A stretch of 64,000 bases of DNA, taken from positions 84,082 through 148,081 of the forward strand of contig JALUEE010000047.1 of the NCBI GenBank assembly GCA_027053075.1. The letters are read 5' to 3'. Under the pieces are notes generated by a model. It worked only from the letters and a program-made list of their open reading frames with translations. It was not told the origin of the DNA and searched no databases. The position numbers and the translations under genes were made by a program. Positions 1 to 64,000 of the stretch are shown one piece after another. Numbering within the stretch: position 1 is the stretch's first letter; each line of letters opens with the position of its first letter. This stretch comes from a candidate division WOR-3 bacterium. GTDB lineage: Bacteria; Hydrothermota; Hydrothermia; B15-G9; WFZT01.

Positions 1-107
1 CAGCCTCCTATCCTCCCCCCACGCACTTCGTGCGTGGGGGGAGGAATAAGGTGGGGGGCAAATTTTTCATTGAAAATCAAAGGTTTTGAAATTTTTCGAA
101 CAGGCTC
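1..107. mobile_element. MITE/REP-like hairpin element, left end cut by window edge
   Basis: 16-bp perfect stem at 11-45 with TTC loop; right part (GGCAAATTTTTCATTGAAAATCAAAGGTTTTGAAATTTTTCGAACAGGCTC) nearly identical to 8481-8531. Confidence 0.75.
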
Positions 108-152
108 GTATCTTTATGGTCTTTTGCGTCGGATGGAATTAAAATTTTGGGT

Positions 153-629
153 ATGAAAAGAGAATATCCGGAAATGCCCATCGTATCTGTTGGAGGTCTC
201 GTTGTAATGGGTAACATGTTTCTTCTCACAAAAAGAGCGAAAGAACCGCTGAAAGATGTTTGGACTTTACCGGGTGGTGCCGTAGAGTTGGGTGAGAGAC
301 TTCCGGACGCTATAGTTCGTGAAATTAAAGAAGAGTGCCAGATTCAGGCACGGCCAATTGGAATTATTGAAGTGTTTGAGCAAATTTTTAGAGACGATAA
401 AGGGAGAGTCAAATTTCACTATGTAATTGTGGATTTCCTCCTCGAATACGAAAGTGGAATAGCAAAGGCCTCATCGGACACCGCCGAGCTAAAATGGCTC
501 ACATTGGAAGAGCTTGGAAAATATAATCCTCCGGCAAGGGCAGTCAGTGTAATAAAGCGTGGTCTTGAGGTTTATAAAAAGCTCAGGGCTCAACCTGAGG
601 CAATTTTACCGTTAATAAAAACCGACTGA
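153..629 (+). CDS. NUDIX hydrolase (ADP-ribose pyrophosphatase-like)
   Basis: Nudix box GGAVELGERLPDAIVREIKEECQI; ATG at 153 preferred over TTG at 147. Confidence 0.85.
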   Translation: MKREYPEMPIVSVGGLVVMGNMFLLTKRAKEPLKDVWTLPGGAVELGERLPDAIVREIKEECQIQARPIGIIEVFEQIFRDDKGRVKFHYVIVDFLLEYESGIAKASSDTAELKWLTLEELGKYNPPARAVSVIKRGLEVYKKLRAQPEAILPLIKTD

Positions 630-2026
630 ATTTTGAATTCTGGTGAGGCCCTATCAAGGACCACAAAGTCCGCAACATAGCCGTCTTTCAGCGCCCCCTT
701 AAGGTCCTCCTCAAAGGAAAAATAAGCACCGGCAGTTGTATAAAGACGCAGAGCCTCTTCAAAACTGATAGGATCAATGGGATGATAGAGAGCCCCTCTA
801 ATCCCGTACTGAGGTGACGGTGGCATGGCATCAGAGCCGAAGGCAACTTTTATGCCAAGTGACAACATTTTTTTAAATGGATTATTGAGCTTCCAGAGTC
901 TATCGCCGAGATACTCACGGTACATTCCATCCTCCCCTCCCCATCTTTCCACAAAATTAGGCTGGGATGATATCAAAATCCCCATGCTCTTTGCAAGTTT
1001 CAGGTCCACCTCTTCTGGAAACTCAAAATGCTCAATCCTGTGCCTTAAATAGTTCCCGCCTTCGAGGGCATTTTTAAAGGCTTCAAGAGATGTTCTTATT
1101 GCCCGGGTACCGATAGCATGAATAAGGAGCTGAATGCCATTTTCCTGAGCTCTTTTAATAAGATTCTCAAGTTCTTCTCGTGTCTTCAAAAGTTTTCCAC
1201 TGTGTTTCTCCCCTACGTAATTTTCGAAAAAGGCAGCAGTTTTCCCGCCAACCGAGCCATCTGTAAAAATTTTAACTCCACCTATTCGCAAGACCGTGTT
1301 GCCAAACCCACTTCGTATACCAAGCTTTATCAGGTTTTCAAGGTCATTTTCATAAAAGTTAAAATAGACACGAATCTTTAGGAGTCCTGCATCGTTGAGC
1401 TCTTCATAGGCGCGAAATGCCGTTACATTGCCAAACTCGTGAACTGAAGTAATCCCCAGGTCTATCATCTCCTCCTGGGCTGTGAGAATTGCAAGTTTAA
1501 TTTCCTCAAATTCTGGTGGAAAGTATTCGTTGATTTTCAGAGGAACTTCCTCAAGGAGCAGACCGGATTTTGAATCAACGCCCGGAGTTTTTCGGGGCAA
1601 AAGCTTTAGTGCGGCTGAGTTGGCAATCGCAATGTGGCCACATACTCGCCTCAAAATCACAGGGGTGTCACCGGTAACGTTATCCATATCTTTTTTTGTT
1701 ATAAATCTTTTCTCATCCCATGTGCTCTGGTCAAATTCTTCGAAAATAATTGGGGGCCTGTAGTTGCCACTTTTTACAACGGCTTCAATAAATTCAAGAG
1801 CGTCTTTAATGCTCTTCGTTTCCTTCAAGTTTGGCCTCGATATAAAAAGCCCATACTGCCATAGATGTGTGTGTGCATCAATAAATCCCGGGATCACCAC
1901 GTCGAATACTTTCGCATCACCAGGCAGGGTTTCACTTCTCTCCAGCAATCCGTGATTAATTGTGAAACCTACGTCATCAACAAATTTGCCGTCTATGAAT
2001 GCCTTTTTTGCAATAAAAGCTTTCAT
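590..2026 (-). CDS. Amidohydrolase family 3 (YtcJ-like) metal-dependent hydrolase
   Basis: PGFIDAHTH, KIFTDGS, HAIG, HRIEH, FGSD and ADFVVLD motifs. Confidence 0.88.
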   Translation of the reverse strand: MKAFIAKKAFIDGKFVDDVGFTINHGLLERSETLPGDAKVFDVVIPGFIDAHTHLWQYGLFISRPNLKETKSIKDALEFIEAVVKSGNYRPPIIFEEFDQSTWDEKRFITKKDMDNVTGDTPVILRRVCGHIAIANSAALKLLPRKTPGVDSKSGLLLEEVPLKINEYFPPEFEEIKLAILTAQEEMIDLGITSVHEFGNVTAFRAYEELNDAGLLKIRVYFNFYENDLENLIKLGIRSGFGNTVLRIGGVKIFTDGSVGGKTAAFFENYVGEKHSGKLLKTREELENLIKRAQENGIQLLIHAIGTRAIRTSLEAFKNALEGGNYLRHRIEHFEFPEEVDLKLAKSMGILISSQPNFVERWGGEDGMYREYLGDRLWKLNNPFKKMLSLGIKVAFGSDAMPPSPQYGIRGALYHPIDPISFEEALRLYTTAGAYFSFEEDLKGALKDGYVADFVVLDRASPEFKIQSVFINGKIASG

Positions 2027-2820
2027 CCTGAAAGGTAGTTTATGGGGTTAACTGGCTTTCCATTTTTCCAGATTTCATAGTGCAAATGGGGACCCGTGGA
2101 GAGGCCAGTATTTCCAACAAGTCCGATAAGATCACCTTTTTTCACGATGTCACCGGGTTTGACAAGCACCTTAGAAAGGTGGCCATAAACGGTTTTATAA
2201 ATGTCTCCATGTGAAATAACGACCATGTTGCCAAATCTTTTGCTGTAGGTGACTTTTACAACGATTCCATTTGCAGGCGAGATTATGGGAGTTCCGGTCT
2301 GGGCAGCTATGTCAACTCCTCTGTGAGAGGCCGTGAAGCCCCTCGTAATGTAGCCTTTTACAGGCATTCCATAAGGGGTGTAAACATTTGCCTTCTCAGC
2401 CTTAATAATTTCCTGCTCGACAGGATTTGTAGCCTTAACATCCACTGTATTGGCTTTTTGCGCCTTCTTTGAAGGTTTTGAGTTAATCTTTGCGGCCAGC
2501 TTTTCGATGTCAAAGGGCGGTGGCGCGTTTTGCACACCGAGCATGTTTTCCACCTTCTTCCGAAATTGTGACAATTCCTCCAGTTTTTTCTCGAGAACCA
2601 CTACCTTTTCATTCTCTTCCCTGAGCCTTTTGTTTTCATTAATTAAGGCGTGCAATCTCCGTTCGGTTTTGACATATCTGTAGTGAGTGTAAAAAGCGGC
2701 ACCAACAATGATGAGAATCACTATTCCGGTGACAATAAAAAGTTTCATCAACCATGAGGGAATAAAACGGTTGATGACCTTATTTTTGGACACAATTATT
2801 ATTTCGTAACCCTTTTTCAT
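2023..2820 (-). CDS. M23 family peptidoglycan metallopeptidase with N-terminal TM and coiled coil
   Basis: HRGVD, YGHL and STGPHLHYE motifs. Confidence 0.9.
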   Translation of the reverse strand: MKKGYEIIIVSKNKVINRFIPSWLMKLFIVTGIVILIIVGAAFYTHYRYVKTERRLHALINENKRLREENEKVVVLEKKLEELSQFRKKVENMLGVQNAPPPFDIEKLAAKINSKPSKKAQKANTVDVKATNPVEQEIIKAEKANVYTPYGMPVKGYITRGFTASHRGVDIAAQTGTPIISPANGIVVKVTYSKRFGNMVVISHGDIYKTVYGHLSKVLVKPGDIVKKGDLIGLVGNTGLSTGPHLHYEIWKNGKPVNPINYLSG

Positions 2821-2852
2821 TGCTTAAATGGTAATTTGGGCAGAGGGAACGT

Positions 2853-3788
2853 TCAAAGAATTTTCTTACGGTAGCCCCTTAGAAATTCCTCCGCCTTCAT
2901 AATTCTTTTCCCCTGAGGCTGTATCTCGAGTATTTCAACCATAAAATCGAGGGCCTCTACAAGCAGTCTACCCCCTGAGACGTGCATTTTGCCTGGCTCT
3001 CCCCCCTGCTCTTCTGCCACTTTTGCCCTGATGAGCTTCGCCATCAGAGGACCAAATTGATCCTTCGCACCGGGCCTGGTGGAGAGTGCATTTATCTTAC
3101 ACTTTACTTTTTCTGCTTTATCATCCCAGCTGATCCAGAGCTCTTCGCGCATAATCTTTTTCGCATAGCTTGGCTCGCCGGACTGGGGCACCGGTTTCAG
3201 CTCTCCACTCAATATCCGCGGTATACTTGAGAGAGTAAGATGAGCACCAACCCTGGCAAGTCTCTCCATAAGTTCCGTCTTAATCTCCGTATCTCCGATC
3301 TCGACTTTTTCCTGGGAGATGATGGGACCGGTATCAAGTCCCTCGTCCATTACCATCAAGCTTACTCCTGTTTCTTTCTGGCAATCCATCATGGCGCGCT
3401 CGATGGGTGCGGCACCGCGGTACCTGGGCAAAAGCGATGGATGGATGTTTAGCGGATATATATCAGGTAATTCAAGCAGTTTTTTTCTTAAAATTTTTCC
3501 ATAATCTGCGAGAATTATAAAATGAGGCATATATCTTCTGAGAGTGTCAATAAAAGCTTCGTCGTTGGGATTCTCTGGCTGGAAAACATCAATACCCGCA
3601 TCTCTGGCAATGATTTTAACTTCCGGGTCCTTTAATTTTCTTCCCCTACCCTTGGGTCGTGGTGGGAGCGTGACCACGGCCTTAAAAGGCAAGCCGTGTG
3701 ACAGAAGCTCCTTGAAAACGAGGGTTGCAAAGTCACCGGAGCCGAAAAAGATGAAGTTTAGCCCATGGAATGGCGCTGTTGACTCCAT
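2853..3788 (-). CDS. fmt: Methionyl-tRNA formyltransferase
   Basis: NIHPSLLPRYRGAAPI and GLDTG motifs; adjacent to def. Confidence 0.95.
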   Translation of the reverse strand: MESTAPFHGLNFIFFGSGDFATLVFKELLSHGLPFKAVVTLPPRPKGRGRKLKDPEVKIIARDAGIDVFQPENPNDEAFIDTLRRYMPHFIILADYGKILRKKLLELPDIYPLNIHPSLLPRYRGAAPIERAMMDCQKETGVSLMVMDEGLDTGPIISQEKVEIGDTEIKTELMERLARVGAHLTLSSIPRILSGELKPVPQSGEPSYAKKIMREELWISWDDKAEKVKCKINALSTRPGAKDQFGPLMAKLIRAKVAEEQGGEPGKMHVSGGRLLVEALDFMVEILEIQPQGKRIMKAEEFLRGYRKKIL

Positions 3789-4288
3789 TCTCTTAGAAGT
3801 TCTACCCGTTCCTCTGGCGGGAGATGATCAATGAAGAGTACACCATCAAGGTGGTCAAGCTCATGTTGAATAACTCTCGCAAAGAGCTCATCTGCCTCAA
3901 ATTCCCTTTCTACAAGCTTTTTTCGCCTCAGGATCAGGGTCTTCACAACAATTTTCCTGGGTCTCGTCACATTGGCATACAATCCAGGAATTGAAAGGCA
4001 CCCTTCTTCAAATTCACTCTCTCCATAGGTTTCGACAATCTGCGGGTTTATAAAAACCATGGGCTTTTTGGCAATTTCGAGGTATTCGGCATCCACCACA
4101 AATAAACGGATGGATTTTCCGACCTGAGGAGCGGCAAGGCCAATACCATTGGCCATCTTCATGGTAACTTCCATCTTCCTGGCCAGATTGATAATTTCAT
4201 CATTGAGGTCTTCGATGGGCCTGGCCTTTTCCCGAAGGACCTTATCTCCCAGGATTCTAATGGGTAAAACGTCTTTCTTCTCACTCAT
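3758..4288 (-). CDS. def: Peptide deformylase
   Basis: GIGLAAPQVG, EGCLS and QHELDHLDG motifs. Confidence 0.97.
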   Translation of the reverse strand: MSEKKDVLPIRILGDKVLREKARPIEDLNDEIINLARKMEVTMKMANGIGLAAPQVGKSIRLFVVDAEYLEIAKKPMVFINPQIVETYGESEFEEGCLSIPGLYANVTRPRKIVVKTLILRRKKLVEREFEADELFARVIQHELDHLDGVLFIDHLPPEERVELLREWSQQRHSMG

Positions 4289-4647
4289 TTCTTCTCATCA
4301 GCCTTCTTCTTTTCTTCGGTTTCAGGATTTAAAACACCTCTGATGGCTGACTTATCCACCTTTATCACAGTGTTTTGTGCTACTTTAAGGCTAACTACGT
4401 TGTTATCAATTTTTTGCACTGTTCCGATTATTCCGCCGCTGGTAATCACGCGATCGCCCTTTTTAAGGGCATTTAGCATAGCCTTCCTCTTTTTCTCCGC
4501 CCTCGACTGTGGATAAATGAGAAGAAGGTAAAAGATCACAAAAATGAAGATGAGTGGCAGAAGGGCCTTCATCAGGTCACCGCCACTCTGTTGTTGCTGC
4601 GCCATTAATGGAGCTGCCATTATAAAAATTAGACTTAGTTTTTTCAT
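4285..4647 (-). CDS. yajC: Preprotein translocase subunit YajC
   Basis: TM segment followed by LKKGDRVITSGGIIG. Confidence 0.92.
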   Translation of the reverse strand: MKKLSLIFIMAAPLMAQQQQSGGDLMKALLPLIFIFVIFYLLLIYPQSRAEKKRKAMLNALKKGDRVITSGGIIGTVQKIDNNVVSLKVAQNTVIKVDKSAIRGVLNPETEEKKKADEKK

Positions 4648-4661
4648 ATCTCCTCTCCTTT

Positions 4662-7451
4662 TTAAAATTCCTGTCCTATTGTTAAAGTCTGGAGCCAGCC
4701 TCCTGTAAAGCTCCTTAAATCTGTAGGTCTTGCAACATTGTACATCAACGTGCCTATACCGAGATTAAGCCTTATGCTGAAGCCGATATCGGCTTTAAGG
4801 TCGTTTAGTTTAAAGCCCCCCTCATCACTTGTGAAGGGCTGGAATTGCTTCGAATTCTGCCACGCAGCTCCAAAGTCCATAAACAGGGCTCCCCTGATCA
4901 TATCGAGCTCAATGGGCAGTGGAAATGACATTTTTAGCACATCTATAAAAGGCACTCTCAGCTCAAAGTTGGTGAGGAAAACGTGCGTTCCGTAAAAGCT
5001 ATAGTAATCGTACCCACGCAGTGTCCCGGGACCACCGAGATAAAAGTAAAGAGGATTCTTTCCAGAAGATGCTCCATAGACGACCCTCGTGGCGAAAGTT
5101 GACCTTCGGGTAATTCTCAAGTAATTTCTGAAGTCCAGAAAGGCAAGCTGGTAACCCTGAGTTTTGTGGTAAACATTATCGTATTCCAGATGATATCTGG
5201 TGCCTGAAAGTGGTCCAAGATAAGTGTATAGTGCGTTATCAAATGTAAAACCAAGATAAGCATTGAGTGGCCAGATAGTTCCCCAGTCAACAGGGTAATC
5301 GTAGGGATAAAGGTAGTGATAATAGTAGATTCTCTCCAATCCCAGCCCGGCCTCCAATCTTTTAAACTTGTCAAATGGATACTGAATCTCCCCCATCAAT
5401 CCATTTGTCTTGAAAATATAAAACTCCGAGTTTGAAATCACCGAATAGCTCCAGTACTGGTAAAAGGAGAGACCAAGGTCAGTTCTTTTTGGAAGATAGA
5501 GATAGTCAAGCTCAAAATCTGAGTTGGATATGTCTTTTGTAAGGTCTGAGTAGAAAATAAACCTGTTGTCCCCGAGCTCATCGGATATGGAAATGGCAAA
5601 CATACCGTTGAGGCCAAATCCTGTTGAATACTGAACAACACCGGTGACCCAGTCGGCGGTAAAATATACCTTGTAATTTTCCTCTTCAGCAGAGTTTACC
5701 GTGCTCAAATCTATTTTCTTAAACGGTACCTCGCTCAACGTAACAGATTCAAGAGAATCAAGAGGGTCTTTTAACACAAATATATCCCACCCGTTGTTCC
5801 ACAAAAGAGAGAAGGTGAGCTTGTCGTGTTTTTTGGACCAGTCTGGTGTTTTGATCCCGGTTATGTAATTTGTGACAAGCTGGGTCTGGCCGGTTTTCAA
5901 GTTGTACAAAACGAGGTTAAAGGAATTGTTATGATTGGCAACAAATGTTATTAGCGTATCATCCACAAATTGAGGAAAGGATATATTCCCATAGTAGGGC
6001 GTTAATTTAGAGATTTTCCCATCATGGTAAACGAAAACGGCATAACTGCCGTAGTAGAAGTTGGCGCTATCAGATATATTGTTTCTGTCAGATACAAAGA
6101 TTATTTCCTTCCCGTCGGGAGAGAAATCCGGGTCATGGTCGTCAAACCTATCGTCCATTAATTTCTCCATGCTATCGCTTGTGAGGTCATAAACGTAGAT
6201 GTCAGACTTGCCATCCATTAGCCCCGTAAAGACGAGTTTTTTACCATCCGGTGACCATCTGGGTTTATAAATGGCATCGAGTCCTGTTTTAATGGTTCTC
6301 TCTATCTTTTTGTTGTAGACATTCAGGATGTGGATGACATCGCCTTTTGTAGAACGGGCTGAAAATACAATTCTGGTGCCATCCGGTGAAAAATCGAGGC
6401 CCGGCTTCAGAAGATGAATGTTTTCGAGGGAAGGTGTCTTCTCAGCTGTGAGGAGTTTTCTAATCCTTTTACCGGTTGCGACTGAATAGAGGTAAATGCT
6501 CGAATAGCCTCCCCTATCAGACACCGCAGCAACCAGGCTCCCATCAGGAGAGATTGTAGAAGCGATGTTAAAATAGCTCCCCTCATCTTCGTGATGGGTG
6601 ATCTGCTTACCCCTCCAGGGAATTTCGATATTTTTCACGTCAGGGTAGTAAAGCTTCTTCAAATAGAGCATAAACTGCCGATCAAATTCCTTTAGTGGCA
6701 TATTAAAGGTCTTTTTAACCGCACTCTCGAGACTTCCATTGAATTTTATAGAGTGGAAGAACTGGCCTATCTTTTTCTGGCCAAACATATCATTTATAAA
6801 TCTGTAAATTGCCTGTCCTTCTTTGTAGTCAATATATCCGTACACATTGCTCAGTTTCTCGATGGTCAGAATTTTATCGTTAATCACAAGGTCTTTTATG
6901 TATATATCTGCTTCTTTATCCCATCCCTGAGAGAGGTATTCGGCCATGCCCTCCATTACCCATAAGGGTATGCGAAAGGATGAGGCTGTAGAAATAGGAC
7001 TTTTCATACCTTTAAAAAGAATGTTGTACTGAAAAACGTGCACAAGCTCGTGGGCGAGCACGTGACGAAAATCATCATAAGAGCCTGTAAATGGAACCAC
7101 AACTCGATTTTTAAAGACCTCGGTGAATCCTCCAACTCCTTCCTCAATCAAACTGAGAATTACATTGGTCTGCTCAAAATCGTTCTGACATCTGTAAATG
7201 ATGACAGGAGTTTTATCCTCTATATTGACTTTAAGGATGCCCTCGTATTTTTTGAAATATTCTTCGAGAACTGCTCCTGCAAACCGGGCGAGGTGCTCCT
7301 CTCCCTCGTAGTTGTAAATTTTAAAGTGCCTGGTTTCCAGCACCTTCCAGTGGAAATTCTTGTACTGTACTTTGTTTTTGCCAAAGTTATAGTATTGAGA
7401 GGAAAGGAAGCTGAAACTCAGTAAAAGAAGGGGGAAAAGTTTCTTTGACAT
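4662..7451 (-). CDS. Outer-membrane protein: zincin (peptidase MA-like) domain + PD40/TolB-like propeller + Omp85/BamA-type barrel
   Basis: Signal peptide; AHELVH...WVMEGMAEY; repeated SPDG motifs; LRGY and ELRVPF barrel motifs; terminal Phe. Confidence 0.8.
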   Translation of the reverse strand: MSKKLFPLLLLSFSFLSSQYYNFGKNKVQYKNFHWKVLETRHFKIYNYEGEEHLARFAGAVLEEYFKKYEGILKVNIEDKTPVIIYRCQNDFEQTNVILSLIEEGVGGFTEVFKNRVVVPFTGSYDDFRHVLAHELVHVFQYNILFKGMKSPISTASSFRIPLWVMEGMAEYLSQGWDKEADIYIKDLVINDKILTIEKLSNVYGYIDYKEGQAIYRFINDMFGQKKIGQFFHSIKFNGSLESAVKKTFNMPLKEFDRQFMLYLKKLYYPDVKNIEIPWRGKQITHHEDEGSYFNIASTISPDGSLVAAVSDRGGYSSIYLYSVATGKRIRKLLTAEKTPSLENIHLLKPGLDFSPDGTRIVFSARSTKGDVIHILNVYNKKIERTIKTGLDAIYKPRWSPDGKKLVFTGLMDGKSDIYVYDLTSDSMEKLMDDRFDDHDPDFSPDGKEIIFVSDRNNISDSANFYYGSYAVFVYHDGKISKLTPYYGNISFPQFVDDTLITFVANHNNSFNLVLYNLKTGQTQLVTNYITGIKTPDWSKKHDKLTFSLLWNNGWDIFVLKDPLDSLESVTLSEVPFKKIDLSTVNSAEEENYKVYFTADWVTGVVQYSTGFGLNGMFAISISDELGDNRFIFYSDLTKDISNSDFELDYLYLPKRTDLGLSFYQYWSYSVISNSEFYIFKTNGLMGEIQYPFDKFKRLEAGLGLERIYYYHYLYPYDYPVDWGTIWPLNAYLGFTFDNALYTYLGPLSGTRYHLEYDNVYHKTQGYQLAFLDFRNYLRITRRSTFATRVVYGASSGKNPLYFYLGGPGTLRGYDYYSFYGTHVFLTNFELRVPFIDVLKMSFPLPIELDMIRGALFMDFGAAWQNSKQFQPFTSDEGGFKLNDLKADIGFSIRLNLGIGTLMYNVARPTDLRSFTGGWLQTLTIGQEF

Positions 7452-7452
7452 A

Positions 7453-8361
7453 TTAATCGTACAGAGCAGTATCAGGGATTATGTATTTGATGGGGTTAAC
7501 GGGTCTGCCCATGACGCGAACTTCATAATGGAGGTGAGGGCCAGTTGAGCGGCCCGTATTCCCTACATAGCCTATGATCTGGCCTCTCCGGACAAACTGG
7601 CCCTGTCGCACGGCCGCACGGCTACAATGACCATACCTTGTGGTAACTCCATAACCGTGGTCAATCTCAATCATCAATCCGTAACCTCGAACCCATCTTA
7701 CGGTTTTAACAATGCCATCCGCAGGTGCCACAATTGGTGTGCCAACAGGGGCAGAAATATCTATTCCATCATGATGCTTGATCTTACCTGTGAAGGGGTC
7801 GCGTCTAAAACCAAATGGGGATGTTAGGATTCCACTTGTTGGATAAATAGAAGGGGTATGCTTTCTCAATCTCTCGTCTCGGGCAAGCTTGGTGTGAATA
7901 CGAGATAGGCTCTTCAGCTCAAAATCGGAATATTTGAGCATCCTGTTTAACTCGGTATCAATATTGAAAAGTTCTTTATCGAGTGTATCCTTTGGAATAT
8001 CAAGATTACCACCGATACCCATCTGTTTCTGGGCAGGTGGAATAAGAGGGAGTTCCGCCACGGTCCTGATCTTGTTGTCCCATTCGTAAATAGAATCAAT
8101 CCTGTGCTGGATCATGGCCACCTTTGTCTTCATGGCATTGAGTGCCTGCTTGAGCTTCGCATTCTCCGCCTCAAGCTTAACCTGTTTATGGTAATCTACC
8201 TCAAACTTTACGTATCTGTAAGTAGCATAGCTAACAGCACCAAACAACAGGACAAGACCTGCGAGAAATAGCTTGATTTTGGCTGTTGTAAACTTGATTT
8301 CACGTGGTAAAGAATGGGAATCCTGTGGTATGATTTTTATGTCGTATTTCACTCTTTTCAT
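7453..8361 (-). CDS. M23 family metallopeptidase
   Basis: RDPFTG, HDGID, RYGH and STGPHLHYE motifs. Confidence 0.92.
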   Translation of the reverse strand: MKRVKYDIKIIPQDSHSLPREIKFTTAKIKLFLAGLVLLFGAVSYATYRYVKFEVDYHKQVKLEAENAKLKQALNAMKTKVAMIQHRIDSIYEWDNKIRTVAELPLIPPAQKQMGIGGNLDIPKDTLDKELFNIDTELNRMLKYSDFELKSLSRIHTKLARDERLRKHTPSIYPTSGILTSPFGFRRDPFTGKIKHHDGIDISAPVGTPIVAPADGIVKTVRWVRGYGLMIEIDHGYGVTTRYGHCSRAAVRQGQFVRRGQIIGYVGNTGRSTGPHLHYEVRVMGRPVNPIKYIIPDTALYD

Positions 8362-8380
8362 GGCGGAAAACTCAACCTTT

Positions 8381-8409
8381 AATATAAATTCGCGAATTTA
8401 TAATGTCAA
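8381..8409 (-). promoter_or_regulatory. Sigma70-type promoter overlapped by a 20-bp perfect palindrome
   Basis: Minus strand TTGACA-N17-TATATT; TATAAATTCGCGAATTTATA at 8383-8402. Confidence 0.7.
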
Positions 8410-8418
8410 GCAACGATT

Positions 8419-8531
8419 GAGCTTATTCCCCCACCTTTTCCTCCCCCACTCACAAAGTGAGTGGGGGAGGAAAAGGTGGGGGCAAATTTTTCATTGAAAA
8501 TCAAAGGTTTTGAAATTTTTCGGACAGGCTC
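8419..8531. mobile_element. MITE-like element, 113 bp, with 10-bp flanking direct repeat
   Basis: Imperfect terminal IRs GAGCTTATTC / GGACAGGCTC; 26-bp perfect internal stem 8428-8482; AGCAACGATT at 8409-8418 and 8532-8541. Confidence 0.85.
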
Positions 8532-8763
8532 AGCAACGATTGGGGGTGAATGGAAATTGTTATCCACTTACTGGTCTCCTTCACCCACTTTGTGGGTATA
8601 GGACAAAACTTTCGAGAGGAATTTCCTTCAAAAGCCGACAATTTTTCTCAGCAATGAGTTAGAACCGAATGTGTCGAAAGGAAATACACATACCGTTTCC
8701 AAAAAGAGCAGTTCATCCATAATCATGTTGCTCTGACGGGGAATTTGGATAAAAATTAAATGC

Positions 8764-11700
8764 ATGTCGCTTAAAGATTTTTATCCTATAAATCAGGGGC
8801 GTATATTTAACATCCATGGCATCATCTTCCATATCCCCGAGGATATAGTGAGTGCCTGGGACGTGGGGAAGATGCCCACAGTTGACGATATCGGGATAAG
8901 GATTCCCTGGAAAGTTGAGCTTCCCAAAAAAGAGAGATTTGAATACTTTGTAGTTATCGGTGCCAATGGGGGCTGGCCCCTTTCCCACCAGGCACGACTC
9001 CTTGTAAGATTCGATGATAAATACCGAAGACTCCCCATTTCTCCCATAAATAGACACTTTGCTCTTTTTGGTGAGATGCAGTATCGAGGACTCTGGATTC
9101 AGGCTGTGCCCGTGGGATTTGCATTTAAAGAGTTAGAAATTATAGGTCTTCAGGCAGAGCCAAACATGGGGCTACTTGCCGGAGTATTGGTCAGAAAACT
9201 ACCTGAATTCAAAGAAAAGTTCGTGGAGAATTTTTTCAAAACGAGGAGTTTCTACTGTGCAGGGGATGTAAAGCCCATAACAATGGAAAAAATAGGTGTA
9301 GGTAGATGGGCAGCTGAGATTGAGGTCCCAGATGCTGAACACGCAGAGCTCGAAATCGGGGTGGTATCAAAGAGTTCGGGTATCCTCTTGATAGATGGAA
9401 ACTTGACCGGAGCAGTCATTGATGGCACTGCGGGCTATCAGGCCATTGAGCCCGGAAAGAGGCATTTTGTTGAGGTAGAGGTTGAAGGTGAGGTCATAAA
9501 GGCCTCTTTGGTCATTTATCCCGATGGTTACCTCAAAGAGCTTGAGAGATGGGCAGAGAGAAGGCTTAAATATATGCTGAAGGGTGTGCCTCGTACTCCG
9601 ATAATCAGGCTTATCTCCCAATCTCACATAGATGTCGCATGGCTCTGGACCAAGGCAGAGACGAGAAAGAAGATAGCACGAACCGTTTCGCGCGGCATAG
9701 AGATCGCCCGGAGATTCCACGAGTTTCCATTCGTTCAAAGCTCCCCGGGTATGATTAACTGGATCAAGCACGATTACCCCAAAACATTTTCAACGTTAAA
9801 GAAAGCTACAGAGGAGAAATTTTTCGAGCCGGTTGGGGCAATGTGGGTGGAGCCAGATGTGAATATTCCCTCAGGAGAATCGCTGGTCAGGCAGATTGAA
9901 TATGGTCTCAAATTCTGGAAGGAGGAATTTGGCACGAAGGTTAGTGTTGACTGGCTTCTGGATTCTTTCGGCTATCCCTGGACACTGCCAATGATATACA
10001 AAAAATTTGGCATAAAGGCGATGATGACGGCAAAGCTCACGTGGTTTGACACCAACCGGTTCCCATTTGACGTTTTCAGGTGGAGGGCACCAGACGGCTC
10101 AGAGGTCATCGTCCAGCATGCGAGATTGTGCCAGTACGGGCTTGGCAAATGCTTTGCCGAATTTGACAGCTTCTGCGAAGATTATATCATCCACAATCCA
10201 CTTGACCCCGAGCTTGCGGGTAAGATTTTTGACGATTCATTTGAATTTGAAGAAAGGGAGGAGATTCCTGAGGCTGAGCCCCCTGCTATGATTCTCTTTG
10301 GAGAGAGTGATGGTGGCGGAGGCCCAACCCTCGAGCAGGCAATGGTGAGTAAAAAGGCCATTGCAACAGGAAGGTTTACGGGTGGTGGTGCAAAGGAATA
10401 CTTTGATGAGCTATGGGAAAGATTCCGTGATTTACTTCCTGTCTGGAATGACGAGATTTATCTTGAAACCCACAGAGGAATTTACAGCCGCGGCAGAGAG
10501 GTCAAAGACCTTCTCAAAAAGAACGAAATCGAGGCCTACAGGGCTGAGGTAGCGCTTGCCATGGCTGGAATAACGGACTTTCAGGATGAGCTCGATGCTG
10601 CATGGAAAAAGCTTTTAATCAATCATTTTCACGATATTGCCTGTGCCACTGATTCGCGGGAAGCGTACGATGAATCTGTTGAAGAATTGAAAGAGACTCT
10701 TGATACATTTAAGTTTGTTGAAAAACAGGCCATCGGCCATTTGAGAGGTGGAAGGTTGGGGGTGCTCAACTATCTCCCCTGGGAGCGCACTGAGCCTGTG
10801 AAAATTGGTGGGAAATTGAAGTACGTGAAAGTTCCTCCTCTATCTGTCGGTAAAGGCGAGCCCGTTGAGCCACCACCGGACTTTGATTTTGAGCTCGGTT
10901 TCAAGGAATGGAAGATTCATTCGATTTTATACCGCGGTCGCGAGCTTCTACGGGCACCTCTTGAGTTTGAGCTTTTCCGGGATGAGCACAAAGGAGCTTG
11001 GACATGGAATATTGACCCTGAGTATGAGCTCAATCCCCTGGCCGTGGAATTTGTTAATCTGAATGTGCACAAGGAGCAGAATAGGATTGTCTATCGCTAC
11101 TCTTACAAGCTCGGCCAGGATTCGCGCGGTATGATTATTATTACAAATGTAAAGGGTAGAAAATGGCTTGACCTCGATATAGTGCTCGATTGGCATGAGG
11201 ACTTTACCATTCTTAAATTAGGATTTCCCTTTAATATCGAGTCAGAAGGGGCCAATTGTGGCATTCCTTATGGGATCAAATTCAGACCCTTCAAGCCAAC
11301 CTCCAGCCTTCAGCGTGCGAAGTGGGAAGTGCCTGTCAAACGTTTCGCAGATGTTAGTGATGGTAAGTTTGGGGTTTCCATTTTTACATTTTCCAACTAT
11401 GGATTTGATTTCAAGAAGGGCTATCCACGGGTAACGCTTGTGAGAACTGCCCCTGTTTGGCCATACCCGGAGCTTGACTATGGTGAGATTCGAATGAAGT
11501 TTGCCATCTATCCGCATGAGGGGGATTATGTACAGGGCGACGTGGAAAGGACTTACCGTGAATTTATCCACCCACTGCGAGAAATATTCTACCGTGAAGA
11601 CATCTCCCTGCTTGAGGTATCACCCTCACCATTGGTAAGTGATTCCATTCGTTTGATGGGGGATGGTCAGGTGGAGGTACGTCTTTTTAATCCATCGAGC

Positions 11701-11802
11701 AAAAGTATCGAGGCAAGAGTTTCGACGCAGGAAATGGAGAGGGAAACGCGTGTAAGGGGATATAGCCTTACTGAAGTTTACATCAAAAACCCGCAGTTAT
11801 AA
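8764..11802 (+). CDS. Glycoside hydrolase family 38 alpha-mannosidase
   Basis: SHIDVAWLW, SGESLVRQ, WLLDSFG, ELW...YLETHRG and HFHD motifs. Confidence 0.9.
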   Translation: MSLKDFYPINQGRIFNIHGIIFHIPEDIVSAWDVGKMPTVDDIGIRIPWKVELPKKERFEYFVVIGANGGWPLSHQARLLVRFDDKYRRLPISPINRHFALFGEMQYRGLWIQAVPVGFAFKELEIIGLQAEPNMGLLAGVLVRKLPEFKEKFVENFFKTRSFYCAGDVKPITMEKIGVGRWAAEIEVPDAEHAELEIGVVSKSSGILLIDGNLTGAVIDGTAGYQAIEPGKRHFVEVEVEGEVIKASLVIYPDGYLKELERWAERRLKYMLKGVPRTPIIRLISQSHIDVAWLWTKAETRKKIARTVSRGIEIARRFHEFPFVQSSPGMINWIKHDYPKTFSTLKKATEEKFFEPVGAMWVEPDVNIPSGESLVRQIEYGLKFWKEEFGTKVSVDWLLDSFGYPWTLPMIYKKFGIKAMMTAKLTWFDTNRFPFDVFRWRAPDGSEVIVQHARLCQYGLGKCFAEFDSFCEDYIIHNPLDPELAGKIFDDSFEFEEREEIPEAEPPAMILFGESDGGGGPTLEQAMVSKKAIATGRFTGGGAKEYFDELWERFRDLLPVWNDEIYLETHRGIYSRGREVKDLLKKNEIEAYRAEVALAMAGITDFQDELDAAWKKLLINHFHDIACATDSREAYDESVEELKETLDTFKFVEKQAIGHLRGGRLGVLNYLPWERTEPVKIGGKLKYVKVPPLSVGKGEPVEPPPDFDFELGFKEWKIHSILYRGRELLRAPLEFELFRDEHKGAWTWNIDPEYELNPLAVEFVNLNVHKEQNRIVYRYSYKLGQDSRGMIIITNVKGRKWLDLDIVLDWHEDFTILKLGFPFNIESEGANCGIPYGIKFRPFKPTSSLQRAKWEVPVKRFADVSDGKFGVSIFTFSNYGFDFKKGYPRVTLVRTAPVWPYPELDYGEIRMKFAIYPHEGDYVQGDVERTYREFIHPLREIFYREDISLLEVSPSPLVSDSIRLMGDGQVEVRLFNPSSKSIEARVSTQEMERETRVRGYSLTEVYIKNPQL

Positions 11803-11922
11803 TTTCGACCTGAAGTTGTAAAGCTTGATTCCTTGATGGTATTTAATATGCGTTGTAAAATTTTATCGATGATTTTTAATAAATAGTTCTTTGAATCAAA
11901 AATTCTCAAGGAGGCATAATAT

Positions 11923-13569
11923 ATGAAGGGTAAAAAAAGAACGTGGGTGGTGTTAGCCTTGATTTTTGCTGGGGGCTTGCTCCACTCTGCAAGTGTTAAG
12001 GGGGTCAAACTAATTCCACCTTACAACAGTCTTGACCTCCTCAATACGAAAAATGTCCCTCCGATTACAGTGGACCACAGCAAGATCAAGGCACTGCAAA
12101 AACCTTTTGCCACCGGGCCTGATGTAACTAAGGCATGCCTGCAGTGTCATTCACAGGCTGCAAAACAGGTGATGCATACATACCACTGGACATGGCTCAC
12201 AAAGGACAAAGACGGTCACTATCGTGGAAAGGGCTTCTTTATCAACAACTTTTGTATTTCAATTCTCTCTAACGAACCACGATGCACAAGCTGTCACGCT
12301 GGGTACGGATGGAAGGACAAGAACTTTGATTTCAAAAACGAGAACAATGTGGACTGTCTCGTTTGTCACGACCAAACTGGGAAATATAAGAAATTCCCTG
12401 CTGGTGCTGGACATCCTGTTTATAAACCCAAGGTGTTCCTCGGCAAAAAGTGGCTTCCACCTGATCTTTCCTACATTGCTCAGCACGTAGGCTTACCGGG
12501 AAGAAGGAACTGCGGAGCATGCCATTTCTACGGTGGTGGTGGGGACAATGTGAAGCATGGCGACCTCTCCTCTGACCTTCTCAATCCGACGAAGGATATA
12601 GATGTTCACATGGATGCAAAGGGACTGAATTTCTCCTGTACAAAGTGCCACACCACCCATCAGCACATGGTTGCCGGCAGATACTATGAGAGATCAGCGG
12701 GAATCGAGCACAGATTGGCTCTGCCCAAGCCAACAAAGAACATGCTCGGATGCGAGAATTGTCACGGGACAAGACCCCACAAGATCAGGATTCTGAATAA
12801 CCATACCACCAAGGTTGCATGCCAGACCTGCCACATTCCGTATTTTGCTAAAAAGAGAAAGACCAACCTGTGGTGGGATTGGTCCACTGCTGGGAAATTC
12901 GATGCTCAGGGGCACAAGATTCATAAGCACGATTCTGAAGGCTATCCAACTTATAAGACCGAAAAGGGAACCCTCGTGTGGGCAAGAATGGTTAAGCCCA
13001 TCTACATGTGGTACAACGGTAACTTTGAGTATGGCTACATAGGAGAGAAGATCGATTCACTGTGGATCGAGGTTAATATGGGAGATTCTGTAGTTAAAGC
13101 TGTATATATAAATAAGCCCCTTGGAAGTCCAAAAGACCCCAATTCCAAGATTTATCCCTTCAAGGCACATTTCTCTAAGCAGCCTTACGATCCTGTTCAA
13201 AACATACTCGTGGTTCCTCATCTCTTTGGGCCTAAAGGGTCTGGCGCATTCTGGGCCGATTTCGACTGGAAGAAGGCTATCGAAACCGGAATGAAGTATG
13301 CCGGCCTCCCATGGAGCGGAAAGTACGGATTTATCAAAACAGTACAGTTCTATACAATCTCACACCAGGTGTCACCCAAGGAAAAGGCTCTCAAATGCGC
13401 TGACTGTCACGTAAAGAACGGACGACTTGCTTACGTGCAGGGTATTTACATGCCTGGAAGAGACAGATTCAAGCTCATCGAAATTCTCGGATGGCTTGCA
13501 GTGTTCGCAACTCTCGTAGGTGTTGTCATACATGGTGGAATTCGTCTGTTTTCCAAAAGGGGGGAATAA
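11923..13569 (+). CDS. Octaheme c-type cytochrome, tetrathionate reductase (OTR) family, C-terminal membrane anchor
   Basis: 8 CxxCH motifs (CLQCH, CTSCH, CLVCH, CGACH, CTKCH, CENCH, CQTCH, CADCH); INNFC and CHFYGGGGDNVKHGDL motifs; signal peptide; GGAGG RBS. Confidence 0.9.
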   Translation: MKGKKRTWVVLALIFAGGLLHSASVKGVKLIPPYNSLDLLNTKNVPPITVDHSKIKALQKPFATGPDVTKACLQCHSQAAKQVMHTYHWTWLTKDKDGHYRGKGFFINNFCISILSNEPRCTSCHAGYGWKDKNFDFKNENNVDCLVCHDQTGKYKKFPAGAGHPVYKPKVFLGKKWLPPDLSYIAQHVGLPGRRNCGACHFYGGGGDNVKHGDLSSDLLNPTKDIDVHMDAKGLNFSCTKCHTTHQHMVAGRYYERSAGIEHRLALPKPTKNMLGCENCHGTRPHKIRILNNHTTKVACQTCHIPYFAKKRKTNLWWDWSTAGKFDAQGHKIHKHDSEGYPTYKTEKGTLVWARMVKPIYMWYNGNFEYGYIGEKIDSLWIEVNMGDSVVKAVYINKPLGSPKDPNSKIYPFKAHFSKQPYDPVQNILVVPHLFGPKGSGAFWADFDWKKAIETGMKYAGLPWSGKYGFIKTVQFYTISHQVSPKEKALKCADCHVKNGRLAYVQGIYMPGRDRFKLIEILGWLAVFATLVGVVIHGGIRLFSKRGE

Positions 13570-13572
13570 AAA

Positions 13573-14169
13573 ATGAAAAAGGTCTATCTTTATAGAATTT
13601 TTGAAAGGCTCTGGCATTGTATCCAGGCAATTTCCATAATAATGCTCATTCTTACCGGATTTGAGGTGCACGGAACCTGGCACATCTTTGGATTCAGAGA
13701 GGCCCATTATCTGCACGAGATTTTCGGTTGGACACTTGTTATAAACACAATCTTTGGACTTTTCTGGTGGATCACCATAGGACAGTGGAAACAGCTATTC
13801 CGCAAGGACAGGATAGAGGAATTCAAGGCAGTAATCAGATTTTACACATACGGAATCTTTAAGGGTGAGCCTCATCCTGGTGAGAAAACACCCGAGAACA
13901 AGTACAACCCGCTCCAGAGAATTACCTATTTAGGAATAGTGTTCTTCCTTGTTCCGTATCAGGTAGTGATGGGAGTACTCTATTACTTTGCTCCTGATTT
14001 ACCGAAGATCGGGCTACATTGGGGTGTAAGGACAATTGCTGCGCTTCATCTGATCGGGGCATTCCTGTTCCTTGCCTTTGTAATAGCACACATTTACCTT
14101 GCAACGACCGGCCATACGATTTTCTCTTACATAAAGGGGATAATTACTGGCTGGGAAGAAGTGGAATAG
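13573..14169 (+). CDS. Cytochrome b subunit (Ni-hydrogenase/PhsC-like), membrane partner of the octaheme cytochrome
   Basis: ERLWH, KYNPLQRITY and AHIY motifs; 4 TM segments. Confidence 0.87.
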   Translation: MKKVYLYRIFERLWHCIQAISIIMLILTGFEVHGTWHIFGFREAHYLHEIFGWTLVINTIFGLFWWITIGQWKQLFRKDRIEEFKAVIRFYTYGIFKGEPHPGEKTPENKYNPLQRITYLGIVFFLVPYQVVMGVLYYFAPDLPKIGLHWGVRTIAALHLIGAFLFLAFVIAHIYLATTGHTIFSYIKGIITGWEEVE

Positions 14170-14178
14170 ATTTTAGTG

Positions 14179-14211
14179 AGGGGGCGGCGCCCTTCGGGCG
14201 CCGCCCCCTTT
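14179..14211 (+). terminator. GC-rich hairpin, probable intrinsic terminator
   Basis: AGGGGGCGGCGCCC-TTC-GGGCGCCGCCCCCT, 10 nt after the stop codon. Confidence 0.75.
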
Positions 14212-14254
14212 ATCCTCCTTGATTCCAACCATCCTGCTAATTTAAAATCCCATT

Positions 14255-14959
14255 ATGCAAACGGTCTATATCCTCATCGGCCTCCCAGGCTCCGGTAAAA
14301 CCACATACGCTAAGGAGCTCATAGAAAAAGACCCAGAAAACACACTCAGAATCTCCATGGACGACATCCTTCAGATGGTAAGCTTCTACAGATTTATCAG
14401 AGACAATGCCCCTTTATACCACGAATTCGAATCCTCGATTTACATAACGGCCCTCGTGCGGGGTTTTAACGTGGTCGTTGATCGTACCAATGTTGATAGG
14501 GAAACAAGAAAAAGATTCATCCTACCTGCGGTGAAAGTTCGCGAATTAGCCAACCTCATTTTCTCAGAGTGGCAGGAGGAGAGGATGAGCCTCTTTCGCG
14601 AGCCAGATGAGATAATAATCAAGAAATTATTTGAGAAACTGGAATTTGATGAGACATCTTTAGAACATGCCATCAAAGAGGAGTTTAGAAAATTCTATAT
14701 TCAATCGCAGATGCCATCACTATTTGGGGAACAAAAAGATTTTTACACGCATCTGAAAAGGGTTAAGAATCTCAAGATTGTCGGCGTCTTTTTTGACCTA
14801 CCGATAGAAACCTGTATCAAAAGGCGTGTTGAAGACCCGGATGTGGTAAGAAGAGGTGAGGGAATAAACTGGGAAGAGGTGATATTAAGACTCGCTGGGA
14901 AATTAGAGGAGCCAGAGATGTGTGAGGGATTCGACGAGCTCATAAGAATTAAGGAATAG
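14255..14959 (+). CDS. AAA_33-type P-loop kinase (polynucleotide kinase-like)
   Basis: GLPGSGKTT Walker A; VVVDRTN; FDLPIETCIKR. Confidence 0.75.
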   Translation: MQTVYILIGLPGSGKTTYAKELIEKDPENTLRISMDDILQMVSFYRFIRDNAPLYHEFESSIYITALVRGFNVVVDRTNVDRETRKRFILPAVKVRELANLIFSEWQEERMSLFREPDEIIIKKLFEKLEFDETSLEHAIKEEFRKFYIQSQMPSLFGEQKDFYTHLKRVKNLKIVGVFFDLPIETCIKRRVEDPDVVRRGEGINWEEVILRLAGKLEEPEMCEGFDELIRIKE

Positions 14960-15016
14960 GCCTCTTAAATTATTCAGATTTGGAAAATAAAGGTTGAGCC
15001 AATACATTTTATCCCA

Positions 15017-15115
15017 GAGACTGTTCGAGAATTTTTATAGATTTACGAGAGGAATACCCCCCACCTCATCCTCCCCCCGCATAAATTTGATTGCGGGGGG
15101 AGGCAAGGAGATGGG
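15017..15115. repeat. Degenerate copy of the MITE-like family
   Basis: Starts GAGACTGTTCGAGAATTTTT; CCTCCCCCCGCA...TGCGGGGGGAGG stem; right end uncertain. Confidence 0.65.
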
Positions 15116-15242
15116 TTACTTCTGCCAAAATCGATCTTCCTTCCACAAATTTTATCGACAATAAGAGATCATAAAAGCAAATTTTTGGAAAATTCCAGAC
15201 CTTCAAAATCTCGCATGGGGGCAATATTATTTTCAATCCTCT

Positions 15243-16229
15243 ATGAACCTCTTGAGGAAGCTTAAAAAAGGTATATTTATCGGGATTGTGCTGTGGGTGG
15301 CAGCTGCTTTTGTTATCTTCATTTTTACATACTCAGAAGAGACGCTTCGTAGTCTAAAATCCATCCGAGTTGAGTATTTCTTTCTCACGCTCATCCTTTA
15401 CATCACAAGCCTCCTCGTGGATTCGTACAAATTCAAAATGATTATAAAAGGCATGACCGGCAAGGACCTGACCCTCGGATACGTCCTGGAAGTTTTTCTT
15501 GTGGGCTTCTTTTTCTCTGCTTCCACTCCTTTTCAGGGAGGCGGATTTGCCTTCCAGATGTACCTTCTATCGAGGAAAGGGGTAAGTGCAGGAGAATCTT
15601 CGGCTGCTATCACTTTGAAGGGTATGACAAACTTTCTCTTTTTGCTCCTCCTTGCACCATTTCTTGTCTATAGTCTCGGCATCTCCTGGGCATATAAACC
15701 TCTGAAAGTTGTTATCCCTGCTGTCGCTGCCATAGTTGCCTTTATCTTCATTTTTGCCAGATGGCCGATCTTGATTAGAAAATGGAGGAAATACAGGATT
15801 GTGGCCTGGTTTTTAAAGGAACTCGAGATTTTCAACGAATCTTTCGGTTCCCTCATCAGCCTTAGAAGATGGCGAATGTTGTTGGTCATATCTGTTCTAA
15901 CCATGATTTCCGTGCCACTCCATCTTTTAATGGTTCCGGCCATCTTCTACGGAATCGGTGTTAAGGTTCCCATTCTCAAAGCAATTACCCTGCACATTCT
16001 CACACAGGTTCTATTCATTTACAGCCCTACACCGGGGGCTTCAGGTGTAATGGAACTCGGAGCTGCATTTGTATTCTCAAGCATCTGTCCTAAGCCGCTT
16101 CTTGGAATTTACACTGTGATCTGGCGCTTCTTCACATACTATCTGAGTGCTTTTATCGGTGGCATTCTGGCTGTTAAAAACTTTAAATTCTTAATTGAGG
16201 AGTACGAGGAGACCCATGATAAATTTTGA
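15243..16229 (+). CDS. Lysylphosphatidylglycerol synthase TM / flippase-like (UPF0104) membrane protein
   Basis: TPFQGGG, PTPGASGVME and WRFFTYY motifs; multiple TM segments. Confidence 0.85.
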   Translation: MNLLRKLKKGIFIGIVLWVAAAFVIFIFTYSEETLRSLKSIRVEYFFLTLILYITSLLVDSYKFKMIIKGMTGKDLTLGYVLEVFLVGFFFSASTPFQGGGFAFQMYLLSRKGVSAGESSAAITLKGMTNFLFLLLLAPFLVYSLGISWAYKPLKVVIPAVAAIVAFIFIFARWPILIRKWRKYRIVAWFLKELEIFNESFGSLISLRRWRMLLVISVLTMISVPLHLLMVPAIFYGIGVKVPILKAITLHILTQVLFIYSPTPGASGVMELGAAFVFSSICPKPLLGIYTVIWRFFTYYLSAFIGGILAVKNFKFLIEEYEETHDKF

Positions 16230-16914
16230 CCGTTATAAAATAATGAAACTCACGAAGGTGGAATCTACTAACGATGAGGTGCTGAATTTGCTACTTTCGG
16301 GGGTAAACCCACCGGTTGTGGTTACAGCAGAGGAGCAAACAGGTGGAAGAGGAAGAGCCGGACATAAATGGCTCTCAAAGCCGGGAGGTCTCTATTTTTC
16401 ACTCGGCATGCGCTCTAAAGGTCTTGAAACTGATTCAAAACTCATCGTTCTTGCATCGCTACCTGTTGTTGAAACCCTCAGATATTTTGGACTGAACCCG
16501 CGGATAAAGATTCCCAATGACGTTTACATCGGGGATAAGAAAATTTCTGGAATTTTAGGTGAGAGAAAATCGGATTTTCTTATTATAGGGGTCGGAATAA
16601 ATGTTAACCAGGACAGCTTCCCCGATGAGATAAAACACCTTGCAACCTCGATGTTCATTGAGACAGGTAAGGTTTTTGATAGAAACAATGTCCTTTACAC
16701 ATTCTTGAAGGAGTTCAACCGATTGATAGATTCACCCGACCTGGCTTATGATAGATGGGTGAAATATGTAAGTGTGATTGGTAAAAAGGCTCGCTTTACA
16801 TACAAAGGGAAGTCCTTGATCTGCGAAATAAAAGCTATCGATAAGGACCTGAATCTCGAGACAGACATGGGAAAGTTTAACATCTATGAAATTTTTGGAT
16901 TTGAGGAACTATGA
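16216..16914 (+). CDS. birA: Biotin--acetyl-CoA-carboxylase ligase (no HTH domain)
   Basis: STND, QTGGRGRAG, KIPND, KKISGIL and GVGINVN motifs; ATG at 16216 follows GGAG. Confidence 0.92.
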   Translation: MINFDRYKIMKLTKVESTNDEVLNLLLSGVNPPVVVTAEEQTGGRGRAGHKWLSKPGGLYFSLGMRSKGLETDSKLIVLASLPVVETLRYFGLNPRIKIPNDVYIGDKKISGILGERKSDFLIIGVGINVNQDSFPDEIKHLATSMFIETGKVFDRNNVLYTFLKEFNRLIDSPDLAYDRWVKYVSVIGKKARFTYKGKSLICEIKAIDKDLNLETDMGKFNIYEIFGFEEL

Positions 16915-17657
16915 TTGCAGTTGTTGATGCCGGAAATTCCACCGTGAATGTCGGGCTTGTTGAAAATGGTAGGGTGATTTTTAAAACCTTTATTGAGACA
17001 AAAAAGGTGCACAAGGGACTTGACCTACCCCAAAAATTTCAGCCAGAAGTTGCAATTTTCTCATCTGTGGTGCCTGAAATAAATGATGTGCTCACGGATT
17101 CATTGAAAAAATGGACAGGTAAAGACCCTATACAACTTACATATAAAACCGCAACGGGTGTTAAAATTCTTTATCGGAATCCCTCAGAATTAGGTGCGGA
17201 CAGGATAACCCATGCTTATTTCATTAAAAAGTTCGTAAAAGAGCCTTCGGTGGTGGTGGATATTGGAACGGCGATAACCATCGATTTCATTGGTGGGGAT
17301 GGTACCTTCGCTGGGGGTGCCATTCTTGCCTCCCCTGAGACAATTTTGCATGGACTTGCTCAAAAGACCTCAAAGTTAAAGGAGATTGACCTCTCAATGT
17401 GGCCTCAAACATTCATTGGGAGAAGCACATCTGAGTGTCTTCGTATAGGACTTCTCCACGGCACCGTGGGCTCAATACTTTATATCACCGAGAGTATTGA
17501 GAATGAGGTTGAGATGGACGTTAAAAAATTCCTTACAGGGGGAGGTGGGGAACGGTTTAAGGAAAAGCTCGTGGATTTTCATTATAATCCTGACCTGAAC
17601 CTTTTGGGGCTTGCTGCTGCCCTTGAGGAAATCCAGAAAACGGAGAGGAAATTATGA
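16911..17657 (+). CDS. coaX: Type III pantothenate kinase
   Basis: DAGNS, SSVVP, LGADR and DIGTAITID motifs. Confidence 0.93.
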   Translation: MIAVVDAGNSTVNVGLVENGRVIFKTFIETKKVHKGLDLPQKFQPEVAIFSSVVPEINDVLTDSLKKWTGKDPIQLTYKTATGVKILYRNPSELGADRITHAYFIKKFVKEPSVVVDIGTAITIDFIGGDGTFAGGAILASPETILHGLAQKTSKLKEIDLSMWPQTFIGRSTSECLRIGLLHGTVGSILYITESIENEVEMDVKKFLTGGGGERFKEKLVDFHYNPDLNLLGLAAALEEIQKTERKL

Positions 17658-18370
17658 AAGACCTTGATATGCCACCAAATGCAATAAAAATACTTGATAA
17701 AGGCTTTGTCGCTCTTCTTGATCACATGGGGGATGACACAACTATTGTCAACGCTGCTCGTGTGAGCTTTGGCAAAAGGGTGGATAAGATGTCGGAAAAG
17801 GATGAGAAGCTTATTCGGTACCTTTTGAAAAACCGGCACACCTCCCCATTCGAGCACGTTCAATTCCAGTTTCACATAAAATGTCCTCTATTTGTCCGCA
17901 GCCAGTGGCACCGGCACAGGACTTGGAGTTACAACGAAATTAGCTCCCGATACACCGAAGTAAAGGAAGAATTCTACGTCCCTGCTATGTTTAGAAAACA
18001 ATCCCCATCCAACAAGCAGGCCTCTATTGAGGAGCCGGCTGATGAGTATTGCTTTAATGTCTATGAAGGTAAGGAAACTCCCACGGTTGAGGCCTATATC
18101 GAGTCGTGCAAACTGTCTGTGAAGCAGTACAGGGAGCTCCTCAAAGCCGGGGTCGCAAGGGAGCTTGCAAGGGCAGTCCTGCCGCAGGCCATGTACACTC
18201 AATTTTACGGCACGGTTGACCTCCACAACCTGCTCCATTTTATCGAGCTCAGAATACATCCCCACGCACAGTGGGAAATTCAGCAGTATGCAAAGGCCCT
18301 TTTAGAGCTCATAACCCCTATTGTTCCGGTTACCGTTAAAATCTGGAAAGAGCTTAAAGGGATGGATTAA
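17654..18370 (+). CDS. thyX: FAD-dependent thymidylate synthase
   Basis: HTSPFEH and RHRTWSYNEISSRY signature. Confidence 0.96.
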   Translation: MKDLDMPPNAIKILDKGFVALLDHMGDDTTIVNAARVSFGKRVDKMSEKDEKLIRYLLKNRHTSPFEHVQFQFHIKCPLFVRSQWHRHRTWSYNEISSRYTEVKEEFYVPAMFRKQSPSNKQASIEEPADEYCFNVYEGKETPTVEAYIESCKLSVKQYRELLKAGVARELARAVLPQAMYTQFYGTVDLHNLLHFIELRIHPHAQWEIQQYAKALLELITPIVPVTVKIWKELKGMD

Positions 18371-18372
18371 AA

Positions 18373-18762
18373 ATGAAGAAATTGTTACTCTACCTTGCAT
18401 TTACACTGCCATTGCTGGCAGGAAGTAAAATCACGGTCAAGGTTGATTCACTCACATACGTTGTGGCACTCGACACGATGAAAACAACCCCAAACGGAAT
18501 GGTCCCTGTTATCTCAATCGTAAAGGCTTTAAACCTTCCAGACAGTACCAGATACAGATTTGTGGGAGATGATGGATATCACCCGGAGAAAGATATTCCG
18601 TATAGCAAACTCAAATACGGTTTTATCAATCCAGAGACCAGAAATTTGAAATGGACTTCAGAAGCTGATCTCACAAAGTGCTACAACGTGAAGAAAGTAA
18701 AAATAATTCAGGTGGTAAGATATCCAAATAAAAACAACACACAGAAATTCCATCGAGAATGA
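18373..18762 (+). CDS. Hypothetical exported protein
   Basis: Signal peptide MKKLLLYLAFTLPLLA; starts 2 nt after thyX stop. Confidence 0.7.
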   Translation: MKKLLLYLAFTLPLLAGSKITVKVDSLTYVVALDTMKTTPNGMVPVISIVKALNLPDSTRYRFVGDDGYHPEKDIPYSKLKYGFINPETRNLKWTSEADLTKCYNVKKVKIIQVVRYPNKNNTQKFHRE

Positions 18763-18951
18763 CCATTAAAAAAGTAATCAAGCAAGTCAACTTGTTGATT
18801 GCAAAAGTACACTTTCCTGACTGAAATCATATAGAAACATTCAAGATCCTCCACTTTTTGATCCCGTTTTTTGTTTGATATGCAAGTGTGTTTGAAAAAT
18901 TTCAATTTTAAGGGAAATTTAAGGGGGACATTTTCAAACGACGTTCTTTGA

Positions 18952-19012
18952 TATGTTGAAAAACTACACTTTTGTTACTATAATATGTAAAAATGTGAGA
19001 AAAATACACATT
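18952..19012 (+). promoter_or_regulatory. Sigma70 promoter with operator-like boxes upstream of the XRE gene
   Basis: TTGAAA (18956-18961)-N17-TATAAT (18979-18984); inverted repeat AATGTG-N9-CACATT at 18992-19012. Confidence 0.7.
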
Positions 19013-19025
19013 GAGGTGATATAAA

Positions 19026-19367
19026 ATGAACAGAAAATTTAAAGGACTTGCAGACGTAAGGAAAAGGAAAGGTTATACTCAGGAACAGGTGGCAAAATTC
19101 CTGGGTATTGATCGCAGCACCCTTTCAAGGATTGAAAAAGGGGAAGTAAAAAGAATTCCTTTGTCCTACTTGTTTAAACTTTCAGAGCTTTATAACACTT
19201 CTATAAAAGAGCTACTTGAAATTCTCTATCCCGAAGCTACCAGAAGTCCAAAATTTATGTTTAGAAAAAATTTGCCTTTGAGCACTGATGAGAAAGAAAA
19301 GCTGAAGGCCGTGGAAGAGATCATCAATAACTTTATTTTTCTCAAAGAAATTCTTGAAGAAGAGTGA
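19026..19367 (+). CDS. XRE-family helix-turn-helix regulator
   Basis: RKRKGYTQEQVAKFLGIDRSTLSRIEKG; GAGGTG RBS. Confidence 0.92.
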   Translation: MNRKFKGLADVRKRKGYTQEQVAKFLGIDRSTLSRIEKGEVKRIPLSYLFKLSELYNTSIKELLEILYPEATRSPKFMFRKNLPLSTDEKEKLKAVEEIINNFIFLKEILEEE

Positions 19368-20125
19368 TGTTAAGAAGATACACAAAACTTGAAATTCGTG
19401 AGAAAGTTGACGATATAAAGCAAGTGTTGAAGTTGGATTCCTGCTATGGAAGCATGAAAAAGCTCAGACAAGCTCTTGAAAGTAATGACTACATTCTCCT
19501 TTTCTATCCATTTCATAGAGAATCGTTTTCAGGTGCCTCATTCCTGGCAAATTCATTGAAAGTGATAGTTATAAACTCTTCCCAATCTCTTGGACGTCAA
19601 CATTACACTTTAGCTCACGAACTCGGACACATTGTACTTGGACACGGAGATACGAGTGATGAGATTAATATAGATATTTCCAGCTCCAGAGAAAAGGAGG
19701 CAGATAGATTCGCTGCTGAATTCTTGCTACCAGAGAGCTGCATCCGTCCATATTTGGTTAAGTTTCAACACAACTTTTTCAATGCTGTAATGCTTATCTA
19801 TAAAATTTCACAGAATTTTGAAGTTAGTTTCGAATTTGCACATTACCGAGTAAAAGAATACATCAAGTTTAAAGACACTGAAGAACTTTCCATAAGAAAC
19901 ATAAAAGTGACGAAATTGGCCGAGTTGCTCAATGGCAATCTCGATATCTACAGGCCTACCGGGGAAAAGTATCTGAGTAGGGAATTATACCTTAATCTTG
20001 CCCTTGAAGCCCTGGAAAAAGAAAAAATCAGCATAGGTAGATTTTTTGAGCTTTTAAATGCACTAAAAAAATTTGACGAACATTTTGATCCTGATGAATT
20101 TTATAACCAGGTTAGAGTTAAGTAA
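19364..20125 (+). CDS. ImmA/IrrE family metallo-endopeptidase
   Basis: RQHYTLAHELGH (HExxH) and EKEADRFAAEFLLP motifs. Confidence 0.9.
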   Translation: MMLRRYTKLEIREKVDDIKQVLKLDSCYGSMKKLRQALESNDYILLFYPFHRESFSGASFLANSLKVIVINSSQSLGRQHYTLAHELGHIVLGHGDTSDEINIDISSSREKEADRFAAEFLLPESCIRPYLVKFQHNFFNAVMLIYKISQNFEVSFEFAHYRVKEYIKFKDTEELSIRNIKVTKLAELLNGNLDIYRPTGEKYLSRELYLNLALEALEKEKISIGRFFELLNALKKFDEHFDPDEFYNQVRVK

Positions 20126-20636
20126 ATATACGTTTTTCTGTGACAATACCGTCCTTTCAAATTTCGCAAGTGTCCAAGAAATTGATCTTTTATGCCACAT
20201 ACTTTCTCATGTGGAAAATGCATATACAACGAATCTTGTAATGAATGAGTTTAACCGACGATTCTATGAAATAAGCATTCCATGTTTAGAGGTCAAGCGA
20301 GTACAATCCAAAATTGTTCAAAATTTGCAGAGAATTGAACCTTATAGGAGGCTTGGGCAAGGTGAACTATCTCTATTTGTTTTAGCTAAATCACCAGAAA
20401 CCACATTTATAATTCTTACAGATGATCGAATGGCAAGAAAATTATTTGAAAAAGAGGGCTTTCAGGTTCATGTCACCGTTTTCTTGCTCGTTCTTGCTGT
20501 ATGTTTCGAAATAATCCCTACAAAAATCGCATTTCAGATACTTGAGGACATGATTGACAAAGGCTACTATTTCAAATTCAAAGGAGAACAAGACGGTTTG
20601 TTAAAGAAAATTGAGGATATTTGTGGTGAAAAGTAA
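20073..20636 (+). CDS. PIN-domain protein (DUF3368-like), putative ribonuclease toxin; start uncertain (ATG 20094 possible)
   Basis: CDNTVLSNF, LGQGE and LTDDRMAR acidic motifs. Confidence 0.75.
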   Translation: MTNILILMNFITRLELSKYTFFCDNTVLSNFASVQEIDLLCHILSHVENAYTTNLVMNEFNRRFYEISIPCLEVKRVQSKIVQNLQRIEPYRRLGQGELSLFVLAKSPETTFIILTDDRMARKLFEKEGFQVHVTVFLLVLAVCFEIIPTKIAFQILEDMIDKGYYFKFKGEQDGLLKKIEDICGEK

Positions 20637-20676
20637 TGTCAAATCGAAAAATATGCCTTATCGTATCGTCTTCTTT

Positions 20677-22302
20677 TCACACCTTATATCTGTAGGGGCA
20701 TTGGAGGCAGCGGGATGCCTCTCTTTTTGCATCCTCCAGTGAAAATTCTTTATCTACAACGATAAATGAGCTCTTCCTCTTATCTGGATGCTCCTGCTCG
20801 ATTTTTACAGGAGTATAAATCTCTGGCCTTTTATCGAGCTTCTTCGGCTTTACATAGTATTCAAAGCTAAAGACCCAGTTGATGAAGCTTTTAACAGGTC
20901 CATCGTATTTCCTTATTATTTTCTCGGCGAGCTTTCTTCCCCTTGCGATTGCTTCAACCACCAGAGGGGCACCTCGAATGACGTAAACATTTTCACCCCT
21001 AATATTTTCAAGGAGACGTCTCTCAGCACCCTGGCCAATTGCCACAATTACCGAGTCTCCGCGGGAAACCGGTGTTTCAACAGACTCGTCAAATTCAGGA
21101 TTGAATCTGCCGCTTTCATCAAACACACTCACACACTTCTTGGTATGAACCTCTATCTTTCCGTCCTTTGAAACCAATCGTTTCACACCAAGCTCTCCGT
21201 GGAAAACAACCCCCTCCTCAAGTGCCTCCTCAATCTCCTTATCATCTGCAGGAAGTCTCTCCGGTGACTTCAGGTCTGTTTTCTCGAGAGAAACGATTGT
21301 GACCTTCTTTGCTCCAAGTCTCAGTGAAACACGCGCAGAGTCTATTGCAACATCTCCACCACCAATTACAATTACCTCATCACCGATGTCTGGCTTATCC
21401 CCCTTATTAACCCGGAAAAGAAAATCGAGGCTCGTATAAACCCTCTCGAGGTCTTCCCCCTCAACACCGAGTCTTCTTGCCGCATAATCACCGATAGACA
21501 CGATAACGACATCGTACTCTTTAGAAAGCTCATCCACAGTGTAATCCCGACCTAATTCAACGCCCGTTTTAAACTCGATTCCCTCGTCGATCAACCTCTG
21601 TACTTCTTTCTTAGTAATGTGTTTCGGCAGCCTGTAATCAGGGACTCCATACCTCATCATCCCACCGGGCTCAGGTTCCCTTTCATAAACTGTGACACGG
21701 AACCCTGCCTGTCTCAGATAATGGGCAGCCGAAAGGCCTGCAGGCCCGCCCCCGACGACCGCAACTCCTACATTTCTTTCATTCTTCGGGGGCTTAAATT
21801 CGAGCTTTCCATATGTAGATGCAGCCCGCTTGAGATGCTTGATATGGACAGGCTCGTCATATCGCCTCCTCGAACACGCCTTCTCGCAGGGGGCGGGGCA
21901 AAGGTATCCAAGAACTCCGGGGAAAGGTGCCTTCTTAGCGATTAATTCGAGGGCATCGTCAAACCTGCCCTCCCGGATAAGCTGGATATAGCCAGCCACA
22001 TCAATATCAGCGGGACATGCCCGCCTGCAGGGAGGCTTTTGATAAATGGGCCCCTTATAAGCATCAAGGAGATTGAGAAACCAGATAGTGAGGTACCCGA
22101 TAACAACAGAAATAAATGCGGGGCTCATGCCCTTGTAAACTTTGGTGAAAAAGTAAATGCTCGGGTATGTAATGGCTATAAAAAACAATCCGGACCCGAT
22201 TCTGCCCCGGTATAGCTGGCCAAATCCGGGCAGAAAAAATGAAATCCAGAAAGCTATCTTTCTCTTCTTTTCCTCTCTTTTAAGCTCCATTTTAGAAGAC
22301 AA
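20677..22302 (-). CDS. GltD/SudA-like FAD/NAD(P)H Fe-S oxidoreductase with N-terminal transmembrane segment
   Basis: CRRACP, CPAPCEKAC, GGGPAG, GGGDVAID and EASRCLQC motifs; hydrophobic N-terminus with FFLPGFGQLY. Confidence 0.85.
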   Translation of the reverse strand: MSSKMELKREEKKRKIAFWISFFLPGFGQLYRGRIGSGLFFIAITYPSIYFFTKVYKGMSPAFISVVIGYLTIWFLNLLDAYKGPIYQKPPCRRACPADIDVAGYIQLIREGRFDDALELIAKKAPFPGVLGYLCPAPCEKACSRRRYDEPVHIKHLKRAASTYGKLEFKPPKNERNVGVAVVGGGPAGLSAAHYLRQAGFRVTVYEREPEPGGMMRYGVPDYRLPKHITKKEVQRLIDEGIEFKTGVELGRDYTVDELSKEYDVVIVSIGDYAARRLGVEGEDLERVYTSLDFLFRVNKGDKPDIGDEVIVIGGGDVAIDSARVSLRLGAKKVTIVSLEKTDLKSPERLPADDKEIEEALEEGVVFHGELGVKRLVSKDGKIEVHTKKCVSVFDESGRFNPEFDESVETPVSRGDSVIVAIGQGAERRLLENIRGENVYVIRGAPLVVEAIARGRKLAEKIIRKYDGPVKSFINWVFSFEYYVKPKKLDKRPEIYTPVKIEQEHPDKRKSSFIVVDKEFSLEDAKREASRCLQCPYRYKV

Positions 22303-23647
22303 CTGTCGCCTTGAGCATCACTCCGCTAAATTCAGGCTCATACCTGCAGATTCCACCTGAACACACAAAATCTCCTCTCATCGAACCCACAATGAGATCG
22401 AGGCTTAAATTATTGAATATCTGCCCCTTAAACTCAACGTTTGACCACCTGTTACGCAGATCCCCCACTCTATTCTGGACAGTAAAGATGACCCCATAAT
22501 TCTCTCCCAATCCGATGCTGAAAGCCACATCCCTGTCCGTGTAATGCTTCCCATCGTCTATCCTTTTCCTGTTTTTAAAAGAAATCTCGAGGCTATAAGT
22601 ACCCATCTGCCAGCCATAATCAAATTCTGGCTCGATTTCCTCTCTCCTTCCAACTCCAATTGCAATCTGACCATTTGTGAGTTTTAGATAGCCTAAATCA
22701 ACCTCCCCATAGTGAGTTTCATCCTGAAACTGATTCTGCCAGAAGACTTCATTCATATCACTCTTCTTGCCGTAATAACCCGTCGAGTACAGCCGGGAAA
22801 GCGAGAGATTGGCTGTGTAGAAGTCCGAAGGGGCAAAGTTTAAAGTTAGCGCCGCTGCCCTTTCGTCCATTGCCTCATTCAGGTAAATCCCGGATTTATT
22901 CAATGTCGGGGGAATGCCATAATCTTTCCCGAAGAGCCAGTAATCACGAAATTCCGCCACAGCTCCAAAATTCTCTCGGGAATAGGAAATAGACAAATAA
23001 TCCGCGAAGCCCTGCTTTTCCATCTGGAGGATTTTATTAAAACCAGACCTCATTCCAAATTCAAAATACATGGCAAGGGAGCCTTTCCCGAGGATGGTTC
23101 TCAGTGAATAATAGTCAGTCTTCGTGTTATCTTTCGCTCTTGCCTCAAGTACGCTTCCTCCTACTTTCACGCCCTTCATGAAGTTAAAAAGTGCATCTGA
23201 GCCGAAGAGGAGGCTTGTGGAATCTGGCTGAAGCTGATGGTCAATATAAACCTTTGAAATTCCGCCAAATGCTTTGACTATGCCAGCAGGGCCAGCTACC
23301 TCCATGTAAAGACCGTTTATGAACCTGTCCATCTTCAGGACTTCATCCTTTGCCGCATAGAGGATTAATCCGCGTCCGAAGGTAATATAAGAAGAGCCGA
23401 CTCTAAGCAATACGTGCTGATTGTGGGTTTCGGCATATCCTTTGAGAACACCAAGTCTTTCCTGAAAAGCCATGGTGGTCTCCGGGTGGAAATAGGAATA
23501 GTTGAGTCCAAGTGAAAAATTTCCCTGCCAGGCACCGATATCAGTTTCCTCGATAATTCTGACGCCATCTGATTTATAAAACCTCGTCTCGATTCCACTG
23601 GAAAGCGATAAATTTAAGCTCATCAGCACAATTACGAAAATATTCAT
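22292..23647 (-). CDS. Putative outer-membrane beta-barrel (DUF6029-like) with C-terminal CxxGxC motif
   Basis: Signal peptide; YITFGRGLIL; GDFVCSGGICRYEP; terminal Phe. Confidence 0.7.
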   Translation of the reverse strand: MNIFVIVLMSLNLSLSSGIETRFYKSDGVRIIEETDIGAWQGNFSLGLNYSYFHPETTMAFQERLGVLKGYAETHNQHVLLRVGSSYITFGRGLILYAAKDEVLKMDRFINGLYMEVAGPAGIVKAFGGISKVYIDHQLQPDSTSLLFGSDALFNFMKGVKVGGSVLEARAKDNTKTDYYSLRTILGKGSLAMYFEFGMRSGFNKILQMEKQGFADYLSISYSRENFGAVAEFRDYWLFGKDYGIPPTLNKSGIYLNEAMDERAAALTLNFAPSDFYTANLSLSRLYSTGYYGKKSDMNEVFWQNQFQDETHYGEVDLGYLKLTNGQIAIGVGRREEIEPEFDYGWQMGTYSLEISFKNRKRIDDGKHYTDRDVAFSIGLGENYGVIFTVQNRVGDLRNRWSNVEFKGQIFNNLSLDLIVGSMRGDFVCSGGICRYEPEFSGVMLKATVVF

Positions 23648-24750
23648 TTTCCTGCCTCCACTGTTAATCTGAAGGAGTCTCTTACCGTGGAATCCGTAAG
23701 GGACCAGACCTTGATCCAGACTAATCCCGATGGGGCTGTAGAGTCGGAATGGTAAAATTCTACCTGATAAGTGCTATCAATCTCGCCTGCTGCAACTGTG
23801 TCTATGGTGTGAAGGAATGGCAGGCAATAATTGCCGCACAGACTCACAAGCCAGATTGAATCGAGAGAATCCCGGTCAACACTGAGGTAAAAAGTATCGT
23901 CAACAGATTGGTTGTTACGAATGTATATCCTCGTTGCCACCTGGAGTTCTTGAGGGACAGAGAGGACCGAATCAGCTGTATAAACATCCACAGGTTGCAC
24001 AGCTGACGAGGCAAGGTCATCGAGGGCTATCTTTGCAACATCAACGACTTCCTTTGTATTATTATCCTGGAGAAAAACCACGAAATCGACACTGTCTGGA
24101 TTTATGGCATGGGGAATTTCGAATGCAAAAGCGGATGAATCTCCACTCATCCCTTCAGCACCACCTACCATATCACGGAGGAGATAGTTGTAAAGCGTAT
24201 CACCGTTGGGAGCCTGATAATGAATCCCTGATTCAACCATAGCCACCCTGATTTTTGCTCCATCAAAGGTGGTATCAACACTAACATAAAGAGTTCCAGA
24301 CCGAGTAGCAGTGTTATAGACCCCACTCAGGTTAAGAACTTTTCTGTAATCCCTGTTATGCAATTCCTGAATCTTTGCTCCCCACGAAGGTGCTCCTGAG
24401 GTTCCTGTGTAGCTTGCCACTCCGTTGAACACGAGATATGGAGTACCTGGATTGGTGGAACCGTAATAGTAAACTATTCTCGCATTGATATCCTCAGAAT
24501 CTGCGAGATAGAAGGGGTCGTTGGGATCAGGAACTCCTATGTGATAGTTGATAAGGTAGAGGTTGGAATCAGCCTGCATGAGGGAATCTATAATTTCTTC
24601 AGCTTCGGGACAGTGGACGCAGGCATCGTTGGAGAAGAGTTCGATGAGAACAGGGGCGGAGCCGCCTGTTTGCGGAGCAAACAGGCGGCTCCGCTTTATA
24701 CATCCTCCCATTAAAATTACTATCAATAGCACAAACGATAATCTTCTCAT
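23644..24750 (-). CDS. Omp28-related thioredoxin-fold lipoprotein
   Basis: Lipobox-like LMGGC; LIELFSNDACVHCP; GTP cis-Pro loop; LLRDM. Confidence 0.8.
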   Translation of the reverse strand: MRRLSFVLLIVILMGGCIKRSRLFAPQTGGSAPVLIELFSNDACVHCPEAEEIIDSLMQADSNLYLINYHIGVPDPNDPFYLADSEDINARIVYYYGSTNPGTPYLVFNGVASYTGTSGAPSWGAKIQELHNRDYRKVLNLSGVYNTATRSGTLYVSVDTTFDGAKIRVAMVESGIHYQAPNGDTLYNYLLRDMVGGAEGMSGDSSAFAFEIPHAINPDSVDFVVFLQDNNTKEVVDVAKIALDDLASSAVQPVDVYTADSVLSVPQELQVATRIYIRNNQSVDDTFYLSVDRDSLDSIWLVSLCGNYCLPFLHTIDTVAAGEIDSTYQVEFYHSDSTAPSGLVWIKVWSLTDSTVRDSFRLTVEAGK

Positions 24751-26540
24751 TTCACTATCACAAACCTGTAACTTTTATCTCCTGACCTCAAGAAGTAAAC
24801 ACCAACACCGAGATCACTCAGCCTTATCTCAAGTCTATTGCTACCAGCCCTAACAGTTCTCTCAAAGGATTTCCTCAACCTCCCTGACGCATCAAAGATG
24901 GCAAAATTCATCCTTCCGTTAATGGGTGAGTAAACGTTCATTTTTAGAACGTTTGAAACTATTCCATTTAACTCAATTTTACCCTGGATGCGTGGCGAAA
25001 TTCTCTCCTGAACATCCGTATATGGACCCACAAGTACATCATCAATGTACCAGCCCTCACGATTGACACTCGAATCTGTTACAAGCCTGAACCTGAATTT
25101 GGTAACCATACCAGCTATGTCGTTGAGATTTATATTTTCAGCTCCCCACAGATGGAACCCAGAAAAACTCTCAAGACTAACCCATTTATTACCCTCGAAA
25201 ATCTCAACAAATCCGTTGTCTCCACTTCCAAGCTGATAGTAGTGGAAAAACAGAAAAAATCCGTGTGAAGGGACAACAATCCATGGGGACTCGAGATAAG
25301 AATCAGTGTTTCCTGGATACGTATGAGTAGAATCGTCACTCGAATACCAGCTGTGACGGGGGCTGTGACTTTTACGAGTTGTTATATGCCAGCAATCATT
25401 GGTTCCTCCGTGTGTCCACTCACCCACACCGTTTTCCACATTGTCAAAGAATCCGGGATGGTTTGTGACCTTAAAAGGTATGGAATCAACAAATGTATCC
25501 TGGTTTGCGGTCATAGAGAGATGTAACCATGTCATATAATTGTCCGGTGTATTGGGTGACACCTGAATGGTGAAGGGTGTTGGGCACTCGCCCTGTGAAA
25601 AGACAGGAAGCGTATCAAGAGTGGTGTTTGCTGAAGTGATAGTCAGGTAGGGATCACTTGTCGAGAGAGTCGCCGAAATTCCGGTTAAAGTCACTTTCCC
25701 GGTATTCTGAAGTGTCACATACATGTCAACTGTCTCACCAGGCTGTGCTACATTATTGTTGTTACCACCCGTCTGATCAGATAGACGATATTTGAGATAT
25801 TGAAGGCCCACCCCCGGAAATAGCCATTGAGTTTCTGCCTGATAAACGCTTTTCGTTGCATAATTCTGGACAAACACCACAACCTGACAGTTGTTTTCAT
25901 TCCAGCGGGGGTCAATGGTAAATTCAGCAGTATCATAAATTGTCTGATTTGGGGGCACATCTATCGCTTTACCGGTAGCATTAGGGATCATATCTCTCAT
26001 TACCTGATTATGAATGTCCTCACCATTAGGAGCCTGGTAATAGAGATTAGACTCGGTGATAACATAGAATAGACGAAGATTGCTATGAGTGGAGTCTGAT
26101 TCGTTAGAAATCTGAGTGTAAACAAAGCCGGTATTTTTGGTCGAATCATACTGAACCTGCATATTGATTCCTATGGACGTGGGTTTATTCAGCTCTGATT
26201 GAATATAGGTTGGCCAGGGACCAGACTGATAGCCTCCATCTACTGTCCCATCAATCCACAGATGAGGTGTGTAATCAGCCCCATAAAAGTTGATTCGTGC
26301 AGAATTCTCATCTGGATTGGCAGCATAAAACGGATCAGACCTACTTGGCCACCAAGCATGGTACCTTACGACAACAAGCTGGTCAGGAAACTGGTCTAAT
26401 AAAGCGTCAAGAGCATAATTGGCACTTGCGCAGCCAGGACATGCAGTGTTCGTGATAAGCTCCCCCAGCACCTTTCTCTGAACTGCCCAAATACTTGCGG
26501 GGAGCAACATGATGAGCATGATTACGACAATCTTTTTCAT
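24747..26540 (-). CDS. Omp28-related protein with additional beta domains and T9SS-type C-terminal domain
   Basis: ELITNTACPGC, YTP, HNQVMRDM, GWYIDDV; C-terminal IFDASGR...GVYFLR. Confidence 0.8.
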   Translation of the reverse strand: MKKIVVIMLIMLLPASIWAVQRKVLGELITNTACPGCASANYALDALLDQFPDQLVVVRYHAWWPSRSDPFYAANPDENSARINFYGADYTPHLWIDGTVDGGYQSGPWPTYIQSELNKPTSIGINMQVQYDSTKNTGFVYTQISNESDSTHSNLRLFYVITESNLYYQAPNGEDIHNQVMRDMIPNATGKAIDVPPNQTIYDTAEFTIDPRWNENNCQVVVFVQNYATKSVYQAETQWLFPGVGLQYLKYRLSDQTGGNNNNVAQPGETVDMYVTLQNTGKVTLTGISATLSTSDPYLTITSANTTLDTLPVFSQGECPTPFTIQVSPNTPDNYMTWLHLSMTANQDTFVDSIPFKVTNHPGFFDNVENGVGEWTHGGTNDCWHITTRKSHSPRHSWYSSDDSTHTYPGNTDSYLESPWIVVPSHGFFLFFHYYQLGSGDNGFVEIFEGNKWVSLESFSGFHLWGAENINLNDIAGMVTKFRFRLVTDSSVNREGWYIDDVLVGPYTDVQERISPRIQGKIELNGIVSNVLKMNVYSPINGRMNFAIFDASGRLRKSFERTVRAGSNRLEIRLSDLGVGVYFLRSGDKSYRFVIVK

Positions 26541-26543
26541 AAG

Positions 26544-27044
26544 CTACTTGCCTCCTTTAAATTTAACACCACATTTTTCAAGAACTTCCCTAACATCGTT
26601 CTTTTCTTTCGGCTTATAACCAACCCTGAAATATATGACTTTTCCCGTTGTATCCACAACATAGAGGGTTGGTAAGGCCATAACCTTGTACATTAACTTA
26701 ACCTTTTTCTGCGAATCGAGGAGTACAGGAAATTTCCAGCCCCGGGATTTTACCATGCTCTTAACGCGTGATATCTTGGATGGATTGTCCTCGTTGATAG
26801 AAATTAGATAGAAAAGTGTATCGGGTGAGGAGAGCCACAATTCCTGCAGTTCTTTTAGCGCGCGTCCACAAGACCTGCACCAGGTAGCCCAAAAATCTAT
26901 GACAACTGGCTTAGTTTTATATAGTTTACTCAAGGTATAGGTTTTGCCCTGAAGACTTTTTAGGGTAAAATCAGGCGCTGCCTGCTCTGCATATAGACCT
27001 GTTACAAGCAAAGCAAAAATTAAGTACTTCATCATTGCCTCCAC
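26544..27044 (-). CDS. TlpA-family thiol:disulfide oxidoreductase
   Basis: APDFTL, DFWATWCRSC and ALPT motifs; signal peptide; true start probably ATG 27035/27032. Confidence 0.9.
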   Translation of the reverse strand: MEAMMKYLIFALLVTGLYAEQAAPDFTLKSLQGKTYTLSKLYKTKPVVIDFWATWCRSCGRALKELQELWLSSPDTLFYLISINEDNPSKISRVKSMVKSRGWKFPVLLDSQKKVKLMYKVMALPTLYVVDTTGKVIYFRVGYKPKEKNDVREVLEKCGVKFKGGK

Positions 27045-27202
27045 TGATAGAATACGCCCATTCTAATAAAAATACAGTGTTTTTTCAAGAAGCAATCAGG
27101 TCCGCCGGTGGAACTTCCCAAAACGAATGGAGATTTTTTCCATCTTCTCAGATTTGACAGTAAGAGAAAGTTGCGAGAAAATATTTCAAAAACAAAGGAG
27201 AT

Positions 27203-28765
27203 GTGAAAGTGGCGAGACTGTTCGAATATCAGGGAAAAGAGATTTTAAGACAGGTAGGAATCAAAACTCCGAGAGGCAAGGTTGTAAAAACACCGGAAGA
27301 AGCTCTTGATGCTTTCGAGGAAATCGGTGGTCCTGTGGTAATTAAGATTCAGGTATGGACCACAGGTAGAGCGGGAATCGGCGGAGTGAGATTTGCAGAT
27401 ACAGCAGAAGAAGTTAAATCTATTGCCGGAGAGTTGCTGGGTCTCAAAGTTGGAGAGTTTGAAGTCAATGAGCTGCTTGTTGAGGAAAAACTGGATATCG
27501 AGAGGGAATTTTTCGCCGGGATTGTTATTAATGACGCAGATAAGTCACCGGTGGTGATCTTTAGCTCCGTTGGAGGCACCGGCATTGAAGAAATAGCCCG
27601 TGAACATCCAGATAAGGTAGCAAGCCACACAGTTGATGTGGTAAGAGGGTTTCATTCATATCATGGTAGAGAACTCGCCAAAAGGGCTGGGATCAATGGC
27701 AAACTAATCGTCAAAGTTGGAAATGTGCTGGCCAATCTTTATAGGGCCATGAAGCTTTATGATGCAAGGTCTGTGGAAATCAATCCTCTGGTATTGACAA
27801 AAGATGGAGAACTTTATGCAGCTGACTGTCATATAGTCGTGGACGATTACGCAGTTTATAGACACCCCGAATTAGGAATAGAGATTGCGAGAGAATTTTC
27901 ACGCCCGGCAACTGAACTTGAGAAAATTGCGTATAAGGTAGAAAAGGATGACTACAGGGGCACTTTCTATTTCTTCCAGATGGTTAAGGACGTTCCACCT
28001 GATGGAAAGCACATAGGCTTTCACGGTGCCGGAGGTGGTGGCTCTATGATGTCCATGGATGCTGTCTTAAAGGCAGGTTTCAAACCTGCAAATTTCACCG
28101 ATACCAGTGGAAATCCACCTGCATCAAAGGTTTACAGGGCAGCAATGATTATTCTCTCCCAGCCCAATATAGTCGGATATTTTGCCTCAGGTTCAGGAGT
28201 TGCTTCACAGGAGCAGGTCAACTCAGCTCGTGGTTTTGTAAAAGCATTCCTTGAAGATGATCTGGATATCCCGGCTGTCCTGAGACTCGGGGGAAACCTC
28301 GAAGAGAAGGCCATAGAGATACTTGAAACGTATTTAGAAGACCTGCCTGTTAAAGTTGAAGGATATGGTAAAGACGATTCCGCAGATTTTTGTGCAGAAC
28401 GGCTTAAGGCACTTGTCAAAGAAAATGGGAGGAAGTTACATCAAGTAAGGCCGTTAAAAGAATTTGTTCCACCTGAGAACTCATACAAGATAGAGACACT
28501 GACGGGAAGTATTTACATTGACCACGAAGCATGTAACAAATGTGAATCCAAGGCATGTATTCCTGCCTGTCCCAAAGATGTACTCAAACTGGAAAATGGT
28601 GTTCCCGTACTAAACCTCGATCCTGAGGAGGTAAAGAAGGGTAAATGCACAGAATGTCTTGCCTGCGAAATAGCCTGTAAATTTGAAGGAAAAGGTGCTC
28701 TTTACATCCATTTACCAATTCCGGGGTTAAAAGAATACAGGGAGAAAATCTCGAGGGAATCTTAA
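27203..28765 (+). CDS. ATP-grasp acyl-CoA ligase beta subunit (succinyl-CoA synthetase/citrate lyase-like) fused to a ferredoxin domain
   Basis: LFEYQGKEIL, GRAGIGGV, EINPL and RLGGN motifs; C-terminal CNKCESKACIPACP and CTECLACEIAC. Confidence 0.8.
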   Translation: MKVARLFEYQGKEILRQVGIKTPRGKVVKTPEEALDAFEEIGGPVVIKIQVWTTGRAGIGGVRFADTAEEVKSIAGELLGLKVGEFEVNELLVEEKLDIEREFFAGIVINDADKSPVVIFSSVGGTGIEEIAREHPDKVASHTVDVVRGFHSYHGRELAKRAGINGKLIVKVGNVLANLYRAMKLYDARSVEINPLVLTKDGELYAADCHIVVDDYAVYRHPELGIEIAREFSRPATELEKIAYKVEKDDYRGTFYFFQMVKDVPPDGKHIGFHGAGGGGSMMSMDAVLKAGFKPANFTDTSGNPPASKVYRAAMIILSQPNIVGYFASGSGVASQEQVNSARGFVKAFLEDDLDIPAVLRLGGNLEEKAIEILETYLEDLPVKVEGYGKDDSADFCAERLKALVKENGRKLHQVRPLKEFVPPENSYKIETLTGSIYIDHEACNKCESKACIPACPKDVLKLENGVPVLNLDPEEVKKGKCTECLACEIACKFEGKGALYIHLPIPGLKEYREKISRES

Positions 28766-31182
28766 CCTTTTCTCTGGAATAATTTACGAAGGCTCCAGCG
28801 ACTGTGCCCGTTGGTCCGGTGGTAATACGAATAGTAGTATCTTTTATACTCCCTGTAGCGGTAACCTGAGGCATTAATTGAGAAGAAGTTTAAAACTATT
28901 CCAAGGACCTTTGCATCAACTCTTTCAAATAATTCGATAGACCTTTTAAGCATTTTTGTGCTTGTCCATCTGTGTCTTGCCACAAGGATCACGCCATCCA
29001 CAAGGGTACTGAGCTCTATTGAATCCGTAACGGGCATAAGTGGGGCACTGTCTATCACCACATACTCATACCTCCCCCTCATCTCCTCTATCACCCTCCT
29101 CATCCTCACACTTCCCAATAACTCCGATGGATTCGGCGGTATATGCCCACTCACCAAAACATCCAACCCCTCCACCTCACTCCCCCTTATCACTACCCCC
29201 AGCTCCGCCTCTCCTACTATCACCTCCGTTAACCCAGGCTCCCTCTCCATACCAAATATCTTATGCACCATCGGCCTCCTCAAATCCGCATCCACCAACA
29301 ACACCCTCTTCCCCATCTGCGCCATCACTATCCCTAAATTCGACGCCACCGTAGTCTTACCCTCCCCCGCTCCACTACTCGTCACCAATATCACCCTCAC
29401 CTCCTCCCCAGCTCCACTAAACCTTATGTTCGTCCTTATCCCCTTGAACGCCTCCGCCGTCGGCGACATCGCATCATACTGCGTCACCAACCTCTCCCTT
29501 ACATCCTTACCTCCCATCTCCGGCACTGACCCTATCACCGGCACCCCCAGTACACTCTCCACCTCCTCCGGACCCCTCACACTCGTATCCATGTACTCCT
29601 CCACAAACGCCAAACCTAACCCCAACATCAATCCCAGTATTATCCCCAATATTATGTTCAACCTCTTCCTCGGCTTCACAGGACTCACCGGCGGATACGC
29701 AGGGTCTATTATCTTCGCATCCGACGTCTGCTTCGCCGCAGCTATCCTCGCCTCCTCCAACTTCGATAACAACATCGAATACACCGCCCTACCAGCATCC
29801 ACCTTCCTCTGTAACTCCGCTAACCTCACCTCATGCCCCGGCAATCCCTTTAACTTCCTGTCCTCCTCCTCTATCAACCTGTTCAACGCCTTTAACTTCC
29901 CCTCCAACGCACTTATCTGCGTCTGCGACTCTATTATCCCCCCCACTATCTTCTGAAATATCGGGTCCGCTACACTCGGCCCCTCCTTCACTATCTTCCC
30001 TATCGCCTCCCTCAACTGCTCCCTCGTCGCCTCTATCTGCCTCTCCACCTGCACCACATCCGGATGTGACTCCGTATACTCCTCCAATAACTTCGCCCTC
30101 TCCAACTCCAACTCCGTTAACTTACTCTTCAACTCCTGTATGTATGGATTCGAACTCAACTCCGGTAATGACGCTATCCTCTTGTACTTCCCATACTCCC
30201 CCCTGCTCGAACTCGCCTGCCTCCTCAAATTCTCCAGCTGTATCTTCAACGACGCTATCTGGGTCTCTACATCGCTCTTCTCCGCCTCAAGAGAGCTTAT
30301 GTTAGATATCAAATTCTTCGCGGTCTCATCCAGGAGGAATATACCTGTTTTTTCCTTGAAATCCTTGAGTTCATTCTCGGATTTTCTTAGCTCGGCCTCG
30401 ACCTTCTTCAGCTGTTCTTCGATAAACTCTTTGGTTTTCAGAGCGTCCTCTTTCCCCAGATACAACGTGTATCTCACGTACTCCTCCGCCACCGCATTGG
30501 CAATCCTGGCAGATGAATCAGGCGAGTGCGTTCTTACCTTAATTTCAGCAAGATTGGTATTACCATACTGTTTGACTTTGATCTTCGATGCAAAGGATTT
30601 TGCCATAGAGTAAGGATGTTTCACTTTGAATTTAAATCCATTCCCGAGACCAGCTCCAAGAAGCCTAAATGAGAAATCCTTTGTTTTAAAAACTTTCCCA
30701 ACCTCACCCTCGCCAATGAGTTCCCCGGAAGCCTTAAAAACTTTAAATCTCTGGTTATCTTTGAATTCTACCCTATAAACACCTGTAGCGGGACTGAGAG
30801 ACGAGGAAGTGGAATCAACGGCCACTCCTCTGGGAAACTTTAAATTCATTCCCAGCCTCGCAAGCACACGACTATTTATGCTCCTCGATTTTATGATCTT
30901 TATCTGGGTAGCAATTGGGTCATAGATGTAAGCTGGTTCTGGAGAAACTTCGGGAACAACGGTTACAAAAGTTTTTGAGATCGAAAGAGAGACTATAGAG
31001 GTGGCCTCATAAGTGGGCTTAGAGAATTCGTTAAAAAGAATTACACCAGTAATTACCGCCAGAAGGGTGAGGAAAATTGTTTTCCATCTACGGACAAGAA
31101 CATCTAAAATATCACTGAGGGTTATCTCATCATAAAGGTCTCCATCAAGGGAAATATTACTTTTTCCGTTTCCGGAATACAT
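28762..31182 (-). CDS. wzc: Polysaccharide co-polymerase / BY-kinase (Wzc/GumC-CpsD fusion), copy A
   Basis: Two TM segments, coiled coil, GAGEGKTT, LLVDADLRRP and VVIDSAP motifs, Tyr-rich tail. Confidence 0.9.
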   Translation of the reverse strand: MYSGNGKSNISLDGDLYDEITLSDILDVLVRRWKTIFLTLLAVITGVILFNEFSKPTYEATSIVSLSISKTFVTVVPEVSPEPAYIYDPIATQIKIIKSRSINSRVLARLGMNLKFPRGVAVDSTSSSLSPATGVYRVEFKDNQRFKVFKASGELIGEGEVGKVFKTKDFSFRLLGAGLGNGFKFKVKHPYSMAKSFASKIKVKQYGNTNLAEIKVRTHSPDSSARIANAVAEEYVRYTLYLGKEDALKTKEFIEEQLKKVEAELRKSENELKDFKEKTGIFLLDETAKNLISNISSLEAEKSDVETQIASLKIQLENLRRQASSSRGEYGKYKRIASLPELSSNPYIQELKSKLTELELERAKLLEEYTESHPDVVQVERQIEATREQLREAIGKIVKEGPSVADPIFQKIVGGIIESQTQISALEGKLKALNRLIEEEDRKLKGLPGHEVRLAELQRKVDAGRAVYSMLLSKLEEARIAAAKQTSDAKIIDPAYPPVSPVKPRKRLNIILGIILGLMLGLGLAFVEEYMDTSVRGPEEVESVLGVPVIGSVPEMGGKDVRERLVTQYDAMSPTAEAFKGIRTNIRFSGAGEEVRVILVTSSGAGEGKTTVASNLGIVMAQMGKRVLLVDADLRRPMVHKIFGMEREPGLTEVIVGEAELGVVIRGSEVEGLDVLVSGHIPPNPSELLGSVRMRRVIEEMRGRYEYVVIDSAPLMPVTDSIELSTLVDGVILVARHRWTSTKMLKRSIELFERVDAKVLGIVLNFFSINASGYRYREYKRYYYSYYHRTNGHSRWSLRKLFQRKG
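29024..30503. repeat. 1480-bp direct repeat, copy 1 (within wzc A)
   Basis: Aligns without gaps to 31452-32931 (offset 2428). Confidence 0.95.
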
Positions 31183-33616
31183 TCAAAAGTTTCTCCCAAA
31201 GTGAGGACTTTTTCTTGTGACCATCACCGTAATAGTAGTGGTAATAGTGATAGTAACGGTATTTCCCGTACTTTCCATATTTGTAATAATAGTACCTCCT
31301 CCTGAGGTTTATACCGTTGTAAACCACGCCAATCAATTTTCCACCGAACCTCCTGAGTTGCTCAACAGCTCTTTTTAGGACTTCTCTATCAGTTATTCCA
31401 TCTCTAACAACCATGATAACACCATCCACAACCGGACTTAGTTCCATGGTGTCCGTAACGGGCATAAGGGGGGCACTGTCTATCACCACATACTCATACC
31501 TCCCCCTCATCTCCTCTATCACCCTCCTCATCCTCACACTTCCCAATAACTCCGATGGATTCGGCGGTATATGCCCACTCACCAAAACATCCAACCCCTC
31601 CACCTCACTCCCCCTTATCACTACCCCCAGCTCCGCCTCTCCTACTATCACCTCCGTTAACCCAGGCTCCCTCTCCATACCAAATATCTTATGCACCATC
31701 GGCCTCCTCAAATCCGCATCCACCAACAACACCCTCTTCCCCATCTGCGCCATCACTATCCCTAAATTCGACGCCACCGTAGTCTTACCCTCCCCCGCTC
31801 CACTACTCGTCACCAATATCACCCTCACCTCCTCCCCAGCTCCACTAAACCTTATGTTCGTCCTTATCCCCTTGAACGCCTCCGCAGTCGGTGACATCGC
31901 ATCATACTGCGTCACCAACCTCTCCCTCACATCCTTACCTCCCATCTCTGGCACCGACCCTATCACCGGCACACCAAGTACACTCTCTACCTCCTCCGGT
32001 CCCCTCACACTCGTATCCATGTACTCCTCCACAAACGCCAAACCTAACCCCAACATCAATCCCAATATTATCCCCAATATTATGTTCAACCTCTTCCTCG
32101 GCTTCACCGGACTCACCGGCGGATACGCAGGGTCTATTATCTTCGCATCCGACGTCTGCTTCGCCGCCGCTATCCTCGCTTCCTCTAATTTTGATAACAA
32201 CATCGAATACACCGCTCTTCCCGCATCCACCTTTCTCTGTAATTCCGCTAACCTCACCTCATGTCCCGGCAACCCCTTTAACTTCCTGTCCTCCTCCTCT
32301 ATTAACCTGTTTAATGCCTTCAACTTCCCCTCCAACGCACTTATCTGCGTCTGCGACTCTATTATACCCCCCACTATCTTCTGAAATATCGGGTCCGATA
32401 CACTCGGCCCCTCCTTCACTATCTTCCCTATCGCCTCCCTCAACTGCTCCCTCGTCGCCTCTATCTGCCTCTCCACCTGCACCACATCCGGATGTGACTC
32501 CGTATACTCCTCCAATAACTTCGCCCTCTCCAACTCCAACTCCGTTAACTTACTCTTCAACTCCTGTATGTATGGATTCGAACTCAACTCCGGTAATGAC
32601 GCTATCCTCTTGTACTTCCCATACTCCCCCCTGCTCGAACTCGCCTGCCTCCTCAAATTCTCCAGCTGTATCTTCAACGACGCTATCTGGGTCTCTACAT
32701 CGCTCTTCTCCGCCTCAAGAGAGCTTATGTTAGATATCAAATTCTTCGCGGTCTCATCCAGGAGGAATATACCTGTTTTTTCCTTGAAATCCTTGAGTTC
32801 ATTCTCGGATTTTCTTAGCTCAGCCTCGACCTTTTTCAGCTGTTCTTCGATAAACTCTTTGGTCTTCAGTGCATCCTCTTTCCCCAGATACAACGTGTAC
32901 CTCACGTACTCCTCCGCCACAGCATTGGCAAGGTCAGCGGCCTTTTTAGGTGATGTTGAGCGCATCTTTATTATAGCGAGATCCGTCTTTCCCTTCTGCA
33001 TCACCTTTATTCGACGGCTGAATCCCTGGGCGACTCTGTAGGGTAAAAGGACTGAAAAAGTAAATGAATCGGGATGCTTCTTCAAAAATTTCTTTGAAAA
33101 GCCAACGATTCTAAATCTAATTCCATCAGTTGAAAAAACCTCACCTATCTTGCCGGTTCCTATTTTTTTATTGTCCGAGGAATAAACTACTAACTGGTCA
33201 TTACCTATAAATTTTACCCTGTACTCCCCAGTCTCAGGCGCAATTGCCGACCATGTGGAATCTACCTTGACTCCTTCAGGAAATCTCAGGTTTATCCCAT
33301 ACTTGGCCACCACATTTCTTGCTATGGTCTTGGATTTTATGATTTCGATCTGACTTTGCACAGGGTCCACTGAGCGTGCGGTAGGTGATATTTCTGGAAG
33401 CACTGACACAGATGTCTCTTTAATTGCCAGCTTAACCATAGAAGAGGCTTCGTAAACCGGTGTGGAAAGGTAAGATATGACCACCGCGATAACGGTTACA
33501 AAAACTGTAACCACAACGATTGTTTTTAGCCTTCTCAGGATAACATCTATGATATCCCCAAGACTTATTTCTTCTTCCTGAAATCCGTTATTCTGCACCT
33601 CATTATTTAATTCCAT
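31157..33616 (-). CDS. wzc: Polysaccharide co-polymerase / BY-kinase (Wzc type), copy B
   Basis: Same motifs as copy A; tail RRRYYYYKYGKYGKYRYYHYYHYYYG; AGGAGG RBS. Confidence 0.9.
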   Translation of the reverse strand: MELNNEVQNNGFQEEEISLGDIIDVILRRLKTIVVVTVFVTVIAVVISYLSTPVYEASSMVKLAIKETSVSVLPEISPTARSVDPVQSQIEIIKSKTIARNVVAKYGINLRFPEGVKVDSTWSAIAPETGEYRVKFIGNDQLVVYSSDNKKIGTGKIGEVFSTDGIRFRIVGFSKKFLKKHPDSFTFSVLLPYRVAQGFSRRIKVMQKGKTDLAIIKMRSTSPKKAADLANAVAEEYVRYTLYLGKEDALKTKEFIEEQLKKVEAELRKSENELKDFKEKTGIFLLDETAKNLISNISSLEAEKSDVETQIASLKIQLENLRRQASSSRGEYGKYKRIASLPELSSNPYIQELKSKLTELELERAKLLEEYTESHPDVVQVERQIEATREQLREAIGKIVKEGPSVSDPIFQKIVGGIIESQTQISALEGKLKALNRLIEEEDRKLKGLPGHEVRLAELQRKVDAGRAVYSMLLSKLEEARIAAAKQTSDAKIIDPAYPPVSPVKPRKRLNIILGIILGLMLGLGLAFVEEYMDTSVRGPEEVESVLGVPVIGSVPEMGGKDVRERLVTQYDAMSPTAEAFKGIRTNIRFSGAGEEVRVILVTSSGAGEGKTTVASNLGIVMAQMGKRVLLVDADLRRPMVHKIFGMEREPGLTEVIVGEAELGVVIRGSEVEGLDVLVSGHIPPNPSELLGSVRMRRVIEEMRGRYEYVVIDSAPLMPVTDTMELSPVVDGVIMVVRDGITDREVLKRAVEQLRRFGGKLIGVVYNGINLRRRYYYYKYGKYGKYRYYHYYHYYYGDGHKKKSSLWEKLLNVFRKRKK
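31452..32931. repeat. 1480-bp direct repeat, copy 2 (within wzc B)
   Basis: Aligns to 29024-30503. Confidence 0.95.
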
Positions 33617-33670
33617 CGGACAATCCTCCTGACTTATATTGCTTTATTATTTCATAGACAAAACAAGTGG

Positions 33671-36600
33671 TCAATGTTTTCTTCTTCGTCTTCCCCGAGT
33701 CCTTTTCCGGGGCTTTTGCGCGACTGTTTCCACCTGCTGAACAGGTGTCACAGTCGTTGTTGTAGGTGCAGCAGGCTTTGCCACTGTAACGTTCCTCTCT
33801 CTGTATCTCTTGGGCATCTTTGGAACCTCAATACGGAATATCTTCATCACAGTCTCATTTCTTATGCGCATGAGCATATCTTCAAACATCCTGAAACTTT
33901 CTTGCTTATACTCCACCACAGGGTCCTTCTGCCCGTAAGCTCTAAGGAAGATGCCCTCTTTCAACATATCAAGGGAATAAAGATGCTCTCTCCACGCCGT
34001 ATCAAGGGTTGTAAGGAGCACGATGCGCTCGATCTCGCGCATCCTCTCGTCCCCAAAGGCTTCCTCTCGCTCTTCGTATAGCTTTCTCACCTGCTCAAGC
34101 ACAAAATCTCTAATTTCATCCTTGTTCTCAAATCTGGATATTTCGCTAAAATCTGCCAGAAACAGAAATCTCAGGTCTTCCTTGAGTCCCTCTAAATCCC
34201 ATTCATCTGGTGTGTCACCCTTCAAATATTCCTCGAGTTTCTCCTCTACTATATCCACCACAAATTCATCGAGTATTTTGTTCTTCAGGTTTTCCCCATC
34301 CAGGATACGATTTCTGAGCCCGTAAATCACTTCTCTCTGCTGATTCATCACGTCGTCAAACTCGAGGAGCCTTTTCCTGATCTCAAAATTTTGCATCTCC
34401 ACACGTTTTTGTGCACTTTCGAGCGCCCTGGTTACGAGCTTCGACTCAATCGGGCCCTCATCTGATTTACCCCACCTCTCCATCAGATCCATCACTTTAT
34501 CCGAGCCAAACAGTCTCAGCAAATCATCCTCGAGAGAGAGGAAAAATCGAGATGCTCCGGGATCACCCTGACGACCCGATCTTCCTCTAAGCTGATTATC
34601 AATCCTCCGCGATTCGTGTCTTTCAGTCCCGATTACATAAAGTCCACAAGGCACACCTTCCTCAATGCACTTTTTAGGGTCCATTGGGCATGTAATGCCA
34701 GGTCTTGGATTTTTCGTATTAATAGCACATTCGGGCTGGGGAAATTCCATCACTACGTGGTCACGCTGCTTGAGCCTCTCATCATACTTGTATAGCCCTG
34801 AGATCAGAACTACAGAACCTGGTTTCTTAAGACTTGTGAGAATTTTCTCAACTATCTGGTCAACCGTATTATTCTCATCAGGTCTCATGCTGATGTAAGT
34901 GTACCTTATGTCATTCTTCTCAAAAAGATACTGGAGGTTTGGAATATCCCCATCAGTTTCGGGGATGACAAGAACCGATTTTCCCTGACTCACGTACTCT
35001 TTAATCTTTTTGAGTCTTTCCTCGTGCACAAGGTCATAGGCTTTTACCACGCCGGGGCCGAGCTTGATGTCTGTACCACGCCCTGCCATGTTGGTCGCAA
35101 TGGTAACAGCCCCTCTCTGTCCAGCGCGAGCAACAATATGCGCCTCACGCTCGTGATGCTTTGCGTTCAATACCTGATGTGGTATCTTCCTCCTCTGCAG
35201 AAGTCTCGATAGGAGTTCGGAAACCTCCACAGAGGTTGTACCGACAAGTATAGGTCTCCCTTTCTCATGCCATTTTACAATTTCATTAATGACTGCATCG
35301 TACTTCTCTTTTTTGGTCTTGAAAATAAGGTCAGGAAAATCAACCCTTCTTACGGGTTTATTCGTGGGAATAGAAACCACATCTAATTTGTAAATCTCCC
35401 AGAACTCAGCCGCCTCAGTAGCAGCAGTTCCAGTCATTCCGGCAAGTTTCTCATACATCCTGAAGTAGTTCTGAATGGTAATCGTGGCAAGGGTCTGCGT
35501 CTCCGCCTGAATCTTCACGCCTTCCTTTGCTTCAACCGCTTCATGAAGCCCGTCAGACCATCTTCTTCCGTGCATCAGCCTGCCTGTGAACTCGTCCACA
35601 ATAATGACCTTACCATCCATCACCACATAATCCACATCCTTCTCAAAAAGAGTATAAGCCTTGAGAAGCTGATTTATGGCATGAATCTGATCAGTCTTTT
35701 GAGCATACTCCCTGTAAATTCTCTCTTTCTCGTAAAATTTCTCTCTTGCGTTGAGATCAGTCCTCTTATCAATCTCTGCTATCTCGATGGAGAGGTCCGG
35801 GAGTGTAAAAAGGTCTTTCCTCTTTTTCTGAATCTCATTTCTTCCCTTTTCTGTAATATCCACACTGTTTGATTTCTCATCGACAACGTAGTAAAGCTCC
35901 TCCTCATACTCTTTAATTTTCTTATCTTTCATGAGCTCCAGCTCTATCTTGTCGACCAGTTTCATCAAACCCGGCTGCTGGAGAAGTTTAAAGAGTTTCT
36001 TGGACTTGGGAGCTCCGCGTTTTGCAAGTAAAATTTTCAGTGCTGCCTCCCTCTCTTTGCCTTCTTTCAAAAGTCTTTCTGCTTCTGAAAGGAGACGGGT
36101 GACGATTAAAGTTTGCTTCCTTACGATATCGGCCACGATGGGTTTAACGTCTTTGTATTGATCAACAGACGAATGTTCCACAGGGCCTGAAATGATAAGA
36201 GGAGTCCTTGCCTCGTCAATAAGAATGGAGTCCACCTCATCGATGATCGCATAAAAATGTCCTCTCTGCACCCTGTGCTCTGGCTGATAGACCATATTGT
36301 CACGGAGATAATCAAACCCAAACTCGTTGTTTGTCCCGTAGGTAATATCTTTTTCATACTCTGGTTTTCTCTGCTCGGGTGTCATACCAGCCTGAATCAC
36401 ACCCACGGATAGGCCAAGAGACTCGTAAACTGGCCTCATCCATTCGCGGTCCCTTCGGGCAAGGTAGTCATTCACCGTAACAAGATGCACGCCCACGGGC
36501 TTTTCCTTGGTTCGCCCAATAAGCGCATTAAGGTAAAGAGGCATGGTGGCAACGAGTGTTTTACCTTCACCTGTAGCCATCTCCGCGATCTTACCCTGAT

Positions 36601-36922
36601 GCAGAACTATCGCACCAATCAGCTGAACGTCGAAGGGAATCATATTCCACTCTATGACCTCTCCTGTAACCTCCCACCTTTTTCCGACGAGTCTGCGGCA
36701 CGCCTCTTTAACAAGGGCAAAAGCCTCAGGAAGAACCTCGTCCGGATCCTCTCCCTCTCTCAACCTATGCTCAAAATCTTCGGTTTTCTTCAGCAGGTCT
36801 TCATCTTTGAGCCCTTTGTAGCCCTTGTAAATTTCATTTATCTCATCAACAATTGGCCATAGCTTTTTAATAACACGCTCATTTCGAGAACCAACAACTT
36901 TCTCGAGAAGGGTTTTGAACAT
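33671..36922 (-). CDS. secA: Preprotein translocase ATPase SecA
   Basis: MATGEGKTL, DEVDSILIDEARTPLIISG, ATNMAGRGTDI and RRIDNQLRGRSGRQGDPG motifs. Confidence 0.98.
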   Translation of the reverse strand: MFKTLLEKVVGSRNERVIKKLWPIVDEINEIYKGYKGLKDEDLLKKTEDFEHRLREGEDPDEVLPEAFALVKEACRRLVGKRWEVTGEVIEWNMIPFDVQLIGAIVLHQGKIAEMATGEGKTLVATMPLYLNALIGRTKEKPVGVHLVTVNDYLARRDREWMRPVYESLGLSVGVIQAGMTPEQRKPEYEKDITYGTNNEFGFDYLRDNMVYQPEHRVQRGHFYAIIDEVDSILIDEARTPLIISGPVEHSSVDQYKDVKPIVADIVRKQTLIVTRLLSEAERLLKEGKEREAALKILLAKRGAPKSKKLFKLLQQPGLMKLVDKIELELMKDKKIKEYEEELYYVVDEKSNSVDITEKGRNEIQKKRKDLFTLPDLSIEIAEIDKRTDLNAREKFYEKERIYREYAQKTDQIHAINQLLKAYTLFEKDVDYVVMDGKVIIVDEFTGRLMHGRRWSDGLHEAVEAKEGVKIQAETQTLATITIQNYFRMYEKLAGMTGTAATEAAEFWEIYKLDVVSIPTNKPVRRVDFPDLIFKTKKEKYDAVINEIVKWHEKGRPILVGTTSVEVSELLSRLLQRRKIPHQVLNAKHHEREAHIVARAGQRGAVTIATNMAGRGTDIKLGPGVVKAYDLVHEERLKKIKEYVSQGKSVLVIPETDGDIPNLQYLFEKNDIRYTYISMRPDENNTVDQIVEKILTSLKKPGSVVLISGLYKYDERLKQRDHVVMEFPQPECAINTKNPRPGITCPMDPKKCIEEGVPCGLYVIGTERHESRRIDNQLRGRSGRQGDPGASRFFLSLEDDLLRLFGSDKVMDLMERWGKSDEGPIESKLVTRALESAQKRVEMQNFEIRKRLLEFDDVMNQQREVIYGLRNRILDGENLKNKILDEFVVDIVEEKLEEYLKGDTPDEWDLEGLKEDLRFLFLADFSEISRFENKDEIRDFVLEQVRKLYEEREEAFGDERMREIERIVLLTTLDTAWREHLYSLDMLKEGIFLRAYGQKDPVVEYKQESFRMFEDMLMRIRNETVMKIFRIEVPKMPKRYRERNVTVAKPAAPTTTTVTPVQQVETVAQKPRKRTRGRRRRKH

Positions 36923-36993
36923 CTTTAGAATCGCCTCCTTGTCACATTAATTTTGAAAGATAAGAATTTTAGTCCTTCAATGCAAGGTTTATT

Positions 36994-37791
36994 CTACTTT
37001 TTCTTCTGTTGTCCCGCCTCCTGCTCCTCAAACTGTTTGATAGAAGATTTAAAAGAAACAAGCCAGTCGTCAACCTTGACGCTGTCAGGCAACACAAACT
37101 TTGTTGTATCAACCTTTGTCGTATCTATTGAAACCACTTCCTGTATAATCTTGCCTTTGGCATCCACAAGCTTTATTGGCAGGTTATTCCAGACATACAA
37201 TTTCGCCTGGACCTGCCCGGTTGAATCGTCCTTAATTTCGTAAATGTCACAGTTTAATCCGAGAATCTTCTCCTGTCCCACAGGCTTCAGGTTCTTGATA
37301 AAATCTTTGATTACAAGGCCCGTGGCTTCGGAATTTTTAAGTGCGTCTTTCTCCTGTGGAAGGCTGCTGATTAGGTGAGTTTTCGTGGCTTCACTTAGCT
37401 TACTCGAAACGATAATTTTTCTCATCTTTTCGATAACTCCCTCTGGATCGTTGGGGATTTTTGTTCCTCTCTTCGCCTGAAAATCAACGGAATAGATGTA
37501 CTCAGGAGTGACCATAGAAAGTGCTCTTGTCTCAACATTTTGACCGTTGTAATTCATCCTCGTTATGGTGTACCGAGCCTCCCGGGCTCCGTAATTATCA
37601 ATATATATATCCTGCTCCACAGAGATACCCGGGTGTATCTCTGATTTACTCACAATTGTTGCCTTTTCGAAAGTGTAAATTTTGCCACTTTTCTTTAAGG
37701 CCCCTTTGGCCTGGGTCTTTGATTTTCCCTGATTACAGGAAACTCCTGCAAGTATTATCAATGCCAGAATCGGCACCATTGCTTTTTTCAT
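36994..37791 (-). CDS. Hypothetical lipoprotein
   Basis: Lipobox-like AGVSC; GQEKILGLNCDIY motif; GGAGG RBS. Confidence 0.75.
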   Translation of the reverse strand: MKKAMVPILALIILAGVSCNQGKSKTQAKGALKKSGKIYTFEKATIVSKSEIHPGISVEQDIYIDNYGAREARYTITRMNYNGQNVETRALSMVTPEYIYSVDFQAKRGTKIPNDPEGVIEKMRKIIVSSKLSEATKTHLISSLPQEKDALKNSEATGLVIKDFIKNLKPVGQEKILGLNCDIYEIKDDSTGQVQAKLYVWNNLPIKLVDAKGKIIQEVVSIDTTKVDTTKFVLPDSVKVDDWLVSFKSSIKQFEEQEAGQQKKK

Positions 37792-37845
37792 GAAGAATTA
37801 CCTCCAGATGTTTTTGTCAAATATAAACCACAGGGGAGTTGCAAA

Positions 37846-38673
37846 TCAAATTTTCTCTAAATACTTCTTACGAAGCTCCTTTATCCTGTGGCGGTTTTTG
37901 AGAAAACGCGGAACCGAGGGCAGTATCTTACCCTCAAAATGCTCAATGACCTCCCTGTCTTCCCACCTGCGCTCAATATAAAACCAATTAATCTTTATCT
38001 CTCCATCCACTACCTCGAACCTTCCCTTGCTGCCACAAACGGCACATTCAACGGTATCCTTATCCACAAACCGAAACATGTTCTGACCGCAGGAGGGACA
38101 TACCTTTTCGTATACCGCTCCCTCACCTTCTACAATTAGCCTTCCAGCCTGATGTGCCCTCTTGATAACATCCTCGTCAAATAATACTTCTCCAGGCCCC
38201 TGACCGTACGCAATAAACTGGTCCACGATCCTGAATCCCAGCGAAAGCAAAAAGACTGCCATCTGCGGCAAAGTAAAGGCTTCCCAATCCTTTACCCCGG
38301 CAACACCGATAGCAACAGCAGGTTTTCCACTGTTTGGTCTCCCTATTCCGTACATGTAGGCCATGCCTCTATCGAGCAGCATTTTAAGGATTCCCGGAAC
38401 GCCAAGAATGTATGTGGGTGACCCGAGAACCAGGGCATCATGCTCACTTATGAGTCTATAAATTTTCATTGCATCATCCCTGTCGCTAAATATGCACTCT
38501 GAGTGCTTTATCACACAGTTTATACAACCTTCGCACGGATCAATCCTGTAGTCTGTTAATCTTATAAAATTTATCTCTGCTCCTCTCTCCCAGGCACCCA
38601 TCAGAGCCTCTTTAACAAGGAGCTCAGTATTGCCAAACCTCCTTGCACTTACTGATATACCAAGAACTTTCAC
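37846..38673 (-). CDS. Flavodoxin-like iron-sulfur flavoprotein with C-terminal Cys4 ribbon
   Basis: SARRFGNT, CEGCINC...C, GSPTY; CPSC...CAVC. Confidence 0.85.
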   Translation of the reverse strand: MKVLGISVSARRFGNTELLVKEALMGAWERGAEINFIRLTDYRIDPCEGCINCVIKHSECIFSDRDDAMKIYRLISEHDALVLGSPTYILGVPGILKMLLDRGMAYMYGIGRPNSGKPAVAIGVAGVKDWEAFTLPQMAVFLLSLGFRIVDQFIAYGQGPGEVLFDEDVIKRAHQAGRLIVEGEGAVYEKVCPSCGQNMFRFVDKDTVECAVCGSKGRFEVVDGEIKINWFYIERRWEDREVIEHFEGKILPSVPRFLKNRHRIKELRKKYLEKI

Positions 38674-39632
38674 TCTTCACCTCTCTTCAAAATTCTTAAT
38701 TTCTTTGGACGCGACAATTTTTCGTCCATCTTATAGACCGTTCTGTAGGATTTCCTGACAAACCACGGCCAGTCCTGGCCGCTTTTATACCATTTCTTTA
38801 ACCACTCGAGTGTTGCATCCTCATTTGTATTCCCGCTTCCTATGGTCAATCCTTCCACTTCATACTCTGGATTCTCTCTTATCTTCTCAAGTGTTTGAAT
38901 CTGCAGCCATTTCGCAATTATAGCCGCAAGACGGGTTTCAAGATAAACATCCTCTGATTTGGTGGCAATTACTACCTCCGCCCCCTGGCTTTTAAGTTCA
39001 CCTGTAAATTCCCGTAATTCATCGGAAACCCCATAATCGTCAATTACAATTCTTGATTTTTTGGCCTCGATTCTCGAAGGGAAAATCCTTTTTAAAACCC
39101 TGATGTAGGTCACGTTAAGAAGCTCGTTTATATTAAATTCATCGATGTCATCCGGGCTGATCCGCTCCTCGATGTAGAAAAACTTACCGTCCATAATTGC
39201 CTCTAATTCGCCGTAAATCTGGTTCCAGAACTCCACTCCGTGTTTCCTTTTTGTATCTGTATTGCCGACAATACTTTCGAGTGTTTTGAAACGACTCTTG
39301 TGGAAAACAACACCCACCACGTGGAGATACCCGAAAATTTCGCCCTTACCAGTCTCATCAAGTCCCACACACCATGTTTTTGTGGGAGGTTTGTAAATGT
39401 GTCCAACAATTTTTTCGATTTTCTCAATAACTTCTCTAACCTCATCGTCATTGGAGGGAGTAGCGTACATCGTGCCGCTTGTGTAATATGTGATGTAACA
39501 GTCTTTTAGCTTAAAACGCCAGACTTCAAATGGGGCCTTTGTTTCAATTTGCTCTGCACCGCTTTTTACGAGTATATCCTTAATTCGAGAAGCTTTATCT
39601 TCGTCTATGTTTTTCCAGGTTCTACCTCTCAT
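38670..39632 (-). CDS. Type 2 ribonuclease H (HIII-like N-terminal domain + HII-type catalytic domain)
   Basis: GLDETGKGE, DTK, IVIDD and AAIIAK motifs; N-terminal YYTSG strand motif. Confidence 0.8.
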   Translation of the reverse strand: MRGRTWKNIDEDKASRIKDILVKSGAEQIETKAPFEVWRFKLKDCYITYYTSGTMYATPSNDDEVREVIEKIEKIVGHIYKPPTKTWCVGLDETGKGEIFGYLHVVGVVFHKSRFKTLESIVGNTDTKRKHGVEFWNQIYGELEAIMDGKFFYIEERISPDDIDEFNINELLNVTYIRVLKRIFPSRIEAKKSRIVIDDYGVSDELREFTGELKSQGAEVVIATKSEDVYLETRLAAIIAKWLQIQTLEKIRENPEYEVEGLTIGSGNTNEDATLEWLKKWYKSGQDWPWFVRKSYRTVYKMDEKLSRPKKLRILKRGEE

Positions 39633-42600
39633 TCTTCTTCAAGGAGGGAGCCAAGGAGTTCATCAACGACCTCTCTCATATCCGCCTGGCGTTTTTCATA
39701 CCTGACAGTAGAATTCAGATACATAAGAAATTCGTCCGTCCTTTCTTTAAAGGCCTTATCCGCAATATTAAGCACTTTAGTATCATATTTTCCTGATTGC
39801 ATCATCTCTCTGAGTAAATCTTCCAGATCCCCAGCAGTTCTCTGGGGCTTCTTAATTATGTTGTTCTCAATCTCGTCTGCCACTCCAATTATCCTGGCAC
39901 CAAGAGATATCTGGCCTCCAGCGAGCTTTTGGGGAAATCCTGAGCCATCTATTCTTTCGTGGTGTTCTTTAACCCATCTTGGTATACTACCCCCACAGGG
40001 CAAGCCAAGGTTTTTCAGCAAATCAAATCCGAAAATCGGGTGTTTTTCATAGTACTCCCAATCCAAAGAATCCTTTTCCATTGTTTCAGGGGGTCTTATA
40101 AGGAAAGATGAGGGTATCTTTATCTTACCTATATCATGCAGTATCGCACCTGTTACAAGACACAATCTATCTGAACTCTGGATAAAATCATCTTCGGAAA
40201 ATCCATCTCTCTCCATCACCTCCAGCATCTTTTTAACAATAATTGCCACATTAATACTGTGTCTGGCAACAATCGGTGATTTCTCAGCAATTATATTGAG
40301 CAACATTGTAATAAGCCCGATAATTGCCCTATTTCTCGAAAGCTGTTTCTTATAAATTTCAGACACATCGTGTCCAATAACAATGTACTCATGTGAATCC
40401 CCTACTTTAATTTTCTTAACCACAAGCTTCAGCCAAGTCTCTTCGCCTCTCAAATCTACAGTTACAATATCCGTCCCCTCTTCCTCTTCTTCCAGATCAA
40501 ACAGGGCCTCAATACTTTCTTTATCCTTCTCCTTAACAGCTTCGTGCAGGATATTTATAACGTCTTCACCCTCAAGCTCTTTCCGCTGAAATAAATTTTT
40601 TGCCTGGTTATTTGCAATAATTATCCTGTGGTCCTCATTAGTAAGAATAAAAATGTCTTTTGAGCGTTTGTAAAATTCTTCAAAAAGCCTTTCAACTTCA
40701 CTGGCAGCAAGTGCTTTATGAAAAGTTTCCACATGCTCAGCAACTGTCTTGGCCAGATGTTGAAATACATTCTCAACTTCTTCCTTTATAGGATCATCTT
40801 CAAGAACAGAAATAGCCTGAACAAATCTATGAAATTCACCTTCCCCCTTAGCGAGCATTACTATGACGCCGATATTCTCTCCTGTTTCCACAAGGGAGTG
40901 AATAGGGATTCTCAACGCCCACTCAAATTTCTTTTGTCTCAGAGCTTCAGCTTCCTGTATCTCATTAATATTGATAAGAAGAACATCATTTGAAGAAGCT
41001 CCAAAACCATTGAGAATCTCAACAAATTTACATAGTCCATCCACAGATTCAAGATTACTGCTTATCTGACAATAACGATGATCCGTTTCAGGATCAGAGG
41101 GTACAGCAATCATACCATCTGAGAAATTTAGACGATCAACGAGTTTCTCGAGAACGTAATCATAAAACCTGTATGTAGATTCCCAAGGATGTTTATCCCA
41201 ATGAGTCCCAATGGTCTCTGCTAACTCCACACTCGCCTCAAGTATTTTCCTTAAGTAAAAGTTTCTCAGTTCATTCAGTTTTTCCTTCGTCCTATCCTCG
41301 AAAATCCAGACATAAACTGATATATTAAATATGTTTACGGGAATACCTGAGATAATCAGGTACTTTTCCTCTCCGATTGGGAGTCTAATCCACTTATCCA
41401 ATCTTGCCGGACGGTTGTTTCTGATATACTCAAAGACTTTATCCACAACTTTCTGGTTGTCCCTCAAGCCCGGGATAATTTCTAAATGAGCATCCTGGAC
41501 CTCGTCAATCGGGACGTTAAAAATCTTCCCAAACTTCTCATTAACATAAAGAATTTCCCCCTCACGGTCTACAGCGGCCACTCCAGCATCACCATGTGAC
41601 AGGCTAAGCTCGTCTGCAAGGTTCTCAATATATTTCTCAGGAGACAGAATTGAAAGTTCTATCAGGTCTCTCAAACTTTTTGCAAAAAATTTGATCATAT
41701 ACCTTTCCTGAACGTCCAAAATATCAGGTCTGTCTGCACATAGGACACCATAAGTTGTTTCCCTTAGACCTTTGAGAAACTCTGTTATACTATATAGAGT
41801 TTTCGCTGTTTCTATATCGTCAAAGTTTCTGTAGAGACTTAAAAAATTCTCGGCTTTGTAACCGTCAATACATTTCTTCTTTTCCTTATCGCTGGCTTTA
41901 AAGCCGTAGATAATTCTGCTCTTATAATCGCCGTTTACCGTTCTATGAACAAAAATAAATGGGATTTCGTCTTCAAACTTCCAATGGCGAGCGATATAAA
42001 AAGGCACAAAAAGCAAACTCCTTAGATTTAAAATCCCGGAGAATTTTTTCAAAATTTCCGTAAGAGGGACCAAAAACTCACCTTTAGACTGAGCCCCAAA
42101 TGACTGGAGCTCCTCTATTAGATTGTTAAGCTTTTCAAAAAGCTCCTCCGCTTCAGATGTAAAAGGCTCATGGAAAACGATAATAAAACCATCTCTCTTA
42201 TTGTCTGCCCGAATCCTCGGAATAATCGAGACTGATCTTTGCAAAACAGTACCGTCTGGCAGGGCAATCTTTATCCCCCTGGTCGTCATGTACCCACCAC
42301 TAAAAAGCTCTTGACTATCAAAGCCTGGAGCAATTTCTCTCAAAAATTCATGGACGTTTAGATTTAAAATCTCTTCAAGAGTGTATTTATTTTGCAGAAA
42401 ATTCAAAAGCAAGTCGTTGGCATAAACTATTTTCTCTTCATCATCGACTATTAAAATCCCCAATCCCATAGATTCATAATCCTTAAGATCCTCTCTCTGC
42501 CTGTTTTTAATTCTCTCTCGCGTAAGCTTCACCATTTTTTCCAGAATTCGAGATTTCACCTTTTCCATCACATCTATGTTAAACTCAGGAACTACGTAAA

Positions 42601-42853
42601 CATCAGGGATGTCATGTATGGGAAGACCATCCTTGCTCACCACCACAACAACAAAATTGGGCTCCTCTCTGACACTCAGGCTATTTATTTTATCCAGCTT
42701 TTCGAGAAATTTATCCTTATCGAGAACAATAATTCCTGCTTTGTTTTTATCTATGAACGTATCAAAGTCGGCTGGTCGTATATGGGGAAAAACTTCTTTG
42801 ATAATTCTTTCGTACTCTTCCTTTTTTGAATTGGTCTCAACGAGAAATCTCAA
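39629..42853 (-). CDS. Multi-PAS sensor with HD-GYP domain (c-di-GMP phosphodiesterase-like)
   Basis: Three PAS-like starts (IVYAN, ILYVN, IIIAN); HS...LHDIGK...HP..G...HHERIDGSGFP. Confidence 0.85.
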   Translation of the reverse strand: MRFLVETNSKKEEYERIIKEVFPHIRPADFDTFIDKNKAGIIVLDKDKFLEKLDKINSLSVREEPNFVVVVVSKDGLPIHDIPDVYVVPEFNIDVMEKVKSRILEKMVKLTRERIKNRQREDLKDYESMGLGILIVDDEEKIVYANDLLLNFLQNKYTLEEILNLNVHEFLREIAPGFDSQELFSGGYMTTRGIKIALPDGTVLQRSVSIIPRIRADNKRDGFIIVFHEPFTSEAEELFEKLNNLIEELQSFGAQSKGEFLVPLTEILKKFSGILNLRSLLFVPFYIARHWKFEDEIPFIFVHRTVNGDYKSRIIYGFKASDKEKKKCIDGYKAENFLSLYRNFDDIETAKTLYSITEFLKGLRETTYGVLCADRPDILDVQERYMIKFFAKSLRDLIELSILSPEKYIENLADELSLSHGDAGVAAVDREGEILYVNEKFGKIFNVPIDEVQDAHLEIIPGLRDNQKVVDKVFEYIRNNRPARLDKWIRLPIGEEKYLIISGIPVNIFNISVYVWIFEDRTKEKLNELRNFYLRKILEASVELAETIGTHWDKHPWESTYRFYDYVLEKLVDRLNFSDGMIAVPSDPETDHRYCQISSNLESVDGLCKFVEILNGFGASSNDVLLININEIQEAEALRQKKFEWALRIPIHSLVETGENIGVIVMLAKGEGEFHRFVQAISVLEDDPIKEEVENVFQHLAKTVAEHVETFHKALAASEVERLFEEFYKRSKDIFILTNEDHRIIIANNQAKNLFQRKELEGEDVINILHEAVKEKDKESIEALFDLEEEEEGTDIVTVDLRGEETWLKLVVKKIKVGDSHEYIVIGHDVSEIYKKQLSRNRAIIGLITMLLNIIAEKSPIVARHSINVAIIVKKMLEVMERDGFSEDDFIQSSDRLCLVTGAILHDIGKIKIPSSFLIRPPETMEKDSLDWEYYEKHPIFGFDLLKNLGLPCGGSIPRWVKEHHERIDGSGFPQKLAGGQISLGARIIGVADEIENNIIKKPQRTAGDLEDLLREMMQSGKYDTKVLNIADKAFKERTDEFLMYLNSTVRYEKRQADMREVVDELLGSLLEEE

Positions 42854-42881
42854 ACCCTTTCAGCTCCCAGCTTTTTAAAAC

Positions 42882-42910
42882 AATTTAAAACTTTTTTACT
42901 CCCACGTCAA
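42882..42910 (-). promoter_or_regulatory. Putative sigma70 promoter of the HD-GYP operon
   Basis: Minus strand TTGACG-N17-TAAATT. Confidence 0.55.
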
Positions 42911-42919
42911 GCAAATGTC

Positions 42920-43042
42920 GAGCATGTTCGAAAATGTTGCCCCATCCTATTCTCCCCCATGCACAAAATTGGATCGAGTAGGAGATAGATGATGGGAATT
43001 CCTTTTAATTTCTAAATAAATTGAAATTTTTCGAACACACCC
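42920..43042. mobile_element. Degenerate MITE-like copy with both ends and a decayed flanking repeat
   Basis: GAGCATGTTCGAAAA...TTGAAATTTTTCGAACACACCC; flanks AGCAAATGTC / AGCAATTGTT match at 8 of 10. Confidence 0.7.
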
Positions 43043-43056
43043 AGCAATTGTTCCCA

Positions 43057-43719
43057 CTAAAATTCGCGCGTGAGTTTAACAAATCCCCTCAAAAGCCTTT
43101 CTGAAGATTCGGAACGCCACCTCTCAGGGTGCCATTGGACTGCAATAACTTTGAATTCAGGATTTTCAATTCCCTCAATAATTTCGTCTTTAAGAGAATA
43201 CGCTGAAACAGTTAAGCTTTCACCCGGTTTTTTAACACTCTCATGGTGGTGACTGTTTACCTCGATAATCTCCTCGCCAATGATACTATAGAGCATGGTA
43301 TTCTTCACAATCCGGACCTTGTGCACCTTGTCCTTGCCCTCTTTGTCAGTGTGATCACCGGTAATAGCGCCAAATTCGTCTATATCCTGCCAGAGAGAAC
43401 CGCGGAAAAATACATTGATCAACTGCATCCCTCTGCAGATACCGAGAACGGGTATCTTCTCCTTTAAGGCTTCATCCAGGGCAAAGAACTCGAAATCATC
43501 CCGGGCATCAGAGACCTCTTCTGTCCTCAGGTTTTCCTCTCCGTATCTCCTCGCGTTGAGGTCACCACCACCTGAGAGTATCAGGGCATCGATGGATACA
43601 CCAAGGTCCCTCTTTTCACTCAGAGGGACAGGCTCGGCCACTTCTTCTACCCACTTAAAATAATTCTTATACTTTCCTGTTACCTCACGACTATCCGGGA
43701 CTGTAATACCTATTCGCAT
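43057..43719 (-). CDS. Class I glutamine amidotransferase, peptidase C26 (PuuD-like)
   Basis: LSGGGD, LGICRGMQ, VNSHHH and VQWHPE motifs. Confidence 0.9.
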   Translation of the reverse strand: MRIGITVPDSREVTGKYKNYFKWVEEVAEPVPLSEKRDLGVSIDALILSGGGDLNARRYGEENLRTEEVSDARDDFEFFALDEALKEKIPVLGICRGMQLINVFFRGSLWQDIDEFGAITGDHTDKEGKDKVHKVRIVKNTMLYSIIGEEIIEVNSHHHESVKKPGESLTVSAYSLKDEIIEGIENPEFKVIAVQWHPERWRSESSERLLRGFVKLTREF

Positions 43720-43917
43720 GATGCATTAATATAATTTTCCTGGTATGTCATTTCCACCCCTTCCGGGTTTGCCTCGGAATACTGCCTTATTCCCCGCGCA
43801 TTTTTACGTGAGAAAATTACTCTCAAAAATCGGATAATTCGAACAGGCCCAAGTTTTGTTGTCCATTTAAACGGACAGGTTTATAATCGTGAACCAAATT
43901 CAGCAGGGAGGTGTAGA

Positions 43918-44856
43918 ATGAAAATTCTTGTTACAGGGGGTGCCGGTTTCATCGGCTCTCATGTTGTGGATAAATTCATCGAAAATGGTCATGAAGTGGT
44001 CGTTGTTGACAATCTTTCAACAGGAAATAAGAAAAATCTAAACCCAAAGGCAAGGTTTTACGAAGTTGATATAACTGATAAAGACGCTCTCGAGAGCATC
44101 TTTAAAAATGAAAATCCGGATATTGTTGACCACCACGCTGCCCAGGTGAGCGTCGTTTATTCGGTTGACCACCCTGATTTTGATGCTCGTGTTAATATCA
44201 TCGGAACACTGAATTTAATAGACCTATCCTTAAAATATGGGATCAAAAAATTTATCTATGCCTCAACCGGTGGAGCAGTTTACGGTGAGCCCGTTTACCT
44301 GCCATGCGATGAAAAACACCCGGTTGATCCCCTTGCTCCCTACGGTATATCCAAGCATTCTGTAGAGCACTATCTGTTTATGAATCACGTTAACTTTAGA
44401 TTAAACTACATCGTACTTCGATATGCCAACGTTTATGGGCCTCGTCAGGACCCATTTGGTGAGGCAGGAGTGGTAGCCATTTTCTCAAAAAGAATGCTCA
44501 CAGGTGATGATGTTTTTATCTTTGGAGATGGCTTTCAGGAGAGAGATTTTGTCTATGTAGGTGATGTGGCTGAGGCCAATCTTCTCGCCCTTAATTTTGA
44601 GAAAGAGATTAAAAACTCCCTTGATCCTATTTTCAATGTTGGAACTGGTGTTGGCACAAATGTGAATAAGATTTTCGAGTTAATTAAGAAGTTTACCGGC
44701 TATGAAAAAGATGCCATCTATAAACCACCGAGGCCCGGTGAGGTTTACAAAGTTTATCTCGATAACAAAAAGATTAAAGATGAAATGAGCTGGGCACCTC
44801 GGTTCAGTCTTGAAGAGGGCATAAAAGAGACCGTCGAATGGTTCAAAACAAATTAA
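43918..44856 (+). CDS. NAD-dependent epimerase/dehydratase (UDP-glucose 4-epimerase-like)
   Basis: TGGAGFIG, YGISK and NVYGPRQ motifs; GGAGGT RBS. Confidence 0.92.
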   Translation: MKILVTGGAGFIGSHVVDKFIENGHEVVVVDNLSTGNKKNLNPKARFYEVDITDKDALESIFKNENPDIVDHHAAQVSVVYSVDHPDFDARVNIIGTLNLIDLSLKYGIKKFIYASTGGAVYGEPVYLPCDEKHPVDPLAPYGISKHSVEHYLFMNHVNFRLNYIVLRYANVYGPRQDPFGEAGVVAIFSKRMLTGDDVFIFGDGFQERDFVYVGDVAEANLLALNFEKEIKNSLDPIFNVGTGVGTNVNKIFELIKKFTGYEKDAIYKPPRPGEVYKVYLDNKKIKDEMSWAPRFSLEEGIKETVEWFKTN

Positions 44857-45797
44857 AATTAGCTGAAAAAAACCGCGAGCTTTATAACCTACTAAACGAC
44901 CTTTTAAAAGACCGACTTGAGGATTTCCTGAACTGGATGGAAACTCCCCTTAAGCCAAGTATTCGCGTGAATACGCTTAAGATTGAGGTTGAAGAGCTCA
45001 GAGAGCGATTAGAAAAGCAGGGATTCCGGCTGAAACCTGTTGAGTTTTACCCATGTGGTTTTGAGGTCGAGGAAGCCCCCTTTGAAATCGGCAAAACCAT
45101 AGAGCATTTCCTTGGCTACTACTATGTCCAGCAAAAAGCATCCATGCTTCCACCATTAATACTTGATCCCCAGCCCGGTGAATACGTCCTCGACATGGCT
45201 GCAGCTCCAGGCTCAAAAACCACGCAAATGGCCCAGATGATGAAAAATACAGGTGTAATCGTGGCAAATGACATCTCTATAGAGCGTGTTCGCGCCCTTT
45301 CACACAATATTGATAAGCTCGGGGTTGTGAACACCATAGTGACCGAGCTTGATGGCTACAAATTTGGTAGATTCCTCGAGGGACGGATGGACAGGATTTT
45401 GATTGATGCCCCATGCTCAGCCCTTGGTACACTTCACAAAACTTACGAGCCTTTGAGATGGTGGAGCTGGGGAGTGGTCGGTAACCTCGTGAGGACCCAG
45501 AAAGGCTTGATCCTCGCAGCATACAGGGCTTTAAAACCTGGTGGTAGGATGGTTTATTCCACCTGTACTCTCGTTCCAGAGGAGAATGAAGGCATTGTGA
45601 ATTTCTTGCTCCAGCGACACCCCGAGGCTGAAATCCTGGATGTCCCGGATTTTGGATTAAAGATGGAAGAGGGAATTACGGAGTGGAAAAGGAATACTTA
45701 CGACGAAAGGGTAAAGAAAACTCGTCGCCTCTATCCTTTCGAAAATCAAACCGAAGGGTTTTATTTTGCCCTGATCAGAAAGCCAGAATTTAACTGA
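44838..45797 (+). CDS. RsmB/NOP2 family RNA (cytosine-C5) methyltransferase (RsmF-like)
   Basis: DMAAAPGSKT, DAPCS and YSTCT motifs. Confidence 0.92.
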   Translation: MVQNKLKLAEKNRELYNLLNDLLKDRLEDFLNWMETPLKPSIRVNTLKIEVEELRERLEKQGFRLKPVEFYPCGFEVEEAPFEIGKTIEHFLGYYYVQQKASMLPPLILDPQPGEYVLDMAAAPGSKTTQMAQMMKNTGVIVANDISIERVRALSHNIDKLGVVNTIVTELDGYKFGRFLEGRMDRILIDAPCSALGTLHKTYEPLRWWSWGVVGNLVRTQKGLILAAYRALKPGGRMVYSTCTLVPEENEGIVNFLLQRHPEAEILDVPDFGLKMEEGITEWKRNTYDERVKKTRRLYPFENQTEGFYFALIRKPEFN

Positions 45798-46944
45798 TAA
45801 CTTCCAACACATTTTCGAGCGCTTTTCCCGGGTCATCTTCATCGGTTGTCAATATTTCAATTCCAAGTCCCTCAAGGATATACTTGCTTCCACCAGTGGG
45901 CATATGTTTAAGAACGATATGAGTTGCCCCTTCCCTCGCAAGAAATTCACCAATAGCCTTTCCCCTGCCTTTCTCGAGCGTAAGGAAAGGATTTTTAATA
46001 AACCTGCGCTCCAAAATTTCTCCATTTTTTATTCTCGCCAGCATAAATTCTCTGGCATTCCCCATCTGTTCACTTATCTTTCCTTTATCCCCCAGAGGGA
46101 CTGCCACGATATACTCTCCGGGCTCAATAGGCTCGTAGTGTATCAGTACCTCGTCAACGTTGGGTATCTCTGTTTTTATCCGCATCTCGAGCTCTTCTGA
46201 TATTCGATGAGCTGTCTCAAGGTCACGGACACTAATTTCAATAACAGCCTCTATAAATTTATACCTGCCCGAATTTCGCCCCTGTAGCCTTTTTATTTTT
46301 CGCACTCTGGGATCAGATTTTAAAATCTCACGAACCTTAATAAGCACATCGGACTCCACAGAGGCATCAAGCAGGACTTTTAATGAATCAACAAGAGGTT
46401 CAAAGGCGCTCCTGAAAATAAACAGCGCCACAAAAACAGCTGCAATTTTATCAATATTTGCGGCAATTCCGACAAATACGACTACGGATGAGAGCGCGTC
46501 GCTTCTTGAGTGCTGGCCATCTGCGACAAGACTTGGAGAACCTGTTCGTCGCCCAACTTTTAGCTTGTAAACAGAAAGGGCATAGCTCACGGCTGCCGAT
46601 ATTAGTGCAACTCCAGCGGCTAACCATTTCGCCTCTACAACATGGTGGCCAGATTTTAGAGATTCGACAATAATTTCGTAACCGGTGTAAATGATTGCAA
46701 AGGCGACAAAAAGGGAAACAAGATTCTCGAGTTTGTAAAGGCCAAATGGAAAAGTCTTTGTCTTGCGCCTTGAAAATGTAATACCAATCAGTACCAAGAT
46801 TGAAGTAAAACTGTCCGAGAAGGAATGAACAGCGTCTGCAAGTATTGCATAACTTCCAGACAGTTTGTATGTCAGGAATTTAAAGGCAAATAGCAGGAAT
46901 GCAACTATTATAGAAACTATTTCAACTTTCTGGGTTTCGTCCAT
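45790..46944 (-). CDS. Cation diffusion facilitator with C-terminal NifB/NifX-like domain
   Basis: ADAVHSFSD, FGLYKLE, HSRSD and IHYEP motifs; extra C-terminal domain. Confidence 0.88.
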   Translation of the reverse strand: MDETQKVEIVSIIVAFLLFAFKFLTYKLSGSYAILADAVHSFSDSFTSILVLIGITFSRRKTKTFPFGLYKLENLVSLFVAFAIIYTGYEIIVESLKSGHHVVEAKWLAAGVALISAAVSYALSVYKLKVGRRTGSPSLVADGQHSRSDALSSVVVFVGIAANIDKIAAVFVALFIFRSAFEPLVDSLKVLLDASVESDVLIKVREILKSDPRVRKIKRLQGRNSGRYKFIEAVIEISVRDLETAHRISEELEMRIKTEIPNVDEVLIHYEPIEPGEYIVAVPLGDKGKISEQMGNAREFMLARIKNGEILERRFIKNPFLTLEKGRGKAIGEFLAREGATHIVLKHMPTGGSKYILEGLGIEILTTDEDDPGKALENVLEVIS

Positions 46945-46974
46945 AAGGAAATTTTAAAGGATATGAACAAAAAA

Positions 46975-47051
46975 TGGTGGGCGGAGGAGGACTCGAACCT
47001 CCGACCTCTGGTATGTGAGACCAGCGTTCTCGCCACCTGAACTATCCGCCC
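46975..47051 (-). tRNA. tRNA-Val(CAC), 77 nt, CCA encoded
   Basis: Cloverleaf: acceptor GGGCGGA/TCCGCCC, anticodon arm CTGGT-CTCACAT-ACCAG, T arm GGAGG-TTCGAGT-CCTCC. Confidence 0.96.
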
Positions 47052-47064
47052 ACCAGTGGTAAAA

Positions 47065-47093
47065 ATATTAACGTTGCCCATTCTAAATTTCAA
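47065..47093 (-). promoter_or_regulatory. Putative tRNA promoter
   Basis: Minus strand TTGAAA-N17-TAATAT. Confidence 0.55.
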
Positions 47094-47148
47094 GCAACGG
47101 GCTTATTGGTGATGATCCGGCCTTGTTTGAAAAGTTGTTTACTTAAGG

Positions 47149-47189
47149 GTGGGGGGTGCCCACGCACTTTGTGCGTGGGCACCCCCCAC
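47149..47189. repeat. 19-bp perfect hairpin sharing the CACGCAC-NNN-GTGCGTG core of the MITE family
   Basis: GTGGGGGGTGCCCACGCAC-TTT-GTGCGTGGGCACCCCCCAC. Confidence 0.8.
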
Positions 47190-47245
47190 TTATGAATAAA
47201 AATTCTTTTTAGCTCTAAATTCCCCAAACAACCTTTCCCCAAGGT

Positions 47246-47274
47246 TTGACTTAATTTTTGGACTGAATTAAAAT
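47246..47274 (+). promoter_or_regulatory. Putative tpiA promoter
   Basis: TTGACT-N17-TAAAAT, 8 nt before the ATG. Confidence 0.65.
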
Positions 47275-47282
47275 TTGAGCCC

Positions 47283-48047
47283 ATGAGAAAAAGGATTATC
47301 GCAGGAAACTGGAAGATGCATAAGACCCTGGTTGAGGGCCTCGAGCTTGTGGAAGCCCTCAAAGCAGGCTATATCCCTGATGATTATTATGAAGCTGTGG
47401 TACATCCCCCTTTTACACTTCTCCATGAAATTTCGAAAGCCCTCGAGGGTAGCGATATCAAGCTCGGTGCACAAAACCTGTTTTACGAGGATGAAGGGGC
47501 TTACACAGGTGAAATCTCGCCACTCATGCTAAAGGATGCCGGGGTGGATTATGTTATCATCGGCCACTCAGAAAGAAGAAAATATTTTCACGAGGACAAT
47601 GACATAGTGCTTAAAAAGGTGCGTGCAGCCCTGCGGCACGGCTTGAAACCCATAATCTGCGTTGGTGAGACACTGGAGCAGAGAGAGGCTGGTAAAGCTA
47701 AGGATGTAGTGGCTGACCAGCTTTCTATACTTAGGGGAATCTCCATTGGCGACATGGAAGAGATTGCCATTGCCTATGAACCCGTCTGGGCTATTGGTAC
47801 AGGCAGAACCGCCACTCCAGAGCTCGCAGAAGAGATGCATAAATTTATTAGAGAGACCGTAGCAGGGATTTTCAACAGAGATGTTGCCAATAACCTGCCC
47901 ATCTTATACGGCGGAAGTGTTAAGCCAAACAATGTTTTTGACCTGACTTCGGAAGAGGATATTGATGGTGCACTGGTTGGTGGTGCATCATTAAAGGTCG
48001 ACAGTTTTCTTTCGATAATCAAGAACGCTGCAAGAAATATTATTTAG
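47283..48047 (+). CDS. tpiA: Triosephosphate isomerase
   Basis: AGNWKM, GHSERR, AYEPVWAIGTG and YGGSV motifs. Confidence 0.98.
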   Translation: MRKRIIAGNWKMHKTLVEGLELVEALKAGYIPDDYYEAVVHPPFTLLHEISKALEGSDIKLGAQNLFYEDEGAYTGEISPLMLKDAGVDYVIIGHSERRKYFHEDNDIVLKKVRAALRHGLKPIICVGETLEQREAGKAKDVVADQLSILRGISIGDMEEIAIAYEPVWAIGTGRTATPELAEEMHKFIRETVAGIFNRDVANNLPILYGGSVKPNNVFDLTSEEDIDGALVGGASLKVDSFLSIIKNAARNII

Positions 48048-48059
48048 GGAGGAGTTTAA

Positions 48060-48383
48060 ATGCTTTATAAAATCCTGATATTAATCTATCTCCTGACAGT
48101 AATCCTGATGGTTGTGGTCATTTTACTTCAGGAGCCGAAAGAGGGTGGTCTTTCAACTGGAATTGGTGGCGCTGGTGTAGAGAATATCTTGGGAGTGAGA
48201 GGCGCCCCCACGTTCTTTACAAAATTAACAGCAGTTCTGGGTGCCATTTTCCTCACGCTCTCTTTAGTCCTCTCCTTGCTCAACTCTCCTACAGCAAGGA
48301 CAAAGAGCGTGATAGAGAAGGAGGTAAAGCAGGGACTTAATTTACCACCAATACAAACTCCACAGACTCCACAAAACAAATAA
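48060..48383 (+). CDS. secG: Preprotein translocase subunit SecG
   Basis: VILLQ..K.GGL and LTAVLG..F motifs; tpiA-secG order. Confidence 0.92.
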   Translation: MLYKILILIYLLTVILMVVVILLQEPKEGGLSTGIGGAGVENILGVRGAPTFFTKLTAVLGAIFLTLSLVLSLLNSPTARTKSVIEKEVKQGLNLPPIQTPQTPQNK

Positions 48384-48398
48384 GAAGGAGGATAAACT

Positions 48399-48713
48399 AT
48401 GTACGTCGTACTGGAAGCCGGTGGGATGCAGTTTATAGCCAGAGAGAATAAAACGCTGGTTATCCCGAAAATAAAAAACGAAGTAGGAGAAAAAGTCACC
48501 TTTGAGAAAGTCCTTCTTTATAAGGACGATAATGAAACACTAGTCGGTAAACCTTACCTTGACAACGTGAAGGTTGAGGCCGAAGTTGTGGCCCACAAAA
48601 AACTTCCCAAAGTGGTCGTTTTTAAGTTCAAGAGAAGGAAAAACTACAAGAGGACAAAGGGACACAGACAGCCAGTTACAGAGGTTAAAATTACAAGTAT
48701 AACAAAAGGCTAA
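48399..48713 (+). CDS. rplU: 50S ribosomal protein L21
   Basis: GKPYL and VFKFKRRKNYKRTKGHRQ motifs. Confidence 0.96.
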   Translation: MYVVLEAGGMQFIARENKTLVIPKIKNEVGEKVTFEKVLLYKDDNETLVGKPYLDNVKVEAEVVAHKKLPKVVVFKFKRRKNYKRTKGHRQPVTEVKITSITKG

Positions 48714-48738
48714 ATTCTAAAAAGCGAGGGGTGGGATC

Positions 48739-51700
48739 ATGAGGATAGAGCGGAGATTTTGGATGGGGATTTTTTTATTGCTTTTTTGGGGACAACTGAA
48801 GTCTGAAACAATATTCCTCAATGATAAAGCCATTTCCTATGAGCTTGTAATCATAACCAATGAATCCCTTAAACCTGCATTTACACAATTCTTTAATCTA
48901 AAATGGTCAATGGGAATCCCTACAGAGATTGTAACAGTAGAGTGGGTTTACCGGAATTTTTCAGGTTTTGACAGGCAGGAGAAGATCAGAAATTTCATAA
49001 GATACGCGCGGGGCAATCTTAACGCGCACTTTATTCTGATTGGGGGTGACGTTGGAATCGTACCCACGAGAACACTCTACGTGCCGATGAATGGGACAGA
49101 TGATGATTTTATACCCGGGGATTTTTACTACATGTGTCTTGATGGAAATTTTAACGCCGATAGAGATACGCTTTTCGGCGAACCCGGGGATGAGGTGGAC
49201 TACACACCCGATGTAGCTGTCGCGAGATTACCAGTTAATAAAGCTACTGACGTGGAAAACTATCTTGGGAAAGAGATACGTTATTTATTTCATCCAGGTG
49301 ATTATCTAAACCGGGTGATACTGATAGGCTCGGATATCACAACACCGGGGAGCGGTGCACAGTTTTGCAGTGAAGTGGAAGATTCATTTCCTTCCAGATT
49401 CGAAAAGATTGAGTTTTTTGAGGACAACGGTACTAACAACGATAAAGATGAAGTCATTGACTCCCTCAATCGAGGGGCAGGATTTGTTTATGGCAACCTG
49501 CACGCCCAATCTTTTGATAGGATGCTTTTGAACTTCTCCCCTCGGAGACCTCTTACCAATTTTGACGTGGATCATCGTTTAACAAATGTGGATTTCCCCG
49601 GCTTTTACGACATTGTTACCTGTCATATAGGTGGATTTGACGTGGATGCGCTCGCCGAGCATCTCATAAGGGATTCCGCAGGAGCCATCGGTGTTTTTGC
49701 CACTACGAGGCTCAACTATCCTGTGATCACCATCAAACTCAACAAATACTTTTACAGTCTGCTTTTTCACAGAGGAATAAAGAAAATTGGCGACCTTGAT
49801 AAAATGGTGCGCTCTCACTTTGCATCAGATGCCTCAAATTATATAACCTACCGTTACGTTGATTACTCCTATGAAATGTTTGGTGACCCTACTTTAAAGT
49901 TATGGACCGGCAATCCCGACTCTTTTTTCGTCACTTCACCAGATACGATTACGACATCTACAAGAGTTTTACATATTGAGGTAAGTGATAGTCTGGGCGC
50001 TCCTATCGTAGGGGCAAAGGTTGTAGCATACCTCCCTGGAATTTTTATGTCCACAGATTCTACAGACTCGAGGGGTGAAGTTAATTTATCGGTGTTCCCG
50101 ACCCACCCCGGGAGTTTAAGCCTTTATGTGGAAAAGGACGGTTTTAAAAACTTCCTTAAGAGCGTTGCGATTAAGTCCGGTGGGAACAGCCTGTCGATTA
50201 TTTCTAAAACGTTTATACCCACCCAAATCGAGCCTGGAGATACGGTTTCACTCGGTATGCAAGCTGTGAATACAGGCACAAATTCACTCTCGAGCCTTAA
50301 TTTCAGAGTAGACGCGCGTGATTCTTTTATAACTTTTCTGGATTCTACCGAGTTTATAACTAATCTGGCAAGGGGCGATACTATTGATTTGAACAACGCC
50401 TTTAAGTTTGTAGTCGAGAGGCAAGCAACCGATGGATCGAGGATAGAAATTACCATTACTGGTCTACTCCCCTCGAGTGACACTTTAGTTGTTGATACAG
50501 CAGGATTTACCGTAATGGGTAGCGTCATTCATCCTCTTTTTGTAAGTGACTCGACCAGAGGAGACACTATTCTTTTGAATTTTGGGCTCGAGAATCAGGG
50601 AAGTGGCTCGGATTGGGCAGTTTTAAGTCTCGATTCTGGTAGATACCGGATTCTCGGTGGTGCTGATACGCTGATTTTAAATCCGGTTTCAGTGGAGGAA
50701 TCCGGTTACATATTTAGAATTTTACCAGATGCGGATTTTGACAGTGTGATAAATTTTTCGCTTATATGGAGTGCCGGAGATTATCACTATCAGTTTAAGC
50801 TCGGGAATGCTCTGGGAATTGACAGTGTGGTTTCAAAGCCCGTGGATGATGGAGTCATACTTAGCTGGCGACCAGTTCCCGGGGCCGCCTTGTACGCAAT
50901 CTATCAGGACAACCCTTTAGAACTTGTAGGAATCAGCTCTATTGCGAGCTGGATTGTGCAGACAGATTCGGCCGCGATTTTTAGAATTGCTGTAGTTGAC
51001 TCAAATGGATACCGGGGGGAGCTAAGTGTCCCTGTTACAGCCTACCCCCATCTCCCCATCAAAGATGGCTGGCCAGTTTATATAGAAGGAGGCACCTACA
51101 CGTCCCCAATAGTCTGTGATTTTGACCCATCGTACCCGGGTAAAGAGGTGTTTATCGCAAGTTTCCCCTACGGATACATTTATCTCTATCATGCTGACGG
51201 GACGATAGCCAATGGCTGGCCCATTTTCCTCGATGGCGAGATATGGTCATCACCTGCAGCGGCAGACCTGGATGGTGATAGCATCCCTGAAATTGTTGTG
51301 GCCCTGCGTTCCAGAAACGAGGTCTATGCGTTCAAATCAGACGGCTCAATTCTGGACGGCTGGCCGGTTCACACGTACAGGGGGACTTATTACACCCCGG
51401 CAATCGGTGATATTGATGGGGATGGTTCCCCTGAGATTGTCGTAAATGACCAGAGTGCCAATCTTTATGTTTTCAGGGCAGATGGCTCTGGATTCGAGGA
51501 TTCAAGTGGAGTGTTTTTAAACGTTTCCAACTGGTGGTATGCCGGGAGTCCAGTACTCTTTGACTACAATGGTGATGGCAGGCTGGACATCGGAATCGGC
51601 TCACGAGTGAACGGATATCAGGAATTTATTGTCGTATCGGCAGGTCATGACACATTACTTGAAATACCGGTTTCAGGCAGAATGGTTAGCGCACCTGTCA

Positions 51701-52548
51701 TTGGCGAATTTCTCCTGGACTCAACCGGTGATGAAATTTTGATAAATGACAACAATGAGCTCAAATTATATTCACACAATGGCAACCTGCTACCTGGCTG
51801 GCTGGTCGAGGGTTTTAGTTCAGCAGTTGCAGCTGATGTAAATTACGATGGCCAGCTTGAAATTATTGGTACAACTCAGTCAGGGGTGGCTATTTACAAC
51901 TCCTCCGGGGAACTGATGATGAGCGAGAATTTTGCTGACCTCGATTATTACCTGAAGTCCCCGGTAATCGCTGATGTGGACAACGACAGGACACCAGAAG
52001 TCCTGTTTGAGAGTTTTATCGGAGCGAAGCTCTATTCAGTAAATCTGGACGGTGGTATCACACATGGATTTCCCTTTAATCTCAAGGAGAGTCCGGGCTA
52101 TTCTGTTCCTTTTATCGAGGATGTAGACGGTGACGGCTTTCTCGATATCATAGTTGGGAGCACCTTTGACAGTCTCTGGGTGCTTGCAACACCCACACCT
52201 GCTGATGGATCGCGCGCTCTCTGGAAAACAGAAAAATACGATATTGCAAGAACAGGATGGATCAGATTTATTCCCGTTACAGCCCACGAAAGTGGTGAAT
52301 GGCGAAATTTAAGATTGACTCCATCCATTACCCGGGGATACCTATTGTTTGACCCACCCCGGAATTTGGGTGGTCGTTTTAAGATTGAATTTTACGACAT
52401 ATCGGGTCGCAGGGTTGCAAAATTTCAATTTTCACGTCCACATCCTGTAAAATTAGAGCTTCCTTCTAAGCTACCGAATGGAATTTACTTTTACAGAATT
52501 CGGGCTTCATCACAAACAGCCGAAGGAAAGATACTACTTTTGAGGTAA
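48739..52548 (+). CDS. C25 (gingipain-like) cysteine peptidase with FG-GAP/VCBS repeats and T9SS-type C-terminal domain
   Basis: IRNFI, LIGGD...VP, VARLP and MFGDP motifs; putative His/Cys (NLHA, VTCH); DxDGDG repeats; YDISGRRV...GIYFYR. Confidence 0.85.
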
Positions 52549-52549
52549 A

Positions 52550-53614
52550 ATGTACGAAGAGATCAAAGAAAAATTCAAAAAATTAGAGGAGCAGCTCCAG
52601 GACCCCAAAATACTAAGTAATCAGGAAAAGTACATAGCTGTAGCCCAGGAATACAAAGAGCTTAAGGAGCTTGTTTCCCTCATAGAAAAGTATGAGAATG
52701 CCACAAAAGAGCTCGATAATGTCCGCTCCATGCTGGAGGAAGAAAACGACGAGGAGATGCGGGAGTTTCTGAAGGAAGAGCAGGAGAGACTGGAGCAGGA
52801 AATAGAGAATCTGGACAAAGAGATTAAACTCGCCCTTGTTCCAAGAGACCCGGAGGATGAAAAAAATGCGATTGTTGAAATCAGGGCCGGTACCGGGGGC
52901 GAGGAGGCAGCGCTATTTGCCCGCGACCTATTCAGAATGTACTCAAAGTATGCTGAAAAGAAGGGATGGAAAATAAGTGTCACGGACCTTCATGAAACAC
53001 CTCTCGGGGGTTACAAAGAAATTATATTTTTGATCGAAGGAAAGGGAGTTTATGGCCGTCTTAAGTATGAATCAGGTGTACACAGGGTTCAGAGGATACC
53101 TGTGACAGAGACAGGTGGCCGCATTCACACCTCTTCTGCCTCAGTAGTTGTCCTCCCCGAGGCGGAAGAACAGGAGATAGAGATAAATCCAGAAGAACTT
53201 AAGATCGAAACCTTCAGGGCAAGTGGACCTGGCGGACAGCATGTTAATGTCACTGATTCAGCAGTTAGAATCACACATATCCCCACAGGAATAGTGGTCG
53301 CATGCCAGGACGAGAGGTCTCAACATAAAAACAGGGCAAAGGCACTGAGGATACTCAGAGCTCGATTGCAGGACCTTCATCGCAAGGAGCATGAGCGTGA
53401 AATTGGGAGCAAACGGAAAAGCTACATTGGCACAGGTGACAGAAGCGAGAAGATCAGAACATACAACTTCCCACAGAACAGGGTGACCGATCACAGAATA
53501 AATCTAACCATTTACAACCTTGAAGGCATCCTCGATGGAGACCTCGACGAAATCCTTGACAAACTTCAGGAAGTTGAACTGGAAAAGAAGTTAAAAGAAG
53601 CAACCACCACCTGA
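52550..53614 (+). CDS. prfA: Peptide chain release factor 1
   Basis: PVT specificity motif, GGQ motif, [15 protein letters not shown]. Confidence 0.97.
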
Positions 53615-53739
53615 ATTTATCTCCACCATACATTTTAAAAAACTACAAGTGATGGACCAGGTAGCTAATTACGCAGAATTCATATAATTTGAAAGGGGTT
53701 GATTGGAAGCCTTAAAATAAGACGCATAGGAGGAATGAT

Positions 53740-55575
53740 ATGGCAACAGAAATCGAGATTAAAAAAAGAGTTATAGCCACTGACTGTGGAAGTACTACCA
53801 CAAAGGCCATATTAATTGGGAAAAAAGAAGACAGTTTTAGATTAATTGCAAGAGGTGAGGCGCCAACAACGGTTGAGGCACCATTTGAGGATGTGACGCG
53901 CGGTGTTTTGAACTCCTTCCGTGAAGTTGAAGAGCTTACCGGTATCAAGATTTTAGAGGGCGAAAAAATCATCAAACCTGCCGAAGAAAATGAAGGAGTT
54001 GACGCATACGTCTCCACTTCTTCTGCCGGTGGTGGTCTCCAGATGCTCGTCGCGGGAGTTGTTAAAAGCATGACTGCAGAAAGTGCCGCTCGTGCCGCTC
54101 TCGGTGCAGGTGCTATTGTTATGGAGGTTATCGCGTCCAATGACGGAAGGATGCCTCATGAACGTGTGGAGCTCATCAGAAGATTGAGACCCGATATGAT
54201 TCTTCTTGCAGGTGGAGTGGACGGCGGAACCAAAAAACACGTTATTGAGCTTGCAGAGTTGATTGCCGCAGCAGAGCCAAGACCAAGATTTGGTGTTGGA
54301 TACAAATTGCCTGTAATTTACGCAGGCAATAAAGATGCAAGAGAAGATATTAAGAAAATTTTAGGCGACAAGGTCGCTCTTTACATTGTTGATAACATAC
54401 GGCCTGTTCTCGAGCGTGAAAATCTCCGCCCGGCGAGGGATAAGATTCATGAGCTCTTTATGGAACACGTTATGCAGCATGCTCCTGGATACAAGAAGCT
54501 CATGAGCTGGACAGATGTGCCCATTATGCCCACGCCCGGTGCCGTTGGACTACTTGTGGAAAAAGTTGCACGGAAAAACAATATTGAGGTGCTCGGTGTT
54601 GATATCGGTGGTGCAACAACCGACGTCTTCTCCGTGTTCCAGGGTGTGTTCAACAGAACGGTTTCCGCAAACCTTGGAATGAGTTATTCAATTTCCAACG
54701 TGATGGTGGAAGCCGGTATTAAAAACATCTTGAGATGGGTGCCTTTCAAGATTGAGGAGTCCGACCTGAGAAACAGAATCAGAAATAAGATGATCCGACC
54801 GACCACCATTCCTCAGACACTGGAGGAGCTCATTATCGAGCAGGCAATTGCGAGAGAAGCCTTAAGGCTTGCATTTCAGCACCATAAGGCAATGGCAGTG
54901 GGTCTTAAAGGTGTTCAGCAGCAGAGGACCATTTCAGATGCATTTGCACAGACCATGACAGGTGAGACGCTTGTTAACATGATGACTCTCGCTCTTATAA
55001 TCGGCTCAGGTGGTGTGCTTTCCCACGCTCCTCGTCGTCAGCAGGCAGCCCTTATGATGCTTGATGCATTCCAGCCAGAAGGTGTTACCATGCTCACGGT
55101 GGATTCAATTTTCATGATGCCACATCTTGGAGTTCTTTCTACAGTTCATGAGGAAGCCGCAACAGAGGTGTTTGACAGAGACTGCCTTATAAGGCTCGGA
55201 AGCTCCATTGCTCCAAAAGGTGTGGATAAAGAGGGCAAGCCCTGTGTAAAAGTGATTCTTGATCTGCCGAGAGGTGAGAAAAAGAAGATTCAGGTCAACT
55301 TCGGGGAGCTCGTCAGGGTGCCCCTCGGTGTGGGAGAGAAGGCAAAAGCTACAATTGAGCCCTCAAAGAATTTTGATGCTGGAGCCGGAAAGGGGAAAAT
55401 TACTGAAACTGAAGTGGAAGGTGGAGTTGTCGGATTAATCATAGACTGCAGAGGAAGACCGCTTCAGATTCCCGAAGACCCCAAGGATAGGGTTGAAAAG
55501 TTATCGAAATGGATTAAAGCCCTGGATGTTTATCCACAGGAGAAATACCAGGAACTTATAGAAAAATGGGCTTAA
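53740..55575 (+). CDS. glmL: Glutamate mutase L (GlmL/MutL-type) B12-mutase reactivating factor family protein
   Basis: DCGSTTTKA, SSAGGGL, LAGGVDGG, MPTP, DIGGATTDVFS and IGSGG motifs. Confidence 0.85.
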   Translation: MATEIEIKKRVIATDCGSTTTKAILIGKKEDSFRLIARGEAPTTVEAPFEDVTRGVLNSFREVEELTGIKILEGEKIIKPAEENEGVDAYVSTSSAGGGLQMLVAGVVKSMTAESAARAALGAGAIVMEVIASNDGRMPHERVELIRRLRPDMILLAGGVDGGTKKHVIELAELIAAAEPRPRFGVGYKLPVIYAGNKDAREDIKKILGDKVALYIVDNIRPVLERENLRPARDKIHELFMEHVMQHAPGYKKLMSWTDVPIMPTPGAVGLLVEKVARKNNIEVLGVDIGGATTDVFSVFQGVFNRTVSANLGMSYSISNVMVEAGIKNILRWVPFKIEESDLRNRIRNKMIRPTTIPQTLEELIIEQAIAREALRLAFQHHKAMAVGLKGVQQQRTISDAFAQTMTGETLVNMMTLALIIGSGGVLSHAPRRQQAALMMLDAFQPEGVTMLTVDSIFMMPHLGVLSTVHEEAATEVFDRDCLIRLGSSIAPKGVDKEGKPCVKVILDLPRGEKKKIQVNFGELVRVPLGVGEKAKATIEPSKNFDAGAGKGKITETEVEGGVVGLIIDCRGRPLQIPEDPKDRVEKLSKWIKALDVYPQEKYQELIEKWA

Positions 55576-55603
55576 ATTAATTCACTTGCCCATTATCAAA
55601 AAA

Positions 55604-55634
55604 CTTGACAACCCCCACTCAGGGATTATATAAA
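55604..55634 (+). promoter_or_regulatory. Putative promoter with HAIR-like inverted repeat
   Basis: TTGACA at 55605 with TATATA/TATAAA at 16/18 spacing; CTTGACA-N6-ACTCAGG. Confidence 0.5.
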
Positions 55635-55675
55635 TATAAATACATCTGAAAAAACCTCTGAAGGGGGGATGAAGT

Positions 55676-55969
55676 ATGATAAAAGAAATCGGGCCAAATG
55701 AGCCTGTGTATGTAATCAGTGTGGCAGCTCGACTTGTTGGGTTACATGTGCAAACGTTGAGATTGTACGAGAAAAAAGGGCTTGTGGTTCCAAAGAGAAC
55801 AGATAAAAAGACAAGACTGTATTCTTTGAACGACCTTAAAAAGCTAAAGCTCATAAAATACTTAACGCATGAAAAAGGGCTGAATCTTGCAGGTGTAAAA
55901 ATGGTGCTTGAAATGACCGTTGATATAGATAAGGCCCTGGAGGAATTTGAGAAGGATGAGTCTCTATAA
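55676..55969 (+). CDS. hspR: MerR-family regulator, HspR-like
   Basis: PVYVISVAARLVGLHVQTLRLYEKKGLVVPKRT and GLNLAGV motifs. Confidence 0.8.
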   Translation: MIKEIGPNEPVYVISVAARLVGLHVQTLRLYEKKGLVVPKRTDKKTRLYSLNDLKKLKLIKYLTHEKGLNLAGVKMVLEMTVDIDKALEEFEKDESL

Positions 55970-56795
55970 CATTGATGAAAAATCGCTTGAAATATACTTC
56001 AGAGAGATTGCCGACTCTCCTACTCTGACACCGGAGGAGGAGAGGGAGCTTATTATTCGCGCCCAGAAGGGCGATAAAGAGGCGATCGAAAAATTAATAT
56101 ATTCTCACCTCAAGTTTGTGGTGAGCATCGCAAGGCACTACCAGGGTTACGGCGTGCCTCTTGCGGACCTTATCAATGAGGGCAACCTCGGTCTTTTGCG
56201 TGCCCTCAAAAGATTTGATCCCAACAGGAAGGTGAGATTCCTATCTTATGCAATCTGGTGGATTCGCCAGGCGATTATGAAAGCCCTCAACGAGCAGTCT
56301 CGCCTGATCAAGATTTCTGGTGAGCAGCGGGCAAAGATGAAGCGCATACGCGAGGCGCAGATTGACCTGCTACAGGAAAAGGGAGTGGAGCCGACATTTG
56401 ACGAGATTGCAGAAGAGCTTGGGATTCCCACCGAAGAGGTGAAAAAGTCCTACAGTTTGATAACTTCTGAAGTTTCCCTCGATTCACCAGTTTACCCTGA
56501 CAATGAGAAGCAGACACTTGTGGATATCGTAAATCAGGATGCCCTGCCATCACCCGAAGAGGCTTACGAAGAGGTGGAGCTTGTTGAAAGGCTCAAAGAG
56601 GCCATGCAGGACCTCCGGCCGAGGGATAAGATGATACTTGAAATGTACTACGGACTCGACGATGGGCGACCCAAGACACTTGAGGAAATTGGTAAAAAAC
56701 TGGGAATTTCCAGGGAGAGGGTGAGACAGCTCAAGGAGCGTGCACTCAGAACCCTGAAGCAAAAACATGGAGAGCTACTTAAAAACCTGATATGA
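55956..56795 (+). CDS. RNA polymerase sigma factor, RpoD/SigA family short form (regions 1.2-4, no region 1.1)
   Basis: DLINEGNLGL, FLSYAIWWIRQAI and TLEEIG...SRERVRQ motifs; ATG 55956 follows GGAGG. Confidence 0.9.
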   Translation: MSLYNIDEKSLEIYFREIADSPTLTPEEERELIIRAQKGDKEAIEKLIYSHLKFVVSIARHYQGYGVPLADLINEGNLGLLRALKRFDPNRKVRFLSYAIWWIRQAIMKALNEQSRLIKISGEQRAKMKRIREAQIDLLQEKGVEPTFDEIAEELGIPTEEVKKSYSLITSEVSLDSPVYPDNEKQTLVDIVNQDALPSPEEAYEEVELVERLKEAMQDLRPRDKMILEMYYGLDDGRPKTLEEIGKKLGISRERVRQLKERALRTLKQKHGELLKNLI

Positions 56796-57787
56796 TACAC
56801 ATACGTGAGGACCTTTTAATCGAAAAGATAAAAGAATTTTACAAGCCACATCCTCGGATAGTTAATGGATTTGGCGATGACACGATCATTCTGAAGGAGA
56901 TACCCACACAGAATCTTGTTTTCAGCGTGGATGCGACCATCGAAGGCAGGCATTTCTATCCAGATATTCTCCCGTACGAACAGGTGGGGCATAGAGCACT
57001 TGCCGGCGCCCTGTCAGACCTCGCCGTTGTGGGTGCTACACCCCTTACATTTATCGTGAATCTTGAGATACCTAAAAGATTTCCGGAGAACAACGTTCTA
57101 AGAATTTATCGTGGCTTTGAGGAACTGGGAAAGGCATTCTGCATATCTCCTTCCGGAGGCAACATCACCGCTTCCGAAAGGGTTGGACTGGTTCTGACTG
57201 TAATTGGCGAAATTCCACGCGATAGAACGATATCCCGAAGTCATGCCGAGCCCGGAGACAAGGTTGTTGTTACCGGTGATCTCGGGAGGGTGAGAACGGC
57301 TCTAAATATCATCAACAGGCACGAGATCAAAAAGAAAATACCATCCGACCAGCTTGATGAAATACTTGAAAAGTTCTACAAGCCCTGGCCAAAGATTAAT
57401 TTCATGAAAAAGTTACTTTCGGAGGTGAACATAAACGCATCCATCGACATCTCCGATGGACTCGGCGCAGACCTGTCTCGTATTGCAAGGGCTTCGCAGG
57501 TAGAAATTGTAATTTATGAGAGGAAGTTGCCTTTTAAACCATACTTAAGAGATGTCGCAAGAATGATTGGTACCCCTCTATTCCAGCTTGTCGTTGGTAG
57601 CGGTGAGGAGTACGAGATTGCATTTACATTGAACGAAGAAGAATTTGAGAAATTAAAGAGACTGGGGTATGATGTTACCGAGATAGGCGAAGTTACGCAC
57701 TCTCCCCATGTAGGGGTAAGGATGGTCAAAGAGGATGGCAGCGAGGTTTACGTGGACAATATGGGCTATGACCATCTAAAGGGATAG
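56792..57787 (+). CDS. thiL: Thiamine-phosphate kinase
   Basis: GDD, SDLAVVGA, GGN, IDISDGL and GEEYE motifs. Confidence 0.93.
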   Translation: MIHIREDLLIEKIKEFYKPHPRIVNGFGDDTIILKEIPTQNLVFSVDATIEGRHFYPDILPYEQVGHRALAGALSDLAVVGATPLTFIVNLEIPKRFPENNVLRIYRGFEELGKAFCISPSGGNITASERVGLVLTVIGEIPRDRTISRSHAEPGDKVVVTGDLGRVRTALNIINRHEIKKKIPSDQLDEILEKFYKPWPKINFMKKLLSEVNINASIDISDGLGADLSRIARASQVEIVIYERKLPFKPYLRDVARMIGTPLFQLVVGSGEEYEIAFTLNEEEFEKLKRLGYDVTEIGEVTHSPHVGVRMVKEDGSEVYVDNMGYDHLKG

Positions 57788-57849
57788 AGTTGACCATACG
57801 AAAAGCGAATTAAATAATTTTACCATCAAACCACCACAAAGAGAGAGAT

Positions 57850-59733
57850 TTGGATACCAGAAAAAGGGTCAAAAAATTGTGGAGAAAGCTCTCCTTTCTG
57901 GAGAGGGTGGGGAAAATCAGCCTGATTTTCATACCTTTATTCCTATTTGCTAAAACCGACACCTACAAGTACACAAATATCGGAAATATCGCTCTGACCG
58001 TAACCAACTTCGGGGTTCTTGGAAATGCTTTCAGGGTCTTTGATCCGGTTACACACGAGCCTTTACCATCCTGCGAATATCCCATTGGATCACGGACAGA
58101 GCACCTTTATAGAGCCGGTATCTGGGTTGGCGCAAAATTAGGAAATGAGGAAAGGGTTTCAACAGCCGTAATAGATGCCCTGACCGCAACCCCCGGGTCA
58201 TCAGAGGGGTTTGAGTTCATGCCTACCCCCTACATTGGAGACACAGTTATTGAGAAATCAACTTTAATAACTTCACAGTATTATGACCCCACGGCGATTT
58301 CTGAGCAGGATTTTTATGCAACCTTTTACGATACTGTGAGTACTATCCCAAACCATCATCCCCTTGGGCTTAAGGTCAATCTTGTTAGTCTGGCCTGGAG
58401 TTATTCATACATAGATGATGCCGTAATACTTGACTACACAATAAAAAATATCGGGCCATACGACCTTGATTCCGTTTACCTTGGTATTTATGCTGAGCTT
58501 GTGACTGGTAACAGGGACTTCTGGGGACAGGATTTTGGCCGTTCGCCATTTTTCCAGCACAAAAGACTCTTTTATCTTGATTCGCTTAGAATGGCTTATG
58601 AGAGAAACGACGGGTACGATTATCTTGCCCAGGGAATGGTGGGTATAAAACTTCTTGGGGTTCAGCACGATACAACCAATATCCCAATGGATTCCATGAC
58701 GGTTTCGTTCAACTGGTGGCACTGGGACTACAGCGTCCAGGTTTCAGACAGCCAGAGATACCAGCTTTTGAGTAATGGTGAGCGTGATCCAGACGTGGAT
58801 GATGAGTATGTAGAGCAGAATGGTTATGTTGACCCTGCATTCTTAATTTCTGTGGGGCCGGTCCGTAACCTGTTCAGGGGTGATTCAGTCAGGTTTGTTA
58901 TCGCATTTGTTGGTGGAATGAACCCTACAGAGCTTGTTCAAAACGCAAATTGGGCACAGAGGGCCTTTGAGGCGAACTATATTCTTCCGGCCCCACCACC
59001 GTCACCGAGGCTGGTCGTGGTGCCCGGAAACAGAAAGGTAACTCTTTATTTTGACAACTCTCCGGAATTTGCAAGAGACCCAACGCCACCACATCTAAGA
59101 GACTTTGAAGGCTACCGTATCTACAGGGGCACATCCCCGCAGCTTGCAGACTCATCCTGGATTCTTCTTAAACAGTACGATAAAACTCCAGACGATACCA
59201 TCCGGGATGTGGACCATTCAGGAGGATTTAACACCGGTATGCCACCAAAAGAAACTGAGGGCCCCTATGCAGGATGGTATAAGTACGTCGATTATGGGGT
59301 TAAAAACGGTTTCACTTACTATTATGCTGTAACATCCTACGATGTAGGTAATCCAGACATTGGTCTGCCAAGTCTTGAGAGCTCTATAAGGCAAAATATG
59401 GTCAAAGTTATACCCGGCACGCCACCGACAGAGGACAAAAAGGTTTATGTATACCCCAATCCTTACAAAAAATCTTCACTCTGGGATAAACCCGGCCCTT
59501 ATGGACGTGTTATCAGGTTCAATAATCTACCGCCCAAATGCACGATTTACATTTTCAACCTTGCCGGTGACCTTGTTAAAACTATCCACCATGACAATCC
59601 AAATTATGGTGAAGAGACCTGGAATCTCATAACAGACAAAGACCAGGAAGTAGCAACCGGTCTTTATTATTTTGTTGTGAAGGATGAAAAAACCGGGAAA
59701 ATTAAACGTGGAAAGTTTTTAATAGTCAAATGA
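57850..59733 (+). CDS. Secreted protein with Fn3-like domain and T9SS/FlgD-type C-terminal domain; start possibly GTG 57907
   Basis: DFEGYRIYR, YYYAVTSYD and VYPNPY...IFNLAGDLV...GLYYF motifs. Confidence 0.75.
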   Translation: MDTRKRVKKLWRKLSFLERVGKISLIFIPLFLFAKTDTYKYTNIGNIALTVTNFGVLGNAFRVFDPVTHEPLPSCEYPIGSRTEHLYRAGIWVGAKLGNEERVSTAVIDALTATPGSSEGFEFMPTPYIGDTVIEKSTLITSQYYDPTAISEQDFYATFYDTVSTIPNHHPLGLKVNLVSLAWSYSYIDDAVILDYTIKNIGPYDLDSVYLGIYAELVTGNRDFWGQDFGRSPFFQHKRLFYLDSLRMAYERNDGYDYLAQGMVGIKLLGVQHDTTNIPMDSMTVSFNWWHWDYSVQVSDSQRYQLLSNGERDPDVDDEYVEQNGYVDPAFLISVGPVRNLFRGDSVRFVIAFVGGMNPTELVQNANWAQRAFEANYILPAPPPSPRLVVVPGNRKVTLYFDNSPEFARDPTPPHLRDFEGYRIYRGTSPQLADSSWILLKQYDKTPDDTIRDVDHSGGFNTGMPPKETEGPYAGWYKYVDYGVKNGFTYYYAVTSYDVGNPDIGLPSLESSIRQNMVKVIPGTPPTEDKKVYVYPNPYKKSSLWDKPGPYGRVIRFNNLPPKCTIYIFNLAGDLVKTIHHDNPNYGEETWNLITDKDQEVATGLYYFVVKDEKTGKIKRGKFLIVK

Positions 59734-61148
59734 TGAAAGAGCTCATTCGAAAAATTTCAAATTATTTGATTTTGAGAAGGAATTCCCCCCACCTAACTCC
59801 TCCCCCCACGCACTTCGTGCGTGGGGGGAGGATGGAAGGAGGGGGGCTACATCCGCAAATAGGCGCGAAAAAATTATTGCTCCCTATAGTTATAACCCTT
59901 CTACTCGCCTCGTGTTCAAAGAAGCCCAGAGAGGAGATTGTGCCAAATATCCCACCTGAAACTTATATCTACGTGGAAGGAAGAGTGGATACCGTACCTG
60001 CACGAGTCATTCTTCACTGGTATGGAAATGATCCTGATGGTTATGTGGTGGGGTATTATTACAACTGGGATAACGACTCAGATACCGTTTTCACAACTGC
60101 AAACTACGATACATTTTCCCTCTCATCTGCAGGTTCAGTGCAGGTTCACGTTTTCAAAATATGGGCGGAGGATAACGAAGGAGCAATTGATCCCACTCCG
60201 GCAAGCGTAACAATACCCGTAATAAATTCACCACCCACAATTCAATTCCAAAGGGGCACATTGCCTCCTGATACCACCTTACCTGTTGCAACTTATTACC
60301 TCGAATGGCACGATATTGATGGAGATTCAACAGTCATTGGTTACTACTGGCAGCTAAATTCTGACACTCCACACTTTGTCCCATCCGATTCTACTTTCGT
60401 CACATTGACAAATTTGCCTCCTGGTTCTGACACGGTCTATTTCTGGGCAGTTGATGAAAATTCCGCTGTTTCTGATACCATAGCTGACACAATCTACATT
60501 AAGCCTGTTACAGGTGATATTTTATTAGTGGACGATGACCCTGATAACACTGCAGATAGTTTCTATTCACAAATGCTGACCAATCTGGGATACCAGTACA
60601 CACTCTGGAAAATAGATAGAGGGCTCCCCTACTCCCCCATAGACCAGAGATACATTATCAATAGCCTTGGGTTTGACCTCATCTTATGGTACACCGGGGA
60701 GACAAGTTCCCATGTAAAGGATGTGTATGGTTATCTAACCGAGTATCTGGACAATGGTCATAAACTGTTCCTCACCGGGGCCGGCATTTTTACTGACCTT
60801 GATTCCACAAACCTCGTTCAAAATTACATGCACGTGGATTCTCTCTTTGGAGACAAGACCATATTGCCCAATCAGCCAGTTTTCCGCGTATATCCAGATA
60901 CACTCTATCCGGATACTCTCCATACATTGACGATTATTCCTCGTGTAGATGGATTTACCGTCAATCCACCTGCGGTAATCGTTTATAAAGCGCCGGTCCT
61001 TGGAAGAAACGAACCAATTGGAATGATGCTAAAAACACCCGAAACAAATCCGAATATCATTGTATTTGGCCTGAAGGTTCACAAACTGGGAGGAAACCTT
61101 CAGGGACTATTTAGGCATATCTTAAGTGACGAGTTTGGTATGAAATAA
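59730..61148 (+). CDS. Lipoprotein with Ig/Fn3-like domains; N-terminus carries an in-frame repeat insertion
   Basis: Lipobox LASC; PPETY, DPDG, DPTPA and ILLVDDD motifs; ATGA overlap with upstream stop. Confidence 0.75.
   Translation: MMKELIRKISNYLILRRNSPHLTPPPTHFVRGGRMEGGGLHPQIGAKKLLLPIVITLLLASCSKKPREEIVPNIPPETYIYVEGRVDTVPARVILHWYGNDPDGYVVGYYYNWDNDSDTVFTTANYDTFSLSSAGSVQVHVFKIWAEDNEGAIDPTPASVTIPVINSPPTIQFQRGTLPPDTTLPVATYYLEWHDIDGDSTVIGYYWQLNSDTPHFVPSDSTFVTLTNLPPGSDTVYFWAVDENSAVSDTIADTIYIKPVTGDILLVDDDPDNTADSFYSQMLTNLGYQYTLWKIDRGLPYSPIDQRYIINSLGFDLILWYTGETSSHVKDVYGYLTEYLDNGHKLFLTGAGIFTDLDSTNLVQNYMHVDSLFGDKTILPNQPVFRVYPDTLYPDTLHTLTIIPRVDGFTVNPPAVIVYKAPVLGRNEPIGMMLKTPETNPNIIVFGLKVHKLGGNLQGLFRHILSDEFGMK
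59739..59866. mobile_element. MITE-like copy inside a coding sequence
   Basis: Starts GAGCTCATTCGAAAAATTTCAA (resembles reverse complement of 86-107); 35-nt hairpin at 59798-59832 identical to 11-45. Confidence 0.8.
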
Positions 61149-61167
61149 AAAATGGAGGTGAATCCTT

Positions 61168-63003
61168 ATGAAAAAGTTGCTGGTAGCTGCTATGTTTGTT
61201 GCCCTTGTAGGTGTTTCAAGGGCGCAAATACAAACAACTATCTATCATCTGCAGTTTGACAGGGATTCAACTGGAGCAAGTACCTGGGTAGACTCAGGAG
61301 AAGTCACAGTCTCCGGAATCGTAACCGCTGGCTACGGTGTAACTGGTTCAAGGAACTTCTTCCTTGAGATGTCTCAGGGAGGTCCGTGGAGCGGCATTAT
61401 GGTATACATACCGTCATCTGCCGGTACCTTCCCTGTAAATGTTGGCGATTCCTTGACAGTAACAGGGACTGTAAGCGAGTACTACGGTAATACAGAGTTA
61501 ATGGTCAGTGACACTAACAACATCGTCAGAAATGGAACCGCCAATTTACCACCAGTTGCAATTATCTCAACTGCCCATCTTGATACAACTTCAACATCTT
61601 CATACGGACCTGATTCAGCAGAGGCATATGAAGGAGTTCTCGTTAGAGTCGAGAATGCCTTTGTTGTTGACACAACAGCTCCTCATGGTGGTTTCCAGAT
61701 CACAGACGGAGATGGCTACGCAATAGTCTACAACTCTTACACTTACACACCGCATGTTGGAGATCCATTAAACGTCACCGGAATCGTCCACACCCATTAT
61801 GGCTGGTACAAAATTAGACCAAGAAGTGCAGATGACATTGAGGTTCTCTCACAGCACATTTCAGTTGCCTACAGCACATCAAGGACTTCGCTTAATGTGA
61901 AATTCACAAGACCGGTCAATCCTTCTTCAGCCACAAATCCTGCGAATTACATAATCACCCCTTCACTTTCAGTGACTGCTGCCAGCATTGATCCCAATGA
62001 TTCAACGCTTGTACACCTTACAACCGGTACACAGACAGATGGTCAGGCATACACACTCGCCACCCAGAATCTTGGAGTGCCTGATACAGAGGCTGTGACA
62101 TTTTACGGTGGATTCACACCTATTTTTGATATTCAGCACGAGTATGTGGACACCGACACAGTCAATTTTGAGTCAATCTGGGCGGGTCGAGTTGTTACCA
62201 TAACCGGTGTTATAACAGGCGAAAGAGATGCCTTCCCGTATCCGTTTTACTTTGTCCAGCAGGGGACAGGGCCATGGTCAGGCATCCAGATTTTCGATTC
62301 TCACATGAACTACACCACCAACCGTGGTGATTCCGTGATCGTGGTTGGAACGGTTAGTGAATACAACGGAATGACGGAACTCGAGAACATACTTTATTAC
62401 GAGACCGTCTCATCTGGTCATACGGTTACACCTTATCTCGTACACACAGGAGACCTGAATCTCAATGCCGATACTGTTGCAGAGAGTTTTGAGAGTGTAC
62501 TTATCACCACATATACAGCTGCAGTGGTAACCAACGATCCTAATAACTGGCAGATAGACGATGGTACAGGTGTTGCCTATGTGGATAATTCCAATGCTTA
62601 TAACTATGTGCCAACAGTGGGAGATTCAGTTGCAGTGACTGGAAATGTTAGATTCATCAGAGGCAATTTCAATATCAATCCTCGCGACGATAATGACATA
62701 AACGTGGTATATGTAGGAGTCAACGAGCTTCCCAATGCTGGATTAAGATCATTTGAAATCCTGCCTGTGGTCTCGTTCAGAGGCGACTTTACTATCAAGT
62801 TTGCTGTGTCTTCAAGGACAAGAGTGCGTGTAAATCTTTACAATGTTACAGGCCAGAGAATCCTTACTGTGGCAGATAGAAACTTCAATGCTGGACTTCA
62901 CGAGCTCAGAATGAATCTCGGGAATATGACACCCGGTGTTTACTTCTTCAAGGTGGATGCAGGCAAGACGAGGATTTACAGGAAAGTTATAATTTTGAGA
63001 TAA
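61168..63003 (+). CDS. Secreted protein with duplicated OB-fold-like modules, central Ig-like domain and T9SS-type C-terminal domain
   Basis: Internal repeat (VTVSGIVT/VTITGVIT, GPWSGI twice, VSEY.G.TEL twice, PR..DDI-like twice); YNVTGQRI...GVYFFK. Confidence 0.75.
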   Translation: MKKLLVAAMFVALVGVSRAQIQTTIYHLQFDRDSTGASTWVDSGEVTVSGIVTAGYGVTGSRNFFLEMSQGGPWSGIMVYIPSSAGTFPVNVGDSLTVTGTVSEYYGNTELMVSDTNNIVRNGTANLPPVAIISTAHLDTTSTSSYGPDSAEAYEGVLVRVENAFVVDTTAPHGGFQITDGDGYAIVYNSYTYTPHVGDPLNVTGIVHTHYGWYKIRPRSADDIEVLSQHISVAYSTSRTSLNVKFTRPVNPSSATNPANYIITPSLSVTAASIDPNDSTLVHLTTGTQTDGQAYTLATQNLGVPDTEAVTFYGGFTPIFDIQHEYVDTDTVNFESIWAGRVVTITGVITGERDAFPYPFYFVQQGTGPWSGIQIFDSHMNYTTNRGDSVIVVGTVSEYNGMTELENILYYETVSSGHTVTPYLVHTGDLNLNADTVAESFESVLITTYTAAVVTNDPNNWQIDDGTGVAYVDNSNAYNYVPTVGDSVAVTGNVRFIRGNFNINPRDDNDINVVYVGVNELPNAGLRSFEILPVVSFRGDFTIKFAVSSRTRVRVNLYNVTGQRILTVADRNFNAGLHELRMNLGNMTPGVYFFKVDAGKTRIYRKVIILR

Positions 63004-63018
63004 AGGAAAAATGCAGAG

Positions 63019-63056
63019 GGGGGCGGTGCCCTTCGGGCACCGCCCCCTATTTTATT
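63019..63056 (+). terminator. GC-rich hairpin with T-rich tail, probable intrinsic terminator
   Basis: GGGGGCGGTGCCC-TTC-GGGCACCGCCCCC followed by TATTTTATT. Confidence 0.8.
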
Positions 63057-63063
63057 AATTCCC

Positions 63064-63738
63064 ATGCGTGCAATTCTGCAAACAGGTGGAGGAAAAGATA
63101 GCATTCTCGCACTCCACAAAATCAAAGAAGTCCGTCCAGAAGTTGAAGTAATAGGCATGCTTGTAACATTTACATGGGATTATCGCAGGGTGTCTATGCA
63201 TGGAGTGAGAGAAGAGTTGATTGAAAAGCAGGCAGAGGCTGTGGGACTTCCCCTTTTTAAATCTTACATCCCGAAGGATGCATCTAACGAAATTTACATT
63301 AAGAATACCACTGAGTCACTTGAGAGCCTCAAATCGGAAATGAACATAGAGGCTGTCATATTTGGTGATATCTTTTTAGAAGACATCAGAAAATTCAGGG
63401 AAAAACTTCTTGAACCTTTGGACCTTGAGCCGATTTTCCCGCTATGGGGGATTGATACAGGTGAACTTGCGAGGGAGTTTATAGGGCATGGATTTAATGC
63501 AAAAACTGTCGTAGTGGATCTCGAGAAATTGAGTGATGAATTTTTGTGCAGAGACTTTGATGAGGAGTTTTTGCGTGACCTTCCAGATGGTGTTGATCCA
63601 ATGGGAGAAAATGGGGAGTTCCATACCTTTGTTTACGATGGCCCACTATTTAGCCGTAGTATTGAATTTGAGGAGGGTGAAATCAGGGACACTGGAAGAT
63701 TCAAATTCTGTGACCTGGTGCCAATTGAAAGCAGCTAA
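63064..63738 (+). CDS. Dph6-related PP-loop ATP pyrophosphatase
   Basis: GGKDS, MHGV, FGDIFLED, FPLW and GENGEFHTFV motifs. Confidence 0.9.
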   Translation: MRAILQTGGGKDSILALHKIKEVRPEVEVIGMLVTFTWDYRRVSMHGVREELIEKQAEAVGLPLFKSYIPKDASNEIYIKNTTESLESLKSEMNIEAVIFGDIFLEDIRKFREKLLEPLDLEPIFPLWGIDTGELAREFIGHGFNAKTVVVDLEKLSDEFLCRDFDEEFLRDLPDGVDPMGENGEFHTFVYDGPLFSRSIEFEEGEIRDTGRFKFCDLVPIESS

Positions 63739-63947
63739 AATACTTTAGGGAAAGGGGGTACACCAGAAAAAATTTCAATCCATATCCGGTAATCTCCTTA
63801 TTCCACGAAGTGGGTGAGGGCCTCCATCTTGAATTTTTTAAGACTTCAAGCGGAATACCCCCTCCCAGAATCCCTTCTATAATGTTTGTTGTTATTTATG
63901 ATGGTTATCACTAAAAATATAGGGAAAACACTTCGGGAGGAGATGGT

Positions 63948-64000
63948 ATGAGTGGGTGGAGACCGGCCTTGGTCCTGGGGCATGACCCCGAGGGGGAGAT
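63948..64000 (+). CDS. Possible 5' end of a CDS running off the window
   Basis: GGAGG RBS before ATG; open to window end; TATAAT at about 63878. Confidence 0.35.
   Translation, partial: MSGWRPALVLGHDPEGE

Follow-up and report, generated by a model that had tools for sequence, protein, structure and literature searches.

In a hydrothermal-vent bacterium of candidate division WOR-3, the gene for a predicted lipoprotein opens with a stretch of 44 codons that encloses a long perfect hairpin. The gene lies in a 64,000-nucleotide stretch of one contig, referred to here as the window, and begins where the gene upstream of it ends. The locus raises the question of what kind of DNA these codons are, how they came to lie in frame at a start codon, and what they do to the protein. 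The original prediction was that a palindromic element, comparable to those of Rickettsia, had been inserted into a segment that tolerates it because it is cleaved off, with a hairpin that may tune downstream expression.

In-frame palindromic inserts are already known, and the present case is a variant of the Rickettsia-type in-frame 'selfish DNA'. Rickettsia palindromic elements (RPEs) are described as repeats of 100-150 bp that lie in frame in unrelated housekeeping genes, with nearly half of the loci genic in three RPE families (PMC10969869, PMC3184786). MITE-ORF fusions, including 5′ extensions, are likewise described for BRE of Bordetella and for pneumococcal BOX/RUP (PMC3184786). The mover of such inserts is usually unknown, and here the chain can be put to the test through a named type of transposase with matching ends, a rule of insertion at the edge of -35 boxes, filled and empty sites, and a series of alleles.

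Here, we propose that a MITE lies in frame at the start of the lipoprotein gene and is read through from a translationally coupled ATGA, its frame being kept while its residues drift. From the sequence comparisons we give this reading a probability of roughly 0.6. If read through, the insert would likely lengthen the signal peptide by 44 residues that are disposable.

Anatomy of the insertion

An uninterrupted reading frame of 472 aa spans 59730-61148 and includes the peptide first reported for it, and 59739-59870 adds 44 in-frame codons to the lipoprotein signal (Table 1). Deletion of these 132 nt in silico leaves MMKKLLLPIVITLLLASC, as expected of an in-frame insert whose removal restores a lipoprotein signal, and five equivalent deletion registers (starting at 59735-59739) give the identical product. 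The predicted overlap of the lipoprotein ATG with the upstream stop is seen as ATGA, and the same TGA adjoins a second ATG (TGATG). Folding of the 132-nt stretch is strong (z = -6.05, with none of 200 shuffles equally low) and includes a perfect 16-bp stem, 59798-59813 paired with 59817-59832 around the loop TTC. The final base of the 3′ arm is the A of an in-frame ATG at 59832, which is present and supplied by the element as the original prediction had it.

Table 1. Coordinates of features at the lipoprotein locus, numbered along the window
Feature	Position	Strand	Remarks
Upstream gene, 627 aa	57850..59733	+	Weak T9SS-sorting-like C-terminus
-10-like hexamer TTTAAT of the antisense promoter-like target	59701..59706	-	Target-site weight matrix; without the conserved A at the second position
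-35-like hexamer TTGACT	59724..59729	-	Final codons of the upstream gene (GTC AAA TGA); weight matrix
Putative left copy of the 10-bp target duplication (AATGATGAAA)	59729..59738	+	Holds the start codons; directly after GTCA
Host gene, predicted lipoprotein, 472 aa	59730..61148	+	Two FN3/Ig-like domains and an alpha/beta C-terminal domain
MITE of the short hairpin family, about 126 nt	59739..59864	+	nhmmer E 6.4e-26, model positions 1-108
MITE-encoded part of the precursor, residues 4-45	59739..59864	+	
Left terminal inverted repeat	59739..59755	+	First 15 nt: 12 positions match the family repeat
G+C-rich hairpin core, BoxC-like	59785..59846	.	Strict TMECO consensus not matched
Element-supplied in-frame ATG	59832..59834	+	SD-like G-run, -7.8 kcal/mol; Leu in P0006
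Degenerate right terminal inverted repeat	59849..59864	+	About 10/16 to consensus, by eye
Remnant of the right target-duplication copy (GCG AAA)	59865..59870	+	Met/Val/Ile in P0006/P0002/P0001
Remainder of the original signal: Lys, h-region, lipobox LASC	59871..59915	+	Cys62 at 59913-59915

The earlier description of the insert as the element plus one GAAA holds for its total length and not for its composition. The element proper takes up about 126 nt (59739-59864), and the other 6 nt (59865-59870), which read GCGAAA in the focal genome and ATGAAA in most relatives, are most plausibly what is left of a 10-bp target duplication. Only this 6-nt remnant survives at the focal copy, where the right terminal inverted repeat and the right duplication copy are degenerate and the 10-bp duplication is a reconstruction; the right repeat was likely trimmed by about 6 nt along with the start of the right duplication copy. 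The left repeat was compared with the family consensus and with intact IS ends.

A MITE family and its probable mover

The insert is a MITE, with terminal inverted repeats, 9-10-bp target duplications and no transposase of its own. The element model matches 196 merged loci in the focal genome (G000), 191 of them over at least 60 and 85 over at least 95 of 125 positions, and the core model had no match in the reversed genome, used as a control. The family repeat stands at both ends of 53 bounded copies, for which the best-fitting target duplication is 9 bp in 37 and 10 bp in 16. Among 36 copy rows of the congener G004, 16 are empty in the focal genome, and 14 of these have an overlap of 8-12 nt and form clean filled/empty pairs. 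The distribution of the family argues against membership in RPE-1 to -10 of Rickettsia, because element DNA matches in only G000 and G004 among six congeners, and the insert peptide has five matches among 1.84 billion representative proteins. A scan of other genomes' contigs with the 20-nt terminal repeat gave seven scattered matches in unrelated taxa, none ending a matching element and all taken as chance, and the 18 Rfam matches are generic hairpins, all far below gathering scores. One 1868-bp segment bounded by the repeats and a target duplication (C14:7052-8919) was considered as an autonomous copy and is instead a MITE with a nested gene, IS110-like as judged by eye.

An intact partner is present in G004 (C168:4933-5993; 1061 bp), with exact terminal inverted repeats and a 10-bp target duplication after GTCA, and decayed copies of it are found in the focal genome. 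It encodes a 309-aa DDE transposase of IS5-like, ISAae1-related type, and the shared ends suggest that the MITE was likely moved by this enzyme. The protein passes the PF01609 cut-off, and its best match, NF033579 (E 7e-30), scores 104.4 bits, below the IS5 cut-off of 140, so by sequence it is filed as IS5-like and not as an IS5 member. The closest named transposase is that of ISAae1 (38-40% identity), which has a near-identical terminal repeat and a 9-bp target duplication. Other candidates for the mover were rejected: the one Mutator-type gene of the focal genome and its five DDE_Tnp_1 matches do not have the family repeat at their ends, which for the Mutator-type gene also speaks against targeting of ISLre2/TnGBS type by the MITE family, and MULE matches were ruled out on inspection. 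The model UPF0236, presumably that of the ISLre2 family, had no match in five genomes, and its positive control had none either.

An origin as an RPE- or REP-type palindrome, spread by a Y1/RAYT enzyme or a DUF559 nuclease and not as a transposon copy, turns on the ends of the element. Six of the 10 in-frame genic copies found besides the focal one consist of the hairpin core without terminal repeats, and a DUF559 gene in the focal genome is bracketed by BoxC-like hairpins; however, the core model has no match on the DUF559 contig, and Y1_Tnp (PF01797) has none in the focal genome, which is 95% complete. The focal copy has the left terminal repeat, the AT-rich arm of the MITE and the family target motif, which already contradict such an origin there, and we find it hardly credible, though it may still hold for the genic copies without terminal repeats. 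The terminal repeats, the target duplication and the lack of a Y1 (HUH) transposase in G000 also separate the element from REP/RAYT systems.

Copies in other genes and related palindromes

What stands of the predicted likeness to RPEs is the presence of in-frame copies genome-wide. Besides the focal one, ten copies lie in frame in genes and are predicted to be read through, a genic share of about 5% when set against the 191 loci. Four of them, in guaA, purD, aroKB (aroK-aroB) and an ECF ATPase, were compared with empty orthologues, relative to which they add 31, 20, 36 and about 45 aa, respectively. As in the RPEs of the published descriptions, palindromic inserts lie in frame in unrelated housekeeping genes, a peptide recurs, and most copies are intergenic. 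The likeness does not extend to the kind of element, since the MITE family has terminal repeats, a 9-10-bp target duplication and an intact IS5-like transposase partner; moreover, the lineage is different, the genic share is about 5% and not nearly half as in the three RPE families, and what the focal copy lengthens is a signal predicted to be cleaved off, not a folded domain. An apparent second 5′ fusion in hisB was rejected, its own SD-led ATG lying downstream.

The hairpin core shares with BoxC/PIT/TMECO, as described by Holder et al. (2015, PMC4666352), the order of its C-rich and G-rich blocks, but would need four mismatches and a longer or relaxed loop to fit the strict TMECO consensus, of which six matches occur elsewhere in the focal genome. 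TMECO is reported in that account as always intergenic and unlinked to mobile elements, whereas the core here sits inside a MITE and inside genes.

Insertion at a promoter edge

The target duplication adjoins a promoter edge, TTGAC(A)-N17-TANNNT, in 38 of the 53 bounded copies, against a background of 4.0%. The -10 columns were not used in site selection, and T, A and T occupy them in 33, 31 and 29 of these 38. The duplication follows TCA in 38 of 53 copies, the focal left copy directly following GTCA, and at the focal site as at other copies the first T of the -35 box is its last base. The focal target scores 11.36, a value attained by 509 of 4,882,460 genome positions (about 1 in 10,000); its -10 box is without the A found in 31 of the 38 targets, and a generic promoter scan did not list the focal antisense -10/-35 pair. 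Because the focal site is a promoter-like site on the antisense strand, overlapping the stop/start junction, the signal peptide itself is likely not the target. The final codons of the upstream gene would form the antisense -35 box, which would be why the element landed on the stop/start overlap, a sequence accident.

TnGBS, ISLre2 and ISKra4 are described as keeping a constant distance from the -35 box when they insert at housekeeping promoters (Guerillot et al. 2014, PMC3942029), and the MITE resembles them in this respect. In that description they insert 15-17 bp upstream of the -35 box with Mutator-type transposases, whereas the MITE duplication ends on the first base of the box and the enzyme is IS5-like. 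Literature searches for promoter-edge targeting by the IS5 family or by MITEs, and for a transposon-lengthened lipoprotein n-region, returned nothing on point as judged by title or abstract start.

Empty and filled alleles

The insert is absent from the orthologues in four congeneric genomes (G001, G002, G003 and G005), which was the comparison proposed at the outset; all four begin at the ATGA overlap. The G004 assembly is without the focal 5′ region, and a JGI scan found a single locus, an empty orthologue. The evidence from metagenome contigs, free of the bias of the protein set towards in-frame alleles, covers 32 pieces out of 565 and 40 variant rows out of 67. Among the matches listed, the exact 132-nt empty junction occurs in two of four vent metagenomes (X3 and X8), on one contig per run and with short sides (24 and 26 nt), and may have arisen by a later deletion.

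Every listed contig that joins the element to its unique flank has no gaps. Among the listed contigs of X2, X3 and X8 that are linked, most have ATG as codon 46 (59865) and minorities have GTG and ATT; the focal genome has GCG. All four filled proteins are longer by these 44 codons, within which about 20 distinct residue changes were counted by eye, in a protein set that can reveal in-frame alleles only, and the insertion is common to alleles 14% apart in protein (P0002). Relative to P0001, the insert has changes at 5 of 43 residues and the mature part at 1 of 411; this faster drift is as expected of a segment that is tolerant because it is cleaved off. Four non-coding copies shared by G000 and G004 have 11 indels for 39 substitutions, with no indel length divisible by 3, in a count that left out two of seven filled pairs (L135 second row, and L136) with length differences above 40 nt. 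The variant 59765 T>A, which creates a stop, and indels within 59765-59784 were set aside as mostly paralogous copies, by depth and loose ends. A set of these indels in X2, at 15x, may belong to a paralogue or to the focal locus.

These alleles also bear on an internal start, by which the insert would be a non-coding 5′ leader and the protein would begin at the 59865 ATG where it is kept and, in the focal genome, at 59832 with a 28-residue signal. An internal ATG or Val codon, at 59832 or 59865 or both, is retained by each filled allele, and all four filled proteins have an ATG at one of the two (59832 in G000, P0001 and P0002; 59865 in P0006, as in most of the linked contigs listed); with either start the Cys, at 28 or 17, falls where the lipoprotein family normally has it. 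SD energies are -3.3 at 59730, 0 at 59733, -2.1 at 59865 and -7.8 at 59832, calculated with a generic anti-SD that may not be the host's, since the 16S tail was not found in the assembly. The strongest SD-like pairing is thus that of 59832, but this site is buried in the 16-bp stem (unpaired 0.14 at 37 °C and 0.16 at 65 °C), and 59865 has no SD. Nor would an internal start explain why the initial 102 nt have remained open and in register. Only 2 of 26 non-coding short copies combine both properties (3 of 28 with the coding C23 copy), and in the sister subfamily stops are frequent over this stretch. We consider an internal start unlikely, while giving it more weight than the other alternatives.

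The putative lengthened signal and the mature protein

Read from 59730, the n-region has 48 residues and a net charge of +7, without a second hydrophobic stretch, as against 3 residues in P0003/P0004, and it does not have the short basic form of an n-region. The resulting 61-residue signal is far outside the homologue range, in which the first Cys is mostly at 15-30. Behind it, the h-region (mean hydropathy 3.06) and the lipobox LASC lead to Cys62, which is nearly invariant among 58 aligned homologues. AlphaFold gives residues 15-48 a pLDDT below 50 and the mature domains mostly above 90. Pfam and NCBIfam searches with the host lipoprotein gave no match, and Foldseek gave generic FN3/Ig matches only, with no function indicated. 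Rerouting to Tat through the insert's RR pair was rejected, because the pair misfits SRRxFL, is separated from the h-region by 30 residues and is replaced by RS in P0006.

BKC-1 offers a parallel for a naturally lengthened signal, described as having 46 residues, a duplicated h-region and a Tat motif and as still being exported (PMC8262980). Export is predicted for the present protein, in which, unlike BKC-1, the n-region was lengthened by mobile DNA and the RR pair is not of the SRRxFL form.

Had the insertion crippled expression, the gene should be drifting to a pseudogene in the focal lineage, and decay had been named beforehand as an outcome that would speak against a tolerated insertion. 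The loss of the spare ATG (GCG) in the focal genome and the hairpin close behind the start would suit this, but the reading frame is full, the lipobox is intact, the mature part has the single change in 411 residues, the C-terminal part is 100% identical in G004, and the homologue alignment places query residues among the invariant columns of the family. The gene is not decaying, and this alternative is very improbable.

Tuning of downstream expression by the 16-bp hairpin, the remaining part of the original prediction, found no support: the hairpin is the generic, standard core of every copy, and two of the three other filled alleles (P0002 and P0006) have amino-acid changes inside its arms, as deduced from protein. 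The wider idea of a domesticated regulator, in which the hairpin or the long n-region was selected to tune lipoprotein or operon output by ribosome pausing, RNA stability or slower export, could draw on the very stable hairpin (RNA z = -5.73), on an insertion old enough to be shared with P0002 and on the parting of the antisense promoter-like site from its upstream DNA. It is made improbable by arm-codon residue changes that do not look compensatory at the protein level, by the empty allele coexisting in two of four runs among the matches listed, and by the G004 purD copy, which lost most of the hairpin through in-frame deletions.

A proposed coupled start and its spare

In the preferred reading, of a MITE read through from the coupled ATGA, a transposase would target the upstream border of sigma70-type -35 boxes, duplicating 9-10 bp, a step evident for the family and presumed for the focal copy. 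The target duplication likely copied the start codon, rather than the n-region being split: the 10-bp duplication would have copied ATGATGAAA and left a spare start 3′ of the element. The gene appears to have no Shine-Dalgarno site and would depend on termination-reinitiation at the ATGA; translational coupling is described as almost lost at an intergenic distance of about 20 nt (PMC10666635). Lying 135 nt downstream and likewise lacking an SD, the spare start would be a poor substitute, so that only in-frame, stop-free read-through alleles would have kept expression. The alleles suggest that the spare ATG then decayed by at least two routes (GTG/GCG and ATT) and that the insert residues drifted while the frame stayed. 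The long, basic, disordered n-region would remain in the cytoplasm. The Sec/Lgt/Lsp pathway is the basis for lipidation and leader cleavage, by which Cys62 would be lipidated and the 61-residue leader cut off, and the mature lipoprotein would therefore be unaltered. The effect of the insert on lipoprotein biology is probably neutral.

The focal fusion resembles BRE and BOX/RUP in that a non-autonomous repeat is joined in frame to the 5′ end or interior of a gene, and differs from them, as described in PMC3184786, in the duplication of a start codon with decay of the spare and in the extension of a lipoprotein signal. If the reading is correct, mobile DNA can become caught as coding sequence where a start and a stop codon overlap, a single step can give a signal peptide a long n-region, and IS5-like enzymes join the short list of promoter-seeking transposases. 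More tentatively, and at somewhat less than even odds, the ISAae1 group of IS5-like elements may read sigma70 promoters and insert precisely at the edge of the -35 box, and do so independently of the Mutator-type families that target promoters, while the BoxC-like hairpin of its MITE seeds RPE-style inserts and coupling acts as a ratchet at the focal gene. Read-through would be forced, the duplicated start would decay, and selfish DNA would become an obligatory 44-residue part of the signal; the process would be half complete, vent populations still holding empty alleles beside those with two starts and with one.

A possible guiding role of RNA polymerase in insertion could be addressed with the intact G004 element. 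ISAae1, on plasmid ece1 of Aquifex aeolicus, is a distinct IS5-like element for which no MITE family or promoter targeting is described in the literature searched. One of its ends reads GAGCCTGTTGAAAAAAT, compared with GAGCCTGTTCGAAAAAT, and its single Aquifex copy also borders a promoter-like sequence, TTTACA-N16-TATACT (n = 1, by eye).

The in-frame insertion in the lipoprotein gene

The lipoprotein gene remains open over 472 residues and carries 44 extra residues near its N-terminus. As originally noted, its ATG overlaps the upstream stop codon, as ATGA at 59730, the insert contains a 16-bp stem and an in-frame ATG at 59832, and removal of 132 nt yields a typical lipoprotein signal, MMKKLLLPIVITLLLASC. 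In four congeneric genomes (G001, G002, G003 and G005) the orthologues lack the insert, have their start at this ATGA overlap too and carry a signal of 15-17 residues; the assembly of the sister genome, G004, lacks the 5′ end of the gene and is outside this comparison. The insert is common to three of 64 homologues – P0001 (98%), P0002 (86%) and P0006 – and only these were recovered with it among 36 candidates when residues 1-62 were the query. Among four metagenomes compared, one contig each in X3 and X8 skips exactly 132 nt, giving modest support for an empty joint because the sides are only 24 and 26 nt. The names of the homologues indicate candidate division WOR-3, and the listed sources of the DNA are mostly hydrothermal-vent metagenomes.

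AlphaFold folds the mature lipoprotein chain well, with two FN3/Ig-like domains, and leaves residues 15-48 unstructured. P0006 is chimeric: over its first ~205 residues it is about 89% like the focal lipoprotein, and its C-terminal half comes from a distant allele, which suggests intragenic recombination. The gene is the middle one of a three-gene run. The gene before it encodes a T9SS-sorting-like protein and is its neighbour across the order; the one after it encodes an OB-fold protein that has a T9SS C-terminal domain.

A MITE family with an IS5-like partner

A 125-position model of the element, built from 35 copies bounded by terminal inverted repeats (TIRs), matches 196 loci in the genome under study (G000); the match spans at least 60 positions at 191 of them and at least 95 at 85. 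Pairing of TIRs together with a flanking repeat defines 53 bounded elements, 93-489 bp long and including one nested duplicate, for which the best-fitting target-site duplication (TSD) is 9 bp in 37 and 10 bp in 16; the same ends are also present on longer families. Comparison of 36 G004 copies with G000 gave 16 empty sites (14 with an 8-12-nt overlap), seven filled sites and 13 copies without an orthologue. TIR abundance is high only in G000 (81) and G004 (103) among 64 genomes of the class.

G004 contains an intact partner element of 1061 bp, which has exact TIRs, is flanked by a 10-bp TSD and encodes a 309-residue DDE transposase; G000 has decayed copies only. The best model for the transposase is IS5 (NF033579; 104 bits, under the cut-off of 140) and among named proteins the Aquifex ISAae1 transposase comes nearest (38-40%); the end and 9-bp TSD of ISAae1 are also near matches. 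On these sequence likenesses, and because G004 has the intact partner, we identify the inserted family as a MITE of an IS5-like element. We read it as a MITE of an ISAae1-related element, not as a REP or strict BoxC member and probably not as one of the Rickettsia palindromic elements (RPEs). The parallel originally drawn with RPEs holds for how the element works, as does that with published MITE 5′ fusions (PMC10969869, PMC3184786), but probably not for its membership. The lipoprotein locus contributes the intact partner, a measured target rule and an allele series of start duplication. The proposal that the hairpin tunes expression gains no support, because such a stem is standard in this family and looks broken in two alleles.

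Insertion at the edge of promoter-like sites

TGA directly follows the TSD in 38 of the 53 bounded copies, versus 4.0% of random sites. Read from the last TSD base, the target consensus is TTGACA, 17 nt and TANNNT; the -10 columns, which had no role in site selection, show T at 33, A at 31 and T at 29 of the 38 sites. The focal target has the family's arrangement on the minus strand (TTGACT-N17-TTTAAT), without the conserved A in its -10, and was not picked up by a generic promoter scan. With a matrix of the 37 other sites it scores 11.36, a value reached at 509 of 4,882,460 positions and exceeding 11 training sites. Its -35 box is built from the upstream gene's codons GTC AAA TGA, and in the congeners that lack the insert GTG or ATA stands there.

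The IS5-like element (intact in G004) and its MITEs (throughout G000) insert so that the last base of the TSD is the initial T of a sigma70 -35 box, and about 38 probable promoters in an uncultured phylum are therefore flagged by the copies. Mutator-like families have published promoter targeting, in which insertion is 15-17 bp from the -35 (PMC3942029), whereas here the TSD ends on the box itself; a literature search of titles and abstract starts found no report of promoter targeting by IS5-like elements. The terminal repeat of ISAae1 on Aquifex plasmid ece1 is almost identical to that of the partner; this single copy has a 9-bp TSD and lies next to TTTACA-N16-TATACT, hinting that promoter-edge insertion may be common to the ISAae1 group. 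At five further copies a long frame from upstream terminates at the element boundary or slightly within it; these copies may represent additional insertions into gene ends that carry antisense promoter-like sites.

Probable duplication and decay of the start codon

At the focal site the 10 bases from GTCA to the TIR are AATGATGAAA, and duplication would therefore have copied both ATGs. The codon after the element is GCG in G000, followed by AAA. Position 59866 is T in all X2, X3 and X8 contigs covering this codon and 59865 is A in most, giving ATG. GTG is also present in X3, at a depth of 6.8 of 44.4, as is ATT in a single X8 contig (6.9 of 9.2); X5 does not cover the codon. The filled homologous proteins have Met, Val or Ile at residue 46. 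The net insert is thus read as 126 nt and a remnant of 6 nt; some 6 nt would have been lost from the right-hand junction.

Shine-Dalgarno pairing, calculated with a generic rather than host-derived anti-SD, is -3.3, 0 and -2.1 kcal/mol for the starts at 59730, 59733 and 59865, amounting to no SD; pairing is stronger for the ATG at 59832 (-7.8), but that site is buried (unpaired 0.14-0.16). Termination-reinitiation coupling requires overlaps and is nearly gone by about 20 nt (PMC10666635), so translation likely starts at the coupled ATG of the ATGA overlap and the spare ATG after the element is likely redundant.

In-frame copies and possible selection on the reading frame

The genome-wide count called for originally shows 23 of 191 loci entered by at least 120 open codons: at 10 the frame continues in register through the element, at 12 it stops at the element or within it, and one is a candidate disruption at a promoter-like site. 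The read-through genes encode a ThiI-rhodanese, an ECF-type ATPase, AroK-AroB, a kinase-like protein, a 1632-aa Ig-repeat protein, PurD-PurE, a deacetylase, a methyltransferase, GuaA and an unknown protein. Four of these copies were compared with orthologues: the three or four remaining congeners whose sequence could be used lack the insert, and G004 shares it, its purD copy having shrunk through in-frame deletions. Six genic copies carry the hairpin without TIRs, and these are also in G004 where checked; the loop of the G004 aroB copy is flipped. A possible lead to the mover of such copies is a G000 DUF559 nuclease gene set among BoxC-like hairpins. For four of the 53 bounded copies the empty site falls within a frame of at least 50 codons per side: two are in long, real genes and in register, and two are in short frames at promoter-like sites, one out of register. 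Non-coding copies divide 16/13/20 over the three registers.

Each of the four filled lipoproteins is longer by exactly 44 codons, although about 20 different residue changes are seen among them; this count is biased by the blindness of protein databases to frameshifted alleles. Contigs joining the element to unique flank are less biased evidence, and each one listed is free of gaps (32 of 565 pieces). Between G000 and G004, the four non-coding copies that both contain show 39 substitutions and 11 indels, with no indel length divisible by three, versus nine substitutions and no indels in the coding ECF copy; only two of 26 non-coding short copies would be open in the focal frame and in register. 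Counting against selection for a read-through frame, each filled allele keeps one possible internal start. The insert residues themselves are not conserved: relative to P0001, 5 of 43 are changed, versus 1 of 411 for the mature chain.

Coordinates of the elements and other features (window positions unless a contig or locus is given; the window is G000:C47:84082-148081)
Feature	Position	Remarks
Lipoprotein gene	59730-61148 (+)
Focal MITE; probable TSD remnant	59739-59864; 59865-59870
Three-gene run	57850-63003
Family copy	1-107	end of a 350-bp type
Family copies or fragments	8420-8531, 42920-43042, 18878-18945, 47138-47200	two short copies, possible hairpin-less remnant, lone hairpin
Element end	63846-64000	window right edge; similar to C14:7052-8919
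MITE with nested gene	G000:C14:7052-8919	IS110-like gene in hairpin region
Intact partner	G004:C168:4933-5993 (L057:1347-2407)
ISAae1, plasmid ece1	L138:363-389, 1367-1416
Full MITE in frame	G000:C40:24952-25077	ECF-type ATPase; TSD kept
Full MITE in frame	G000:C23:23524-23645	1632-aa Ig-repeat protein; TSD kept
Full MITE in frame	G000:C13:1541-1665	kinase-like protein
Hairpin core without TIRs, in frame, housekeeping genes	G000:C39:155-1774, C21:38583-40328, C78:42091-43734, C76, C85, C2	guaA, purD-purE, aroK-aroB (first three)
Frame ending at boundary	G000:C90:76876, C40:44183, C30:24837, C98:22123, C94:8188
Tandem duplicated region	28888-30130, 31316-32558	spacing 2428 nt; about 81% identical over 300-nt core
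Unrelated 30-nt GC hairpin	14180-14209, 63019-63048	two copies, after gene ends; terminator-like
DUF559 nuclease gene	G000:C26:16563-16877 (L137)

The DUF559 gene, the sole instance found among six congeneric genomes, has several BoxC-like hairpins on both sides.
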